Translations under genes and position numbers: made by a program
The notes under the pieces: model-generated
Told to the model about the DNA's origin: nothing
Databases searched by the model: none
The model's input: only the letters and a program-made list of their open reading frames with translations
Source of the DNA: Candidatus Latescibacterota bacterium
GTDB lineage: Bacteria > Latescibacterota > UBA2968 > GCA-2709665
DNA length: 64,000 nt
Reading direction: 5' to 3'
Assembly: GCA_965226795.1 (NCBI GenBank)
Contig: CBDDDZ010000004.1
Span: 512,001 to 576,000 of the forward strand
Shown here: piece by piece, positions 1 through 64,000 of the stretch
Layout: the number at the start of each line of letters is the position of its first letter
Numbering within the stretch: position 1 is the stretch's first letter

Positions 1-2451
1 GTGTTGAAGGCTGCGGTGAACTGTGTGACGCTGCAGGTGGACCTTCAGGGCGAAAGGGGCGCGCGGGTTTATCGTGCGCGGCGGGCGTCCGGGCCTTATG
101 AGGAAGTGGGGGTGGCGTATGAGGAGCGGTATGTGGATGGGGCGGATCTGGAGCCGGGGAGGCGGTATTTCTATTTTGCTGTAGCCTGGAACAGTCCCTA
201 CCTATATCCGGAGACAGGGTGGTGGAAGGAGGGGAAGCCGGTTTCTGTAAATGTTCCACGAGCGCCGAAGGAAACGCGGGCCATGCTGACGCGGAAGCGG
301 CAGGCGTTCAGGGTCAATATGGGCGGAAACCTGGATGAGTCGAATACCGTGACGAAGCAGCCGGAGACGTACTCTTCCGGACCGGGCGGGAGTATGCCGC
401 CCTACGATCAGGCGTTTGAGCCGAACATGTATGTGGTAATCGAAAACCTGGGGGAGACAAATGTGGTGAATCCGTGGGTGGTGGCCAATGGGGAGAAGGA
501 CTGGTGGTCGGTTGAGAACATGTCGCGGGAGATACTGGCGACCGCAGGTTCCGGCGCGTCGGATGGCGAGAAGGCGATGGGCGTGTGGCGATTTGTTGCC
601 GAAGAGCTTTACGACCAGAGGGCGGGTCTGTCGTGGTCGGACGATTTTGGCGATCCGGTGAAGCTGCTCAATGTGTACGGGTTCGACGGCTGTATTGCGA
701 ATGCTGTCGTGAGTTGTCGTTTAGCTGAGGCAGTAGAACTGAAGGCCCGTGAGATCTGGCTGGGCGGAATTGCCTCAATAGATGGCTACGGCCGGGGACG
801 GGCCTGCGCCCATGATATTTTTGAAGCGTATGCGGAAGGGGACTGGCGTTTCCTGGATACGGATCAGATGGTGTATTTCCTGAAGCGGGACAACAGGACG
901 GTGGCGGGGTCGGAGGATCTGTCGCGGGATATCGATCTGATGCGCCGGTCGCACCGAAACCTGGGTCTGGCGGGAAGGGATATGCCGGATAATGAGTACT
1001 ATTTCGAGCCTTTCCGTGAACGGCAGTTTGTGTATCCGCCGAACAGAGGGGGGGTCTGGACGGACAACGCAGGGGTTTTTACGCATGCGCCAGGGGAATA
1101 TCCGCCGCCGCATACGATGGGGCTGCGGCTGCGTCCGGGGGAGAAACTGGTGCGCTACTGGGACAACGTGGGAAAGCAGGTGGTGCGGGGGCCTCGAATG
1201 CATCCGGAGGTACGATATTCCAACGGAAAGCTGGTCTACCGGCCGGACCTGCGCAGTCCGCTCTGTCTGAAAGGGACAACGGAGATGACGAATGTGGCGC
1301 AGGAGGGCTCGGTACGGAGAGCCGCGCTGCATCCGGCAAAGGCGGGGCTGGTGTCGGAGGTGGTGTGGAAGGTGGCGTCGCCCTATGCGATTCCGGGGGC
1401 GCAGGTGGGGATCACCTGCCGGCGGGAGACCCGGGAGGACGGTTTTGAGGTCTTGTTTTCAAAGGATGGGAAGAACTGGCGTTCGGTCTGGATCGCGTGC
1501 GGACAGATGCGCGAGGGCAGACAGGATATTGTGCGCAAGCTGGACGCGTGCATAGAGTTGGACGGGCTCATCAATCCGGCGCTTAACGACTGGCGGGAGG
1601 AGAAGGACCTGGTGTGGCGGATGGGGCCATGCTATTCCTACTACATCAAGGTGGCGATGTGGGCAGGCTCCGGTCCGGAGGCAGTGGGGCTGGACGCGAT
1701 CCGGTTCGACACGGACATCCAATGCGCCACGCGATCCCTGCCCTCGCTGTTTTGCGGTACCAATACAATCGCCTACAGGGACGACAGCCAGGGACGGAGA
1801 AAGGTGCGGGTGACGTATGGCTGGCAGGAGGAACCTGCGATAGGACCTCCCGCGGCGCCGGAGCAGGTGTATCCCGGGGACGGGGCGGATGTGAACCGCC
1901 TGGATTTCGAGTTCCGGTGGAAGCGTCCCGGGGGGGGCAGTGCACGTGTGGACGAATACCACGTGCAGGTGAGCCGGTACGCGGATTTCCGGTGGTGCGT
2001 CTGCCCGACGTTCGACCGCTATGTGGGGAGGACGAAATATTCGGGAAAGACGCGGTGGCAACCGGAGTTTCCGAATCTGTTGAATCCGGATGAGACCTAC
2101 TACTGGCGGGTGCGGGCGAGAAACGCGAAGGGGGTGTGGGGAGACTGGAGTAAGGTGCGGTCATTCGTGCCGCACGGTCCTCGTCTTCCGGTGGGTCTCG
2201 AGGTAGAGGGGCGAGACAAAGGGAGGGCGCTGGCGTGGTCGGCGAATAAGGAGGGAAATCCGCCGATGGCGTATCGGGTTCACGGATCGATGGAGCCGGG
2301 CGGTTTTTCGGCAAGCGAGGAGAATCTGGCGGGCGTCGTGAAAGAGACGTGCTGGCCGCTGGACGGTGCGAGAAAGGGGACGTCGTATCGTGTTGTGGCG
2401 GTTGATGCGCGCGGGGTACCGAGTACGCCGTCGGATTACGTCGAAATATGA
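1..2451 (+). CDS. Large hypothetical protein with transglutaminase-like core and fibronectin type III-like domains (probably 5'-truncated by window edge)
   Basis: 816-aa ORF; candidate Cys-His-Asp triad (GFDGCIA...HDIFE...WRFLDTD); FN3-like C-terminal motifs (YYWRVRARNAKGVWGDWS, YRVVAVDARG). Confidence 0.6.
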   Translation: MLKAAVNCVTLQVDLQGERGARVYRARRASGPYEEVGVAYEERYVDGADLEPGRRYFYFAVAWNSPYLYPETGWWKEGKPVSVNVPRAPKETRAMLTRKRQAFRVNMGGNLDESNTVTKQPETYSSGPGGSMPPYDQAFEPNMYVVIENLGETNVVNPWVVANGEKDWWSVENMSREILATAGSGASDGEKAMGVWRFVAEELYDQRAGLSWSDDFGDPVKLLNVYGFDGCIANAVVSCRLAEAVELKAREIWLGGIASIDGYGRGRACAHDIFEAYAEGDWRFLDTDQMVYFLKRDNRTVAGSEDLSRDIDLMRRSHRNLGLAGRDMPDNEYYFEPFRERQFVYPPNRGGVWTDNAGVFTHAPGEYPPPHTMGLRLRPGEKLVRYWDNVGKQVVRGPRMHPEVRYSNGKLVYRPDLRSPLCLKGTTEMTNVAQEGSVRRAALHPAKAGLVSEVVWKVASPYAIPGAQVGITCRRETREDGFEVLFSKDGKNWRSVWIACGQMREGRQDIVRKLDACIELDGLINPALNDWREEKDLVWRMGPCYSYYIKVAMWAGSGPEAVGLDAIRFDTDIQCATRSLPSLFCGTNTIAYRDDSQGRRKVRVTYGWQEEPAIGPPAAPEQVYPGDGADVNRLDFEFRWKRPGGGSARVDEYHVQVSRYADFRWCVCPTFDRYVGRTKYSGKTRWQPEFPNLLNPDETYYWRVRARNAKGVWGDWSKVRSFVPHGPRLPVGLEVEGRDKGRALAWSANKEGNPPMAYRVHGSMEPGGFSASEENLAGVVKETCWPLDGARKGTSYRVVAVDARGVPSTPSDYVEI

Positions 2452-2483
2452 CCGGGATGGACGATATAGAGAGGACGTAGGAG

Positions 2484-4463
2484 ATGACCGACACCCGGGC
2501 GGAAGGCATTCGAGGTCGAACCCCTGGCGAACGCGGGATGTCAGGTGAGGAAGTGGTGGATGGACTGACGGGTCGGGCATTCCTGATCGGGCTTGCCCTT
2601 TGCCTGTTTCTGGCAGTGGCGATCCCTTACAACCGCATGGTGATCCAGGGCACGTCTCTCCATTTCTATTTTGTAGATCGAGGCGTCTTGTTTGTTTTTC
2701 TGTGTCTGATCCTTCTTGTAAACGTCGTCCTGAAGCCAGAGCACACACTGAAGCGGGGAGAACTCCTGTGCATCTTTTCGATGCTTCTGGTGTCGATGCC
2801 CACCCTGTGGATGGTCAAGTGGCTGATCGCCTTCCTGACCGGCATGACCTACTACGCTTCTCCGGAGCGTCCCGATCTGGAGGCGGTGCTGCCCCATGTT
2901 CTCCCGTGGACGGCCCCCCGGAACGCCTCGGCCGTGCGGGGGTTCTACGAGGGGCTTCCGCAGAACGTTCCCCTGCCCTGGCTGGCATGGCTGGCCCCTC
3001 TGGCGAGTTGGGGTTCTTTTTTCCTGGTATTGTTCGGGGTGCTGATATGCATCGCCGTGATTTTTCGAAGGCAGTGGGCGGAACACGAGCGGTTCGCGTT
3101 TCCGATTCTGCAGGTACCGCTGGAGATGGCGAAAACGGGAAGTGGGCGGTTGGGTCCCCTGTTCAGGAACCGGCTGATGTGGGCGGGATTTTCGATTCCT
3201 TTCCTGATCGGTATGTTCAACGGGCTGAATCACTATTTCCATACGTTGCCCAGAATCCGGATGGGGACGATGCTTCGGATCTTTCAGGGAACGACCTCGT
3301 TGCCCCTCCGGCTGCACTTTGCCATTCTCGGGTATTCATACTTTGTGAATCTGGACGTTAGCCTGAGCATCTGGATGTTCAACGTGATCTCCAAGGTCAT
3401 CCGTGGGATGTTGGCAGTCGTGGGCGCTGAGTATTCGGATGTATCCGGGATGGTGGGTCGGTTCAGTTCCCGGGGCTCGTCGTTTCTGGCATTGACGGGG
3501 ATGGGGTATATGCTGGTGCTGGCCGCCTACAGTGCGTGGACCGCAAGGGGCCACCTGCGAGGGGTTTTCGCCAGGGCGCTGGGAAGGCCGTCAAATGCCG
3601 ACGATTCCGATGAAGTCATCTCCTACCGGGCGGCTGTTCTCGGGGCCCTGGCGGGGTTGGTGTATCTCGGGTGCTGGCTGAATCAGGCCGGAATTTCCGT
3701 CGCTCTGATTTCGTTTCTGTTTTTTTCCTGTATCGTGGTGTTTTTTGTACTGGCCCGGATTGTGAGCGAGACGGGATTCGTAGCCACATATTCGCCGATC
3801 AACCCCGCGGAGTTTGTGGTCTGCGCGACGGGTTCCTCTGCGTTCAGCCCGGCGGGGCTCGTGACGCTCGGGTTCAGCTACGCCTGGACAATGACGCGGG
3901 TCAGCAATGTGATGCCCCGCGCTCTGGGGGCTCTGTGGCTGTCGAGGGAGATGAGGCGCAAACGCGGCATGATCTGGGCGATGGGCGCGGCGATGGCGGT
4001 TGGGCTGATTACGGCAAGCGCGATGACGCTGGACCTGGGCTATGCGCGCGGCGGCCTGAACCTGGACCGGCACTTCCGCGATTATTCGCGCATCCCTTTC
4101 GATGCCTTTGTGGGGACGCGCATGCTGGAGCCGAGTCCCGTATTCACGAAAGGGCTGCTTTATACCGGACTCGGCATAGGGGTTGCGGGTCTGTTAACCC
4201 TGCTGAGAATGCGCCTTAGATGGTGGCCTCTACACCCGGTGGCGCTGCCTTTGAGTACGATCTGGTACACGGATACCTATTTTTTCAGTGTATTCCTGGC
4301 CTGGGGGATGAAGGCGACCGTGTTGAAATTCGGAGGGGCGAGGCTCTACCGTAGAACCCGGCCGTTTTTCATGGGGATTATTCTGGGAGAGGCGACAGGT
4401 GCGGGTGTGTGGGCCATCGTGGACTATTTCACTGGAACCATTGCGAACAGGGTTTTCGTATAA
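2484..4463 (+). CDS. Polytopic membrane protein, DUF6785/DUF6784-like putative transporter
   Basis: 659 aa with many hydrophobic helices; family-like motifs RRQWAEHERFAFP, WWPLHPVA, YRRTRPFFMGIILGE; GGAG RBS before ATG. Confidence 0.7.
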   Translation: MTDTRAEGIRGRTPGERGMSGEEVVDGLTGRAFLIGLALCLFLAVAIPYNRMVIQGTSLHFYFVDRGVLFVFLCLILLVNVVLKPEHTLKRGELLCIFSMLLVSMPTLWMVKWLIAFLTGMTYYASPERPDLEAVLPHVLPWTAPRNASAVRGFYEGLPQNVPLPWLAWLAPLASWGSFFLVLFGVLICIAVIFRRQWAEHERFAFPILQVPLEMAKTGSGRLGPLFRNRLMWAGFSIPFLIGMFNGLNHYFHTLPRIRMGTMLRIFQGTTSLPLRLHFAILGYSYFVNLDVSLSIWMFNVISKVIRGMLAVVGAEYSDVSGMVGRFSSRGSSFLALTGMGYMLVLAAYSAWTARGHLRGVFARALGRPSNADDSDEVISYRAAVLGALAGLVYLGCWLNQAGISVALISFLFFSCIVVFFVLARIVSETGFVATYSPINPAEFVVCATGSSAFSPAGLVTLGFSYAWTMTRVSNVMPRALGALWLSREMRRKRGMIWAMGAAMAVGLITASAMTLDLGYARGGLNLDRHFRDYSRIPFDAFVGTRMLEPSPVFTKGLLYTGLGIGVAGLLTLLRMRLRWWPLHPVALPLSTIWYTDTYFFSVFLAWGMKATVLKFGGARLYRRTRPFFMGIILGEATGAGVWAIVDYFTGTIANRVFV

Positions 4464-4490
4464 ACGACGATCACATAAACGGGAGATGGG

Positions 4491-6038
4491 ATGGATATTT
4501 TCGACATGAACTGTATGCTGGGGCCGACACGTACAGACCGCGAGCCGTGCTTTCGGACACCCGAGGCGCTGCTGGCCGAGATGGATCGACTGGGCATCTC
4601 GGAAGCCCTGGTCTACGCGAGCCACGCGGCCATGGGACATCCGGCGGACGCGAACGCATGGGTGGTGGAGGCCACGCGTTCCCATCCGCGCCTGCACCCG
4701 TGCTGGGCGGTGTTGCCACCGGGAACGGGGGAACTGCCGGAGCCGGAAAAACTGGTGGCGCAGATGCGCACCCAGGGGGTGCGGGCGGCCAGGATATTTC
4801 CGGGAGTACACGGTTTTCCGTTGCTGGAACGAATTCTTCGGCCCCTGTTGAAAGCGCTCTCCGAGGCGGGATTTCCTTTGCTTCTGGACGAGGGACGCAC
4901 GAGCTGGAGCCAGCTCACAGACTGGCGATCGGTCTTTGAAATCTCAGAGGCGCACGCCGCGCTGCCGCTCGTGCTGATACGGGAAGGCGGCACTACCGCG
5001 AGGGCGCTGTTCGGGGTTTGGGACGCGTTTCCCAACCTCTATATCGAGACGTCCTACATCCAGGAGTCTCGGATCGTGGAGGAGATTTCAGGGCGTTTCG
5101 GACACCGGCGATTGTTGTTCGGAACGGGGATGCCCGCCTGGGACCCGGGAGGGCCGCTGGGCCTTCTGGAAGGCGCGCGGATTTCCCGGAATCAGTGTGC
5201 GGATATTGGAGGGAACAGCCTCAGACGCCTGCTGGGTCTGCCCGAGCGCGAGGCTGGCGCGGCGCCGGTCTGGCCCTGCGGTGCGGACGGTTTCCGCGTG
5301 TTTGACGTTCACGGGCATCTGGGCAGGTTTCATTCGAAGTACCACCTGGACTGGTCGGCCGAACAGATGGTGTCGCGCATGGACGAAGTGGGAGTGGAGC
5401 GGTTTGCGGTCAGCCATTTTCTGGCCATCGGAGCCGACTACCGGACAGGCAACGACCGGATCGGGGCAGGCGTGGCGGCCTTTCCGGATAGGCTCGCGGG
5501 ATACGTGGTCTACAATCCGAACTACGAATCGGAGATGGCCGATGAAATGGCGCGCGGGTTCGACGAACTCGGCTGCAGTGGTATCAAGCTCCACTGCGGG
5601 CTTCACGACACGTCAACCGAGGACCCACGCTACCGTTTGGCGTTTCAGACGGCGCACGAGCGGAACTGTCCCATGCTTTGCCATGTCAGCTACGGACCGT
5701 CTCCCGCTTTTTTAATGGATACGCTCGCGGCGTTCCCCGACGCGAAATTCATCTATGCCCACCTCGGCGGAGGAAGCCGCGAAGGACTGAAGCCCTTTCT
5801 CGATGTAGCCCACGCACGGCCGAATCTGTTTTTCGATCTGGGTTTCTCGAAAATGGCGCGTGGCACGCTCGCCTGGCTGGTCGAGCAGGCGCCGCCAACG
5901 CAGATCCTGTACGGCTCGGACCACCCCGTAAACGGGTTTCCGTACCAACTCGGACGGGTGCTGTATGCGGACATTCCGGATGCGTTGAAGCGCGTAATTC
6001 TATGGGACAATGCGGCCAGAATATTCGGCGTGCAATAA
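4491..6038 (+). CDS. Tandem two-domain amidohydrolase (amidohydro_2-like)
   Basis: Two TIM-barrel-like halves; C-terminal half has DVHGH, GIKLH, YAHLGG, YGSDHP; N-terminal half has DMNCMLG and LLFGTGMP. Confidence 0.8.
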   Translation: MDIFDMNCMLGPTRTDREPCFRTPEALLAEMDRLGISEALVYASHAAMGHPADANAWVVEATRSHPRLHPCWAVLPPGTGELPEPEKLVAQMRTQGVRAARIFPGVHGFPLLERILRPLLKALSEAGFPLLLDEGRTSWSQLTDWRSVFEISEAHAALPLVLIREGGTTARALFGVWDAFPNLYIETSYIQESRIVEEISGRFGHRRLLFGTGMPAWDPGGPLGLLEGARISRNQCADIGGNSLRRLLGLPEREAGAAPVWPCGADGFRVFDVHGHLGRFHSKYHLDWSAEQMVSRMDEVGVERFAVSHFLAIGADYRTGNDRIGAGVAAFPDRLAGYVVYNPNYESEMADEMARGFDELGCSGIKLHCGLHDTSTEDPRYRLAFQTAHERNCPMLCHVSYGPSPAFLMDTLAAFPDAKFIYAHLGGGSREGLKPFLDVAHARPNLFFDLGFSKMARGTLAWLVEQAPPTQILYGSDHPVNGFPYQLGRVLYADIPDALKRVILWDNAARIFGVQ

Positions 6039-6070
6039 TGGATTCTCATCAAACGCGGAGGTCTTCATTC

Positions 6071-7783
6071 ATGCAAATCGGCATTCTGACGCACCCGCCC
6101 GATCTTTCGGACTATACCGCGGAGATTTTCAATACCTGGGGGCTTGTCGCCCATGAACGGGTTCGGGCCGGCCAGGTGGACGCACTGGATCCGGAATCGA
6201 CTCCGGTGCTGGTCTGTCCGGCAGCAGAAGGTGACGGAGACGTCCACGAGCGCTTGATCGATTTCGCCAGGCGCGGCGGCACGGTGATGACGTTCCTGCC
6301 CAGGGATGCGCTAGCCGACGCCGCGGGACTGGTCTACGTAGGGACCAAGGCCGCGCCCCTTCGCCTGCGTCCCGTGCGTTATCCGGCGGCGGGCGTTTCA
6401 GGTGAGGACTTCCCGGTCGTCGGGGAGGCAGGTCATTACGATGCGCGACCCGGTGCGGGATCGGGTTTGGCCTATCTGTACCACCCGGACGGATTTGAGG
6501 GAGAGTCAGTCGGGGTAATCGAAACGCCAACCGGAAAGGGTCGTATCGTCGCCTTCGCTTTCGACCTGCCCAGGTGCGTGTTCACCCTGCGGCAGGGCGA
6601 TCCGGATCAGGTCGAGCGGGCGGTGGAAGGCAATGTCCGGGCGGATTCCATAGGAATCGACCTGGGTCCGGCGGACAGCGGCCTGATGCCATTTGCCGAT
6701 CTGCTGGCGCGTTGGCTGGTGGAACTGGTCTGCCGGTTTGTTCCGGCGCCCGTGCCCCTGCTGTGGCATCTGCCGGGAGAGGCGGCCGCCCTTGTGCTTT
6801 ACTCCGGCGACGAGGATGGCGCGGAGATTTCGGCGGTGGAGCAGGAATTCCGGGAAGTAGCGGCGTCTGGGGCGCGCATGAGCCTCTATATCATTCCTAT
6901 CGGTACGGATTCGACGGCCGCGGACGTGCAGCGGTATCGTCAGAACCACGACGTGGGACCGCATCCGAACCTCCGGTCCCTGGACGGACGGCCGATACCG
7001 GAGCGCGTCGCGGAATTCGAGCGACAGATTCTGCTCTTCGAAAAAATGTACGGGTTCAAGCCCACGAGCGTCCGCAACCACTGCCTGTCCTGGGCGGGAT
7101 ACCTCGAACTGGTGGAAGCGGAGGCGCGGCTGGGTATCCGGATGGATGCGAACTATCTGTGCTCCGCGTATATGCGGGACCGGTGCAGTGGTCCGTACCA
7201 TCTCAGGGGTGCGGCTATGCCGATGCGATTCTGCCACCCGGACGGCCGCCTGGTCGACGTGCTCCAGCAGCACACCCACCTGTCCGACGACGTCTGGTTC
7301 CAGGAGAGCGCACCTAAATCCTTCCATTATTCGCCGGAGATGTATGGCGTTCTTGTGGACCGCATCCTTGACGACAGCGCCACGCGATTCCACGTGCCAT
7401 ACGGCGTGATCCTGCACCCGGGAAACTGGGTGAGATATTCGAGGGAGCACGGGCTGGTTCTGCTGAAGAAGGCCGCGGAACGGAACGTTCCCGTCTGGTC
7501 CTACGATCAGTGGTGCGACTTCTGGTTTCTTCGGGACCGTTGGCGTGTGGAAAGTCTGTCCTGGCGAGACGGCACGCTGAGATTCACTGCCACGGGCGCG
7601 CCTGACGACGGAAATCTTCGCTGGCTGATTCCCGAGAAGTTCGGTGATCGGGGGCTGAGCGCATTGTCGATGGACGGCCAGCCCGCGCCGTACAATATCG
7701 TCTCCCGGTATGGCCGGAGCGTGGCGCTGGTGCCATTGGGCAGTGGCAGGGCGACGTGCGAGATAGAGGCTGTTTACTGCTGA
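6071..7783 (+). CDS. Polysaccharide deacetylase-like protein
   Basis: ATG 6071 follows GGAGG; NodB-like motifs SGDEDG, GPHP, SVRNHCL, ILHPGNW. Confidence 0.55.
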   Translation: MQIGILTHPPDLSDYTAEIFNTWGLVAHERVRAGQVDALDPESTPVLVCPAAEGDGDVHERLIDFARRGGTVMTFLPRDALADAAGLVYVGTKAAPLRLRPVRYPAAGVSGEDFPVVGEAGHYDARPGAGSGLAYLYHPDGFEGESVGVIETPTGKGRIVAFAFDLPRCVFTLRQGDPDQVERAVEGNVRADSIGIDLGPADSGLMPFADLLARWLVELVCRFVPAPVPLLWHLPGEAAALVLYSGDEDGAEISAVEQEFREVAASGARMSLYIIPIGTDSTAADVQRYRQNHDVGPHPNLRSLDGRPIPERVAEFERQILLFEKMYGFKPTSVRNHCLSWAGYLELVEAEARLGIRMDANYLCSAYMRDRCSGPYHLRGAAMPMRFCHPDGRLVDVLQQHTHLSDDVWFQESAPKSFHYSPEMYGVLVDRILDDSATRFHVPYGVILHPGNWVRYSREHGLVLLKKAAERNVPVWSYDQWCDFWFLRDRWRVESLSWRDGTLRFTATGAPDDGNLRWLIPEKFGDRGLSALSMDGQPAPYNIVSRYGRSVALVPLGSGRATCEIEAVYC

Positions 7784-7867
7784 AGGCGCGGGAAGCGCCG
7801 TTTGGAAGCGCAACGGACAGAGAGGCTCGACCGATTCGCAACAACCGAATGATGAAGGAGGCGGCGC

Positions 7868-8512
7868 ATGCAGAAACTGGTCTTCCTGGGCATCGGATCC
7901 AACAACTCGGATATTCTGGACGCCGTCGTGGAAACCAATGCCTTGAAGCCGACCTACGATGTGCTGGGGTACGTGACCCGAGACGGCAAGCCAACAAAAA
8001 GGGGCGGGCTGAAACACCTGGGCGACTTTGACGCGGTTCGTTCGCTACCGGAGGATGTGCAGATAACCGGCTTTACTTTCGGTCCGGGGAGTTATCGAAC
8101 CTGGCCGGATACGGTGGCCGGGCTGGGCCTGCCGCGGGAGCGATTCGCCACAATCGTCCATCCCCGCGCGTTTGTTTCCGCGCAAAGCACGGTAGGACGG
8201 GGGTCGGTTGTTCTGGCGGGCACGACGGTAGGCGCATTCGTGACCATCGGCGACCACGTGATTGTCCTGCAGAACGTGGGACTGTCCCACGACGACGTGA
8301 TCGAGGATTACTCATGCCTTGCGGTGGGGGTGAGCTTTTCGGGAAGCGTACGGGTGGGACGGAACTGTTTTCTGGGTACGAACTCGACAATCATCGGCGC
8401 CGCAATCGGCGAGGGAAGCATGGTGGGCGCCGGCGCGCTGATCCGGCACGACGTGCCCGCTGGGGAGGTCTGGGTGGGAAATCCTGGGAGGTATTTGCGG
8501 AAGGTACGATAG
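7868..8512 (+). CDS. Hexapeptide-repeat sugar O/N-acetyltransferase (NeuD/PglD-like)
   Basis: ATIVHPRA, SHDDVIED, left-handed beta-helix repeats, C-terminal VWVGNPGR; AAGGAGG RBS. Confidence 0.85.
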   Translation: MQKLVFLGIGSNNSDILDAVVETNALKPTYDVLGYVTRDGKPTKRGGLKHLGDFDAVRSLPEDVQITGFTFGPGSYRTWPDTVAGLGLPRERFATIVHPRAFVSAQSTVGRGSVVLAGTTVGAFVTIGDHVIVLQNVGLSHDDVIEDYSCLAVGVSFSGSVRVGRNCFLGTNSTIIGAAIGEGSMVGAGALIRHDVPAGEVWVGNPGRYLRKVR

Positions 8513-8542
8513 TGCTTACAAGAACACCTGGGTTTCACTTGC

Positions 8543-9301
8543 CTATATTTCTCTCAGCTCAGGCCATTTTATTTTCTTTTTGAATGTCGGATCGTGCAGC
8601 ATCAAACCTCCTTGTATAGCAATCTGCTCTAGGGTTAAGCCAGTTAAGATGGGTGCAATGTGCTGAATAAGATCTCCATGCATGAGTTCGAGATTCTGTT
8701 TTGCGTGTCGATCTATTGAAACCCTTGAGGAGATCCAGGTCTCTCCGTGAATCTGTTGGAGTTTCTCGGCGGTTCCCGGTGTCAGACTGAATCTTTGCTG
8801 GTTTTCGCAAATTTCACGCTGAATGACAATCCAAGGTTTTTCAGTCCGCCATCGAGGAGGCTCTCGCGACTCAAATAAGCGAATCGCCCGTTCTGCAAGG
8901 GCCTTATACTCTCTAACCTCTTGTCCCCGCAAGCCGTAAGAGATACCAAATTTGACGGCGATATCTTGCCTGGAATCGGTGAAGGGTTCCTGCTTCTCTC
9001 GAAAGTGACGTTCAATATCGTGTTCCTTTTGATGAAGGAAGTCACGAATGGGCTCTTTGTCGAGACCTTCCTTGCCAACGACATCGACAAAGCTTAGGAC
9101 AGCATTGCTTCCCGGCACTAAATCCACAGATTCGGCGATGAGTTTTCCTGGATTTTGATTGGCGATTTGGTCAACGATACTATTATCATCTTTCAAATTT
9201 TCGGGAAGGTCATGCTCTTCATGCTGGTGAAGGAAAACATTGACACCAACCTTGGCCCTCTCCCCCTTTATCCGTCGAACCCGGTGAGCGGAGAGATACA
9301 T
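8543..9301 (-). CDS. Hypothetical protein (third gene of AT-richer cassette)
   Basis: 252-aa ORF; ATG overlaps the upstream TGA by 1 nt; no recognisable motif. Confidence 0.7.
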   Translation of the reverse strand: MYLSAHRVRRIKGERAKVGVNVFLHQHEEHDLPENLKDDNSIVDQIANQNPGKLIAESVDLVPGSNAVLSFVDVVGKEGLDKEPIRDFLHQKEHDIERHFREKQEPFTDSRQDIAVKFGISYGLRGQEVREYKALAERAIRLFESREPPRWRTEKPWIVIQREICENQQRFSLTPGTAEKLQQIHGETWISSRVSIDRHAKQNLELMHGDLIQHIAPILTGLTLEQIAIQGGLMLHDPTFKKKIKWPELREI

Positions 9302-9711
9302 CAGGCCACCTCCCGAAGTGTACCAACCGTAGTGCTGGAATTTCCAACTCTCCAGATGTCTTTATCGGTCCAATCGCGATGTGGCAATAGAAACAAGGAT
9401 ATTCGATCTAAAAGCTCACGGAGTTCGTCTGCGATCTCTGGATGTGGATCCTGACCGAGTGCTTTGGTTACGATCTCCCTGGCCTTTTGGGGCTGGTTGC
9501 AGTCTAAAGCCAGCGTCCCAGCGCTACGGTGCAATACCGAGTAAGTTGGTTCGGTTCGCCCTTCTGCTTCTAATCTGGAGATCGCCTCAAGTTCATTTTC
9601 CAATGCCGTCTCAGACAATCCTATCGAATCTTCCGTATGGCCTTGTATTCGTGCCATAAGGGCGCGCTCCGCAAATTCCATGGCCTTATTGTGAGAATCG
9701 CCAACACTCAT
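9301..9711 (-). CDS. Small helical/TPR-like hypothetical protein
   Basis: 136 aa; HNKAMEFAE...EPTYSVLHRSAGTLALDC...PEIADELRELL; ATGA overlap with the upstream gene. Confidence 0.75.
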   Translation of the reverse strand: MSVGDSHNKAMEFAERALMARIQGHTEDSIGLSETALENELEAISRLEAEGRTEPTYSVLHRSAGTLALDCNQPQKAREIVTKALGQDPHPEIADELRELLDRISLFLLPHRDWTDKDIWRVGNSSTTVGTLREVA

Positions 9712-10220
9712 CTTTCCTGAACCTCAGCAAGAGGACATCCGAACTCAACGACGATGACATAGGTTGGGAGTGACCCGTCAGATCGATCGGTTTGATTTAA
9801 CTTCTGCCGTATTCTTGCCTTCACTTCCTGGTCGTTTCCATTACGAATGCCGGATATTTCCAATCTCGCCTTGTTCTGAAACGGAATAGACTTCTCTCCC
9901 ATCCAATAATCAAAGCCAGTGCCTCTTCGAGAACGTTCGATCACTGTATAGCCGATCTCCTTCTGCGCCAGCAGAACCGCAATACCGACCGCACCGTGTT
10001 CAGTGGCTACTTCCTGGTCATTCCAACACCTGCGGGTTTGCTCAGTAACGTTCGGCCATGCCAGGGGATGGCTTTTGTTACTATATCCTCGGATGCGAAG
10101 TTTGACGCCCTGAGCGTGATTCTGTGATTCCAGGCATACGCCCGCCGCCTCTGCCAGTGCCATTCCGAAATTCGGTGTGATAGCCGGAAGGCCATGACCA
10201 AGATCGTTCAAATCCAACAT
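9708..10220 (-). CDS. Hypothetical protein with PD-(D/E)xK nuclease-like motif pattern
   Basis: 170 aa; ATEHGA...GTGFDYW...ARLEISG spacing resembles the E...D...ExK core of the restriction-endonuclease-like fold (ExS variant). Confidence 0.6.
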   Translation of the reverse strand: MLDLNDLGHGLPAITPNFGMALAEAAGVCLESQNHAQGVKLRIRGYSNKSHPLAWPNVTEQTRRCWNDQEVATEHGAVGIAVLLAQKEIGYTVIERSRRGTGFDYWMGEKSIPFQNKARLEISGIRNGNDQEVKARIRQKLNQTDRSDGSLPTYVIVVEFGCPLAEVQER

Positions 10221-10496
10221 ATATCAAAACGTCTCATTAATGCGGAAGCGGCCGTGACCTTCGATATCTTATGTTCGCTCTTCAAGTAATCCTTTGAACA
10301 GGGCATTTTTGTCGTAGTCGTCGGGACGAACGCCAATGTTAAGAGAACAAGCTCGGATGAAAGTCAGAGGAAAAAAGGTAGCCAGAAATAATCCTCGCGT
10401 CAAGAGGCGGAGTTAGGCGAACCCGCGAGTAGATGAAATCTAAATTCACTTTTCACCTTCCTCACCACGGCCAGCCGCGCCGCGCCCTGTCCCGAC

Positions 10497-11141
10497 TTAC
10501 GGTGTCACGCCGATCACAATATCAAATTTCGCCGTTAACTCACCGATTTCCGATCCGGGCAACGGCTTGAACGGAACCGACAACAGATCGTGGGAAGCGC
10601 GGCCGGACCTTCGAAATATGGAATCCCTCTCATTGTCCGGGTTGCCCTTTACGTACAGCTGCGTGGTCAGAACCCGGCGTCCCTTTTTATTAATCGCGAA
10701 ATGAATATGCGCGGTTCGGGCGCCGGTATACCTGACGGGCTTTATGGTCCGAAAACGATATTCCCCCGTGGAACCCGTTTCAAATCGCCCGAAACCCTGG
10801 AAGTTCCGATCTCGTCTGTTCCTCCGCGGGCTCTCGGTATGGATGTAGACGCCGTTACTGTCGACCTGCCAGATCTCCACTTCGGCATTTTGCACGGGCT
10901 TGCCGCTCACATCGGTAACGCGCCCGGTCAGATGTGTGATTTCTCCCACCCCCGACGTAATCGCGTCGTTGATGATCAGGAGATCGTTATCGTTATCCAG
11001 CGGCAGCCTGTCCGGATAAAAGGGACCCTCGGTCTGCCACGGCGTTCGCATGAGTTGCTCGGCAAAAGCCCCTGGCGCCACAAACGCAACGGCGCCCATT
11101 GTCGCGGCACGACAGAGAAAGCGTCTTCGATCACTTGACAT
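10497..11141 (-). CDS. Intradiol ring-cleavage dioxygenase family protein with Tat signal
   Basis: RRRFL Tat motif; TEGPFYP, EIWQVDSNGVY, FRTIKPVRY, RTAHIHF, LTTQLY; GGAGG before ATG 11141. Confidence 0.85.
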   Translation of the reverse strand: MSSDRRRFLCRAATMGAVAFVAPGAFAEQLMRTPWQTEGPFYPDRLPLDNDNDLLIINDAITSGVGEITHLTGRVTDVSGKPVQNAEVEIWQVDSNGVYIHTESPRRNRRDRNFQGFGRFETGSTGEYRFRTIKPVRYTGARTAHIHFAINKKGRRVLTTQLYVKGNPDNERDSIFRRSGRASHDLLSVPFKPLPGSEIGELTAKFDIVIGVTP

Positions 11142-11183
11142 CAGGGCCTCCCCACGGAATGAATTCCCGTCCAATTAGAGATC

Positions 11184-12276
11184 TCAATGATTGTAAATCA
11201 GGTTCAATTCGACGAAACTGTCGCGACGGGTCGTGTAGGATAAATCCGTGTTGTCAACGTCGAGAAGGGCGATCGCCTCCAGATGCACGGACCAACTGTC
11301 CGAAATGCGCCGGTTGAATTCAAAGGTTAACACGCGCGTGGTCGCGTCGAGATCGTTCATCATGCTGCCGAGCACCTCGGTACTCTGGATGTCATTGAAC
11401 GCGAAGCGAGCGGCGAGGAAGAGATCGTTCTGAAAGATATTCGTCGCGTTCCTCCCGCGTCCGTCGTAATTCCATTCTCCGATCAGGCTCAGATCGGCTG
11501 CTGATCCGAGTACGGAATAGATCGTATACTCGCCGCCCAGTGTGGAAGCAACGTAGTCCTCTTCCACGCCGCGAAGGTCCCGCGCACCGGCGCGCCCAAG
11601 CGCTTCCAGCTTGAACCAACCAGGGTCCGGCTGTCAGTTGGGCGTCCAGCCCGAACTGCCGGATCCGCTCATAATTCGGTACCAGAATCGGCCCGCCGTT
11701 TCGGTCAATGTCGGGCAACAGCAGTGGCTCCCTGTTATTGCCGTCGAATACGCTGATACCCACGTCCATGTTTCCAGAACTGCAACTGTAACGGGCGGCA
11801 AATTCCGGATGCCACCGCCCGTACGAAACCCGCTCATTGTCTACAATAAGCGGGAAATGCAAACGGCCGGAGCGCCCTGGAAAGGTGCGGGCCCGGTGGT
11901 AGGTCATTCCGAAGAGTTCCACCGCGCCCCAGTCTCCCGACCATGTGAGATGGGCCATGGGTTGGCCCAGTGAGGGTTCTTTGTACGGGTGTTCCACAAG
12001 GTCGATCTGGTTGACGATATTCACCAGGTGGCGCGATTCGGTCACGCCCCAGAATACCCTGTCGACGTAGATCCTGGGCTCGGCGACAAAACCGCTGCCG
12101 TGTGAGCGCTGGCCGGAATAGGCGCCGGTCTTGGGATACCACCGGCTTTCGACGCTCAGGCGCCCCGAAAACTCCCGCGTTTCAATCTGAGCAACAGCCC
12201 TGCCGTGAAAAACCAAGGCCAGAATCCAGGCGACGACGAGCGGCGCGCAGTGGAGAACGATACAGTTTGGCATCAA
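11184..12276 (-). pseudogene. Frameshifted outer-membrane beta-barrel-like protein of an MMPL/LolA-like cluster
   Basis: VFWGVTESRHLVNIVNQIDLVE motif; removing one base near 11616 joins ...GPWL to FKLEALGRAGARDLRGVEEDY... (frame of ORF 11184-11567), ending ELNLIYNH. Confidence 0.65.
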
Positions 12277-13088
12277 CGTACCCGCTTCAGCCCCGTTCGT
12301 GTGAAATCCCTATCTTCGAGATCTGTGCGGAACTGATAGTCAGCCCAGGTCAGGACGGTGCTTTTGCCGGTCAGATGATTGACCATGGTCATCACGCCCG
12401 CGCGCCAGTAACGATTCAGGTATTGCTCGTAGTTCTCCAGAGTGAGCGTCTTCAGATGTGCGTTCTTGCGGTCATAGTATTCCACCTTCCAGACGCGAAG
12501 TTCGTCCCTGTCGCGCCACACCGCCTGGCGGCTGTAGCCGGATTTCCTATCCGTGGGAATACGTTCCGATACCGTGCACGTCAAATTGCCGCAAGGCTCG
12601 TCACGCAGATAGCGGTAGGTGAATTTCTCCACAGCCTGCGCGGTCATGTCTTCATAGGCGAACTCACTGCCCATGAAGGAACCGGACCGGTTCGACGAAC
12701 TGATGCGCTTGACGCGTTTTAGCGCGGGCAGATAAAGCCATTGGTCGTCCGCGCTTTCCGGGTGCGCGTGAACGAGCAATACCGTCCCCCTGACGTCGCG
12801 GGGCTCATCGAATACGAACAGGCTTTTGTCGCCGGCTCCGGGAGCCTCCAGGACTTTTACGCGAAGTTGGCGCCGGCTCTCCTGCCCATGCTTGTTGCGC
12901 AGCACCATGGCCTGCTGCGCCGTGAAATTGCCAAAGCCTTCCTCACGGGCGCTGGATTCCCGGGCGATTTTCAGGCCGGTTTCCTCCGGCGTCGCGCTCT
13001 CCGAATGAGCGGGCGCCGACGCAACGACACTGGCAAGGACGATCAACCAGGACGCCGAAAACGTCAGCATGGGGCGTGGGTAACTCAT
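12273..13088 (-). CDS. Outer membrane lipoprotein-sorting (LolA-like) protein
   Basis: Signal peptide; DDQWLYLPALKRVKRISSSNRSGSFMGSEFAYED; ATG 13088 follows GGAGA and overlaps the MMPL stop. Confidence 0.85.
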   Translation of the reverse strand: MSYPRPMLTFSASWLIVLASVVASAPAHSESATPEETGLKIARESSAREEGFGNFTAQQAMVLRNKHGQESRRQLRVKVLEAPGAGDKSLFVFDEPRDVRGTVLLVHAHPESADDQWLYLPALKRVKRISSSNRSGSFMGSEFAYEDMTAQAVEKFTYRYLRDEPCGNLTCTVSERIPTDRKSGYSRQAVWRDRDELRVWKVEYYDRKNAHLKTLTLENYEQYLNRYWRAGVMTMVNHLTGKSTVLTWADYQFRTDLEDRDFTRTGLKRVR

Positions 13089-15376
13089 GAATTTCTCCGG
13101 TCGATGGTAATCAGTAGCGCCGGGAGGAGCAAAAAATCGGCGACCAGCGCGAAGATGATGGTGATTGTGACCAGAAGGCCCAGGGCCCAACTCACCTCAA
13201 ATCCGGACGTCTGAGAACACCAGAAAGCCTGCCGACAACACCGCCGTCGTCGTCCACAGGGCATGGCCTACGGTCCGGAAGGCGTAGTGCACGGCGTCGG
13301 GCGCAGATAGGCCCTCGCGCCGGGCTTTCAGATATTTACTCAGAAAGTGAATCGTATCGTCCACGACAATTCCGAAAACGACGGCGATGACCACCGACGA
13401 GGCAATGCCCACGTTCCCCACGAGATATCCCCATAGGCCGAAGCTCATAATTGCGGGGATGAAGTTCGGCAGCAGACTCAGGAGTCCGATGCGTACGCTC
13501 TTGAAAATCCAGATCAGAATAAACGAGATGAGCGCCATGGCCAGGATCGTACCGCGCAACATGCTATGGATATTCCGCAGCGACAGGTGGGCAAAGACGA
13601 TACTCAAGCCCGATGCCTCCTGTGCAACTGTGGGCGCGTTGGCGCGAAGCCAGACCTGCGCGCGTTCATCGAGTTCGCGCAGATCGCGAGACCATGCATT
13701 CCTGGTTGTCACGACCATGCGGGTAGCGGATTTAGCAACGTCGATGCGGTCGTTAAGGTCGCTGCCGAATGGAAGCGATAGTTCGTAGAGCAACAGGTAC
13801 TGCGCCGCGAGATCCGGATCTTCGGGCAGGCGATGGAAGGCCGGATCGTCGCCGTGCATGTTTTTGTTGAGACGTTTCATAATGTCCGAAAACACCTGGA
13901 CATGGGTCACCTCGGGTTGCTGCCTGTACCACGCGGCGAAAGCATCGACCCGGCGCAGATAGTCGGGATCGGTGATGCCGCCTTCTCGTCCCGCATCCAG
14001 CGAATATTCCAGCTTGTCAAGCCCGGTGAGATTGTCAATGATATAATCCGTATCGCGCCGGAACTCGTAACGGTCGTCGAAATACTGCGCCATGTTGTCG
14101 CTCAGCTCGATGCGGGAAACGCCCATAAACAGGAAGGCGACCACCAGGATGAGGACCACAAGCAGGGATTTGCGACGGGCGATGACGAAGTCGGCGAAAC
14201 GGTCGAGGAATTGGGTATCTCCTGGACTGCGGGCAGACACGCGCAACGGCAAAATGGACAGCAGCGCCGGCAGGAGCGTGATGGAGTACAGGAGTGCACA
14301 AAAAACACCCAACGCAACGTAATTGCCCAGGATGTGAAAGGGCGGCGAGTCCGAGGCATTCAGGCTGAGGAATCCGATCGCGGTCGTGACCGAGGTGATG
14401 AATACCGGATGGATATTGATGCGAAATGATTCTGCAATCGCCTCATTTTTATCGAGGCCGCGCCTCATTCCCAGCAGAACACTCGTGACAATGTGAATTG
14501 AATCCGCCATGGCGATCACCATGACGATAATCGGTATCCCCGCGTTGGTGGGGCTGAACACCACGCGGCTCCAGCCCGCGAGCCCCTGGTGGTATTGATG
14601 ACAAACACGAGCACAGCGACGATGGCCACCGTGCCGAGGACCGAACGCAGCAGCACAATCGTGGCGCCTATAATAATCACGAACACGATCGGTGTCAGCG
14701 TCTTCAGGTCGTCCTGCGTGGCATCGGAAAAGGTCCGGTTCATGACGACGTCGCCGGTGAGGTGGTAGGCGATGTCCGGATGGCGTTCCCGGGCTTCGTT
14801 CAGGAGCGAACGGAGATAATCGGTTATTTCATTGACGGCCTGGTCCGGATTCGCCGGCAGGACGAAGTTAACGACAACACCGGCCGTGCGTCCGTCCCGG
14901 GAAATCAGACGCCCTGCGATTTCGACGGCTTCCAGTGCGATCTTTTCAATTCGGGGCAGGTCGTCGTCCCTCAGCGACTGCGCATCCTCCACAAGCGGCG
15001 CGACGATAAGCTCATCTTCGGACGCCTCGCTGTGCGTATAGTTGGTGAGGGAGTTGACGCGGCTGGAATACGGCGCGCGCCACGCGGCGTCGGTCATATC
15101 CTCAACCGCGGCAAGCGCGTCGCTGGTGAACACCGAGCCATCTGCGGGCGCAATGGCAATCAGCGCCGCGTTGGAGGCGGAATACGTGTTCTCGAGGGCA
15201 TCAAAAGCGAGGAGTTGCGGGTTGTCTTCGTTGAACAGAATGCGGTAATCGTTTGTCACCGTAATAAAGCGAATGCCAGCCGTCATTGCCAGCATAAACA
15301 GCGTTGCGAGCGCAACGACCAGCCATCGATGGCGCAGAATATTAGCGATGCAGCGATCCAGGAGCACATGAGTCAT
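13085..15376 (-). pseudogene. MMPL/RND-family lipid transporter with two frameshifts
   Basis: AMADSIH and GIVVDDTIHF motifs; one base missing near 14587 and one extra near 13212. Correcting them restores ...SGFEVSWALGLLVTITIIFALVADFLLLPALLITIDRRNS* ending at 13085. Confidence 0.8.
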
Positions 15377-15411
15377 CGCCGCTCCCATCCCGAACCGGGA
15401 GCGGCGATGAC
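15372..15411. promoter_or_regulatory. Perfect 15-bp inverted repeat covering the MMPL RBS and start codon
   Basis: GTCATCGCCGCTCCC (15372-15386) / GGGAGCGGCGATGAC (15397-15411), 10-nt loop. Confidence 0.6.
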
Positions 15412-15535
15412 CTCACCGTTTTGAACGTACGACGCTGTCGACACGGGTAACCCTGCGTCCCTTCGTTCCATCTATCCGATGAATCCCCGGCTTTCTGTTA
15501 GCAAACGGAGGCGGTCACACCACGCCGCAGGATCT

Positions 15536-16689
15536 TCACCATTTGATTGATTTGTGTGTGTGGACGTGGTTGGGCATCTTGTAACTCAGTCCTTCATCGT
15601 CGTATACCGAAATCTTGAGAAGCTGAGAGAAGTTATCCGATCTGATAACCTGTGTATTGGTGAGCATTCGATGCACGCGCTGCTTCATCCGGTACATCCA
15701 CAGTGCGCCGAATGTGGCGGTCTTTGGAAACTGGAACTGGTCGGCAAGTCGGTTTCCTATGAGCGCTCGTGAAAGACGGTAGGCCAGATCTGTCAGTTTT
15801 TCGCGTTCAACCGGATCGTTTATATCCGCAACTGACGGAATTGAATTTATCAACATATTCGCCACGCCTATCGAATCGGCGTCCGGCGGCGGCTCGACCA
15901 TATAGCCGATCTTGTAGATCTCGTCCGCCTCCTTGCTGGTCTTATAAAGGATGGTCTCAGGAATCCCCATAAGTAGCCGGCATAGCGCCACACCTTGATA
16001 ACGCTCTCTTGTTCTTCCTTGCCGAGGGCCGCGCCCACCAGCAACGAGTATTCCACCAGGCGCCTGGAAAAGACGGAGATGGCAAAACCCAAGTGCGCCG
16101 CGCTTACCGGCATGCCCCAGGCTTCGTGATTCCAATCGTCGGATTTCGCCAGCAGGTTCCTTATTCGAGTATGGACGAAGCGTATTCGCGTGGACAGCTT
16201 CCATCCGTCGCCGTGTCTCTGCATGCCGCCGGGGAAAAAGATATCCATCATGTGGCGGTTATTCTGTTGGAGGCGCCTTTTGGTCGTTGCTACGCGCCCG
16301 GTAATATTGAAAGACTTGGCAATAAGCGTGGAGAATCCTTCCACCAGCACGCCGGTAACGAAGGCCACGAGCATGAGGTTTACGTTTGCGTGGAAGGCGC
16401 GAATCCCCGGCCGAAAGTCCTCGTAGTTGAGCCAGGGAGGTTCTTCAAGACTTTCGAAGAAATCGCGCAGGGCCTGTGGCGCACTGCACAGAACCTCATC
16501 GCGCCCCTCTATCCCCGCCCCGACAAACCGGGGCAGATCGTGAGGAGGCATCGAGGAGAGCTCCTCCATAATCGGGTCCAGCACGGGATCGCCAATGGTG
16601 GTATGCCTGACGTAGTTGTCGGCCATTTCCTGGTCGTGGCGGCGCGCCTTCGCATACCCCTCAACGTACGCAGACGGTGGATGTTTCAT
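15536..16689 (-). pseudogene. MpaB/latex-clearing-protein-like (DUF2236) oxygenase, frameshifted
   Basis: GDGWKLSTRIRFVHTRIR, WGMPVSAAH, WRYAGYL motifs; one base missing near 15972, continuing as MGIPETIL in the frame of ORF 15536-16204. Confidence 0.75.
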
Positions 16690-17289
16690 CCTTCAATCTC
16701 CTTGACATTTTGGCCGACGAGTCCCCGGAATGTACTCAAGCGCATCATCGTTCGGCAGATCGAATTTCAAGACCGGCCTGGAACTTTTCGTCAAAAAAAA
16801 TAGGGTACACCAACGCCGGGAGAGTGCCGCCTGACGTTCCCCATCCACCATTCCGAACCCCTCGGAGTCCTTTTTCTCATGAACACAATCACTTTATCTA
16901 ATACTGAAGCGAATAAATATAGCCGCCGGCAACAGCAATGGCAATAGTATTCACCTGTACAGTTCGCGTCGTCTGGTCCGCTGACTGCTCATTCTTCTGA
17001 TGATCGGAATACGCCCGCAAGACAGTATTGAGTTCTTTTTTGTCCCGTATATGGAATATGAAAAACCTGGTCGAAGTCCATAGGGAATCTCCGGTTACCA
17101 GGCGAGAAAGGGATCCCGTTTCCCGAGGATGGAGATGGGCTTGAGGACATCATATACGCGACATCCCGGATGAAAAGCCCGTTTATCGCGGTCGCCTCCC
17201 TCAAGTTTCTGCTTGAGCATGACGAAGAAAAACATATATCATACAGTCCGAAGAGTTAATATTGGTCAAGTCCGGCGGACCCAATTCCA

Positions 17290-17566
17290 ACGGCTGGCCG
17301 AGGCCGATCTCATCATCGAGCATCCATCCCACATCGAGCTTGTCGAGGCCAGGTCCGCCGATACGCCTTCGTCGAGCCTGTTCGATGGCATAAACCGCGT
17401 CCGGAGGCACTTCACCGATTTACCCCTGCCATGTCCCGCGTTCGTTGCCTATGGCGGCAGTCAACACCAGCGCCGATCGCGGGGGAGTCTGATTCCATGG
17501 CGCAGCCTCCACGAAGCGACATCCCAGGTCAACCCTGCGGACGACGAGATTGGGAAAAGCCGGTGA
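17290..17566 (+). pseudogene. C-terminal remnant of an AAA+ ATPase/DUF4143-type protein
   Basis: EADLIIE...LVEARSADT...VAYGG...LIPW resembles the DUF4143 C-terminus; no ATPase domain upstream. Confidence 0.5.
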
Positions 17567-18721
17567 CGGACATTACGGGTTTGCCAAATCGACAAGAGCC
17601 CTGCCACCGAAACCCTGATGGTAGTGCGAGAATCACCCACGGCGATTCCCTGCAAGACCTCGCTAAACGTGAACGACGTATCGTTGAGGTCGCTTCCCGA
17701 TGTTTCGCCATCGGCACGGTGCGTCGTACGGCGCGCCTGACAGGCGGCGTGCTCAATGAAGTGTATCTGGCGGAAACGTCGCGAGACCGTTTTGTCGTAC
17801 GAGTGAATCGCGTCAGAAGATCGATGTCCGAGATCGAACGTCTTTCGTCATTCCTCTCGTACCTGAGCCTGCGGGGGATACCCGTGGACGGGTTGGTTCC
17901 GGCGGCCGACGGGCAGGTCGCCGCGGAGATCGATGGCGAACTGCTTTCTGTACACCGATATATCCCGGGGTCGGTATACCCTTCTCCGCAGGACCTGAAA
18001 GGAACCCAGACCGCGAATATGATGACGTTTCTGGCGGACTACCATTCCGCGGCGGGAGGATATCGGATCGCCGGGAGACTCGCGGCCCGGGATGAAATGC
18101 TGCCGGTGAAGTACACCGACGATACGAACACCCTGAGAGAGCGGTTCGAGAGCCTTCCGAAAACGACCCGGGTGGGTAGAATCCATCGTCAACGGCGCCA
18201 TCGACCGGCTGGCCTCGTTCTTTGCCTCCAGGCTATACAGGGAACTCGGACGAACCTGGATCCACGGCGATTATAGATCCTGTAACGTGGCGTTCGATGG
18301 AGACAGCGTGAACGGGTTGTTCGACTGGAATTTGCTCTGCAACGGCCCCCGACTGTGGGATGTCGTGGTTGCATCAAGCGACCTGGCCGGAATGGTCGGG
18401 GGTTCCCTTTCCCGCAATCTCCAGGTCTGGAGGGAAAACTTCGCGCTTCATCTCGCAGCCTACCGGAAGGAAGCATGGCGTCATGGGGCGGACATCACCG
18501 AGCCCGAGGTCAGGTCCATTCCATACCTTGTGGTCGCTGACACAATTCTCAGCGGCGTTCTCTTTGCGTTGCACCTGAGAAAGCTGCCACTAAAACCCGG
18601 TGAATCGGCAGGCCGGCGCCGCCAACGGTCGGACAGGCTCCTGTCGGATTCTGTAGACGACCTGATTACAATTGACAGACAGATAGCCAACGGGACTGCG
18701 ATGATTTCCGTGGATACGTGA
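17563..18721 (+). pseudogene. Aminoglycoside phosphotransferase/homoserine kinase type II-like kinase, frameshifted
   Basis: N-lobe GGVLNEVY...FVVRV; after a frameshift near 18175 the frame of ORF 18287-18721 reads TWIHGDYRSCNVAF...LFDWN. Start codon uncertain. Confidence 0.7.
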
Positions 18722-18750
18722 AATGGCCGACTTTGCAGTTGCATCCTTAT

Positions 18751-19058
18751 CTAATGTGTTGCCCCAGTATTAGATTGTCAAAATTCGGCCGTCGCGTCGC
18801 CCGGCTGGCATGGCGCCTGCGACCTGAGCCGCTCCCTGAGCTTGCGGTCCCTGAGCGCTCGCCCTGAGCGCTCGCCCTGAGCCTGTCGAAGGGTGTCGAA
18901 GGGTCGGCGAAGGGCGTTGAGGAGCGCTAAACAGGTTAGGAAACGCGGGCATTTCGACAAGCCGTTTCGATAGGCTAATCACAGGCAGTGCATTCGACGT
19001 AGAGAGACGGGATGAACCGCCCAAAAAATGGTGACATATTTCTGGGACGGGATACCAG
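18751..19058. mobile_element. MITE-like repeat, copy 1 (degenerate, with internal CCTGAGC repeats)
   Basis: Left 40 nt align ungapped with 25205-25244; shares AAATTCGGCCGTCG..GTCGCCCGGCT and GGGATGAACCGCC...ATGGTGACATATTTC with the other copies. Confidence 0.75.
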
Positions 19059-19188
19059 GCGCCATGATGCACAATCCTATGGTAACGGTCGCGACCGAAT
19101 GCATCGCTAATTCCAGTTTTCACACTTCAAAGCGTATAGATGTCAGGCTATTTCAAAGTTAAATATTGACATAGACTGATTCTGCTGA

Positions 19189-20478
19189 ATGAGTACAGGA
19201 AAGGCAGATATGGATCTGAACCGTGTGGTCCTGGACCTGGGAATCGAGAAAAGCCGGGCGGCCCTTGAGTCGGAGTGGGAGGTCTCACACAGCGCGATAC
19301 CGGAAGGGGAGATCCGCTTTCTCTCGCACGATTTCGTGAACGAGGCCTGCCGTGGGATTTATCTGCCAGAACACATCGTTCAGGCTGCCGTCGACGCGGC
19401 GGCCCGGGTGGCGGAGAGCCCCGCGTTGCGCGCGTTGGCCTGGCACTGTCACTGGTGCCTCTACCGCGTGGAAGGATATCCCAGCCGCCTGGTGGACAAT
19501 TGGCCTTGTATGAAGGGTCCGCTAGGGGAAACGGCGGGCCTGTTCTACCTGCTGGTGCTGCTGTCATGGTTTCCCAATATGCGAGCGGTGCACCGGGCGC
19601 ACGGGCTTCCGGAACGGGTCGTGCGCGATAGCATGGATCAGATTTACCTGCGGGGCGGGACCTGCAGCGTAAATTTCGGCCGATGGGGCCTGGATGGACA
19701 CGCGGCTCGCTGGCTGGCCAATTTCCTCCGTGGGGAGATCTACGCCCTGGGTCGCCTTGAACATCAGTTCAGAGTAATGGACGACCCGTTTAAGGTCTAC
19801 CGCCACAGGGAGTCGTCGAAGGTCATCGCGCTGAGCGAGGACGGCGTCTCCTATCGCCCGGACGGTCAACGACACAGGGCGGGAGATACGCAGCCGGCGT
19901 GCACCTCCCGTCTCCTGATCACAAAGGACGAGATTGCCGGGCACCCCATCCTCCCGACCGGTCGCGCCGCTGAAGAGATGGTAACGATTTCCGCGGCCGA
20001 CTGGATTCCTGTCCTCGGCAGGGGGGACCCCATCCTGTATTTTCATATTCCGGGCGGAATCCCGCTGGACCACGCCGCGTGCGGGGATTCCTTCAGGGCC
20101 GCGATGGACTTCTTCCCCCGCCATTTTCCCGAACGCCCCTACAAGGCGTTCTTCTGCGGTTCCTGGTTGCTGGACACCCAGTTGGAAGATTGGCTGCCGC
20201 CCGGGTCGAATCTGGTGCGTTTCCTGCAGGAGTTCTATCTGCTGCCGGGCGGCATTTCGGAACGGTCAATTTTACAGACGGTGTTCGGAAATGCGTCAAC
20301 TGACCTCGGCGATGCGCCCATGGACACGTCGCTTCAGCGGGCAATACGGGACCATGTATCCATGGGTGGACGGATCGATCCCCGCGCCGGCAAATGCTTC
20401 TTGTTCCCTGAAGATCTGGCTTGGGGTAGCCAGGCGTACCGAACAACGAAATTTCCGTGGCATCTGGTACGTGATTGA
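19189..20478 (+). CDS. Acyltransferase domain-containing protein (two-domain GNAT-like)
   Basis: YALGRLEH, FHIPGG, FCGSWLLD, SNLVRFLQ and TSLQRA motifs. Confidence 0.7.
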   Translation: MSTGKADMDLNRVVLDLGIEKSRAALESEWEVSHSAIPEGEIRFLSHDFVNEACRGIYLPEHIVQAAVDAAARVAESPALRALAWHCHWCLYRVEGYPSRLVDNWPCMKGPLGETAGLFYLLVLLSWFPNMRAVHRAHGLPERVVRDSMDQIYLRGGTCSVNFGRWGLDGHAARWLANFLRGEIYALGRLEHQFRVMDDPFKVYRHRESSKVIALSEDGVSYRPDGQRHRAGDTQPACTSRLLITKDEIAGHPILPTGRAAEEMVTISAADWIPVLGRGDPILYFHIPGGIPLDHAACGDSFRAAMDFFPRHFPERPYKAFFCGSWLLDTQLEDWLPPGSNLVRFLQEFYLLPGGISERSILQTVFGNASTDLGDAPMDTSLQRAIRDHVSMGGRIDPRAGKCFLFPEDLAWGSQAYRTTKFPWHLVRD

Positions 20479-20552
20479 CTTGAAATGCGCGGCGGATACG
20501 CCCTGTTACACTTGTGAACGCACCGCGCGAATGGAAACATAAGGAGGTTGGC

Positions 20553-21683
20553 ATGGAGCGGTTCGGACAGCTTGAGATGGACTACCTTGCGAAGGTCATC
20601 GCCAGCGGGACGTTGAACAGCAAGACCGGGAAATTCACGTCGCAATTGGAGGAGCGGTACGCAAAGTGGGTCGGGGCCGAATACGCCGTGGCGATGAACA
20701 GCGCAATGAGCGTGCTGCACGCGTCCGTGGCGGCCGTGGGCGTCGGGCCGGGCGTTGAGGTGGTCTGCGACCCGGTCGTCCACTTCGGCGGCGCAGCGGT
20801 GATGTATCACAATGGGGTACCGGTATTCTGCGATATCGACGAGGATAGCTGGAATATGGATCCCGATTCGCTGGAAGCGTGCATCACCGAATACACTGGG
20901 GCGATCATCTGCACGCCGATGTGGGGAAACCCACCGGATTACGACGGGATTCTCCGGGTGGCGAACAGGTACGGGCTGCCCGTGATCGAAGACGTGGCGC
21001 ACGGCGTCGGGGGTTCGTACAGAGGCAGGCCGCTGGGAACCCTCGGGGCGATCGGGTCATACAGTTTCCAGGAGGCCAAGCACCTCACCAGCGGCGACGG
21101 CGGAATGGCGGTGACCGATCGGGCTGAAGTGTTCGAGAAAATGCTGGAAATGAGGATCCTTAAGACGACCCTGGGCTGGAATTATCGCATGACGGAATTG
21201 CAGGCGGGGGTGATGCTGGCGCAGATGGAAAGGGCCGAAGGGATTATCGCGGCGCACCACAGGGCGGGGGCGCTCTACTGCGACGCCGGGAAGGAGACCC
21301 CGTGGCTCGTGCCGCAACGTGTGGCGGAAGGGTGCGTGCATGCCTATCACGGCGTTGCGTTTCGATTCGAAGGCGACAGCGAAGGGATTTCGGTGGAGCG
21401 CTTTCAGGAGACCATGACCGAACACGGATGTCGGGTCTCCATCGGGTACAAGAGACGCTCCGCGGCCGAAGATCCGATTTTCACCGAGGTCCTGGCCTAC
21501 GGCAGCGGGTGCCCTATCCGGTGCCCCCATTACAAGGGCGAAGCGCGCTATGGAAAAGGGGTGACGCCCGTGGCCGACCGCGCGGTGCCCCGCATGGTCG
21601 TGATGCCGATGGACGTTTACACGCCGGGAAAGACCGAGGAATATGCGGAAAGGTTCCACGCGGGTCTGAAGGCGCTCGGGTAA
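20553..21683 (+). CDS. DegT/DnrJ/EryC1/StrS PLP-dependent aminotransferase
   Basis: VIEDVAHG, SYSFQEAKHLTSGDGG, GWNYRMTELQA; AAGGAGG RBS before ATG 20553. Confidence 0.9.
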   Translation: MERFGQLEMDYLAKVIASGTLNSKTGKFTSQLEERYAKWVGAEYAVAMNSAMSVLHASVAAVGVGPGVEVVCDPVVHFGGAAVMYHNGVPVFCDIDEDSWNMDPDSLEACITEYTGAIICTPMWGNPPDYDGILRVANRYGLPVIEDVAHGVGGSYRGRPLGTLGAIGSYSFQEAKHLTSGDGGMAVTDRAEVFEKMLEMRILKTTLGWNYRMTELQAGVMLAQMERAEGIIAAHHRAGALYCDAGKETPWLVPQRVAEGCVHAYHGVAFRFEGDSEGISVERFQETMTEHGCRVSIGYKRRSAAEDPIFTEVLAYGSGCPIRCPHYKGEARYGKGVTPVADRAVPRMVVMPMDVYTPGKTEEYAERFHAGLKALG

Positions 21684-21844
21684 GGCGAGGATCGCTTACC
21701 GGGAACAGCCCACGCTCGGGACGCCCGACGAGATCCGGCACGCGACGGAGGTTGCGCTGTCAATCGTGGCGTCCGCCCGGAATGGGTGCCCGGTTGATCT
21801 GAATCGATCCGAAATGTAGATGCGTAGAAAGAAAACGGCGGGGT

Positions 21845-22705
21845 TCAATGCCCGTGCGGCGCTTCCGTTCCATGAACAGCGGCGGATTCAACGAAGTAGA
21901 GGGCATAGGCAAGACCGATTCCCACGAGAAGGGATGCGATGAGCTTGCCGCGGTCGTGGCTGTGGAAATGGATCTCAGGGAGCAGATCGCTCAGAGCGAT
22001 GCATAGAAACGCGCCAGCGGCAAAAGCCAGCACATAGCCGACCACCGAGCCGTCGTCCAGGCCGAACAATCCCACGCCCCAGAAACTGGCAAGAGCTACC
22101 ACAGGGCACAGCAAGGCAAACCCGACGTTGACCGCCGTTCGCGCGCGCGCGCCATGACCGGCGAACTTCATCATCCCGATAATGGAGTACGCATCCAGCG
22201 GCTTGTGAAGCAGGATGGCGAGGAATACCCCGAGTGCGGGCAACGCCCCTCCGTCTTCATTCGTCGAACTCACCTGCATACTGGTGCCCAGGGCGACGCC
22301 TTCGGTTACCGTATGCACCCCCAGGCCCATGGCGACCCCTATCAGGCTGCGCGAATGTACGCCGGAATCGCCGTGGTCGTGATGATCGTAGAGACCGCTG
22401 GCTTCCGTGCTGAAGTCGTGCTGATGGAAATGGAAGATACGCAGAAGGAAGATCATCAGGACCATCCCGGCCACCACCCACGCCACGGCTCTTTCGACAA
22501 CCTCGGAGCCGGTGATGCGTTCGAGGCTGTGAGGGAAGAGATGAAACATGGCGATGCCGAGGATGAAGCCGGCCACGAGACTCATCAGAATCTGAATCCT
22601 CGTGTGGGTCATGGATCCCAGAACCGCCAGTTTCCCACCAACAAAGGAAACGGCAAAGATGCCGACTGAGTATCCCGCAACGATGAGCAGAGCGTCGTAA
22701 TCCAC
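21845..22705 (-). CDS. ZIP family metal transporter
   Basis: His-rich loop (HFHQH...HHDHGD); HTVTEGVALG, ILLHKPLD, DLLPE. Confidence 0.85.
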   Translation of the reverse strand: MDYDALLIVAGYSVGIFAVSFVGGKLAVLGSMTHTRIQILMSLVAGFILGIAMFHLFPHSLERITGSEVVERAVAWVVAGMVLMIFLLRIFHFHQHDFSTEASGLYDHHDHGDSGVHSRSLIGVAMGLGVHTVTEGVALGTSMQVSSTNEDGGALPALGVFLAILLHKPLDAYSIIGMMKFAGHGARARTAVNVGFALLCPVVALASFWGVGLFGLDDGSVVGYVLAFAAGAFLCIALSDLLPEIHFHSHDRGKLIASLLVGIGLAYALYFVESAAVHGTEAPHGH

Positions 22706-22779
22706 GATGAACTGACCTCAAATTGGCTTGAGAAGCCGTCCTCCCCTTTCAGGCGCCTGCGCACGGCCCCGGAACAGAT

Positions 22780-23421
22780 TCAGCAATAGCGACGAACTTT
22801 CGGCGGAATACAAATTCGGACCTGTTTTCGTGAAATGGCAGGGGTGCCGCAAAAGGCGTTAGCCCACTGGAACTTTTCGGGGGCAACCCTCGATCTGTGC
22901 CCCGGGTTGCCCCCTTTTGCAATCAATGCCGCCTGCTGCCGATCCTCCCCGGCCGCGAGGGCGCGATGCAAGTTCCGTACCACCTGCATGCTGGTGTCGT
23001 TGGCATTGGGCATCACCTCGGAGACCAGAATCCTGTCGTTCGGCGCGTCGATCCTCTTCTTCAACTCGTAGGACAAGACGAACGACAGATTGGCCATTAT
23101 GTATCTGTCGCCCAGGGAATGCGCCAGATTGATGATTTCAGCATTGGCGGCATAGGCGCCCACGATCAGGATGGACTTCACCTCCCGTACCGGCCACTTG
23201 TCGACCTTTACGAAGGGCCGGGGGGCGAGATAGTGCAGGCCCGGCTGCAGGTCCCGCCAGTAAACCTCGCCGAAAAGGCGACCGTAGCCGATCGAATTGG
23301 GTGGTACGGTTGTGAAACCGCTGCCCAGGAAAAGGCCGAGCAGCAATGCCCAGAGCATCAGGCCCATCGGCGCGGCCGGAGAAATGATGCCCACAATGAA
23401 ACGACTACGGGTCAGGCGGCC
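22780..23421 (-). pseudogene. Chimeric remnant: SPFH/HflK-like N-terminus joined to a periplasmic binding-protein-like fragment
   Basis: TM helix plus SGFTTVPPNSIGYGRLFGEV...PGLHY..P.PF..VD, then a switch near 23170 to IVGAYAANAEII...ANLSFV...VSEVMP; same frame as the upstream permease. Confidence 0.5.
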
Positions 23422-24738
23422 CTATACCTTTCGCCACAGTCCGGAGAGCGGTCGGATATTCAGAACCAAGTCCTCCCAACCGCTGCGGAGCGCGCCCGCC
23501 CGGAAACGCCAGACGATTAAAACGACGAGAATTACCGCGCCCGCCCATTGCAGGAACTGTATGGCCGGCGAATGAGACCCGCCAAGGTTTACGGGAACCA
23601 TTATGCCCGTGGCCAGAAGCAGCGCATCGACAATAATGCCGAGTGCAACCGTAACGGCGATGACAGTCGAGACATAAATGGACGCGAAACGCCCGCCGAA
23701 CTGACTGACGATAATCGCGATCGTACCGGAATTGGTGGCCGGCCCGGTCATGAGAAAAATCAGCGCCGCCCCGGGGCTGAATCCCTTGGCGACGAGGGCC
23801 GCGGCGATCGGCGTACTCGCGGATGCACAGATATAGAGAGGAACGCCGATCAGCACCATTACGGGATAGGAGACCCAGCGGGCGTATTCGTTCGACATCA
23901 GATCGCTCGGAATCACCAGGAAGAGCACCCCGCCCAGCGCGACACCAACCAACAGTGCGAAGAGAATGTCGTCTGCAATCTCCACGAAACCGTAGCGAAA
24001 GACGTGCTTCACCAGCTTTTTGAAGTCGAGCGAGTGATCGTCGGAGGACTTGTCGCTGGAAGTAGCCTTTCCGGCCTCGGACGCCTGCAGTTCGTCGTGA
24101 TAGAAGGCCGGCTTCACCCAGGTGAGGGACTTCCAGCGGCCGGCCGCCGAAGCGACGCCCTTCAGCCATTGCACGAAAAGGACTTTCAGCCGCGAAAAGC
24201 TGACGTAACAGTCGTCATTTTCGGGAATGAGCGGCTCGTGCGAACCGTGATCGTGGTCGCAACAGTGGTCATGGTGGTCGTCATGTTCGCTATGGTGCGA
24301 CCCGGCTTCATCGTGGCCGTTTCGTATAAGGCCGATACAAAAGATCCCGGCGACGACTGCCGTGACGAAGCTGATAACCGGACGGACGACCGCGGCGACA
24401 AATCCGAAGAAGGCGTTTGTAACCAGGATTGAGTCCGCCCCCGTCTCCGGCGCAGTGATCAGGAAAGACATGCAGGACGAACGGGACGCACCCTTCCTCC
24501 GCATCTCGGCAACCACAGGTACAACCGAACAACTGCACAAAGGTACGGGCACGCCGACGGCCGAACTCACGGCCACGGATTTCAGACTGTCGTCTTTGAG
24601 CCAGCGGAGAATGGCCTCCCGCGAGATGAACACATGGATCAGACCGGAGAGGAACAACCCCAGCAACAGCATGGGCGCCAACAGCATGAAGGACATCCAG
24701 AGAAAGTCAAAAAAACCGGCGAACGTCTGCAGAATCAC
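23422..24738 (-). CDS. DUF318/ArsP-type (SO_0444-like) metal permease with His/Cys-rich insert
   Basis: PLCSCSVVP, FLITAPETG, PLYICASASTP, LMTGPATN; HHSEHDDHHDHCCDHDH. Confidence 0.85.
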   Translation of the reverse strand: MILQTFAGFFDFLWMSFMLLAPMLLLGLFLSGLIHVFISREAILRWLKDDSLKSVAVSSAVGVPVPLCSCSVVPVVAEMRRKGASRSSCMSFLITAPETGADSILVTNAFFGFVAAVVRPVISFVTAVVAGIFCIGLIRNGHDEAGSHHSEHDDHHDHCCDHDHGSHEPLIPENDDCYVSFSRLKVLFVQWLKGVASAAGRWKSLTWVKPAFYHDELQASEAGKATSSDKSSDDHSLDFKKLVKHVFRYGFVEIADDILFALLVGVALGGVLFLVIPSDLMSNEYARWVSYPVMVLIGVPLYICASASTPIAAALVAKGFSPGAALIFLMTGPATNSGTIAIIVSQFGGRFASIYVSTVIAVTVALGIIVDALLLATGIMVPVNLGGSHSPAIQFLQWAGAVILVVLIVWRFRAGALRSGWEDLVLNIRPLSGLWRKV

Positions 24739-24944
24739 TCAATTGCCTCCTGTGCAACGGCAGAAGCGAGCCGACGCTTGGAAGAAGTTTCAGAAACCGT
24801 GGGCTGAAGGTGGGACGGGGAAAACGACTGACATCGCCCTGCGCGCCGCTGCGCCGGCCTCAAACGGTTAGCGTTGTCGCCTTCGGTCAGACGGGCGTAT
24901 CCACGGACACAAATGCCGGCTCCACTTCAGAGACCGGACCGGAA

Positions 24945-24973
24945 AAAATAATGATTACCAAAATTCAAGTCAA
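24945..24973 (-). promoter_or_regulatory. Sigma70-like promoter of the permease/ZIP operon overlapping a Fur/Zur-like box
   Basis: Minus strand TTGACT-N17-TATTTT; ATAATGATTACCAAAAT (24948-24964) matches 13/17 of the Fur-box core. Confidence 0.45.
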
Positions 24974-25204
24974 GGACAATATATATACCTAAATATAGGA
25001 TATTTTATCACCGCTGCAAGGGGGCGAAACCCTTTTCGACGAGCCCCGGAATCGGTATGGTCGCGCCGACAGTACGACGGCGGCAGGCCGCTCACGGTTT
25101 CGATTTCACCTTCCAGATTACGTTTGGTAACGAAGGCGGGAACCACGGCTTGACTTCGGCACGGAATCCGTTCCGGGGATCGGCAGGCTCAGGGTCGGAG
25201 TCGC

Positions 25205-25409
25205 CTAGTGTTCTGTCCCGGAAATAGATTGCCTAAATTCGGCCGTCGAGTCGCCCGGCTCGCATCCTTCGACAGGCTCAGGAACCAGCGCCTTCGACCT
25301 GCGCAAGGTCGGCGAGCGAGGGCACTTCGACAAGCTCAGCGCAAGCAACGCAGCGAGACGGGATGAACCGCCGGACGAATGGTGACACATTTCTGAGACG
25401 GGACACTAA
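25205..25409. mobile_element. MITE-like repeat, copy 2 (best preserved; TA-flanked imperfect terminal inverted repeats)
   Basis: TA|GTGTTCTGTCCCGGAAAT ... ATTTCTGAGACGGGACAC|TA; internal CTTCGACAGGCTCAG and CTTCGACAAGCTCAG REP-like motifs; no transposase. Confidence 0.8.
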
Positions 25410-26161
25410 GCTGTGCTCCGGACATAACGCGGGCGGTTGTGCATCGGGCGGAACCCGATCCTTTTGTAGACCCTTTCGGCTGCACTGTCAGCCGCGACTT
25501 CGAGCACGGTCCAGCGATTGCCCATCGCCTGCGAGTCCGCAACTGCGCGCGCGGTCAATGAAGAGGCCACGCCTTTGCGGCGGTGTTGCGGCAGGGTGCC
25601 GACGAAGTCCACGCAACCCATGCCGTATCGGGAGTACAGCAATGCGGTTCCCGCCGCCTCGCCTTCCACGTATGCGAGATAGAGCCGCACTTCGGGAATG
25701 TCGAGGACCTGCCGGCCCAGGGCGCCCACGTCATCGGGAAAGTCGAAGCTGCGACACATGGTGTTTGCCCAGATCCCGTACCGGCCGGGATCCGGTTCTT
25801 CTATCTGAACGCATCCGGGTGCGACGGGTTGTGCGGCCCGGTCGCAGTGCATCGCCAGGGCCTGCAATGCCAACGTGAAACCCCTTCGTTTCAATCGTGC
25901 CGAAAGATCAGTGGGTCGGTCCATGGGCGAAAGGGTAAACGCGCACTCGAAATCCCTTTCCCTGAAATAGGCGAGGGCGTTGTCGATCATCGTATCCACT
26001 CCTGAGTCGGACACGTCTATCTGTACGACGCGGTGCAGCATGGGCACTTTGACGCACTCGTGGCTCAATGCCATGGCCCCGCCCAGGTCGTGGCTGTCGC
26101 ACCAGCGGGCGCGGAAACCGACCCAGAGTTTTTCGAAAATTTCCGTGAATTGACCGGACAT
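25406..26161 (-). CDS. GNAT family N-acetyltransferase
   Basis: VGTLPQHRRKGVA acetyl-CoA motif and VYKRIGF. Confidence 0.85.
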   Translation of the reverse strand: MSGQFTEIFEKLWVGFRARWCDSHDLGGAMALSHECVKVPMLHRVVQIDVSDSGVDTMIDNALAYFRERDFECAFTLSPMDRPTDLSARLKRRGFTLALQALAMHCDRAAQPVAPGCVQIEEPDPGRYGIWANTMCRSFDFPDDVGALGRQVLDIPEVRLYLAYVEGEAAGTALLYSRYGMGCVDFVGTLPQHRRKGVASSLTARAVADSQAMGNRWTVLEVAADSAAERVYKRIGFRPMHNRPRYVRSTA

Positions 26162-26484
26162 ACGGTGTGAAGATATGTGAACTTCCGCTCCGCTTCGTAT
26201 TGCAGCGGAAGCCCTGCCGCTTCCCATTCAAGCTAACGACTGCGCAGATCGGGTGAAGCCATCCTATACGTCTAAAACGGGTTTTTGAGGGCTTTTGGAC
26301 CGACATCCATTGCCAAAGTGTGCCATATTGGTATATTTCCTTCTCCGCCGAATAAGATCGACCATATGAAAATCGCGGGCGATCGGTCCTTGTCTGAAGC
26401 CGGCGGGGAGAAACGACGAACGGCCTCGAAGAAAGGTGGATCGATGAGTCATTTCATTGCATGCGGCAATCGGGGTTTTGCACC

Positions 26485-27453
26485 ATGAGATTCATTGTAA
26501 CGGGCAGCAACGGCTTCATCGGCCAGAATACATGCCGTAGCCTGATCGAACTCGGACACGATGTCATCGGTGTCGACGACCTATCTTCCGGATCGGCTGC
26601 CAACGGCGTCGAAGGCGTTCAATACCACGTCCACAGCGTTGTGGATGCGGAATGGCTCGTGCGGCTCCTGAAGAACACGGTTCCGGACGCGGTCCTTCAC
26701 CTTGCGGCGAAGCCGCGTGTTCCGGACTCTGTGAAGAATCCGCTGCGCAGCGCGGAGGCGAACACAATGGGAACCCTGTCCGTGCTCAACGCGATTTTAA
26801 AGACCGGGCTGACGGGGAGAACACGCCTGGTCTTCGCCAGCAGCAGCGCGGTCTGTGGCGACGCTTCGCTTCTTCCCACGCCGGAGGCATGCCCCTCGAA
26901 CCCGCAGTCGCCCTATGCGCTGGCGAAGCTGCACGGCGAGCAGTGGTGCGGCATGTTTCATCGATTGTATGGACTGGATGTCGTAAGCCTGCGATATTTC
27001 AACGTATTCGGACCCGGCGGGCTTTTTGGCGGCGCCTACTCAACCGTATTGTCGGCGTGGTCCTATCACCTGTTCGTGAATCCGACGTACCAGCCCTTCC
27101 TGGAAGGGGACGGTACCCAGACAAGGGACTTCTGCTTTGTCGACAACGTCGTGCAGGCGAATGTCGCCGCTGCAACCCGTGAACGCGGCTTCGCGGCGGA
27201 CGTGCTGAACGTGGGCCAGGGTGAAGCCCACTCCCTGCTGGAGGTGAAGGACGTTCTCGAGCAGGTTGCAGGCAGAGAACTCCCCCTTGAACGCCGTCCG
27301 CCTCGTGTCGGCGACGTGGCACACACGCTGGCCGACATTTCACGGGCGCGGGAGGAACTCGGGTTCGAGCCGTCGACCGACTTCTACCACCAGGTCGAAC
27401 GCACCGCGATATGGCACCGTGATTGTTATCCCCAACGGCCGTCGGAGCGTTAG
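26485..27453 (+). CDS. NAD-dependent epimerase/dehydratase (UDP-sugar 4-epimerase-like)
   Basis: VTGSNGFIG, YALAK (YxxxK), LRYFNVFGP, GDGTQTRDF. Confidence 0.9.
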   Translation: MRFIVTGSNGFIGQNTCRSLIELGHDVIGVDDLSSGSAANGVEGVQYHVHSVVDAEWLVRLLKNTVPDAVLHLAAKPRVPDSVKNPLRSAEANTMGTLSVLNAILKTGLTGRTRLVFASSSAVCGDASLLPTPEACPSNPQSPYALAKLHGEQWCGMFHRLYGLDVVSLRYFNVFGPGGLFGGAYSTVLSAWSYHLFVNPTYQPFLEGDGTQTRDFCFVDNVVQANVAAATRERGFAADVLNVGQGEAHSLLEVKDVLEQVAGRELPLERRPPRVGDVAHTLADISRAREELGFEPSTDFYHQVERTAIWHRDCYPQRPSER

Positions 27454-27545
27454 GGCGGGAAGGGAAAGACCAGACAGGTAAAGGGAGAGGATCTTTTCGC
27501 CGCGAACGTCTGAAGGCAGGTACCCCGACGACCGGGCTGGAAAAT

Positions 27546-27622
27546 TGGTGGGCGATACTGGATTCGAACCAGTGACCTCCTGCTTGTAAGGCAGGCGCTC
27601 TAACCAGCTGAGCTAACCGCCC
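27546..27622 (-). tRNA. tRNA-Val(TAC)
   Basis: GGGCGGTTAGCTCAGCTGGTTAGAGCGCCTGCCTTACAAGCAGGAGGTCACTGGTTCGAATCCAGTATCGCCCACCA; cloverleaf, encoded CCA. Confidence 0.97.
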
Positions 27623-27924
27623 ATGGACTTTTCGGACGCATCTTCGGTGGGTTTTTTTGACCCGCCCAACAGCAGCCCGAGAGGGATCAGCACACAGTAC
27701 CCTATCACCAGCAGAACAGGCGCAAGCGTGAGTGAAAGGAAACCGTCGACGGGCGGTTGGGACAGGCACAGGTAACCGATAAGGATCGTACCCACGCCCG
27801 CGCCAAGGAAGGTCCAGTTCCTGCGGGAATAGGGCAGGGGACTCCGGGCAGGCTCCCGCCGCTGCGTCTGCCCCCTGCGCCCGGTGCGGCCGCGAGGGCG
27901 TCGTCCTGGATTGCGCGTCGCCAT
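27613..27924 (-). CDS. DUF3098-like small membrane protein
   Basis: Two TM helices (NWTFLGAGVGTILIGY; SLTLAPVLLVIGY); lies downstream of rplS. Confidence 0.65.
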   Translation of the reverse strand: MATRNPGRRPRGRTGRRGQTQRREPARSPLPYSRRNWTFLGAGVGTILIGYLCLSQPPVDGFLSLTLAPVLLVIGYCVLIPLGLLLGGSKKPTEDASEKSMGG

Positions 27925-27946
27925 CCGGTGAACCGATTCCCTTCGA

Positions 27947-28300
27947 CTAAGCGGTCCGTTTTTCCGGAATCCTTGCGGCTCTGCCCTTCAGCGCGCGCAG
28001 ATACTTAATACGTGTACGGCGCACCTTGCCGCGTCGAATCGACTCGACCCTCGCCACGCGCGGTGAGTGGAGCGGAAAAATCCGCTCGACGCCCACGCCA
28101 CCCACCCCCACCTTTCGTACCGTGAAAGTCTCGTGGATCCCGTGTCCCCGACGCTGGATCACCACGCCTTCGAACAACTGCGTTCGCACCTTCTCGCCTT
28201 CAACCACCCGTACATGCACCCGCACGGTGTCCCCGGCGCCAAACGGCGGCACGTCGGACTTGATCTGATCCTCCGTTAAGGATCTCAACAACGCGTCCAT
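27947..28300 (-). CDS. rplS: 50S ribosomal protein L19
   Basis: [31 protein letters not shown]. Confidence 0.97.
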
Positions 28301-28394
28301 GGTGACACTCCTGAAACGATGAAAAACACCTGACGAAAAAACTGCCGCTATCTGCCCGTTGGATGCACTGTGAAAATTCTACAACCAACGTCAG

Positions 28395-29132
28395 TTACTT
28401 CCCGTGCCCTCCAACATTGTCCTTTTCTGAACCGGCCCTGTCTCCGACGCCTTTTCTTTTTAACAGATCCGGACGCCGTTCCCGGGTCCGTTGCACCGCC
28501 GTGTCGTGCCGCCATCCTGCAATCCTCTGATGGTCGCCACTCAACAGAACATCGGGAACAGGCAAGCCCTCAAACTCTCTGGGCTTCGTATACCACGGAC
28601 AATCAAGAAGCCCGTTCTGAAACGAATCCTCCAGGGCGGATTCCGCATCTCCGATGGCCCCGGGGATCAATCGCACGATCGCGTCCAGCAACACCAGCGC
28701 GGGCAATTCGCCGCCACTCAACACGTAATCGCCCACCGAAACTTCTTCGGTAACGTACAAATCGCGAACACGTTCGTCAATACCCCGATACCGTCCGCAC
28801 AAAAACACCAGATTCGGCGCAACGGACAATCGGTTCACGGTCTTCTGATCCAGCCGCTTCCCCTCCGGCGTCAGGAAAATCACGTGCTCCAGCGGCCGCC
28901 CGGCGTCTTGAATGGCGGCCAGCGCCCGGGCAATGGGCCCGGGCTTGAACACCATTCCCGCTCCGCCGCCGTAGGGTGTATCGTCCACCGTACGGTGAAC
29001 GTCATCGGTGAAATCCCGCAAATCGTGCGCAACGACGTCAACCAGACCCGCCCGGATCGCACGACCCGAAATGCCATACGCAGCCACGTCTCGAATCAGA
29101 TCCGGAAATATGGTGAGGAAGTCGATATACAT
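28395..29132 (-). CDS. trmD: tRNA (guanine37-N1)-methyltransferase
   Basis: VDDTPYGGGAGM, CGRYRGIDER, SVGDYVLSGGE. Confidence 0.97.
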   Translation of the reverse strand: MYIDFLTIFPDLIRDVAAYGISGRAIRAGLVDVVAHDLRDFTDDVHRTVDDTPYGGGAGMVFKPGPIARALAAIQDAGRPLEHVIFLTPEGKRLDQKTVNRLSVAPNLVFLCGRYRGIDERVRDLYVTEEVSVGDYVLSGGELPALVLLDAIVRLIPGAIGDAESALEDSFQNGLLDCPWYTKPREFEGLPVPDVLLSGDHQRIAGWRHDTAVQRTRERRPDLLKRKGVGDRAGSEKDNVGGHGK

Positions 29133-29168
29133 GGGCTCTACCCGGTCGCATAGAAGCTTTCCCGCATT

Positions 29169-29699
29169 CTAATCCAGGAGTCCCTCAACGTTCTTCACGA
29201 CCAGACGCCCGCCCTCCAGGTCGATCCGAACCAGATCCCGTGCGGCGGGTACCAAAAGTTCCCTTCCATCTTCCCTGTTGACCACGTACAGATCGTTTCC
29301 GGGATGGGAAATCACATCGATCACCTGCCCGACTTCCAAACCTGCTTCCGTCTCAACCTTCAACCCCACGATCTCAAAAACATAAAACGTATCTTCAGGA
29401 AGCCGGTACACCTCGTCGGCGGTGACCAGCAACTCGCTTCCCCGAAGCGGCGCAACAGCGGCGGGCGTGTCTATATCGAGGAATTTTATGGCCATACGCC
29501 GTCCAAGGTTCCGAACCCGGTCGATCCCGAGTGTCACCCGGTTCCCGTCGGGTTTTTCGACCAGAACTTGCTTGAGATCCTCAAACCGTTCCGGAAAATC
29601 CGTCAGAGGATGCAGGAACGCCTCACCCCGGAGGCCTTTGGGTTTCAGAACTCTGCCGATGGCGACGTATCGTTCCCGATCTGCCGGATTTCGGGACAA
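29169..29699 (-). CDS. rimM: Ribosome maturation factor RimM
   Basis: GRVLKPKGLRGE, FYVFEIVGL, GNDLYVV; conserved synteny. Confidence 0.93.
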   Translation of the reverse strand: MSRNPADRERYVAIGRVLKPKGLRGEAFLHPLTDFPERFEDLKQVLVEKPDGNRVTLGIDRVRNLGRRMAIKFLDIDTPAAVAPLRGSELLVTADEVYRLPEDTFYVFEIVGLKVETEAGLEVGQVIDVISHPGNDLYVVNREDGRELLVPAARDLVRIDLEGGRLVVKNVEGLLD

Positions 29700-29702
29700 G
29701 GA

Positions 29703-30008
29703 CTATTCCTCGGCTTCAGGTTCGGTTTCGGCCGATTCGTCCGTATCCGTTTCGGATGTGCTGCCCGGGCTCAGTATTCCCTGCTGCCGAAGCAGACTCT
29801 TCACCGTTCCTGACGGCTCAGCGCCCAAATCCAGCCAGTGGCGCGTCCGCTCAGCGTTCAACCGTAAAACCTCCGGATTCTCGGTTGGATCGTAATATCC
29901 CAGGCTTTCAATGAACCGACCGTCCCTTGGGGACCGGCTGTCTGCGACCACGACCCTGTAAAACGGCGCATTCCTGGCTCCTTTTCGGGTCAATCGAATC
30001 CTTACCAA
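29703..30008 (-). CDS. rpsP: 30S ribosomal protein S16
   Basis: [10 protein letters not shown]...[23 protein letters not shown] start after AGGAGG. Confidence 0.97.
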
Positions 30009-30335
30009 AATCCATCCTCCTAATTTGAAAACAAGCTGTCAGCCTTCAGCTTTCAGCGGTCAGACCACCCATCCCACAACCATTCGGGGGTCGGGTGGAA
30101 GGGGCTGACCGCTGCATGCCGAGCGCTTATCGCTTAGAGACTCACACATCAGCCGATGCAACAACCTTATGGTGTACGAACGGCATTGTTGACTACTTGG
30201 ATGCCATGCATCTCGACGATTTCAACATCTGTTTCAACGACCCGGAATTCAAGAACGCGCAGACGAACGCGATTGTTGGATGCCAATCGCATTGCCGGTC
30301 AGCCGGCCGCTGCTTTCCTGAAAATGGACTTCGAT

Positions 30336-31664
30336 TCAACCCAGAAACGGAACAGGCGCACCGCGGCCCTGTTTCTCCGTCCGCGACATCCGTTTCATCA
30401 TCTTGCGAATCATCCCGAACTGCTTGATCAACCTGTTGACTTCCTGGATGCTACACCCGCTGCCTTTCGCAATGCGTCGGCGCCTGCTACCGTTCAGGAT
30501 CTGGGGGCCTGCCCGTTCCTGCCGTGTCATTGACAGGATAATCGCTTCAGTATGCACAAACGCGTCTTCATCCAACTGCATGCCCTTCATTGCCTTTCCC
30601 GCCCCGGGGATCAGGTCCATCAGCTGGTTTAATGGCCCCATCTTGCGAACCTGATCCAGCTGCTGCAGAAAGTCGTCGAATGTAAATGCGGCGCTTCGCA
30701 GCTTCTTCTCGAGCTTCTGCGCCTGATTCACATCCACCGCGTCCTGAGCCCGCTCCACCAGCGTCACGACGTCGCCCATACCCAGAATCCGGGAGGCCAT
30801 CCGATCCGGATGAAACGGCTCGATGCCGTCCACCTTTTCGCTGACGCCCACGTACTTGATGGGTACACCCGTGACTTCACGGATCGACAGCGCCGCGCCA
30901 CCGCGCGTATCGCTATCGAGACGCGTAAGTACCACTCCCGTAAAGTTGAGTTGCTCGTAAAACGCCGTCGCCGCTGAAACCGCATCCTGCCCTGTCATCC
31001 CGTCCGCCACAAACAGAATCTCACCCGGCGAAACCGCGTCACGTATCCGCTCCAACTCCCCCATCCGCTCATCGTCCACGTGCAACCGGCCGGCCGTATC
31101 CAGAATCACGGGGTCCATCCCGTCCGCGTGCGCCGCGTCCACGGCCTCGGCGCAAATCAAGGCCGGATCGGTCCCCTCCGCCGCCCGGTGGACCGGCACG
31201 TCTATTGACGCGCCGAGTACGCAAAGCTGGTCGATAGCTGCCGGTCGGTAAATATCAGCGGCCACAAGGAGCGGCCGCAGTCCCTTCCCTTTCAGGAGTC
31301 GAGCCAGCTTGGCGCACAGCGTCGTCTTGCCCGACCCCTGCAGGCCGACAACCATCACGACGTTGGGCGCCGATCCCGTCAGATTCAACCCCTGGTGCTC
31401 GTCTCCCATGAGGTGAATCAACTCGTCGTGGACGACCTTGACTACCTGCTGGCCGGGCGTAATGCTTCGCAACACCTCCCGCCCGATCGCCCGCTCTCTT
31501 ACACGGGCAATAAACGACCGCGCCACTTTATAGTTGACGTCCGCCTCCAGGAGCGCGCGGCGTACGTCTCTTAGCGCTTCATCGATATTGGCTTCGGCCA
31601 ACCTGCCCCGGCCACGAAGCTTTTTGAAAACCCCTTCCAGCTTTTCCGTGAGATGATCGAACAT
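30336..31664 (-). CDS. ffh: Signal recognition particle protein
   Basis: MFDHLTEKL start; ALLEADV, GLQGSGKTT, DTAGR, SRILGMGD, RRRRIAKGSG. Confidence 0.97.
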   Translation of the reverse strand: MFDHLTEKLEGVFKKLRGRGRLAEANIDEALRDVRRALLEADVNYKVARSFIARVRERAIGREVLRSITPGQQVVKVVHDELIHLMGDEHQGLNLTGSAPNVVMVVGLQGSGKTTLCAKLARLLKGKGLRPLLVAADIYRPAAIDQLCVLGASIDVPVHRAAEGTDPALICAEAVDAAHADGMDPVILDTAGRLHVDDERMGELERIRDAVSPGEILFVADGMTGQDAVSAATAFYEQLNFTGVVLTRLDSDTRGGAALSIREVTGVPIKYVGVSEKVDGIEPFHPDRMASRILGMGDVVTLVERAQDAVDVNQAQKLEKKLRSAAFTFDDFLQQLDQVRKMGPLNQLMDLIPGAGKAMKGMQLDEDAFVHTEAIILSMTRQERAGPQILNGSRRRRIAKGSGCSIQEVNRLIKQFGMIRKMMKRMSRTEKQGRGAPVPFLG

Positions 31665-31930
31665 GAGGCCGACCTGTCGTTGATCCTGAAATGGGACACA
31701 GAACTTTAAAAATACGGGACGACAGGATTTTACGCAACAAAAAACTCCAAAATCAGGCGCTCTTCGGAAGTACGGCGCATGCTGTCGCAACGATGCGCGG
31801 CCGCGAGCCGAAGTACGCCCGGGAGTTGATGTCAATGAGGGGGCGTAAGTTAGGTGAAAGTTCGCCCAGTCGATGGTCCCATGCCTGCGGGACACGCCGA
31901 ATTCCGGATCCGGTGGGACCCGCTAAGTGT

Positions 31931-32596
31931 CTAGGCCAGTCCCGCCAATCCCGCACGCCTCAACGCAGCCACGTTTTCAACCACCTTGCCATCCCGAAAC
32001 GCGGCCGATCCCGCCACAAGCACGTCCGCCCCCGCAGCGATGGCCTGCCCCGCGTTTTCCAACCCGATTCCCCCGTCGATTTCGATCTCCGTAAGCACGC
32101 CCTGACGCACGATCTCCGCCCTCAATCTCCGAACCTTTTCCAGAGACTCCGGCATGAACGCCTGACCGCCAAATCCCGGCTCCACCGACATCACAAGCGC
32201 AAGATCCAGCGACGCCAGCAGGGGAAACAACGCCTCCACGGGTGTTGCCGGCTTCACCGTAGCGCCCGCCCGCATCCCCATCGCCCGGATTTCACGAAGC
32301 AAAGCCGGCAAATCAGCGTTGACCTCGACGTGTACGGTGCAGATGTCGGCCCCGCTATCCGCGAAATCCCTCAGGTACCGGCCCGGATCGGTAATCATGA
32401 GATGCACATCCAGTGTCAACGCCGTCCTTTTACGAATGGCTTCCACGACCATTGCACCGAACGTGATATTCGGCACGAAATGACCGTCCATCACATCCAG
32501 ATGAATATACTCCGCACCTGCTGCTTCCACCGCCCGAATCTCGCGTTCCAGCACGGCGAAATCCGCAGCCAGAAAAGACGGAGCGATTTTAATCAA
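31931..32596 (-). CDS. rpe: Ribulose-phosphate 3-epimerase
   Basis: IAPSFLAADF, HLDVMDGHFVPN, MSVEPGFGGQ, IDGGI; TTG start after GGAGG. Confidence 0.96.
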   Translation of the reverse strand: MIKIAPSFLAADFAVLEREIRAVEAAGAEYIHLDVMDGHFVPNITFGAMVVEAIRKRTALTLDVHLMITDPGRYLRDFADSGADICTVHVEVNADLPALLREIRAMGMRAGATVKPATPVEALFPLLASLDLALVMSVEPGFGGQAFMPESLEKVRRLRAEIVRQGVLTEIEIDGGIGLENAGQAIAAGADVLVAGSAAFRDGKVVENVAALRRAGLAGLA

Positions 32597-32670
32597 AAAA
32601 AACCTCCAGTTCTCGGATACGGGGGTTCGGGGGTTGAACGCGTAAACCAACTTGCGACGATGACCGACCG

Positions 32671-33408
32671 TTACAACTTGCTCACCACCAGTCGCACACG
32701 CGTCCCCTGCTTCACCTCTTCCCCGGAATCGGGCACATGCCGGATCACCACGTTCAATAGATGCTGGGTGCTGAATTCGTATCGGATATCCCGCAACTGG
32801 AGCCCGGCTTTTTCCAGCTCCGACCGTGCCGTCTCAAGCGGTTTGCCGACCAGATTCGGCATCGGGACCATCTCTCCCGGAGGCCCGTTACTTACCGTTA
32901 CCAATATCGGCGTTCCAACCTGTACCCGTTGACCCGGGAGGGGATCCTGGCTGATAATCAACCCTTCCTTGACGGTTGGAGACGCATCCTCCAGAGTATC
33001 TCCCATGGCCAGGCCGGTCTGTGCAATCCACACCTGCGCCTGACGAAGTGACTTCTCCCGAAGGTCCGGCACTTCGTACAGGCGGGTCCCGCGACTGGGC
33101 ACCGCATATACCGTCCGGTTGATTTTCACATGCGAATACGCAGGCGGGTTCTGCTGTACCAGCCTGCCTTCGGCAATCGATGCGTCCCATCGGGGCTGCT
33201 GAAGCTTCAGCTTAAGACCCCGTTGAGACAGCGCCTGGCCGGCTTCTTGGTGTGTCAGATCGACGATATCGGGTACCTCTACCCGCTGGCCGGCCCTTAC
33301 CAGACGAGGCATGATGAATCGATTGAGCAAGATCAGCGCCACAGTACCGGTGATCACCGCACAGCCTGCGAATAGCACCACCTCTCGCAGAGCCCTTTTG
33401 GCCATCAT
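32671..33408 (-). CDS. Membrane-anchored PASTA domain protein (three PASTA repeats)
   Basis: N-terminal TM; VPDIVDL, VPDLREKS and MPNLVGKP repeats; upstream of rpe. Confidence 0.88.
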   Translation of the reverse strand: MMAKRALREVVLFAGCAVITGTVALILLNRFIMPRLVRAGQRVEVPDIVDLTHQEAGQALSQRGLKLKLQQPRWDASIAEGRLVQQNPPAYSHVKINRTVYAVPSRGTRLYEVPDLREKSLRQAQVWIAQTGLAMGDTLEDASPTVKEGLIISQDPLPGQRVQVGTPILVTVSNGPPGEMVPMPNLVGKPLETARSELEKAGLQLRDIRYEFSTQHLLNVVIRHVPDSGEEVKQGTRVRLVVSKL

Positions 33409-33485
33409 TCTGATAACCCACCTCTTTCAAAGTAAAAACCGCGCTCGGCGTGGGGGTTTGAACCCTCCGGTCAGTGTCCGACTCA

Positions 33486-33514
33486 AAAATAGGACAACAT
33501 CCCCCCGGTGTCAA
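33486..33514 (-). promoter_or_regulatory. Sigma70-like promoter for PASTA-rpe
   Basis: Minus strand TTGACA-N17-TATTTT. Confidence 0.55.
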
Positions 33515-33526
33515 GATCACACCCCC

Positions 33527-33583
33527 TTCAACGTCCCAGCGTCAAGGAAACCCGGTGTGACAACCCCAACACCGTGTGGTACA
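33527..33583. repeat. 57-bp direct repeat, left copy (att-like; duplicate of the 3' end of the gene ending at 38224)
   Basis: 54/57 identical to 38223-38279. Confidence 0.9.
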
Positions 33584-33826
33584 AAGTTCATCGGGCAGGT
33601 TCAGGTCAGGGCACGCAAATAACTTCGCCTCGGATCCGCCTTGACCTTAGTGTCCAGTTCACGGTACCTTGACTTGCAGATTGGAGTTGGTCTCGCCCCG
33701 GAATTCATCCCAGACCGCCTTAGAGGATCCAAGGGACGGCGCACTCCCGCACTGAGGCTGGAGCGCAGTGGCTGCCGGCGTACCAACGGCCGACGGTTCT
33801 GTTGAAAGGAGAGAGGTTACGGGCCA

Positions 33827-35698
33827 ATGATGAACGTGTGGAGCATCCTAACTGTTGTGCAGGCTCGGGTCCGGGTGGTCGTTCTTCTTTCCGTTCTGGC
33901 CTGGTGCGCCGGGATCACATCCGCGTTCGGCAACCTGCCGCGTCATTCCGCCGACGCCAGCAACGAGGCTTCTATCCTTTACTCGACGCCAGAGCGCGTC
34001 GCGCGGGAGATCCTGATCCATGTGGCTCCCGGTGTCATGGGGTTTCCTCCCGGCAAGGTCGCCGCAGCGTGGCACGAAATCAAGTACATTGAGCGGACGT
34101 TACGCGAATGGCTTGACAGATACGGACCGGAAGTCGTGCTCATCGCTTTTCCAGACTTCGACCCGTTAACCGACCCCGCGATGATGTCGCGTCTGGGGTA
34201 TGAGCTTACCGTCATGGATTTCAGCAGGATATACAAGGTGCGGTTCCCTCCCGGTGCGGATCGCAGCGCCATCTCCGCGGATATGGCGGATCTCCCTGGT
34301 GTCCTTTTTGCAGTGCCCAATCCGCTTGGCGTCCTGGATCCGGGCTCTTCCGGAGGCGGGCGTGCGGACATCGGAAGCGCGACAGCCAGTGATTTTGACG
34401 GCGACGGGGTGGTGGGCTTCACCGATTTCCTGGTGTTCGTGACTGCGTTTGGCAAGACGTCGGACAGCGAGGGCTTTGACACCCGGTTCGATCTGGACGG
34501 TGATGGTGCGATCGGCTTCGGCGATTTCCTGGCGTTTTCCAGTAACTTCGGCAAGGTGGTCGGCGTGAGCGGCGAGGGCATCTGCGGGCGTACGCCGCGG
34601 GTGCGTAACGGGATCCTGAGGGTGCTCCCGGACGTGGACGACTGTGCGCTGGTGACGCTGGAGCACCAGGCGACCATAGAGAGCCTGTCGCTGTTCGGTC
34701 AGGGTATCGAGGCGTTGCGGGAAGGAGACTTCGCCGGTCTTTCTAATCTGAGGGGGTTGGAGCTTTCCAACAACAGGCTCACGACGCTGCCTGAACGCAT
34801 CTTCGCGGGCCTGGACAGCCTGCGGGTCCTGGAACTGCGCCAGAACAGGCTGGCCACACTGCCCATCGACGTGTTTTCCAAGTTACACAAGCTCAAGGGC
34901 CTCGCCCTTTCCTACAACAATCTGGGTACGCTGCCGCACGGACCCTACCGCTCGGTCTTAACCCGTGGGATCTTTACCGATCTTCGCGATCTGGATCGGA
35001 TAGAGTTGCAAGACAGTGGCTTGACCTCGCTGCCGAAATGGGCTTTCGTCGGTCAGGACGACCTGCGCAGCCTCATATTGGGCGACAACAAGCTAAGCGC
35101 GCTGCCCGATGGTGCATTCCGTTATCTGAGTGATTTACAACGTCTCGATTTGAGCGGCAATAACCTGACCACCCTTTCGAAGGCCGCGTTCTCGTCTCTG
35201 AGAAACCTGAGTATACTGGACCTTAGCGATAACCCGGGCGTACCCTTTACCTTGACTTTGAGCCTGGAACGCACAGACTTTTCCGACACGACGTCACAGG
35301 GCCTCGCCGCCATAGTGGTCAAGGTGGACCAAGGCGCACCGTTTGAGATGCCCGTTAAGCTGTCGGCGCACGGTGGTACCCTGACAACCGAGACCGCGAC
35401 TGTCTGGAGGGGATCCACAACCAGTGAATCGCTTGTGGCCACACAACGTGGGGAGGAACCCGTCACGGTCAGTTTTGGGCCAGCTCCCGAGATACCCGTC
35501 AGGGGCGAGCGCCGGATCTATACGGACGCTGGAGATATCCCTCCCAACGATACGGGCAAGCGGGAGATGCGCCTTGCCTATAGGGGTATCCAGATCGCAA
35601 CCGGGTCGCCGCTTGTATTATCGGCGCCGTCCGCCAGCCCCTATCATCGGCTGTTCAAGATCCCCGTCGACAGCGTGGCGGTAGCGTCTCCGGTGTAG
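33827..35698 (+). CDS. Secreted leucine-rich-repeat protein with dockerin/EF-hand-like duplicated motif
   Basis: Hydrophobic N-terminus; DFDGDGVVGFTDF...DLDGDGAIGFGDF; typical-class LRRs (LSNLRGLELSNNRLTTLPERIFAG) after an ICGRTPRVR...DC cap. Confidence 0.85.
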   Translation: MMNVWSILTVVQARVRVVVLLSVLAWCAGITSAFGNLPRHSADASNEASILYSTPERVAREILIHVAPGVMGFPPGKVAAAWHEIKYIERTLREWLDRYGPEVVLIAFPDFDPLTDPAMMSRLGYELTVMDFSRIYKVRFPPGADRSAISADMADLPGVLFAVPNPLGVLDPGSSGGGRADIGSATASDFDGDGVVGFTDFLVFVTAFGKTSDSEGFDTRFDLDGDGAIGFGDFLAFSSNFGKVVGVSGEGICGRTPRVRNGILRVLPDVDDCALVTLEHQATIESLSLFGQGIEALREGDFAGLSNLRGLELSNNRLTTLPERIFAGLDSLRVLELRQNRLATLPIDVFSKLHKLKGLALSYNNLGTLPHGPYRSVLTRGIFTDLRDLDRIELQDSGLTSLPKWAFVGQDDLRSLILGDNKLSALPDGAFRYLSDLQRLDLSGNNLTTLSKAAFSSLRNLSILDLSDNPGVPFTLTLSLERTDFSDTTSQGLAAIVVKVDQGAPFEMPVKLSAHGGTLTTETATVWRGSTTSESLVATQRGEEPVTVSFGPAPEIPVRGERRIYTDAGDIPPNDTGKREMRLAYRGIQIATGSPLVLSAPSASPYHRLFKIPVDSVAVASPV

Positions 35699-35740
35699 CA
35701 ATTTCGCGACCACGGGAGGGGGCATGTATCCCGTTACCTG

Positions 35741-36046
35741 GTGCCGACGACATCTCCCTTGGCAGCTACGGATACGATGCGTGTTCAATTCTACGCTGGT
35801 ATCGGTGGGGATCTATGTTCCTGGTTTTCCCACTTTGACACAACACGAGTGGATTCAGGATACAACGTGAGGCTTTGGGGAATGAGGGATGACCGTCCGG
35901 ACATAGCCTGTCTTTTTATGGTGGCCGAAATGAGGGGATATCCTCCACTAGTGTTCTATCCACCTCTTCGGATTGGCACCTGGTCCTTCTTCGTGCGTCA
36001 GCCGAACGGCGCCGTCCTAAGAAGGGAGGTCGTCGTTCGAAGGTGA
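35741..36046 (+). CDS. Hypothetical small beta-rich protein or fragment (same frame as the preceding LRR gene)
   Basis: 101-aa ORF with two Cys; no convincing start or signal peptide. Confidence 0.4.
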   Translation: MPTTSPLAATDTMRVQFYAGIGGDLCSWFSHFDTTRVDSGYNVRLWGMRDDRPDIACLFMVAEMRGYPPLVFYPPLRIGTWSFFVRQPNGAVLRREVVVRR

Positions 36047-36205
36047 GCGCCAAGGATCATTGGGAAGCTTGCGACTTGCCGGTATATCCTCTAACCTTAA
36101 TTGGTCAAGGATGCAGGGCGGCGATATGGTGTGGCGTGCCGTGTTTTTAAGCCTGGGTGCGCGGGCATCTTGCCCGCGCTGATCGTCCATACGTGGAAGA
36201 GTGCA

Positions 36206-37876
36206 ATGAGACCTGCTATCTCGATCCTGTCTTGCGTCTTTGTAGTACTGGCGTCTGCAGATCCTATGACCACGTTAATTGAAACGGCCACTTCCCGGGA
36301 AACCCCCTCTTCGTCAAACAGATTTCCAGGTGATTTCGATGGGGACTTTGATGTCGACTTTGCCGATTTTTTGGCTTTCGCCGCCGTTTTCGGGTTATCG
36401 TCATCGGATGATGGATATAACGTCAATATGGACATGGACGGTAGCGGCACTATTGACTTCGGCGATTTTGTAGCTCTCGCCAATGTCTTCGGGACAACAT
36501 ACCCATCGCATTCGCTGGCGACAGACCGGGAGGCGCTGGTCGCCCTCTACAATGCGACTGATGGACCTAATTGGAGGCGTCAGGCAAACTGGCTCACCGA
36601 CAAAGACGTGTCGACATGGGAAGGTGTAACAGTTACTGACGATAGGGTCACAGATCTGCATCTTGGGGGGAATAACCTGAATGGTGCGCTGCCTCCCGCG
36701 TTGGCGGGACTATCCAATCTCCAGTCGCTGATTCTTTCCGAAAATGCGCTGACCGGGTTTATTCCGTCCGAATTGGGCAATCTATCCAACTTGGGTTATT
36801 TGGAGTTAAGTTCGAATCTATTGAGCGGACGGATCCCGCACGAATTGGGCAATCTATCCGAGATGTTTTGGTTGAAACTAAGCCGGAATCTGTTGAGCGG
36901 CCGGGTTCCACCGGAACTTGGCCGTCTCGTCAATCTCTTTGCGTTAGAGATAGACGCAAACTACAACCTGTCGGGCCAACTTCCACGCAGCCTCACACGG
37001 CTACCAGAGGTAGAGATATTTTCCTTTACCAACACTCGGGTATGTGCGCCGCGCTATCGTGCGTTTCAGGAGTGGCTTTTAGACATTCCAGATCATTCTG
37101 GCTTGCGTTGCCCTTCTCCAGGTGGGTCGTTGGCAACCGATCGAGAAGCGCTTGTGACGTTGTATCACGCAACCGGCGGGCCCAACTGGAACGACCAGAC
37201 AAATTGGCTCACTGACAAAGACCCTTCGACGTGGCACGGCATTACAGTTTTCGACGGCCGTGTGGCGCAAGTGCAGCTTCACCAGAACAACCTGAGGGGA
37301 ACGCTCTCTGCCTCGCTTGGAAACCTGACCGGTATCGAGCCTTTGCGGCTTTGGGGCAATGAGCTTACCGGCTCGATCGCGCCTGAGTTGGGCAACCTTG
37401 TCAACCTCGGAAGTCTGGCGTTGCACGACAACAAGCTCAGTGGGATTATTACCCCGGAACTGGGCAAGCTCGTTAACCTGACGATCCTATCACTTTCCGG
37501 AAACGCATTAACCGGACCGATCCCCCCCGACCTGGGAAACCTGATTCACCTTGATGAACTATCGCTCCATACGAATCAACTGAGCGGGACGATACCCGCC
37601 GAATTGGGCCGGTTGATGTACATCGTACGGATGAATCTATCGGGAAATGGGCTTGAAGGATCAATCCCGACCGATTTCGGAAAGCTCTCCGACCTGACGA
37701 CGCTGCAGGTTCACGACAATACAAACCTTACCGGAGCCCTTCCACTAAGCTTCACCATGCTCCCGTACCTGGACGAATTCTACTTCCATAACACCGGGCT
37801 ATGTGCGCCAGCAGATATCGCTTTCCAGATGTGGCTTCAGGGTGTTAGCCAATGGAATGGTGGCAGCTGCGAATAA
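36206..37876 (+). CDS. Secreted plant-type LRR protein with dockerin-like motif and two tandem LRR modules
   Basis: Signal peptide MRPAISILSC...; DFDGDFDVDFADF/DMDGSGTIDFGDF; two copies of SLATDREALV.LY.AT.GPNW..Q.NWLTDKD.STW.G; LxGxIPxELGNL repeats. Confidence 0.88.
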   Translation: MRPAISILSCVFVVLASADPMTTLIETATSRETPSSSNRFPGDFDGDFDVDFADFLAFAAVFGLSSSDDGYNVNMDMDGSGTIDFGDFVALANVFGTTYPSHSLATDREALVALYNATDGPNWRRQANWLTDKDVSTWEGVTVTDDRVTDLHLGGNNLNGALPPALAGLSNLQSLILSENALTGFIPSELGNLSNLGYLELSSNLLSGRIPHELGNLSEMFWLKLSRNLLSGRVPPELGRLVNLFALEIDANYNLSGQLPRSLTRLPEVEIFSFTNTRVCAPRYRAFQEWLLDIPDHSGLRCPSPGGSLATDREALVTLYHATGGPNWNDQTNWLTDKDPSTWHGITVFDGRVAQVQLHQNNLRGTLSASLGNLTGIEPLRLWGNELTGSIAPELGNLVNLGSLALHDNKLSGIITPELGKLVNLTILSLSGNALTGPIPPDLGNLIHLDELSLHTNQLSGTIPAELGRLMYIVRMNLSGNGLEGSIPTDFGKLSDLTTLQVHDNTNLTGALPLSFTMLPYLDEFYFHNTGLCAPADIAFQMWLQGVSQWNGGSCE

Positions 37877-38222
37877 TCTGACGGCCAAGTGCCCGGGAGT
37901 GATTCGTGGCTTATAACGGCCCTACATGCCGTTATATAGTGAGACAACTTTCTCTCCGAGTTTAATGCAGTATATTGGGCGGAGAAGTCGACAGCTCACG
38001 AGGGCGATTTGCGTTGCGGCGGCCTGCGGTTCGGACATCCATCAAGTTGCCAACACCGTTTCTATTTATCACAGATACACCTGTATAGAATTGGACACTT
38101 TAGAGGGGGTTATGTGTCGATCGGGGCAGCATGGAATGCTCCTTTTCAGATTTATTGAAGCGGGTGTGCAGGCAGTCCTGCGAATGTGTGATGTCCGTTG
38201 GAGGTGCCAAAATTGCGCGCGT

Positions 38223-38279
38223 TTCAACGTCCCAGCGTCAGCGAGACCCGGTGTGACAACCCCAACACCGTGTGGTACA
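38223..38279. repeat. 57-bp direct repeat, right copy (current 3' end of the PorV-like gene)
   Basis: Encodes YHTVLGLSHRVSLTLGR* on the minus strand. Confidence 0.9.
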
Positions 38280-39054
38280 GGGTCGCGTAGTCGATCCGGA
38301 AGCCCCTGTGAATCACACCGGCCCCCATCGACAATCGCTCCGCCCGACCCCCGGCCCCAAGCCGCAACATGACCCGGCGAGCGAAGCTGTATTCCATGCC
38401 CGCGCTTACCCCGGTTCGCCGGCCGGCCTCCTTGCGAACATCCAGCAGCAGTGCCAGATTCGGTACGACCTCGAACCCCACGCCCGCCATACCTCCCTGA
38501 CCCAGCACGTCAACCGACTGCCCGCCGGCATTCCAGGCCGAGAGCCCCAGCATCACCTGCGGACCAAGTACGATCCTCGCGCCCAGGTCAAATGCCGTCC
38601 ACGCACGTTTCGCGCCTCTCGCGATCGACAAACGCATGTGTCGAATCCTCAGCCCGAGACCCAGCCGGGATGCGACTCGAAGGCCAAATGTAACCCCGGC
38701 TGTCCGCTCCCGATAAAGGCTGAAGCCGTACTCCCGGTATCCCACACCGACTGCCGCCCTGCCCGTAGACGCAACTGTCCCGATCGCATGGGCATCTAAC
38801 ACGGCCATGCCGAACGGCCGCTCATATCCTACCGTTATGCTGACGCCCTCGCCCCATGTTACCGCGCCCGCATTCCAGAAGACTGCGTCTACGCCCGCCG
38901 CCCAGCCCACAAAGGTGTCTCCCAATCCGCCGGCACGGGCGCCCACGGGATGAAACTCGAAAGCGGCGGTGGCTGGAAAGGGAGCCACCAAAACACACAA
39001 CAATCCGAACCAACTCACGACAGTGGTCAACGCCGGGAGGAGTCGGTGCGACAC
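38224..39054 (-). CDS. PorV/FadL-like outer-membrane beta-barrel protein (start uncertain)
   Basis: Signal peptide ending ATA-AFE; VGARAGGLG...AVFWNAGA N-terminal motif; amphipathic strands; LGLSHRVSL C-terminus. Confidence 0.65.
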   Translation of the reverse strand: MSHRLLPALTTVVSWFGLLCVLVAPFPATAAFEFHPVGARAGGLGDTFVGWAAGVDAVFWNAGAVTWGEGVSITVGYERPFGMAVLDAHAIGTVASTGRAAVGVGYREYGFSLYRERTAGVTFGLRVASRLGLGLRIRHMRLSIARGAKRAWTAFDLGARIVLGPQVMLGLSAWNAGGQSVDVLGQGGMAGVGFEVVPNLALLLDVRKEAGRRTGVSAGMEYSFARRVMLRLGAGGRAERLSMGAGVIHRGFRIDYATLYHTVLGLSHRVSLTLGR

Positions 39055-39523
39055 ACCACGACAATGGCCGTACTTCAGGGGCCCGGCGTATCCCCTGACT
39101 ACGAACCGGCGTCGTTCCCCTTCACTGTAGGGGACACACCGGCGGGTTTGTTTCCACGGAAATTCCATCCTTTCCTCCATCTCGGGCAGAACCACCAATA
39201 AGCGCGAAACCCGACCGGCGCCGTAAAATACAAGCACCACTGGAGCCCGTCATTCGAGGCACCGGATCCGCGAGCTTTTTAGCGGGTTGATTCAAGACCT
39301 GTTGGTCACCGTGCCGGGCAACCACTGTTTCCTTTTCACTGCGTGGCGATATCTTCGCTACAACTTCTGTGCCAATCATTTCCCATATTTCTGTCCGTCC
39401 GCCTATCTAGTTGATTCTTCTATTGTTGGAACGGTACTCACCAGGTCTGTAGTCTCTCAAAGATCCTGGTTCCGTCATGCCGAATTAGACAGTCCACCTT
39501 CAAATTGCAGCATGAAGAAGGAC

Positions 39524-39551
39524 AAAAAAAACCGCGGGTGCTCACCCGCGG
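39524..39551 (-). terminator. Intrinsic terminator
   Basis: Minus strand CCGCGGGT-GAGC-ACCCGCGG followed by T8. Confidence 0.75.
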
Positions 39552-39720
39552 ACAAATTGGACATAGACCAAACCTAACGGCAACGTTATATTGCGTCACT
39601 CAGGTGGAACAGAACGGACCTCTCCCACGTACCAGTACATGGAACTCAGGCCAAAGGTTTCAGAATTTTTCGTGTTGCACCACGGTGCACGACGGTTTGA
39701 ACAGCTTTCCAGGCTCCGCC

Positions 39721-40707
39721 ATGCATGACCCGCCGGAAAATCAAGGCTGGATCTATCACAACCTCGTACAGAGCGATGCATCTGGACAAACGGTACTTCA
39801 GTTCTATCTCCGACGATATCCTCATTCCTCCAGGGAAGTGTGGCTGGAACGGATCCTATCCGGCGCAGTACGGCTGAATGGCAACCCCACCACGCAGGAT
39901 ACACCGCTTGCTTCGGGCCAGCGGCTCACTTACCACCGAAGGCCCTGGCGTGAGCCCGACGCTCCCTGTTCGTTTGCGCTGCTCTACGAGGATGAGCACC
40001 TTATCGCCGTAGCCAAACCCGCCGGCCTCCCCGTATTGCCCGGCGGCCATCATCTCCGCAACACGCTGCTCGCCCGCATCCGCGAGCACTACCCGGAAAC
40101 CCCGGGCCCCGCGCCCCTGCATCGACTTGGGCGGGGAACCTCCGGCATCGTTCTGTTCGCCCGATCCGAATCGGCAAGACGGATCCTTTCCGAGGATTTC
40201 CGAAACCGGCGGATATGCAAGATATACCGCACACTCGTCGCCGGCACGGACATGACCGATCGGTTTGCGGTGGATGTTCCCATCGGTCGGATTCCCTATT
40301 CGCCAACCCGGTACCTGTACGCGGCAACGAGCGACGGTAAACCGGCCAGAACGGAATGCCGGGTGCTCAACCGCAATCCCGACAACAATCGGAGCCTGAT
40401 TCGTGTCAATCTCGTCACCGGCCGCGCCCATCAGATCCGGATTCACCTTGCTGTTGCCGGACATCCCCTGATTGACGACCCTCTGTATCGTGCCGGTGGC
40501 CTGCCCGTCGTTACACCCACTGGAGATCGTGCTCCGCTCCCCGGTGACGTCGGATACCACCTTCACGCGCATCAACTCCACTTTACCCACCCGGCCACAC
40601 GTCGCACTGTAGACCTCACGTGCCCGCCGCCTCCAATCCTCCGCACACCCGAGGAGATTGCCGAAATTCGGCCGGCGAGTCGCCCGGCTCGCAAGGCGCC
40701 TGAGTGA
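39721..40707 (+). CDS. RluA/RluD family pseudouridine synthase
   Basis: S4-like N-terminus; KPAGLP, LHRLGRGTSG (Gly at the usual HRLD Asp), TGRAHQIRIH, DPLY, HLHAHQL. Confidence 0.85.
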   Translation: MHDPPENQGWIYHNLVQSDASGQTVLQFYLRRYPHSSREVWLERILSGAVRLNGNPTTQDTPLASGQRLTYHRRPWREPDAPCSFALLYEDEHLIAVAKPAGLPVLPGGHHLRNTLLARIREHYPETPGPAPLHRLGRGTSGIVLFARSESARRILSEDFRNRRICKIYRTLVAGTDMTDRFAVDVPIGRIPYSPTRYLYAATSDGKPARTECRVLNRNPDNNRSLIRVNLVTGRAHQIRIHLAVAGHPLIDDPLYRAGGLPVVTPTGDRAPLPGDVGYHLHAHQLHFTHPATRRTVDLTCPPPPILRTPEEIAEIRPASRPARKAPE

Positions 40708-40833
40708 GTCGACCTGCGGAAGGTCGGAAAGCGAAGGCACTTCGACAAGCTCAGTGCGAGCAACGCAAGCAACGCGGCGGGACGGGATGAATCGGCGGAA
40801 GTATGGTGACATATTTCCGGGAAAGGTCGCTAG
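40655..40833. mobile_element. MITE-like repeat, copy 3 (left end missing)
   Basis: AGATTGCCGAAATTCGGCCGGCGAGTCGCCCGGCTCGCA ... GCACTTCGACAAGCTCAG ... GGGATGAA ... ATGGTGACATATTTCCGGGA...CTAG, matching copies 1 and 2. Confidence 0.75.
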
Positions 40834-41612
40834 TCCCTGATTCTGGTCGTCTTATCCGTAAGCGCCTGTTCGATGTGTCTGCCGGTGAAACCCACGGCGT
40901 TTCGCAGGTCGGCGCCGCGCAGGTCCGCATTCTGAAAGTTGGCTTTATAGAGGTCGGTGTTTTGCATTCGGGCCTTGACGAGCCTCGCGCACCGGAGGTC
41001 GGCCTGTACCAGGTCGGCATTCTGCAGCCTCGCACTCTGCAGATCGGCATTCCGGAGGTCCACCCCCTGAAGGTTCGCACCCTCAAGGTACGCGCCTCTC
41101 AGATTGGCGCCGCGCAGGTCGGCGTTGAGAAGATTGGCGTCCTGAAGGCGCGCCTTCCGCAGATCGGCTCCGTTAAGCGTGGTATCACGAAGGTTGGCGC
41201 CCCGCAGTGTGGCCTCCCGCAGCCGGGCGCCGGAAAGATCGGCATTCATGAGATCGGCGAGTTCCAGGTCTGCGGGCGCAAAATCGACGTTTTTGAGATT
41301 TGCGCCGCGTAATAGGGCTCGCTGAAGGCGGGCGCCGGAAAGATCGGCGTCCTGAAGGTTCGCATCGCGGAAGTTGGCTTCGTAGAGCCTGGCTCGCTGG
41401 AGATTGGCGCCGTGAAGGTCCGCATTCTGGAACCGCACGCCGCTGAGGGTGGCTTCGCTCAGGTCGGCGAATTCAAGTCTGGCATCCTGGAGTTCAGCCC
41501 TGTTCAGGTTCACGCCGCACAGGTTGGCCCGTTCTCCTTCGGTTCCTCCGGAATCGATCCACGATCGGTGCCGGTCGATGACAAACCGCAGTTCGGAAGG
41601 TGACATGGACAT
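40830..41612 (-). CDS. Pentapeptide repeat protein
   Basis: Long A(D/N)Lxx array after an N-terminal HRSW...GERANL motif. Confidence 0.92.
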   Translation of the reverse strand: MSMSPSELRFVIDRHRSWIDSGGTEGERANLCGVNLNRAELQDARLEFADLSEATLSGVRFQNADLHGANLQRARLYEANFRDANLQDADLSGARLQRALLRGANLKNVDFAPADLELADLMNADLSGARLREATLRGANLRDTTLNGADLRKARLQDANLLNADLRGANLRGAYLEGANLQGVDLRNADLQSARLQNADLVQADLRCARLVKARMQNTDLYKANFQNADLRGADLRNAVGFTGRHIEQALTDKTTRIRD

Positions 41613-41885
41613 GCCGATTTCCCGTCTGGTCTGCAAACAAGCTGTCAGCGGTCACCCCGCCAATCCAACCCTGCACAGGGAAAGACGTGAGAGGGAAGAC
41701 GGTAGAGGTGAGACGTAATAGATATCTATTAGCTATGACGCGCCTGCATTCTGAAACTCGCCGAGACGAAGCGATGAGATATTCGCTTGGTGCTAAACAA
41801 GCGCGGGTGCGAGATTCGCGGGGAGAGGCGTGGCCGTCTCCCGTCTTACGTCTACCCTCTCACCGTTTCCAGGGTTTCACCCCTG

Positions 41886-42446
41886 TCACGTGGTGTGTAT
41901 TTCAGATTCCGTGATGACCAGGTCCATCGAGATATCGCGAGGGCCTGTCGGCAGACGATCGAAGAGCTGGAAGTCGTATGCCAGGCCCACTTTGGAAGCA
42001 GTGGTCATTGAAAGAAAACGGTCGTAGTAACCGGCGCCGAAGCCGATGCGGTTTCCGGCGCGGTCAAAGGCGAGACCGGGAACAAGAACGATGTCGAAGG
42101 TGTCCGGCGGAACCACGGCACCCGCCTCGTCGGACGGCTCCAACAGGCCGAAGCCCGACGGCTTTAATTCAACAAGGCTGCGAATTTCCCGGTGGACCAG
42201 CATGTGGTTCGGCTCTGCAACAGGCACCGCGACCCGCTTGCCACTTTTCAGGGAAAATTCGATGAGGGTATGCGTGTCGACTTCGTTCCTGACCGAGACG
42301 TAGATCGCCAGGGATCCGGCGCGGCGATAATCCTCCTGGCCGGTCAGGCGCGCGATGATGTATTCGCTTCTGGAGCGGACTTCCCCCGGCGACAGTTCGG
42401 ACCGTCGTTTCTTCATGGTATTTCGAATTTGCTTTTTGGAAGGCAT
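41886..42446 (-). CDS. 5-formyltetrahydrofolate cyclo-ligase
   Basis: NEVDT, LVPGLAFDRAGNRIGFGAGYYDR, MDLVITE. Confidence 0.93.
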   Translation of the reverse strand: MPSKKQIRNTMKKRRSELSPGEVRSRSEYIIARLTGQEDYRRAGSLAIYVSVRNEVDTHTLIEFSLKSGKRVAVPVAEPNHMLVHREIRSLVELKPSGFGLLEPSDEAGAVVPPDTFDIVLVPGLAFDRAGNRIGFGAGYYDRFLSMTTASKVGLAYDFQLFDRLPTGPRDISMDLVITESEIHTT

Positions 42447-42587
42447 CCGGATCGTTCCGACTCAAGGCCTGTCCGCGACGTCGGGATTCATAACTATACC
42501 CCGAGCGTTGCGGGTTGTCAAGGCAGGAGCGCGTTAGCGGACCGGTTTTACCCATCGGGACTGGCGTGGTCAGACGGAAAAGTTCGC

Positions 42588-42616
42588 TTGACTTTAACTG
42601 TGTGGACTTTTAAATT
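42588..42616 (+). promoter_or_regulatory. Sigma70-like promoter for the uppS operon
   Basis: TTGACT-N17-TAAATT, ~50 nt upstream of uppS. Confidence 0.55.
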
Positions 42617-42665
42617 TACAAATGCCGATTTTTGTGGTAATAACGGCAAATCCTGAGAGGGAATC

Positions 42666-43481
42666 TTGGATCACCACGATGTGGAAATTCAGAATGAACT
42701 GAAGGCAGACGGCAACCTCCCCGGGCATGTCGCCATCATTATGGACGGGAATGGTCGCTGGGCGCAAAAGCATGGGCTGGGCAGAACCCAGGGACATCGT
42801 TCCGGGCGAAATGTCGTGCGCGACGTTGTGCGGGCTTGTGGCGAACTGGGAATCAAAATCCTCACTTTGTTTACGTTTGGGACGGATAATTGGAGGCGAC
42901 CCTGGAGAGAAGTCCTTGCTTTGATGCAATTGCTGCGCGACGCTTCGGTTGAAGAACTGGAGGAACTCCACGAAAACAAGGTGCGCCTTATTGCTACCGG
43001 GGATACGGACCGTCTGGCCAGGCAGACGCGGCGGGCGTTGAGTTCTACCATGCGCAGGACGGCTGAAAATACCGGGCTGACGCTGAATCTGGCGTTGAGT
43101 TACGATGGCCGTAACGACATTCTTCACGCCGTCCGACGGATTGCCTCCGAGGTGCAGCAGGGTAAAATAAGCAGCGACGGAATCGACGAAAAGCTGTTTT
43201 CGAGGATGCTTTATACCGTCGACCTGCCGGATCCCGATCTGCTGATCCGCACCAGCGGAGAGTTTCGTTTGAGTAATTTTATGCTGTGGCAATGTGCTTA
43301 CACGGAGTTCTGGTTCACGCCGGTCTTGTGGCCCGATTTCAGGCGCGAACATCTGTACGAAGCTATTCGGGCGTATCAGTCCAGAGAGCGCCGTTTCGGG
43401 AAGACTAGCGCGCAGATCCGTTCCACGACGGTTGGCACCGGGAACGGGGTTGCGAAGCGGTTGGGCGCGGCGACGGGATAG
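42666..43481 (+). CDS. uppS: Undecaprenyl diphosphate synthase (isoprenyl transferase)
   Basis: HVAIIMDGNGRWA, NWRRP, PDLLIRTSGEFRLSNFMLWQ, RERRFG. Confidence 0.96.
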   Translation: MDHHDVEIQNELKADGNLPGHVAIIMDGNGRWAQKHGLGRTQGHRSGRNVVRDVVRACGELGIKILTLFTFGTDNWRRPWREVLALMQLLRDASVEELEELHENKVRLIATGDTDRLARQTRRALSSTMRRTAENTGLTLNLALSYDGRNDILHAVRRIASEVQQGKISSDGIDEKLFSRMLYTVDLPDPDLLIRTSGEFRLSNFMLWQCAYTEFWFTPVLWPDFRREHLYEAIRAYQSRERRFGKTSAQIRSTTVGTGNGVAKRLGAATG

Positions 43482-43530
43482 AAACTCCCGCATGGGGTTT
43501 CGATCCAATTCTCGCTTCCGTCAAGCAGGG

Positions 43531-44361
43531 GTGGTTTTGGCGGTACATTCGAACTTGTTTCACCGGATCTCAGCGGCGGCGTTCTTCGGGCCGCTTTTTC
43601 TGGTTCTGTTTTGGGTTGGTGGAATACCACTCCTGATTGGCGTATGTCTGGTGGCCGCGGGCGGGACGTGGGAGTACTGCCGGATGCAGAAAAAAAGGGG
43701 GCTGCATCCCTGGACGGTAGCCGGGGTTGCGGCCTCTTTGGTTTGGTGTCTGTGGTTGAACTGGTTCGGAGAGCGACTCTGGCTGATTCCGGCCACGGTG
43801 ATTCTGCTTGTTCTGCTAACCCTGGCGCTGGGACAAAGGGAGGGTCGATTCAGGCTGGCTGACGCCGAGGCAACCTTTGTCGGTACGTGCTATGTCGGGT
43901 TGCTGTCGGCCTTTGCGCTGCTGGTACGGAACCATTCCGGATTTGAGACGACTGAAGACGGCGCCGCGTGGTTTGCCGTTGTGGTACTCCTGGGAATCTG
44001 GGGCACGGATATTCTCGCCTATTTTTCGGGGCGTCTTTGGGGGAAGCGACATCCTTTCCCGAAGATCAGTCCGGGTAAGACGGGGGCGGGTTTCGCGGGC
44101 GGAATCGTCGGAGCGATTGCGGTTATGTTCGCCGGCGGCCATATCTTGAATTTGTACACGCTTCCAGCGGGTATCGCGCTGGGGATGGTGGTGGGCGTTA
44201 GCGCTCTATGGGGAGATCTGGTCGAATCGATGATCAAACGGAACGCGGGGGTCAAAGATGCCTCCGCCCTGATTCCCGGACACGGCGGCGTGCTAGACCG
44301 ATTCGACAGTTTTCTGTTTGTGTACCCTGCAATGTATCTTTACCTCCGCGTGATTCATTAG
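43531..44361 (+). CDS. cdsA: Phosphatidate cytidylyltransferase (start approximate)
   Basis: DILAYFSG, ISPGKT, GDLVESMIKR...KD...IPGHGGVLDRFDS. Confidence 0.93.
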   Translation: MVLAVHSNLFHRISAAAFFGPLFLVLFWVGGIPLLIGVCLVAAGGTWEYCRMQKKRGLHPWTVAGVAASLVWCLWLNWFGERLWLIPATVILLVLLTLALGQREGRFRLADAEATFVGTCYVGLLSAFALLVRNHSGFETTEDGAAWFAVVVLLGIWGTDILAYFSGRLWGKRHPFPKISPGKTGAGFAGGIVGAIAVMFAGGHILNLYTLPAGIALGMVVGVSALWGDLVESMIKRNAGVKDASALIPGHGGVLDRFDSFLFVYPAMYLYLRVIH

Positions 44362-44423
44362 ACCTTCGTACATTCGGGGAACCTTCAGTTTCATTCACCC
44401 GTTGACATGAACGGGATTTGTGT

Positions 44424-45581
44424 ATGAAGCGAGTTGCGCTGCTTGGATCAACTGGATCTATCGGTACCAGTACGCTTGACGTACTGGCCGGCCTGCCCGA
44501 ACGGTTCGAAGTGGAATGCCTCAGCGCGGGGGGCAATATCGATCTGCTCTGCGAGCAGGTCGCGCGTTTTCGGCCGAAACGGGTCTGCGTGAGAGAAGAA
44601 AACGCGAAAAACGCCCGCGGGAGACGTGAGTTGCAGGGTATTGAGGTGTTACACGGTTCTGACGGACTCCTCGCGTTGGCGACGGATACGGAAGTGGATC
44701 TGGTAATCAACGGGCTGGTGGCGGGGGTAGGACTGCGGCCAACCCTGGCGGCGGTCGAGGCAGGCAAGGACGTCGCCATTGCAAATAAGGAAACGCTGGT
44801 CGTAGCGGGGCATCTCGTAACAGAGCTCGCTGAGCGGTACGGCGTGCAGTTAATTCCGCTGGACAGCGAACTGACCCCTTTGTGGCAGAGCCTGCAGGAG
44901 GTTCCGCCGAAGCAGGTGAAGCGCATCGTACTTTCCGCCTCCGGAGGTCCGTTTTTCGAGATGCCATTGGACGAGATGGCTCGCGCAACACCCGACGAGG
45001 CCCTCCGTCATCCGACGTGGCGGATGGGACCGAAGATTACGATCGATTCGGCTACGTTGATGAACAAGGGTTTCGAGGTGATTGAGTCCCGCTGGTTTCT
45101 TGGGCTCGACATCGACCAGATCGATGTTGTGATTCACCGGCAGTCGATCGTGCATTGTCTGGTGGAGTTCCTGGATGGAAGCCTGACCGCGCATATGAGC
45201 CGGCCCGATATGCGCCTGCCCATTCAGCAGGCGTTGACCCATCCGGATCGGCTGCCGACAGCCGTCCCGTCGCTGGACCTGGTAGCCACGGGTTCGTTGA
45301 GCTTTCATGCACCCGACCTAGAGCGATTTCCCTGCCTTGCGCTTGCATATGAAGCGGGGCGTGCGGAAGGTACGGCGGCGGCAGTTCTGAACGCGGCCAA
45401 CGAGATTGGTGTCTATTCCTTTCTGGCTGGGCGCATCGGGTTTCTGGATGTACCCGACGTCGTACGCCGGACGCTCGACGCGCATGTCAACGCAACAGGC
45501 TCGAGTCTCGATGCGGTGTTTGAAGCGGACCGCTGGGGGCGGGAGAAGGCAAGGGAGGTTGTCGCACGTCTGGAAAGCTAG
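44424..45581 (+). CDS. dxr: 1-deoxy-D-xylulose-5-phosphate reductoisomerase
   Basis: LGSTGSIG, ANKETLV, ASGGPF, HPTWRMGPKITIDSATLMNKG, PDMRLPI, NAANE. Confidence 0.96.
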   Translation: MKRVALLGSTGSIGTSTLDVLAGLPERFEVECLSAGGNIDLLCEQVARFRPKRVCVREENAKNARGRRELQGIEVLHGSDGLLALATDTEVDLVINGLVAGVGLRPTLAAVEAGKDVAIANKETLVVAGHLVTELAERYGVQLIPLDSELTPLWQSLQEVPPKQVKRIVLSASGGPFFEMPLDEMARATPDEALRHPTWRMGPKITIDSATLMNKGFEVIESRWFLGLDIDQIDVVIHRQSIVHCLVEFLDGSLTAHMSRPDMRLPIQQALTHPDRLPTAVPSLDLVATGSLSFHAPDLERFPCLALAYEAGRAEGTAAAVLNAANEIGVYSFLAGRIGFLDVPDVVRRTLDAHVNATGSSLDAVFEADRWGREKAREVVARLES

Positions 45582-45707
45582 TTCGAAACAACCCCGAAAC
45601 CCCCGCTGGCGGACCAGAGATCCGGGCGGATTTACACCGCGCCGTTTTTCGTTCGCGGTAATCCCAGGACGCCTCCGACCTGAGCCGCGGGGGATACCCT
45701 ACAGGAG

Positions 45708-47024
45708 TTGAGCGCTTTGGAATTTCTGGAAACTATTTTTTATTTCATTCTCGTATTGGGTGTACTGGTTTTCGTACACGAATTCGGTCATTTCGTAGTG
45801 GCCAAGAAGTCGGGTATTCGCGTGGAGCAGTTCTCCTTGGGATTTCCACCCAAGGCGATCGGGATAACGGTCGGCGAGACCGAGTATTGCATTTCCTGGC
45901 TGCCACTCGGAGGATACGTGAAGGTGGCCGGGATGTCGGATTTTGGCAGTGCGGATGTCAAGCGAGAACCGTGGGAATTTCAGTCGAAGCCCAGGGGAAT
46001 TCAGATGGCGGTGATGGTCGCAGGGCCCATTATGAATTTCCTGCTTGGTTTCATGCTCATTCTGGGGCTGCGTCTCGCGCTGGGGGACTATGTTCTGCAG
46101 ACGACGAAGGTGGGCCGTATCGAGGCAACGTCTCCGTTTCACGGGGCGGGTTTGCGCGCGGATGACCGCATTCTCGCGGTTAACGGGACACAGGTGGAAA
46201 ACTGGGACGAACTGATCGAAGCATTCAACGCGGCGGGCACCGGGGAGGTTGCCCTGAAGCTGGCTCGCGGTGAGGATGCAGTGTTTCTTGCAGCGACACC
46301 CGATCGCGGACAGAAGTTGGGCTTCTATCCTTTCCTGCTGCCAACTGCCGGATCGGTGATGCCTGGCTACCCGGCGGCAAAAGGGGGGATGGAGCCCGGA
46401 GACCGTGTGCTATCGATCGCCGGTGAATCCGTGAGCGGATGGGAGGAGATGCGAAAGAAGATTTCCGCAAGGCCGGGGCAGGAGACCGAGATCCGGTGGT
46501 TGCGCGGCGAAGAGGAAATGTCGGCGCGTATCGTGCCTCAGCCCCAGCGAGGCGAGGGGCGAACCATCGGTGTGATTGGCATCGGCCCGTCATACGAGCC
46601 CAAGGAGCGGGTACCGGTGAACCTTACCACCGCCTTCGAGCGCAGTGGGCGGGACCTTGTGGGTTATACCACGCTCATTTTCGTGCTCATCAAACGCCTG
46701 ATCCTTGGCGAGATATCGGGAGGCATGATTGCGGGCCCTATAGGAATCGCTCAGATGGCGGGGAGCAAGGCGCGGGAAGGTTTGGAAGCGTTACTCGATT
46801 TTATGGCGATGCTGAGTATTAACCTCGCAGTCCTGAATCTGTTACCTATTCCAGCGCTGGACGGGGGCCACCTGATGATCTTGAGCGTAGAAGCCATTAC
46901 ACGACGGTCGCTTTCCACCCGGCAGAAAGAGCGGCTCCAGCAATTCGGGTTTGTATTCCTGCTTGGTCTTATGGTGTATGTGACCTTTGGTGACATTGGC
47001 CGGATCTGGGGGTTGTTCTACTGA
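45708..47024 (+). CDS. rseP: RIP metalloprotease RseP with two PDZ domains
   Basis: HEFGH, PLGGYVK, AGPIMN, NLLPIPALDGGH. Confidence 0.95.
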   Translation: MSALEFLETIFYFILVLGVLVFVHEFGHFVVAKKSGIRVEQFSLGFPPKAIGITVGETEYCISWLPLGGYVKVAGMSDFGSADVKREPWEFQSKPRGIQMAVMVAGPIMNFLLGFMLILGLRLALGDYVLQTTKVGRIEATSPFHGAGLRADDRILAVNGTQVENWDELIEAFNAAGTGEVALKLARGEDAVFLAATPDRGQKLGFYPFLLPTAGSVMPGYPAAKGGMEPGDRVLSIAGESVSGWEEMRKKISARPGQETEIRWLRGEEEMSARIVPQPQRGEGRTIGVIGIGPSYEPKERVPVNLTTAFERSGRDLVGYTTLIFVLIKRLILGEISGGMIAGPIGIAQMAGSKAREGLEALLDFMAMLSINLAVLNLLPIPALDGGHLMILSVEAITRRSLSTRQKERLQQFGFVFLLGLMVYVTFGDIGRIWGLFY

Positions 47025-47052
47025 TACCGAGGAAGCTGATTCGGCATTAACG

Positions 47053-47095
47053 AAGCAATGAGGGCGGGTTTTCGAACCCGCCCTCATTGCTTTTT
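47053..47095. terminator. Long hairpin, likely terminator between convergent genes
   Basis: AAGCAATGAGGGCGGGTT-TTCG-AACCCGCCCTCATTGCTT (18-bp stem) then TTT. Confidence 0.8.
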
Positions 47096-47446
47096 GTTGA
47101 TGTACTGCTTGCCTACGATGTTCCGCTTCATGGTCTTCTTCCAGCTTGCGAAAACGCTATCGGCTTCGAGTGTTTCCATAATTCTTCCTGTGAGGACCTC
47201 CAGTCCTTCGGGGTCCGTCTTCCAGGTTGAAATCAGCCGTTCGAGGTCTTTCTCAGTGAACTGAAATCTTTTCAGCATGGCTTCTCGCTTGATGGCCAGA
47301 CTATCGGGATGCTCCGCGTACTGATGATGCAGGCGGATAACTTCGAGAACAACGTGGGCCAGTTGTCGTTCGGTGGGTGCGGGTCCATTCCGGGCCGTGC
47401 AGGCCAGCAGGCCGCAGAACAGGAGAGTGAAGAGTTTCGGTTTCAT
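47084..47446 (-). CDS. Small putative lipoprotein
   Basis: MKPKLFTLLFCGLLAC lipobox-like signal; helical body. Confidence 0.6.
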   Translation of the reverse strand: MKPKLFTLLFCGLLACTARNGPAPTERQLAHVVLEVIRLHHQYAEHPDSLAIKREAMLKRFQFTEKDLERLISTWKTDPEGLEVLTGRIMETLEADSVFASWKKTMKRNIVGKQYINKKQ

Positions 47447-47733
47447 CGTCGGAAAGATATCCGGACACGACGAAAGGGTCAAGGCAAAACAGCCCGCGCC
47501 AGAATTGATTGAGGGCAAGCGGGATAACGGGAACCCACTCCGACCCGTTCGCCGTGCCGTAAGGAATGGACGGAGACAAAGGGCGCCCTTGCACAATATC
47601 TGGTGTTTTTTTTTCATATTCCTCTCGATAGCCACCATATTTTCCCTTGAGGACTCGTTGCGCCATGTATGTGCACACATGGTCACGTGGTTGTTTTTTT
47701 TAAAGATAAGGCAAAAAATCGATTAGAAATCCC

Positions 47734-47790
47734 TTGACTTTTGTATAAGCAAGCCCTAATTTTAGTGGTGGAAAGTGGTGGAAAGTGGTG
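47734..47790 (+). promoter_or_regulatory. dcw promoter with three MraZ-binding-type repeats
   Basis: TTGACT-N17-TAATTT followed by AGTGGTG x3 at 10-nt period (47764, 47774, 47784). Confidence 0.8.
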
Positions 47791-47962
47791 TATCAGGGAG
47801 GATCTGAATAGATCTGTGAAGAACTCGCTCAGCACGACGAGCCCCGACCATTTAGTCGGGGCTTTTCTCCCGACTCTTGGCTTGGCGATGGTGATCTTCA
47901 AATACACCTACCCGACGTAGGTTCCGGCGCCACAGGTCCCCTGTTTCCCCCGAGTCGCTCAC

Positions 47963-48418
47963 ATGCCAGACGAAACGCCACTGTTCATCGGAGAATATGA
48001 GGATATCCCCGTCGATAACAAGGGACGGCTGATTGTCCCCGCCGCCATTCGCCGGGTATTGCCTACACATGTCACTTCGCTTGTAATCGCCAGGTGGTTC
48101 GATGGCTGCCTGGCCGGGTTTGATCCGATAGGTTGGCAGCAGGTCTTACAGCAGATAAAAGACGGGAACCATAAAGGAAAGGTGAAGCGGCAAATCGCCC
48201 GCTGGGTTATGGGGGGTGCGGCGGAGACGAGAATCGACCGGCAGGGGCGTCTGTTGGTTCCACGAAAGCTGCTTGATTTATCGGAAATTACGGATCGCGC
48301 GACACTCAGCGGTGTGGGCAACAGGATAGAAATCTGGAATCCGGCGCGATACAGCGCCGATATGAGCGATGTCGGCCAGAATCTCGAAGAATTCGCGGAA
48401 GATCTGGATATTCTCTGA
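47963..48418 (+). CDS. mraZ: Division/cell wall cluster repressor MraZ
   Basis: DNKGRLIVP, DRQGRLLVP, GVGNRIEIW. Confidence 0.95.
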   Translation: MPDETPLFIGEYEDIPVDNKGRLIVPAAIRRVLPTHVTSLVIARWFDGCLAGFDPIGWQQVLQQIKDGNHKGKVKRQIARWVMGGAAETRIDRQGRLLVPRKLLDLSEITDRATLSGVGNRIEIWNPARYSADMSDVGQNLEEFAEDLDIL

Positions 48419-48518
48419 GAGCCGGGGTCGGTCTCAATTCTTTATCTGTTCTCGATTGTGTGGTGGTGCGGGGGTCTGTGCGAAATGAATAACGGAAAAT
48501 TTTCTCGAGAATGCGAAA

Positions 48519-49454
48519 ATGCGCGGGGCCGTGGAATTTCACACGCCGGTTATGGGGCGGGAAACGGCCTGCCGGGTGGTAAACGACCCGAACGGCGTGT
48601 ACATCGATGGCACGGTGGGCGGTGGCGGCCATGCTGAATATATGCTGGAGCGGATGGGCCGGCACGGACGACTGATCGGGATGGATCGAGACCCGGAGGC
48701 GGTTGAGGCCGCCTCCGGTCGGCTTCGCAGATTCTCCCACCGTGTGGAAATAGTCGGGACGACTTTCCGGGAACTGTCGCGGGTCTTGGACAATCTGGGG
48801 GTAGAACGGATATCAGGGGCGCTCTTCGATCTCGGCGTTTCTTCGCATCAAATCGACGAGCCTTCCCGTGGTTTCAGCTATCTCCGAAGCGGACCCCTGG
48901 ATATGCGCATGGGGCCCGATGCACTTCAGTCCGCGCGCGAGGTCGTGAACTTTTACTCCGTGGATGAGCTAACGCGAGTTTTCAAAGAATTCGGAGAAGA
49001 GCGTGCGGCCGGCAGGATTGCCCGGTCTATTTGTCGTCGGCGAGTCCGGAAACCTCTGGAAGACACATCGGAATTGGCCGCGCTGATTGCGGAGACCACC
49101 CCGGGACCTCGTTCAAAAAAGGCCATGGCAAGGATCTTTCAGTCGATCCGGATCGAGGTCAACAGTGAGTTGGAGCAACTCCAGGAGACCCTTGAGTGTA
49201 CGATAGGGAGGTTGACACGGGGCGGGCGAATTGGAATTCTGTCATATCACTCGCTCGAAGATCGCACGGTGAAGAAGGTATTTCGGTCGGCTTCCCTGGG
49301 TTGCGTCTGTCCGCCGAATCTCCCCGTTTGCGGATGTGGACGAGTCCCGCAGGTGCGTGTCCTGACCCCTGGTGGTATTCGCCCGGATCCGGAAGAGCGA
49401 CAGCGAAACCCGCGGTCCAGGAGCGCGACGTTGCGGGTCGCGGAGAGATTGTGA
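48519..49454 (+). CDS. rsmH: 16S rRNA (cytosine1402-N4)-methyltransferase
   Basis: HTPVM, DGTVGGGGH, DLGVSSHQ, PLDMRM, SYHSLEDR, NPRSRSA. Confidence 0.96.
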   Translation: MRGAVEFHTPVMGRETACRVVNDPNGVYIDGTVGGGGHAEYMLERMGRHGRLIGMDRDPEAVEAASGRLRRFSHRVEIVGTTFRELSRVLDNLGVERISGALFDLGVSSHQIDEPSRGFSYLRSGPLDMRMGPDALQSAREVVNFYSVDELTRVFKEFGEERAAGRIARSICRRRVRKPLEDTSELAALIAETTPGPRSKKAMARIFQSIRIEVNSELEQLQETLECTIGRLTRGGRIGILSYHSLEDRTVKKVFRSASLGCVCPPNLPVCGCGRVPQVRVLTPGGIRPDPEERQRNPRSRSATLRVAERL

Positions 49455-49479
49455 AGTCGAGTGTCTGGAGTGAAAGAGA

Positions 49480-49818
49480 ATGCGTATGAATGCCAATTCC
49501 CAGGTAAACACGTCGGGTGGGTATCGATACGTACTTTTGACCGTAGCGCTGGTAGTTCTGGGTCTCTTGGGTTATCTGTGGGCGCAGGCGCAAACCGTGC
49601 GGCAGGGTGACGAGATCGTACGGCTTCGAACCGACCACCAGCAACTGTTCCGCCAGCAGGAGCGTCTCCGGGCCGAGATCTCGGGACTCCGAAGAAGCAG
49701 TCGAATCCGTGAGATCGCTTCAAATAGACTGGAGATGGTGTTTCCAAAGGGTCCGCCTCGAAATCTATATCTGGATGGGCAACCCGGCCGCCACGCACTT
49801 TCCGGACACAAAAACTGA
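49480..49818 (+). CDS. ftsL: Cell division protein FtsL
   Basis: TM plus coiled coil ending RIREIASNRLEM; located between rsmH and ftsI. Confidence 0.75.
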   Translation: MRMNANSQVNTSGGYRYVLLTVALVVLGLLGYLWAQAQTVRQGDEIVRLRTDHQQLFRQQERLRAEISGLRRSSRIREIASNRLEMVFPKGPPRNLYLDGQPGRHALSGHKN

Positions 49819-49821
49819 GCC

Positions 49822-51918
49822 ATGCGTATTGAAGTGCGCCACATTCGCCGGCAAAGAGCCATTTGCCTGCTGGGCAGTATCTTCGTTCTGGTCTTGATCT
49901 ACAGATTGTCTGCGCTTCAGGTCTGGACGGGTGACCTTTACAGTGCCCGTGCAAAGAGGCAGCACGAAAAGCGGACCGTATTGCAGGCGAACCGCGGTCG
50001 TATTCTGGACCGGCAGGGTCGGGTACTTGCGACGAACCTGGAAGCCCAATCGTTCTTTGTCAACAATGTAGCCGAGTTGGACAGCCTCCGATCCATCGCG
50101 GTGCGATTTTCCGGTCGCGATGGCAAGAAAAACGCCGCACTCCTGCGACGGCTTCAAGAAAAGAAATTCGTCTGGCTGGCTAGAAAGGTAATCAATGACC
50201 GGCGACAGGATCCGCTGCCAAAGGGTGTGGGCCGAATTGTCGAGATGAGGCGAAGCTATCCGATGGGTGTGCTTGCCGGACAGATGCTGGGGTATACGGA
50301 CATCGACAATATCGGAATCGAGGGCGTGGAACTGGCCTGCAATTCACTGTTGCAGGGCAAACCCGGAGATATGACGTCCACGCGAGATGCGCGTGGCGAG
50401 GTACTGGGCGCCCTGGGGGTTGTGCGGCGGATGCCCGAAGACGGCGAGGATGTGATGTTGACCGTGGATGTCGATTACCAGTCGATCGTGGAAGAGGAGT
50501 TGGCTGTGGCCGTGACCGAATTCCAGGCGGTGAACGGGATGGCGATCGTCACGTCGCCCATGTCAGGTGAGATTCTGGCGATGGCCAACGTGCCGCTCTA
50601 CGATCCGAATCATTTCGGCAAGTACGACGCGGCGGTCAGACGCAATCGAGCGGTAACCGACCTCTTTGAGCCCGGTTCCACGTTTAAGGTGGTAGCGGTG
50701 GCCGGCGGTCTGGACGCGGGTCTCTGGCAACGTGAAGATCGAATCTACTGTGAGAATGGCCAGATGTACATTTCCGGCGGTGTCCTTCGAGACACACATC
50801 CGTGCGGATGGCTCACGGTCCAGCAGGTCGTCGAAGAATCCAGCAACATCGGAACCGTGAAAATCTCTCGAAAACTGAAACAGGCAGGTCTGTTTAAATA
50901 TGTCCGTCTGTTCGGATTCGGAAGCAAAACGGCCGTGGATTTGCCGGGTGAAGTGCCCGGAAGCGTGAAAAAACCGACACGATGGTCCGGAAGAACGCGG
51001 GCATCGATGGCGATCGGGCAGGAAGTGGGTGTAACGGCATTACAGATGGTGATGGCTTACGGCGCCATTGCCAACGGCGGCAATTTAATGGTCCCGCGCA
51101 TCTATCGCCGCCGTTCTCACGACGGCAACTGGATCTCCGAACGACCCCACGTCCTGCGGCGGGTGGTTTCTGAGGAAACGGCAAAGAACATGGCCGAAAT
51201 CCTCGAAGGGGTGGTGCAGCGAGGCACGGGCGCAAACGCACGGATACCAGGCTATCGCGTAGCCGGAAAAACGGGCACCGCTCAGCGGGCAAGAGAAGGG
51301 GGGAGGGGCTACGATCCGAACCGGTATGTATCCTCATTCATCGGTTTTTTGCCGGTCGAGCGTGCTGAATTCGTGTGTATTGTGATCGTCGACAGCCCAA
51401 AGGGAATTCACTGGGGCAGCAAGGTAGCCGCACCGGTCTTCAGCCGTATTATGAAACGCATCTTGAGTCTGCGCGACACGGAAATGCGGCATCGGGCAGT
51501 CGTTAAGGCAGGTGGGAAGGAAGGCGTGGAAGCGTCCAGGCCGATATTGGCGGGATTGTCGCGGAATGTGGCGAAACGGGTAATGGATCGGCACGGTTTC
51601 AGCCCAATGAAGGTGGCCGCGGGCTCACGATTGTCAGTAAAGGCGCAGGCCACGTCGAATGATATCAGGGAATCGGAGCAGGCGACGGTTTCGGCAGATT
51701 CAGCGAAGACCATCGATTCCATCACGACGCCCAATGTGCTGGGGGTTCCATTACGCCAGGCTGTGGTTCAGTTGACGTCGTCCGGATTAGTGGTGAGCGT
51801 CTCTGGCAACGGGCGAGTCGTTTCGCAAACCCCCAGCGCCGGAATGCTGGTTGCCCGGGGCACGGTCTGCAATGTGGTGTGTAGCCCGCAGGACGTGCCA
51901 TTCCCGAACGATATGTGA
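49822..51918 (+). CDS. ftsI: Class B penicillin-binding protein (FtsI) with PASTA domain
   Basis: RGRILDR, EPGSTFK, SSN, GKTGTAQ; C-terminal PASTA. Confidence 0.92.
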   Translation: MRIEVRHIRRQRAICLLGSIFVLVLIYRLSALQVWTGDLYSARAKRQHEKRTVLQANRGRILDRQGRVLATNLEAQSFFVNNVAELDSLRSIAVRFSGRDGKKNAALLRRLQEKKFVWLARKVINDRRQDPLPKGVGRIVEMRRSYPMGVLAGQMLGYTDIDNIGIEGVELACNSLLQGKPGDMTSTRDARGEVLGALGVVRRMPEDGEDVMLTVDVDYQSIVEEELAVAVTEFQAVNGMAIVTSPMSGEILAMANVPLYDPNHFGKYDAAVRRNRAVTDLFEPGSTFKVVAVAGGLDAGLWQREDRIYCENGQMYISGGVLRDTHPCGWLTVQQVVEESSNIGTVKISRKLKQAGLFKYVRLFGFGSKTAVDLPGEVPGSVKKPTRWSGRTRASMAIGQEVGVTALQMVMAYGAIANGGNLMVPRIYRRRSHDGNWISERPHVLRRVVSEETAKNMAEILEGVVQRGTGANARIPGYRVAGKTGTAQRAREGGRGYDPNRYVSSFIGFLPVERAEFVCIVIVDSPKGIHWGSKVAAPVFSRIMKRILSLRDTEMRHRAVVKAGGKEGVEASRPILAGLSRNVAKRVMDRHGFSPMKVAAGSRLSVKAQATSNDIRESEQATVSADSAKTIDSITTPNVLGVPLRQAVVQLTSSGLVVSVSGNGRVVSQTPSAGMLVARGTVCNVVCSPQDVPFPNDM

Positions 51919-51931
51919 CAAAAGCCGTGTT

Positions 51932-53377
51932 ATGTGGCTGGTCGACTTCATTTCCCGGATTCCAGGGGCACAATGGCTTCATACGGGCGATCCATGGGTT
52001 ACCGGTCTGGCCACAGATTCGCGGAAGGTTCGACCGGGCGATCTGTTCGTTGCCATCCGAGGCGGACAGCTTGAGGATCGACACGCGTTTGTGCCGCAGG
52101 CCGTGGCGGCGGGGGCCGTGGCGGTGGTGGTTGAAGAGCCGGTTGAGGCGGAAGTTGCGGTCATCCGGGTACCGTCCACGCGGAAGGCGCTGGGAGTATT
52201 CGCGGATCATTTCTACGGGTCGCCCTCGCGGAAACTGCGGATGGTGGGGGTAACGGGAACCAACGGTAAGACCACGACGGCAATGCTTATACAGGCGTCT
52301 CTGGAGGCGGCCGTTGGAGTCTGCGGATTGCTCGGGACGATTGAATACCGCCTTGGCGATCGTCGGATGCCGTCGTTCATTGGAACGCCTGAAGCACACG
52401 ATCTACAGCGGTTGTTGAAGGAGATGACGGACAGCGGCTGCACTGCGGCCGTGATGGAAGTAACGTCGCACGGATTGGCATTGGACCGGGTACACGGCAT
52501 CGAATTCGACACGGCGGTGTTTACTAATTTTTCGCGGGACCATCTGGATTTTCATGAATCGTTGGAATCCTATCTGGCCGCCAAAAAGCTGCTCTTTGAC
52601 AACTTAAATCCGGATGCGCGTGCGGTGGTCAACGCGGACGACGCGGCGACCGATCGCCTTTTGCGCGACTGCAGCGCGCGGGTGGTGTCCTTCGGCCGTT
52701 CGCCGGCTGCCGATGTACGAATCATGCACGCGAATACCGACGGTTTCGGGACACGGATGGATCTGGAAACGCGTTGGGGAACCCTGCACCTTGCACTCGC
52801 GCTGCGGGGCCGTTTCCATCAGATGAACGCCGCGGCGGCAATTGCCGCAGGGCTGGCGATGGATGTAGACGCGGAATCGATTGCTGCGGCCATTCGGGAC
52901 GTGCAGGTACCTGGTCGTTTTGAAAGCGTTCAGGAAGGACAGGATTTCGGTGTGATTGTGGATTATGCACATACTCCCGACGCGCTTGGAAATGTCTTGC
53001 GGGCGGCCCGTGAGTTTACGGAAGGTCGTTTGATCTGCGTGTTTGGATGTGGGGGTGATCGAGACCGCGGCAAGCGGCCTCAGATGGGACGAATTTCCGC
53101 AGAGATGTCCGATCTGACGGTTGTGACGTCCGACAATCCCAGGACCGAAGACCCGCAGTCGATTCTCAGAGACATATCGGTGGGCGTTTGCCGCGCGGAA
53201 CACCAGGTCGAAGTTGATCGGCGAAAGGCGATTTCACTGGCTATTGGACATGCGTCGGGTGGCGATCTTGTCGTAATAGCGGGCAAGGGACACGAGAATT
53301 ACCAGGATATCGGTGGAAAGAAGATTCACTTTGACGATCGGCAGGTGGTGCGGGACGTCCTGAGGGGGCACGTATAG
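51932..53377 (+). CDS. murE: UDP-MurNAc-Ala-Glu--meso-DAP ligase
   Basis: GVTGTNGKTT, MEVTSH, RDHLDFH, DYAHTPD, SDNPR, AGKGHE. Confidence 0.96.
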   Translation: MWLVDFISRIPGAQWLHTGDPWVTGLATDSRKVRPGDLFVAIRGGQLEDRHAFVPQAVAAGAVAVVVEEPVEAEVAVIRVPSTRKALGVFADHFYGSPSRKLRMVGVTGTNGKTTTAMLIQASLEAAVGVCGLLGTIEYRLGDRRMPSFIGTPEAHDLQRLLKEMTDSGCTAAVMEVTSHGLALDRVHGIEFDTAVFTNFSRDHLDFHESLESYLAAKKLLFDNLNPDARAVVNADDAATDRLLRDCSARVVSFGRSPAADVRIMHANTDGFGTRMDLETRWGTLHLALALRGRFHQMNAAAAIAAGLAMDVDAESIAAAIRDVQVPGRFESVQEGQDFGVIVDYAHTPDALGNVLRAAREFTEGRLICVFGCGGDRDRGKRPQMGRISAEMSDLTVVTSDNPRTEDPQSILRDISVGVCRAEHQVEVDRRKAISLAIGHASGGDLVVIAGKGHENYQDIGGKKIHFDDRQVVRDVLRGHV

Positions 53378-53442
53378 TCCACTTCAGGATTCCAGAAGCT
53401 GATCGGGCTGAGACACGAAGATCGTCACCTGGAACGCGCAAT

Positions 53443-54852
53443 ATGGAAGGAATGACACTGGCGGAAGCGGCGGATGCAATGGACGGAGAGCTGGTTGGAG
53501 CCGTTGACTCGGCAATCTGTCCAACTGGTGGGTGCATCGATACGCGGGTGTTGAAGGAAGGGGAGTTGTTCTTCGCGCTCGAGGGAGAACGCGTCAACGG
53601 AATTCGCGACGGGCATCATTTTGTGGGCGATTCCTTGAAATGGGGCGCATCCGCGGCTGTCGTTTCGCGGCAATGGGCTGATGATCGAAATTCCTGCAGA
53701 TTACCCGGGACCCTGATCGTGGTCGAAAACCCGGGCCTGGCGCTGGGCGCTCTAGGCAGGGCTTACCGCCGACGATTTCAGATTCCGGTGGTGGCCGTTA
53801 CGGGTAGCAGTGGGAAAACAACAACCAAGGATATGGCTGCCGCTGTGCTGAGTACCCGATACAGGGTGCTGGCTACGGAAAGAAATTTAAACAACTGGCT
53901 TGGGGTTCCACTGACTCTGCTGCGGCTTTCAAACGCCCACGAAGCCGCGGTTGTTGAAATGGGCATCAGCGAACACGGGGGTTTGAAATGCCTGTGTGAA
54001 ATCGCCGATCCGACGATCGGTGTGATTACAAATATCGGACCTGCACATCTGGAATTTTTAGGCTCTGTAGAGGGTGTGGCTAAAGCCAAAGGGGAACTCC
54101 TGGATTATCTAGAAGAGTCTTCAATGGCTATCTTGAATTTCGATAACCTGTTCGTGTCACAGGAGCGAGCAAGACTTAAGGGGAGACTCCTGGGCTTTGG
54201 TATCGAGAAGATATGTCAGTTTCGTGGGGAGGGACTTGTCATAGACCAGGAGGGCTGCGGTCACTTCTCTCTGCAGGGCCGTTTTTTTCATCTGGTTGTA
54301 CCCGGCCGACATCAAGTTTATAACGCACTGGCCGCAACGGCGGTCGGCGCGGCGCTGGATGTGCCGGTTGAACAAGCCGCGAAAGCCCTTGGCGCGTTTC
54401 GGCCTTCGAAGCTGCGGGGCCAGATGGTTGAGAAGAATGGAATCCGGCTATTGAACGATTCGTACAATGCCAACCCCGCCTCGATGCGGGCGGCTCTGGA
54501 AACTCTGGCGCAAATGTCCAAAACCGCGGACGGCCGGCGGGTGGCGGTGCTGGGCGACATGCTGGAACTTGGCGCATCGGCCATACAGAGCCACAGGCGC
54601 CTGGGCATGCTTGCCGCCAGACTCGGAATGGACGCCATTTTCGCGCTCGGTGACATGTCAGGTCACGTATCCGAAGGAGGTATATCGGGCGGTTTGTCCC
54701 CTGAAAGGTCGCGGGCATTCAAAGACCGAGCATCCCTGGTGACAAAACTCAAGGCATTTCTCAGACCGGGCGATCTGGTACTTATGAAGGGGTCTCGCGG
54801 CCTGGCGATGGAGACGACCGCGGAAGCACTGGGTTTTAAAGTAAAATTATGA
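53443..54852 (+). CDS. murF: UDP-MurNAc-tripeptide--D-Ala-D-Ala ligase
   Basis: TGSSGKTTTK, DSYNANP, LGDMLELG, KGSRG. Confidence 0.96.
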   Translation: MEGMTLAEAADAMDGELVGAVDSAICPTGGCIDTRVLKEGELFFALEGERVNGIRDGHHFVGDSLKWGASAAVVSRQWADDRNSCRLPGTLIVVENPGLALGALGRAYRRRFQIPVVAVTGSSGKTTTKDMAAAVLSTRYRVLATERNLNNWLGVPLTLLRLSNAHEAAVVEMGISEHGGLKCLCEIADPTIGVITNIGPAHLEFLGSVEGVAKAKGELLDYLEESSMAILNFDNLFVSQERARLKGRLLGFGIEKICQFRGEGLVIDQEGCGHFSLQGRFFHLVVPGRHQVYNALAATAVGAALDVPVEQAAKALGAFRPSKLRGQMVEKNGIRLLNDSYNANPASMRAALETLAQMSKTADGRRVAVLGDMLELGASAIQSHRRLGMLAARLGMDAIFALGDMSGHVSEGGISGGLSPERSRAFKDRASLVTKLKAFLRPGDLVLMKGSRGLAMETTAEALGFKVKL

Positions 54853-54997
54853 GATATGGCGGGCTGACAAAATCATGATTTTTTTCCATCGACGGTCATG
54901 GGCGTCTGACATTTCGTTCTTCATTCACAATCCCGATCCTTGACGTCCTGTCTTGAGATTCCATTTCGGGATCCTTATTCTCAATAAGCTCGAATAT

Positions 54998-56173
54998 ATG
55001 TCGACCGGAAGAACAGAACAGCAGACTTATCTGCTGATGTTGCTGGTGATCGGGCTGGTGGGATTCGGCCTTGTAATGGTGTATAGCGCCAGCACAGCGC
55101 TGGGGCAGGTGCGGTTTGAGAGCGGCCACTTTTTCCTGAAGCGGTGGGCGTTGCGTACGGTGGTCGGTCTCGTGGCGATGTTCTTGATTATGCGCGTGGA
55201 TTATCGATTCTGGGCACGTTTTGCCCGGATCTTTCTGGCCATCGGTTTCCTGGGATTGGCTGTTGTCCTGGTTTTCAAACTCGCGGAAGTGGGCAAGGTG
55301 CGCGGCGCATATCGATGGATTCAATTACCGGGGGGCACCCTTCAACCTTCGGATATGATGCGTCTCGCGCTGGTAGTTTATCTGGCGGAGTCTTTGAGCA
55401 GGCGCCAGGGACTGTTGAAGGATCTCGTTCAGGGTTACCTCCCACATATTGCCATAATCGGCGTTGCGATGGGAATGGTAATGCTCCAACCCGACCTCGG
55501 GACGGCTCTGGCGATCGGAATGACATGCACGCTAATGTTATATCTGGCTGGTGTGCGAGTCAAGCACATTGCTGGTACGGGGATGGTTTTGCTACCGTTG
55601 TTGTATCTCGTTGTATTTGTTGTGGGTTATCGAAAGGAACGGATGATGACGTTTTTCAGTCCGTCCGACGACATCCAGGGCGCCGGATATCACGTAATGC
55701 AGTCTCTGCTGGCGCTCGGAAGCGGCGGTTGGACCGGATTGGGTCTGGGGCAGAGTCTGCAGAAATATTTCTTTCTTCCGGAGCCACATACCGACTTTGT
55801 ATTCAGTATCGTCGGCGAAGAGTTCGGCCTGGTCGGCACGGCCGGCCTGGTGATTTGCTTTCTCATTTTTGGCCGGTGCGGGTTTCAGATTGCCCGTCGT
55901 GCACCGGATCTGCACGGATTCTTCCTGGCGTCGGGTATTACACTCATGATTCTGGTCTATGCGTTTGTGAACATGGGGGTCTGCACGGGATTGATACCGG
56001 CCACCGGGCTTCCGCTGCCCTTTATCAGTTACGGTGGATCTTCACTGCTTTTCACGTTGCTTGCCGTTGGTATTCTGATCAACATCGGGCGGTGCGGTGC
56101 GGCCGATCCTGGAACACTTCCCCAACGAACCGGTGTCGTCAGAATGCACCGGACAGGAGATCGCAGGTTCTGA
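54998..56173 (+). CDS. ftsW: SEDS peptidoglycan polymerase FtsW
   Basis: MVYSAS, QPSD, QPDLG, LPEPHTDF, TGLPLPFISYGGSS. Confidence 0.95.
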   Translation: MSTGRTEQQTYLLMLLVIGLVGFGLVMVYSASTALGQVRFESGHFFLKRWALRTVVGLVAMFLIMRVDYRFWARFARIFLAIGFLGLAVVLVFKLAEVGKVRGAYRWIQLPGGTLQPSDMMRLALVVYLAESLSRRQGLLKDLVQGYLPHIAIIGVAMGMVMLQPDLGTALAIGMTCTLMLYLAGVRVKHIAGTGMVLLPLLYLVVFVVGYRKERMMTFFSPSDDIQGAGYHVMQSLLALGSGGWTGLGLGQSLQKYFFLPEPHTDFVFSIVGEEFGLVGTAGLVICFLIFGRCGFQIARRAPDLHGFFLASGITLMILVYAFVNMGVCTGLIPATGLPLPFISYGGSSLLFTLLAVGILINIGRCGAADPGTLPQRTGVVRMHRTGDRRF

Positions 56174-57279
56174 TGCCGTTACGCCTGTTGTTTGCCGTTA
56201 CCCTTACCGGCGGTCACACGGTACCCGCGCTTGGCATGGCGGCCGCGGTACGTAAGCGGTATCCGGATACGGTGATCCGATTCGTCGGTGTTGCACGAGG
56301 CGTCGAGGCCAGGCTGATTCCACGTGAGGGATATGTCCTTGAGACCTTGCCGGTTATAGGCCTTAAGCGTCGCCTGCATCTCGATTTGCTGCAATTTCCA
56401 TGGATGCTTGTGAAGGGCATCTATACCGCCTTTCGCATCCTGTTTGCGTACCATCCTCATACGGTGATCTGTACCGGAGGCCATGTCAGCGGCCCGGTGG
56501 GCGTAGCCGCGCGGTTGCTTGGCATTCCGCTGGTTCTGCACGAGTCGAATAATTTCCCCGGGCTTACCGTTCGCCTGCTGTCCCGCGCGGCCAGGCAGGT
56601 CTATCTGGCATTCGAGGGGGCAAGGCGACGCGTGGGCGGGTGTGAGAAACACGTCGTTGGCAACCCGATTCGGGAGGGATGGAAGCGCGTGGACCGGACC
56701 GAGGCGCGCCGGCGGTTCGGGCTGGACGTAGACCGGGTCACCCTGTTCGTCACGGGAGCCAGCCAGGGATCGCTGGGAATTAATCGCGTCGTGGCGGCGG
56801 CACTACCGGTATTGACGGAACGTGGCTATCAGATTTTGTGGCAGACCGGTAAGGTGGGCTACGATGCAGCGGCTTCCGCCGCGCGCTCCTGCGGAGACCG
56901 CGTAGTCGTCAGGGACTTTATCGACGACATGGCGATGGCTTACAGTACGGCCGACCTCGCGTTGACCAGGTCGGGTGCCATAACGGTGACGGAAGTGACA
57001 CAACTAGGTGTTCCTGCGTTGATGGTGCCATTACCACTCGCGGCCGAGAACCATCAGGAATTCAATGCAAGGGCCGTGGTTCGAGCCGGGGCCGCGCGGA
57101 TGGTGCCTGAATCGGAACTGAGCGCGGAAAGGCTGGTTCAGGAAGTGTCCGTGCTGGTTGATTCGAACGGCCTTCTTTCGGATATGGCCCGTCGCAGCCG
57201 CGCGCTGGCCGTTCCGGACGCGGCTGTGCGGTTGGTGGAGGGAATGGCGCGAAGTGGACTTCTGCGCGGTGAGTCTTAA
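56173..57279 (+). CDS. murG: Undecaprenyl-PP-MurNAc-pentapeptide GlcNAc transferase
   Basis: TGGHTVPA, HESN, GNPIR, GASQG, RSGA, HQEFNA; TGATG coupling with ftsW. Confidence 0.93.
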   Translation: MPLRLLFAVTLTGGHTVPALGMAAAVRKRYPDTVIRFVGVARGVEARLIPREGYVLETLPVIGLKRRLHLDLLQFPWMLVKGIYTAFRILFAYHPHTVICTGGHVSGPVGVAARLLGIPLVLHESNNFPGLTVRLLSRAARQVYLAFEGARRRVGGCEKHVVGNPIREGWKRVDRTEARRRFGLDVDRVTLFVTGASQGSLGINRVVAAALPVLTERGYQILWQTGKVGYDAAASAARSCGDRVVVRDFIDDMAMAYSTADLALTRSGAITVTEVTQLGVPALMVPLPLAAENHQEFNARAVVRAGAARMVPESELSAERLVQEVSVLVDSNGLLSDMARRSRALAVPDAAVRLVEGMARSGLLRGES

Positions 57280-57293
57280 AGGATGGATGCCGC

Positions 57294-58682
57294 ATGGTGA
57301 AATTGAAACCGGGTTGCCGGGTGCATTTTGTGGGCATCGGGGGAGTGGGAATGAGCGCGGTCGCGGAACTGCTGTTTCAACAGGAATGCGTTGTTACCGG
57401 ATCGGACCGCGAGGCCTCCGCGCTGACGGATCGGTTGGGAATGCTGGGAATTCCCGTTCAAATCGGACACACGAGGGAGGCTGTAAAGAACGTAGACCTG
57501 GTTGTGTACACACCAGCTGCGGGACCGGACAATTCGGAGTTGACAGAAGCCCGGTCCAACGGGATTCCAACGATCAAGCGAGCCGCCCTTCTGGGGCAGT
57601 TGACGGCAGGGCACCGTGTTGTGGGGGTGACCGGTACACACGGGAAGACGACAACTACAGCCATGGTCGGCGGGGTTCTCGACGCGGCGGGTCTGGATCC
57701 CACCGTGCTGGTGGGCGGGATCGTCAGGGGGCCCGAGACAAACCTGCGGCCGGGCTCACGAACATTGTGGGCGGTCGAGGCCGATGAGTTCGACCGTTCC
57801 TTTCTGACATTGCGTCCGGAGGTGGCGGTGGTGACGTCGCTTGAGGCGGACCATCTGGACTGCTATGGAGACATGAAGGGCCTCTTTCGAGCGTTTCAGC
57901 AGTTTCTGGAACAGACAAGCCGATGTGCGGTGATGGCCTACGATGGACCTCTGGTGCGGAAACTGAACACGGGGCATCTTGAAATTTTCTCGTATGGTCT
58001 GAAGGAGGAAACAGGGATTTCTGCGCAATCCATCCTCCACGATGGCCACGGAAGTCGGTTTCAGGCGCTCGACGGCGGAAAACCCCTCGGCGATGTTGTC
58101 CTCCGGGTTCCAGGCCGGCACAATGTGAGCAATGCGCTGGCAGCTGTGGGTGTGGGCCTGGCGCTGGAACTGCCCTGGAAGGCAATACGGTCCGGACTGG
58201 AAAACTTCCGGGGTGTGCGACGCCGGCTGGAGGTGCTCGGTGATCCGGGCGGTGTGCGGGTTGTAAACGACTACGCCCATCATCCAACCGAGGTTCGCGC
58301 CGCCCTGGAAACCATCAGAGCTGGATGGACGGGCCGTTTGGTGGCTGTTTTCCAGCCACATCTGTATTCGAGAACCAGGGATTTCGCGGTTGATTTTGGG
58401 AGGGTTTTGAGTGAAGCCGATCAGGTTTGGGTCGCCGACGTCTACGCCGCTCGTGAGGATACGATTCCCGGTGTGACCGGCGAGACGGTGGCACGCCAGG
58501 TACGGAATGCCGGCTGTTCCGAAGTACACTATGTCGCGGGCCTGGACGATCTCGAGATTCGCCTTTCAGAAGCGCTTGCGTCGGGCGACCTCGTGTTGGT
58601 GATGGGTGCCGGCGACGTGGAGCAGGTTGCGTATGGACTGACTCACCGGCTGTCCGAGGGAGCACTACGGTCTGATATATGA
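57294..58682 (+). CDS. murC: UDP-MurNAc--L-alanine ligase
   Basis: HFVGIGGVGMS, GTHGKTTT, EADEFD, DYAHHPTE, FQPHLYSR. Confidence 0.96.
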   Translation: MVKLKPGCRVHFVGIGGVGMSAVAELLFQQECVVTGSDREASALTDRLGMLGIPVQIGHTREAVKNVDLVVYTPAAGPDNSELTEARSNGIPTIKRAALLGQLTAGHRVVGVTGTHGKTTTTAMVGGVLDAAGLDPTVLVGGIVRGPETNLRPGSRTLWAVEADEFDRSFLTLRPEVAVVTSLEADHLDCYGDMKGLFRAFQQFLEQTSRCAVMAYDGPLVRKLNTGHLEIFSYGLKEETGISAQSILHDGHGSRFQALDGGKPLGDVVLRVPGRHNVSNALAAVGVGLALELPWKAIRSGLENFRGVRRRLEVLGDPGGVRVVNDYAHHPTEVRAALETIRAGWTGRLVAVFQPHLYSRTRDFAVDFGRVLSEADQVWVADVYAAREDTIPGVTGETVARQVRNAGCSEVHYVAGLDDLEIRLSEALASGDLVLVMGAGDVEQVAYGLTHRLSEGALRSDI

Positions 58683-59613
58683 TGCTCAAAAGCGGAATTC
58701 GCTCGCCCGTGAAATTCGGGCACGCTGCAGGGGCGAACTTCTGGTTGACGAACCCTTGAAGAAACATACCCATTTGGGTTTGGGTGGGGCCGCGGATCTG
58801 TTTTTCCGGCCCGCGGACATGGACGATCTGATTACGGCGGTGCCGCTCGTTCTGGACTCCGAACTGCAAGTGTTACCTCTGGGCGGCGGAACCAACATGC
58901 TGGTGGGCGACACAGGTTTCAGGGGGCTCGTAATCTGTTTGACCCGTGGACTCGCAGGAATGGCGGTTGAATCGGATCAGGGCGAAGCGCAGGCGGGCGC
59001 GAGCCTTCAGGTGTTTTCCAGACGCTGCCAGCGCGCCGGACAGACCGGGATGGAGTTCGGCTGCGGAATTCCCGGAACCGTGGGCGGCGCAATTTGGGGA
59101 AACGCCGGCGCGTGGGGGGGGCAGATCATGGAGCGGACGGCGTGGCTGAGAGGTGTGAACCTCCGAACGGGTCAAGCGATGGAATTGCAGAAAGAATCGA
59201 TACCTTTTTCTTACCGGCACACGGATCTTCCGGCTGGATTTCTGATCGTGGAGGCGGGGTTTTTTCTGGAAGAGGACGATCCGGTGATGGTGCAGACACG
59301 CATGGACGAAATTCTTGCCCAGCGAAGAAGCTCCCAGCCGTTGTGGGCGCGCAACGCTGGCTGCATCTTCAAGAACCCGCCGGGCATGTCGGCGGGGTTG
59401 CTCATCGACAGAGCCGGTTGCAAAGGTCTATCCGTGGGCGATGTCGAAGTGTCGGATGTTCATGCGAATTTCATCGTGAATCGGGGCCGCGGCACCGCGG
59501 CGGATGTGCTCTCACTGGTCCGGAAGGTTCAAGAAAAAGTACACAAGGCTTTTGGGATCGAAATGAAGATGGAAGTTCGCGTTGTCGGCGAGCGGGGAAT
59601 CGAGAACCCCTAA
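58672..59613 (+). CDS. murB: UDP-N-acetylenolpyruvoylglucosamine reductase (start probably non-canonical)
   Basis: EPLKKHT..LGGAAD, GGGTN, IPGTVGGA..NAGA, FSYR, GCIFKNP, HANF. Confidence 0.93.
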   Translation: MIYDAQKRNSLAREIRARCRGELLVDEPLKKHTHLGLGGAADLFFRPADMDDLITAVPLVLDSELQVLPLGGGTNMLVGDTGFRGLVICLTRGLAGMAVESDQGEAQAGASLQVFSRRCQRAGQTGMEFGCGIPGTVGGAIWGNAGAWGGQIMERTAWLRGVNLRTGQAMELQKESIPFSYRHTDLPAGFLIVEAGFFLEEDDPVMVQTRMDEILAQRRSSQPLWARNAGCIFKNPPGMSAGLLIDRAGCKGLSVGDVEVSDVHANFIVNRGRGTAADVLSLVRKVQEKVHKAFGIEMKMEVRVVGERGIENP

Positions 59614-59721
59614 AGCAGGGTACTGCGACGGGTTCCGGCAACGAATTCACCTTTGTGGCGGCTGTTTCCGGATGTGTACGCCCGAGGCACCCGGCGGATA
59701 CCTAAAACGACGGAGGTAAAT

Positions 59722-60516
59722 ATGTCCAGCCATCGACCGATCTATTCCCGGACTCAGGAACGGGAGCGGATTCCTCAAGAGGAGCCCGAATCCCGATCGC
59801 CGGTTCGCATATTACGGTGGATTGTCGTTCTGGCGCTTGTTGGACTACTGCTATTCGGCATTCAGAACGCGTATTCGGCACTCACCGATTCCGACCTTTT
59901 TCGTCTGGACCACATTACCGTGGTGGGCAACCGGCTGTTGAAGGAAAGCGAGGTAGCGGTTCTTTCGGGCCTGAAGATCGGCGTCAACCTTTTTGCGGCC
60001 GATCTTAAAGCGGCGACAAAGCGGTTAGTGGCCGATCCGGCGATAAAGGACGCATTGTTGTTGAGACAACCTCCGGGCGGGTTGCTCATCGAACTGCAAG
60101 AGAGGCGTCCGCTTGCGCTGGCGGCAACTTCGGAAGGGCTGTACGGTCTGGACGAGGATGGCGTGCTCTTTCCGCTCCCGCAGGCGCCTTTTAATCTGCC
60201 GATCGTGACAGGTATTGGAGCGGCCGTGGACTCACCGGGGGTTTACCGGTTTTCCAACCTTGTATCGTTCCTGGAGCAGCTTCGTTCAAAAGTGCCGGCG
60301 TTCCTGGATGAGGTCTCCGAAGTACACCTGGTGTCTGTCACTGAGGCTCGGATCTATCTCGTGGGAGATGGGCTGACACTTCGCATGCGACTTGAAGATG
60401 CGGTCGACCAGGTCCGGCGTTTTGATGCGTTTGTAAAGGCGGGGCCACACAGAATTCAGACATCCGTTTACATCGACCTCCGGTTTTCGAATCAGGTCGT
60501 TGTGGGTACAGGTTAA
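59722..60516 (+). CDS. ftsQ: Cell division protein FtsQ/DivIB
   Basis: TM, POTRA-like region, C-terminal YIDLRFSNQVVV; GGAGG RBS. Confidence 0.88.
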   Translation: MSSHRPIYSRTQERERIPQEEPESRSPVRILRWIVVLALVGLLLFGIQNAYSALTDSDLFRLDHITVVGNRLLKESEVAVLSGLKIGVNLFAADLKAATKRLVADPAIKDALLLRQPPGGLLIELQERRPLALAATSEGLYGLDEDGVLFPLPQAPFNLPIVTGIGAAVDSPGVYRFSNLVSFLEQLRSKVPAFLDEVSEVHLVSVTEARIYLVGDGLTLRMRLEDAVDQVRRFDAFVKAGPHRIQTSVYIDLRFSNQVVVGTG

Positions 60517-60573
60517 GGCTTTCGCAAACCCGTACCCAGCACCTGTCCGGCAGTTGTTGGAAAGGAAGTGAGG

Positions 60574-61809
60574 ATGGCCAAAGGGGATCAGATAGTCGGG
60601 ATGGATATTGGAACGACCAAGATTTGTGTGGTCGTGGCCGAGGTGGAAGAAAACGACCATCTCAAGATTACGGGGATCGGCACAAGCCCGTCGAACGGGC
60701 TGAAACGCGGGGTTGTGGTGAATGTGGCCCAAACCGTCCAATCCATCCAACACGCCGTGGAAGAAGCTGAACAGGCTTCGGACGTACGTATCGGGGCGGT
60801 TTACGCCGGCATCGCAGGTGATCACATTCGCAGCCTGAATTGCCGAGGTGTAATCGCGGTATCCGGAACTGATAACGAGATTACCGCTCAGGATGAGGCT
60901 CGTGTGATCGAAACCGCAAAAGCGGTTTCGATTCCTATGGACCGGGAAATTATCCACGTGTTGCCCCAATCGTTTGTGGTGGACGACCAGCCGGGAGTCA
61001 AGAATCCGATTGGAATGTCGGGAGTACGCCTGGAGGCCGACGTGCATATGGTGACTGGCGCCGTGACGTCGGCACAAAATATATGCAAAAGCATCCGAAG
61101 GGCGGGCGTAGAGGTCGTGGATCTCGTGCTGGAGCCGCTGGCATCCAGCTACGCCGTATTGTCACCCGAGGAAGAGGAAATGGGCGTGACGCTGGTCGAC
61201 ATTGGCGGTGGCACAACCGACATCGCGGTATTCTACGACGGGAGCATTCGACATACTGCCGTCTTGGGGCTGGGCGGTGAGAACGTAACCAATGACATAT
61301 CAATCGGATTGAGAACGCCCCTGCGCCAGGCGGAAAACATCAAGCGTTCGCGTGGCTGTTCGTCGCGCTCGTTGGTCGACAAGGACGAGACCATACAAGT
61401 ACCGGGAATTGGCGGCCGGCCCTCCTACGAAGTACCGCGGGAGGAACTGTCTGCGATTATCGAAGCGCGCATGGAGGAAATTTTCACCCTGGTCCATCGG
61501 GAAATCCGCAGGACCGATTACGCCGACCTACTGGCGGCCGGCGTCGTCATTACCGGCGGCGGATCGATGCTCGAGGGGACGGTTGAGCTGGCGGAGGAAG
61601 TGTTTGGAATGCCAGTCAGTGTCGGCAATCCGAACGGCGTGACCGGCCTGTCGGACGATGTCTTCGCGCCCATTTACGCTACCGGGGTCGGTCTGGTGAA
61701 ATTCGGCCTGCAGCAACGGGAATTCGGCGGCGCGTTAAGGGTCGGCGGCAATGACTCTTTCGGATCGATTCTTGGCAGGATGAAGGCGTGGGTGAAGGAC
61801 TTTTTCTAA
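60574..61809 (+). CDS. ftsA: Cell division protein FtsA
   Basis: MDIGTTK, VDIGGGTTD, VITGGG, C-terminal amphipathic helix. Confidence 0.97.
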   Translation: MAKGDQIVGMDIGTTKICVVVAEVEENDHLKITGIGTSPSNGLKRGVVVNVAQTVQSIQHAVEEAEQASDVRIGAVYAGIAGDHIRSLNCRGVIAVSGTDNEITAQDEARVIETAKAVSIPMDREIIHVLPQSFVVDDQPGVKNPIGMSGVRLEADVHMVTGAVTSAQNICKSIRRAGVEVVDLVLEPLASSYAVLSPEEEEMGVTLVDIGGGTTDIAVFYDGSIRHTAVLGLGGENVTNDISIGLRTPLRQAENIKRSRGCSSRSLVDKDETIQVPGIGGRPSYEVPREELSAIIEARMEEIFTLVHREIRRTDYADLLAAGVVITGGGSMLEGTVELAEEVFGMPVSVGNPNGVTGLSDDVFAPIYATGVGLVKFGLQQREFGGALRVGGNDSFGSILGRMKAWVKDFF

Positions 61810-61919
61810 AGAGAACGACGGCCGGGTCCGGCCGGATTCACAACAAACCGGCATTTCAACGGATGGGTCGACCGAAGGGGTTTGCCCGCTCCACAACGCG
61901 AATTGACAGGAGAAGCTAA

Positions 61920-63083
61920 ATGGTGACATTTTCGATTGTTGACAATGACAATCAGGCGAAGATGCGGGTTGTGGGGGTAGGCGGTGCCGGGGGCAACGCG
62001 GTGAATCGGATGATCGCAACGGACCTCAAGGGTGTGGAGTTTATCGCGGTCAATTCGGATCTGCAGGATCTGGATAAATCCGAAGCATCAAAACGTGTAC
62101 AGATCGGTCAGGCGATTACAAAAGGGCTTGGCGCGGGCGCCAATCCGGAAATCGGACGGCAGGCCATGGAGGAAGACCGGGACCACGTCACGGAACTGCT
62201 GGCCGGTTCGGACATGGTTTTCATAACTGCCGGTATGGGTGGCGGTACAGGTACGGGCGCTGCGCCGGTGGTGGCCGAGATCGCAAGAGAAGTTGGCGCG
62301 CTGACGGTGGGCATCGTGACAAAGCCGTTCAAAATGGAGGGCGTACCCCGGTTACGCAACGCCGAGATGGGCATCGCTCAGCTGAAGGATTCCGTGGATA
62401 CGCTCATCGTAATTCCAAACCAGCGTCTTCTGGACATTTGTTCCGAGGACACGACGCTCCGCGAAGCGTTTAGAGTGGCCGACGACGTTCTGCTACAGGC
62501 CACGCGCGGGATTTCGGATCTGATTGCGATTCCGGGCGAGGTCAATCTGGATTTCAACGACGTGCGTACGGTAATGCAACAGGGCGGAGACGCGTTGATG
62601 GGAACCGGCATGGCCAAGGGGGAAGGCCGTGCGATTCATGCAGCCGAGGCAGCCATCAGGAGCCCCTTGCTGGAAGAACTGTCCATTGATGGCGCAAGGT
62701 GCGTGCTGGTAAATATCGCAGCCGGGAGTGAATTGAAGCTGTTCGAAGTGGACCAATCGGTATCTACCGTTACAAAAGCAGTTGGCCCAGAGGCGAATAT
62801 TATCTGGGGTACCGTGTTGGATGATGCACTCAGCGATGAACTTCGGATAACGGTGATTGCCACCGGTTTCTCCAGGGAAGAGGATCTCGTTGGAACGAAA
62901 ACGCGGCGGGTTCCGACGGACAACCCTCTCGGCCTCGACGTGCCTGCGTATATGCGCAAAGCCGACAACGCCGAGGCGACGGAGCCGCAGGTCGCGCCGG
63001 AGGAAAACGTAGACCGGGACATCTCACTGGACGACCTGGAAATACCGTCGTTTCTGAGGCGTCGTCTGAAGGATACGGCCTGA
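61920..63083 (+). CDS. ftsZ: Cell division protein FtsZ
   Basis: GVGGAGGNAV, GMGGGTGTG, NLDFND, C-terminal IPSFLRR. Confidence 0.98.
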   Translation: MVTFSIVDNDNQAKMRVVGVGGAGGNAVNRMIATDLKGVEFIAVNSDLQDLDKSEASKRVQIGQAITKGLGAGANPEIGRQAMEEDRDHVTELLAGSDMVFITAGMGGGTGTGAAPVVAEIAREVGALTVGIVTKPFKMEGVPRLRNAEMGIAQLKDSVDTLIVIPNQRLLDICSEDTTLREAFRVADDVLLQATRGISDLIAIPGEVNLDFNDVRTVMQQGGDALMGTGMAKGEGRAIHAAEAAIRSPLLEELSIDGARCVLVNIAAGSELKLFEVDQSVSTVTKAVGPEANIIWGTVLDDALSDELRITVIATGFSREEDLVGTKTRRVPTDNPLGLDVPAYMRKADNAEATEPQVAPEENVDRDISLDDLEIPSFLRRRLKDTA

Positions 63084-63135
63084 CCCACGCTACTCCCCAG
63101 GGTATGTTTTTTCGGGATGACAGAGGACCAAGGGC

Positions 63136-64000
63136 ATGGAGACCGTGCGATGGGGTATGGTGGGTTGTGGCGACGTCACGGAGGTGAAGAGCGGGCCTGG
63201 ATTTCAGAATGCGAACGCGTCCAGGCTGGTGGCGGTGATGCGGCGGGATGTCGACAAGGCAGCGGATTACGCGAACAGACACGGCGTGCCGCGGTTTTAC
63301 GGACAGGCAGAGGCATTGATTGAGGATGCCGAAGTCGACGCCTTGTATGTAGCAACCCCGCCTTCGTCGCATCTTGACCTGGCGCTTAAGGTTGCGCACG
63401 CCGAAAAGCCGTGTCTTGTGGAAAAACCCATGGCGATGAATCACTTTGAGTGCCAGCAGATGGTGGCGGCCTTCCGAAAGATAGGACGGCCGCTTTTTGT
63501 GGCGTATTACAGGCGGGCGCTGCCTCGATTCCTGCGCGTTCGTGAGCTGCTGCGGGAAGGAGCGGTCGGCGAGTTGAGTTCAGTACACATCACGCACTAT
63601 GATCCCCTTGCCTGCGCTGACGAAGCGAGTGGCTGGCGTTACAGGCCGGAAATCTCGGGAGGTGGGTTGTTTATGGATTTGGGTTCTCACGGTCTGGATT
63701 TGCTGGATTTTCTCGTAAGTCCGATCAAACGGGTTTGGGGATGTGCAGCGAACACGAGCGGCGCCTACGAGGCCGAGGACGTGGTTGCGGCCAGCTTTGA
63801 ATTTGAATCAGGGATTGTGGGAACGGGCATTTGGAATTTCAATGCGGATTTTTCCGAAGACCGAATGACGTTCACCGGCTCGGACGGGGAATTGCATTGT
63901 CCGGTTTTTTCGGACACCGATATTCTGGTCAGGAAAGGCGGCGTAACGACGGCTCTGGAATACAGGAATCCTACCCATGTACATCAGCCGCTGATACAGA
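63136..64000 (+). CDS. Gfo/Idh/MocA family oxidoreductase (3'-truncated by window end)
   Basis: Translated by eye: METVRWGMVGCGDVTEVKSGP...YVATPPSSH...VEKPMA...AYYRR...DLGSHGLD; no stop seen before the window end. Confidence 0.88.
   Translation, partial: METVRWGMVGCGDVTEVKSGPGFQNANASRLVAVMRRDVDKAADYANRHGVPRFYGQAEALIEDAEVDALYVATPPSSHLDLALKVAHAEKPCLVEKPMAMNHFECQQMVAAFRKIGRPLFVAYYRRALPRFLRVRELLREGAVGELSSVHITHYDPLACADEASGWRYRPEISGGGLFMDLGSHGLDLLDFLVSPIKRVWGCAANTSGAYEAEDVVAASFEFESGIVGTGIWNFNADFSEDRMTFTGSDGELHCPVFSDTDILVRKGGVTTALEYRNPTHVHQPLIQ

Follow-up and report, generated by a model that had tools for sequence, protein, structure and literature searches.

A gene restored next to its own displaced tail is usually taken as the mark of an integrase, and the e14 and phage 21 elements carry phage genes. 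A study on E. coli describes a route in which linear DNA with one homologous end is trimmed, recircularized, and integrated by a single crossover; 56 of 60 clones carried duplications of 109 to 950 bp, whereas homology-facilitated illegitimate recombination (HFIR) leaves deletions (PMC3240628). Recombination of the E. coli H47 island involves several homology blocks and host functions (PMC5426353). Leucine-rich repeat (LRR) and WD40 repeat proteins have been reported in sponge-associated Latescibacterota MAGs (PMC12993501), in a paper whose main text uses "genomic island," "transposase," and "horizontal" zero times and leaves the route of gain untreated. The searched literature, largely open access, held no report of the displaced-tail pattern in this lineage.

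An island behind a regenerated outer membrane protein gene

The window, a stretch of 64,000 nucleotides from a Candidatus Latescibacterota genome (G000), contains a 4.6-kb island with two LRR protein genes, bounded by two 57-base copies of the end of its target gene. The features are as follows.

32671..33408, minus strand: core-flank gene with PASTA domains, lying upstream of rpe (three Pfam PASTA matches)
33486..33514, minus strand: sigma70-like promoter predicted for PASTA-rpe (TTGACA-17-TATTTT, 10/12)
33527..33583, minus strand: left repeat, displaced last 17 codons and stop of the porV-like gene (57/57 to G008, 55/57 to G013)
33584..33826, no strand: island left end, unique non-coding DNA at the junction with the displaced tail (no other G000 copy)
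33827..35698, plus strand: LRR protein 1, 623 aa (Pfam LRR_8 repeats, EF-hand/dockerin-like pair)
35741..36046, plus strand: small ORF sharing the reading frame of LRR protein 1
36093..36177, no strand: short palindromic repeat (two other genome copies)
36206..37876, plus strand: LRR protein 2, 556 aa counted from ATG (Pfam LRR_1/LRR_8, two LRR blocks)
37914..37988, plus strand: left-end remnant of an IS3-family IS, transposase gone (11 other G000 matches)
38046..38195, plus strand: dispersed non-coding repeat (four other G000 copies; present in 2/14 congeners)
38203..38222, minus strand: decayed porV-PASTA spacer copy with a degenerate -35 box, which came in with the tail (spacer comparison)
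38223..38279, minus strand: right repeat, replacement tail completing the porV-like gene (54/57 to the left copy, G008, and G013)
38224..39168, minus strand: PorV/FadL-fold outer membrane barrel gene, 314 aa, intact (AlphaFold2 and Foldseek)

The three mismatches between the direct repeats (33545/38241, 33546/38242, and 33549/38245) are all synonymous, as an earlier note on this DNA had claimed: the minus-strand translation of either repeat ends in ...YHTVLGLSHRVSLTLGR*, and the differing codons read V-S-L in each. BLASTN recovers the pair in the 5.4-Mb genome with an E value of about 5e-19 and no third copy there. On their gene-internal side (33550 to 33583), the copies share 34 identical bp. 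The left repeat is continuous with the predicted promoter (33514 to 33486), which is directed into PASTA-rpe and conserved in congeners, and the homology of the relatives extends from the PASTA gene up to exactly 33583. Judged from these alignments and from the full match to the closest relative, G008, the left copy is the displaced native end, which agrees with the earlier note, and it is the right copy that completes the gene. The homology that came in extends beyond the stop codon into the spacer: positions 38203 to 38222 match the left spacer at 12/20 bases and the spacers of 11 congeners at 13 to 14/20, beyond which the similarity falls to a background of 3 to 5/20. These approximately 20 bp of decayed spacer homology adjoin the right copy, which brings the incoming homology to about 77 bp.

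The target gene is conserved in 41/41 genomes (E<=0.001), and the PASTA gene is its neighbor in 29/29 relatives' loci. Against the NCBIfam PorV_fam model it scores 46.7 bits, under the PorV/PorQ cut-off of 90, and a PDB sequence search with the target alignment gave no match. However, the AlphaFold2 model is predicted to be a 14-strand FadL/PorV-type barrel with an N-terminal plug (mean pLDDT, 75.9), and its top Foldseek match in the PDB is a type IX translocon chain (6h3i_F; E value, 7e-11; TM, 0.65), which we take to be PorV, followed by TodX/FadL. The last predicted strand of the barrel (residues 303 to 313) falls within the repeat.

Pfam assigns both cargo ORFs to LRR proteins, in line with the earlier reading. 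LRR protein 1 has a signal-peptide-like start by eye and a paralog on C3 of G000 with 50% identity over 446 aa, and the best non-self homologs of LRR protein 2, which carries an EF-hand/dockerin-like motif read from its sequence, show 34 to 50% identity. The two genes lie at the 55th and 4th GC3 percentiles, respectively. The EF-hand-like module of the cargo occurs at about 40 loci in G000, where the cargo families have many paralogs. NCBIfam matches of the LRR proteins to secreted effectors were set aside, as their scores are far under the cut-off and due to the LRRs alone. The stop between LRR protein 1 and the small ORF is polymorphic, being absent in the runs X3, X4, and X7 and as in the window in X8 and X1; in both G000 C3 and G008, a homolog of the small ORF adjoins the LRR paralog. 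The palindromic repeat is presumably REP-like, and the dispersed repeat bears what we take to be an IS-end-like motif. Examined as a candidate att arm or leader of an integrase, the segment 37914 to 37988 proved to be an IS3-family end; in G010, the same element precedes intact HTH_Tnp_1 and rve ORFs. A composite or IS3-family transposon was also rejected, since the IS remnant is internal, the left boundary is unique, and the duplication is at least 57 bp.

The site is empty in 29/29 relatives' loci read (14/14 congeners and 15/15 further relatives), so the island is a true insertion. The right copy does restore the gene, as had been proposed. One X13 contig also carries the empty site. The suggestion that the repeat might lead to integrases was not borne out: a degenerate-pattern exact scan of metagenome contigs returned one locus (L065), again empty, and the repeat core had 0 matches in viral contigs. 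No second occupant of the site, integrase-bearing or other, was found in the relatives' loci or the metagenome contigs. Nor did a donor emerge. In the 14 congeners, the island matched only repeats, IS ends, and paralogs among the 150 matches listed, and its left 867 bp had no match in 21 family genomes apart from the EF-hand-like module and a single 68% stretch; the left end (33584 to 33826) is unmatched in them. The 34-bp block differs at several positions in congeners beyond the two closest, suggesting that a suitable donor is unsampled.

X3 and X4, from one independent study, carry the island on a single 4722-nt contig that enters both repeats, with 12 differences. The eight runs compared consist of contigs that all end within the identical 34 bp, where a circle joint would leave no trace; the RNA runs are likewise contigs. 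Depths, which give no share of cells, are 17.7 for the island and 17.1 and 16.1 for the flanks in X3, 8.9 against 13.5 and 12.4 in X4, and 8.7 against 10 and 8.8 to 12.4 in X1.

Similar scars at other core genes

G000 holds four more integrase-free blocks, each adjoining a duplicated core-gene end of 39 to 340 bp.

CbiX-domain gene: 3' end duplicated (36/39)
Hypothetical gene: 5' end duplicated (87/87)
lpdA-like gene: 3' end duplicated (165/184)
tRNA-Ser and 171 bp of a tadA-like tail: duplicated

The count of five loci omits C4 483023/486736 and C5 2222334/2229047, which have complex maps, together with the repeats at a type I restriction locus and further unique pairs. No common motif is apparent by eye across the five crossover regions. 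The 5'-end locus has four junctions, at gene positions +48, +69, +117, and +151, with unrelated cargo-side DNA, and four breakpoints within one gene are unlike a fixed att core. Between species, the cargo of this locus is 93 to 96% alike and the flanking core genes 83 to 90%. At the lpdA-like locus, one gene-internal junction is common to five genomes, which also fits site-specific integration; the displaced tail is down to 13 to 19 bp in 4/5, and a sixth genome retains the distal 60 bp only. Tail erosion could mimic variable breakpoints, and a reciprocal-mosaic comparison at the lpdA-like locus gave no clean pattern. Anchor lengths and breakpoints appear to vary at the level of the lineage only, and erosion may contribute. 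The pattern is uncommon: in a comparison of G000 with 1.2 Mb of G008, 1 of 36 clean indels of at least 1 kb shows it. Two others of the 36, whose overlaps (28 and 111 bp) fall among tandem paralogs or repeats, are not counted.

The earlier description of the island as integrase-less is confirmed, the four PF00589 (tyrosine recombinase) matches of G000 all lying elsewhere. None is found at the five loci in G000, and the relatives' occupied stretches examined gave only a sub-threshold match of 22.5 bits, about 8 kb past the tRNA-Ser block of G008. Among the 15 genus genomes, 8 have two PF00589 matches only and none has a match to PF07508 (large serine recombinase); PF00239 was not found in G000. 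The extra tyrosine recombinases (three from G001, G010, and G006 and one on G000 C5) lie in other regions beside restriction-type genes.

Origin of the island

The explanation that we favor, with confidence evenly divided for and against it, is that DNA of a relative, consisting of the cargo and a gene tail, was circularized and then entered through one homologous crossover. A fragment of a related bacterium's chromosome carrying the LRR cassette and tail would have closed into a circle, whose closing joint would be the junction 33583/33584, and a single crossover within the 34 identical bases, performed by host recombination, would have inserted it without an integrase. The donor was probably a congener, since about 20 bp of spacer of the congener type came in together with the tail. 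As this tail forms the last strand of the barrel, only events that restore it would be kept, and only short duplications would last, as long ones would loop out or erode. Also in favor of this explanation are the presence of a ComEC-type gene, the scarcity of integrases in the genus, and the closer likeness of cargo than of core flanks between species at the 5'-end locus. Several points count against it or strain it: the site yielded no donor, circle, or second cargo, RecA normally needs more than 34 bp of perfect identity, the pattern is uncommon, one junction is shared at the lpdA-like locus, Ku was not found and circle closure needs a route, and the repeat core contains a weak dyad by eye (CGGTGTG-8-AACACCG). 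In view of the like scars in the genus, entry by ordinary homologous recombination rather than at a dedicated attachment site is likely. The homologous exchange that the earlier note offered as one option comes near to this, whereas its variable-cassette locus is not borne out for this site, where one cargo was seen, though sister loci vary.

The island may instead, with lower probability, be a relic of a site-specific integrative element of the type of e14 or phage 21 in icd. An integrase would have cut near 33550 to 33583 and attP would have given the synonymous tail; the integrase would have acted in trans or been deleted later. The repeats show the usual att pattern, in which the gene-internal side is perfectly identical and mismatches lie toward the stop. 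The right end of the island is decayed and bears IS remnants at a place that might once have held an integrase, G000 has an integron-like recombinase elsewhere, and the junction shared across genomes at the lpdA-like locus is in keeping with such a relic. Similarly, e14 is described as lying between icd and a tail, icdC, whose differences are synonymous (PMC13626634). However, the recombinase searches at the five loci and in the relatives' stretches argue against it, five unrelated targets would mean five integrases lost, and neither the four breakpoints in one gene nor the lack of a phage contig with the core is expected from it. On these grounds, and with no second occupant and few non-housekeeping recombinases, the dedicated att site mobilized in trans that the earlier note had inferred is not upheld, and the reading as an unusual att site is weakly supported.

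An improbable third explanation is a linear donor that recombined homologously within the body of the porV-like gene and was joined illegitimately at 33583 (HFIR, as proposed for rhs/vgrG C-terminal displacement). The final map would be identical, the wholly recipient-like left copy fits, and so does the ComEC-type gene; in rhs/vgrG loci, homologous events paired with illegitimate ones orphan 3' ends (PMC8125069). Nevertheless, the join would have to land within sequence to which the donor is also homologous, the 33583/33584 junction shows no microhomology by eye, and HFIR more usually causes deletion than duplication (PMC3240628).

Duplication of 77 bp in place on insertion, such as a long IS-mediated target duplication with copies that then diverged, is very improbable. 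The IS3-family remnant adjoins the right copy, and three differences from G008 per 57 bp equal the species divergence expectation (54 to 57/60 in the nearest windows). Yet the non-coding left tail is undecayed relative to G008, the right spacer has lost 8/20 bases, and IS3 target duplications are 3 to 4 bp. An assembly artifact, favored by the presence of a repeat and nothing else, can be practically dismissed, since the X3/X4 contig holds the island whole and pieces of it occur in runs from five studies.

Returning to the circular intermediate, we propose more broadly, and with rather more doubt than conviction, that this integrase-poor, sponge-associated genus builds its accessory genome by a host-run additive route, in which congener fragments circularize and integrate repeatedly at either end of core genes. 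The cassettes would include LRR, WD40/EF-hand, restriction, and toxin-antitoxin genes, and the short displaced ends would be a datable record of interspecies exchange.

Comparison with known systems

By itself the locus is modest, a single insertion of known architecture whose cargo is without assigned function. If host recombination leaves the mark of an integrase at ordinary core genes, the loss of an integrase need not be invoked for many "integrase-less islands." Sponge symbionts would then have a concrete route to gain or swap eukaryote-like repeat proteins, displaced tails would mark the donor and the order of events, and island finders based on integrases would miss or misread the additive route.

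Campbell-type integration in E. coli (PMC3240628) resembles this locus in having no element recombinase and an anchor duplication of variable length, but it concerns an engineered plasmid, while here a natural chromosomal cassette meets its target in only 34 bp of perfect identity and no circle was observed. The elements e14 and phage 21 (PMC13626634, PMC12540744) are alike in their insertion near the 3' end of icd, where a near-synonymous tail restores the gene and the old tail is displaced; they differ in their inducible site-specific excision, whereas this island lacks both an integrase and phage genes, and breakpoints are not fixed at a sister locus. The H47 island of E. coli is likewise small, with imperfect direct repeats and no recombinase, but its mobility was demonstrated by PCR and is RecA independent (PMC5426353), while the island described here is known from sequence alone. 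C-terminal displacement in rhs/vgrG loci (PMC8125069) is similar in that recombination displaces the old 3' end and inserts new DNA, repeatably into arrays; there the new tail alters the protein, giving a new toxin tip, whereas at this locus the protein stays as it was and unrelated cargo is gained behind a conserved core gene.

Insertion of the island

The island beside the porV-like gene is probably a homology-driven insertion that restores the gene's tail without an integrase and that is repeated across the lineage. The features of the site are as follows.

32671-33408, minus strand: PASTA gene
33527-33583: left 57-bp repeat
33584-38222: island
33827-35698, plus strand: LRR1
36206-37876, plus strand: LRR2
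38223-38279: right 57-bp repeat
38224-39168, minus strand: porV-like gene

The porV-like gene was detected in all 41 genomes searched, and at each of the 29 loci read (29 of 40 relatives, including all 14 congeners) the PASTA gene follows it at a distance of at most about 320 bp, so that the site is empty in these relatives. The alignment to the two closest relatives ends at 33583 and restarts at 38223, and the island is a genuine insertion. An assembly artefact is contradicted by a second study, in which the island forms a single 4722-nt contig in runs X3 and X4 and extends into both repeats. Island fragments are present in runs from five studies, some of them labelled as sponge metagenomes. 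A 151-nt contig of depth 2 from RNA run X13 joins 33583 directly to the gene body; since the PASTA contigs of this run share about 98% identity with the window, the joint weakly suggests that a very close relative has the site empty.

Repeats and the native tail

The repeats differ at three positions and both encode, on the minus strand, the same 17 residues and stop, and no third copy of the segment exists in the 5.4-Mb genome. On the gene-internal side, 34 bases carry no mismatch; past the stop, the repeat finder extends the homology by about 20 bases at lower identity.

The left copy is identical to relative G008 at 57/57 positions and runs on unbroken into the conserved spacer and PASTA promoter, being the displaced native end, as the earlier note suggested. 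The right copy has three differences from G008 and from relative G013. The 20 bases past it match the genome's own spacer at 12/20 positions and those of 11 other congeners at 13-14/20, then fall to background, with three congeners shifted by one base, which disturbs their ungapped comparison. These spacer-like bases suggest that the incoming DNA brought about 77 bp of homologous chromosome. The three differences also match the species divergence expected in the porV-like gene, and so the coding changes by themselves would not prove a foreign tail.

The porV-like protein is predicted to fold into a 14-strand barrel, and its tail is important in this model because the last strand (303-313) falls within the repeat. 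The structures closest to the model are a type IX translocon chain and FadL/TodX; the protein scores under the NCBIfam PorV cut-off.

Cargo and its variation

The two LRR genes lie between the repeat copies with none of the genome's four PF00589 matches, in line with the integrase-less LRR island of the earlier note. The interior also contains an IS3-family left-end remnant and a small ORF in frame with LRR1. The LRR1 stop is absent in three runs (X3, X4, and X7), and its loss would join the downstream ORF in frame (35696-36046); next to a 50% identical LRR1 paralog on contig C3, the domain of this ORF is found in separate ORFs arranged in tandem. A dispersed non-coding repeat (38046-38195) has five copies in this genome and is present in 2 of 14 congeners. 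Outside the island, a pentapeptide-repeat-like ORF with 15-nt periodic repeats lies at 40830-41636 on the minus strand.

By eye, both LRR proteins have signal-peptide-like starts. Cargo families are already expanded in this genome, with an EF-hand/dockerin-like module at about 40 loci, and sponge-associated Latescibacterota are reported to encode LRR-type repeat proteins (PMC12993501). Between strains (X3/X4), 12 of 4722 island bases differ versus 2 of 4231 in the flanks; all five LRR2 changes alter residues, and three LRR1 changes are silent. With these small numbers, either relaxed or diversifying selection may act on the island.

Sister loci

A genome-wide direct-repeat screen gave 28 near-unique pairs out of 289 examined. 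Six pairs were traced in five relatives each, and four have the same architecture.

Sister loci in the genome holding the window (G000)
Locus B (L069), contig C2 598808-605282: CbiX-domain gene 3' end, 36/39; WD40/EF-hand cargo
Locus C (L070; L109-L113), contig C4 316223-325713: hypothetical gene 5' end, 87/87; restriction-type cargo
Locus H (L071), contig C5 1971025-1983961: whole tRNA-Ser(CGA) plus 171 bp of a tadA-like tail, repeated 12.6 kb away
Locus J (L072), contig C5 2910856-2913251: lpdA-like 3' end, 165/184; AbiEi/AbiEii cargo behind it

The names lpdA and tadA are our assumption, in part from Pfam class. At locus B the displaced copy has the native spacer; nested partial spacer copies occur in G000, G003, G008, and G013. 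Locus C is a hotspot, near-empty in G007 and G014 and elsewhere holding displaced fragments that break at +69 (G000), +151 (G003), and +48 and +117 (G008/G013, which have +117 in common), the cargo-side DNA being different at each of the four breakpoints. Its cargo is 93-96% identical between species, whereas the core flanks are 83-90% identical. Locus H has two complete tRNA-Ser(CGA) genes, the distal one with the 171-bp tail and a foreign spacer, an arrangement also seen in G008. Five congeners carry related cargo at locus J, four sharing the junction of G000 with only 13-19 bp of tail left and the fifth retaining only the distal 60 bp.

Comparison of G000 with 1.2 Mb of G008, about a fifth of that genome, gave 36 clean indels of at least 1 kb, and the island is the only one in which a single-copy core gene has its end repeated. 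Judged from these genome comparisons, the pattern recurs, but genes are gained mainly by other routes.

Mechanism of entry

Exactly two PF00589 matches, presumably XerC/D, are found in 8 of the 15 genus genomes; the others have one to three extra matches, several fragmentary. PF07508 is absent from all 15 genomes and PF00239 from G000. Pattern scans found no phage contig carrying the site, and the one metagenome contig matched has the site empty. G000 encodes ComEC; Ku was not found in this 96% complete genome. On C5, an integron-like repeat array bounded by TAACGTT...GTTA adjoins a tyrosine recombinase gene (about 2.31-2.36 Mb), and two CRISPR-like arrays with differing repeats lie at 3.02-3.04 Mb.

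The five targets are unrelated, their repeats measure 39 to ~340 bp, either end of a gene can be involved, no integrase is present, and a single gene shows four breakpoints; these features agree better with host homologous recombination than with att sites. The homologous exchange that the earlier note offered as an option is close to this reading. For the porV-like site, the searches turned up neither a donor nor a circle nor a second cargo, and we therefore infer its mechanism from the lineage-wide pattern. In the nearest experimental precedent (PMC3240628), linear DNA with one homologous end is mostly trimmed and recircularised, and a RecA-dependent single crossover then leaves 109-950-bp duplications. 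By analogy, we see an even chance that a trimmed and recircularised linear fragment entered here by single crossover.

A decayed or trans-mobilised site-specific element, like e14 in icd (PMC13626634, PMC12540744), is a less likely source. The mismatch gradient of the repeats, the eroded right end of the island, and the fixed junction with tail erosion at locus J agree with it, and no recombinase-bearing occupant was found. The trans-mobilised att site in the PorV-like gene of the earlier note finds little support, given the few PF00589 matches and the missing PF07508 and phage contig. Repeat and locus comparison confirm that note's observation and uphold its interpretation in part, as an insertion, with homology-driven entry favoured over its att-site mechanism. 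Linear entry by homologous plus illegitimate recombination, as in rhs C-terminal displacement (PMC8125069), is improbable.

The H47 island (PMC5426353) illustrates that host functions can mobilise islands which lack a recombinase.
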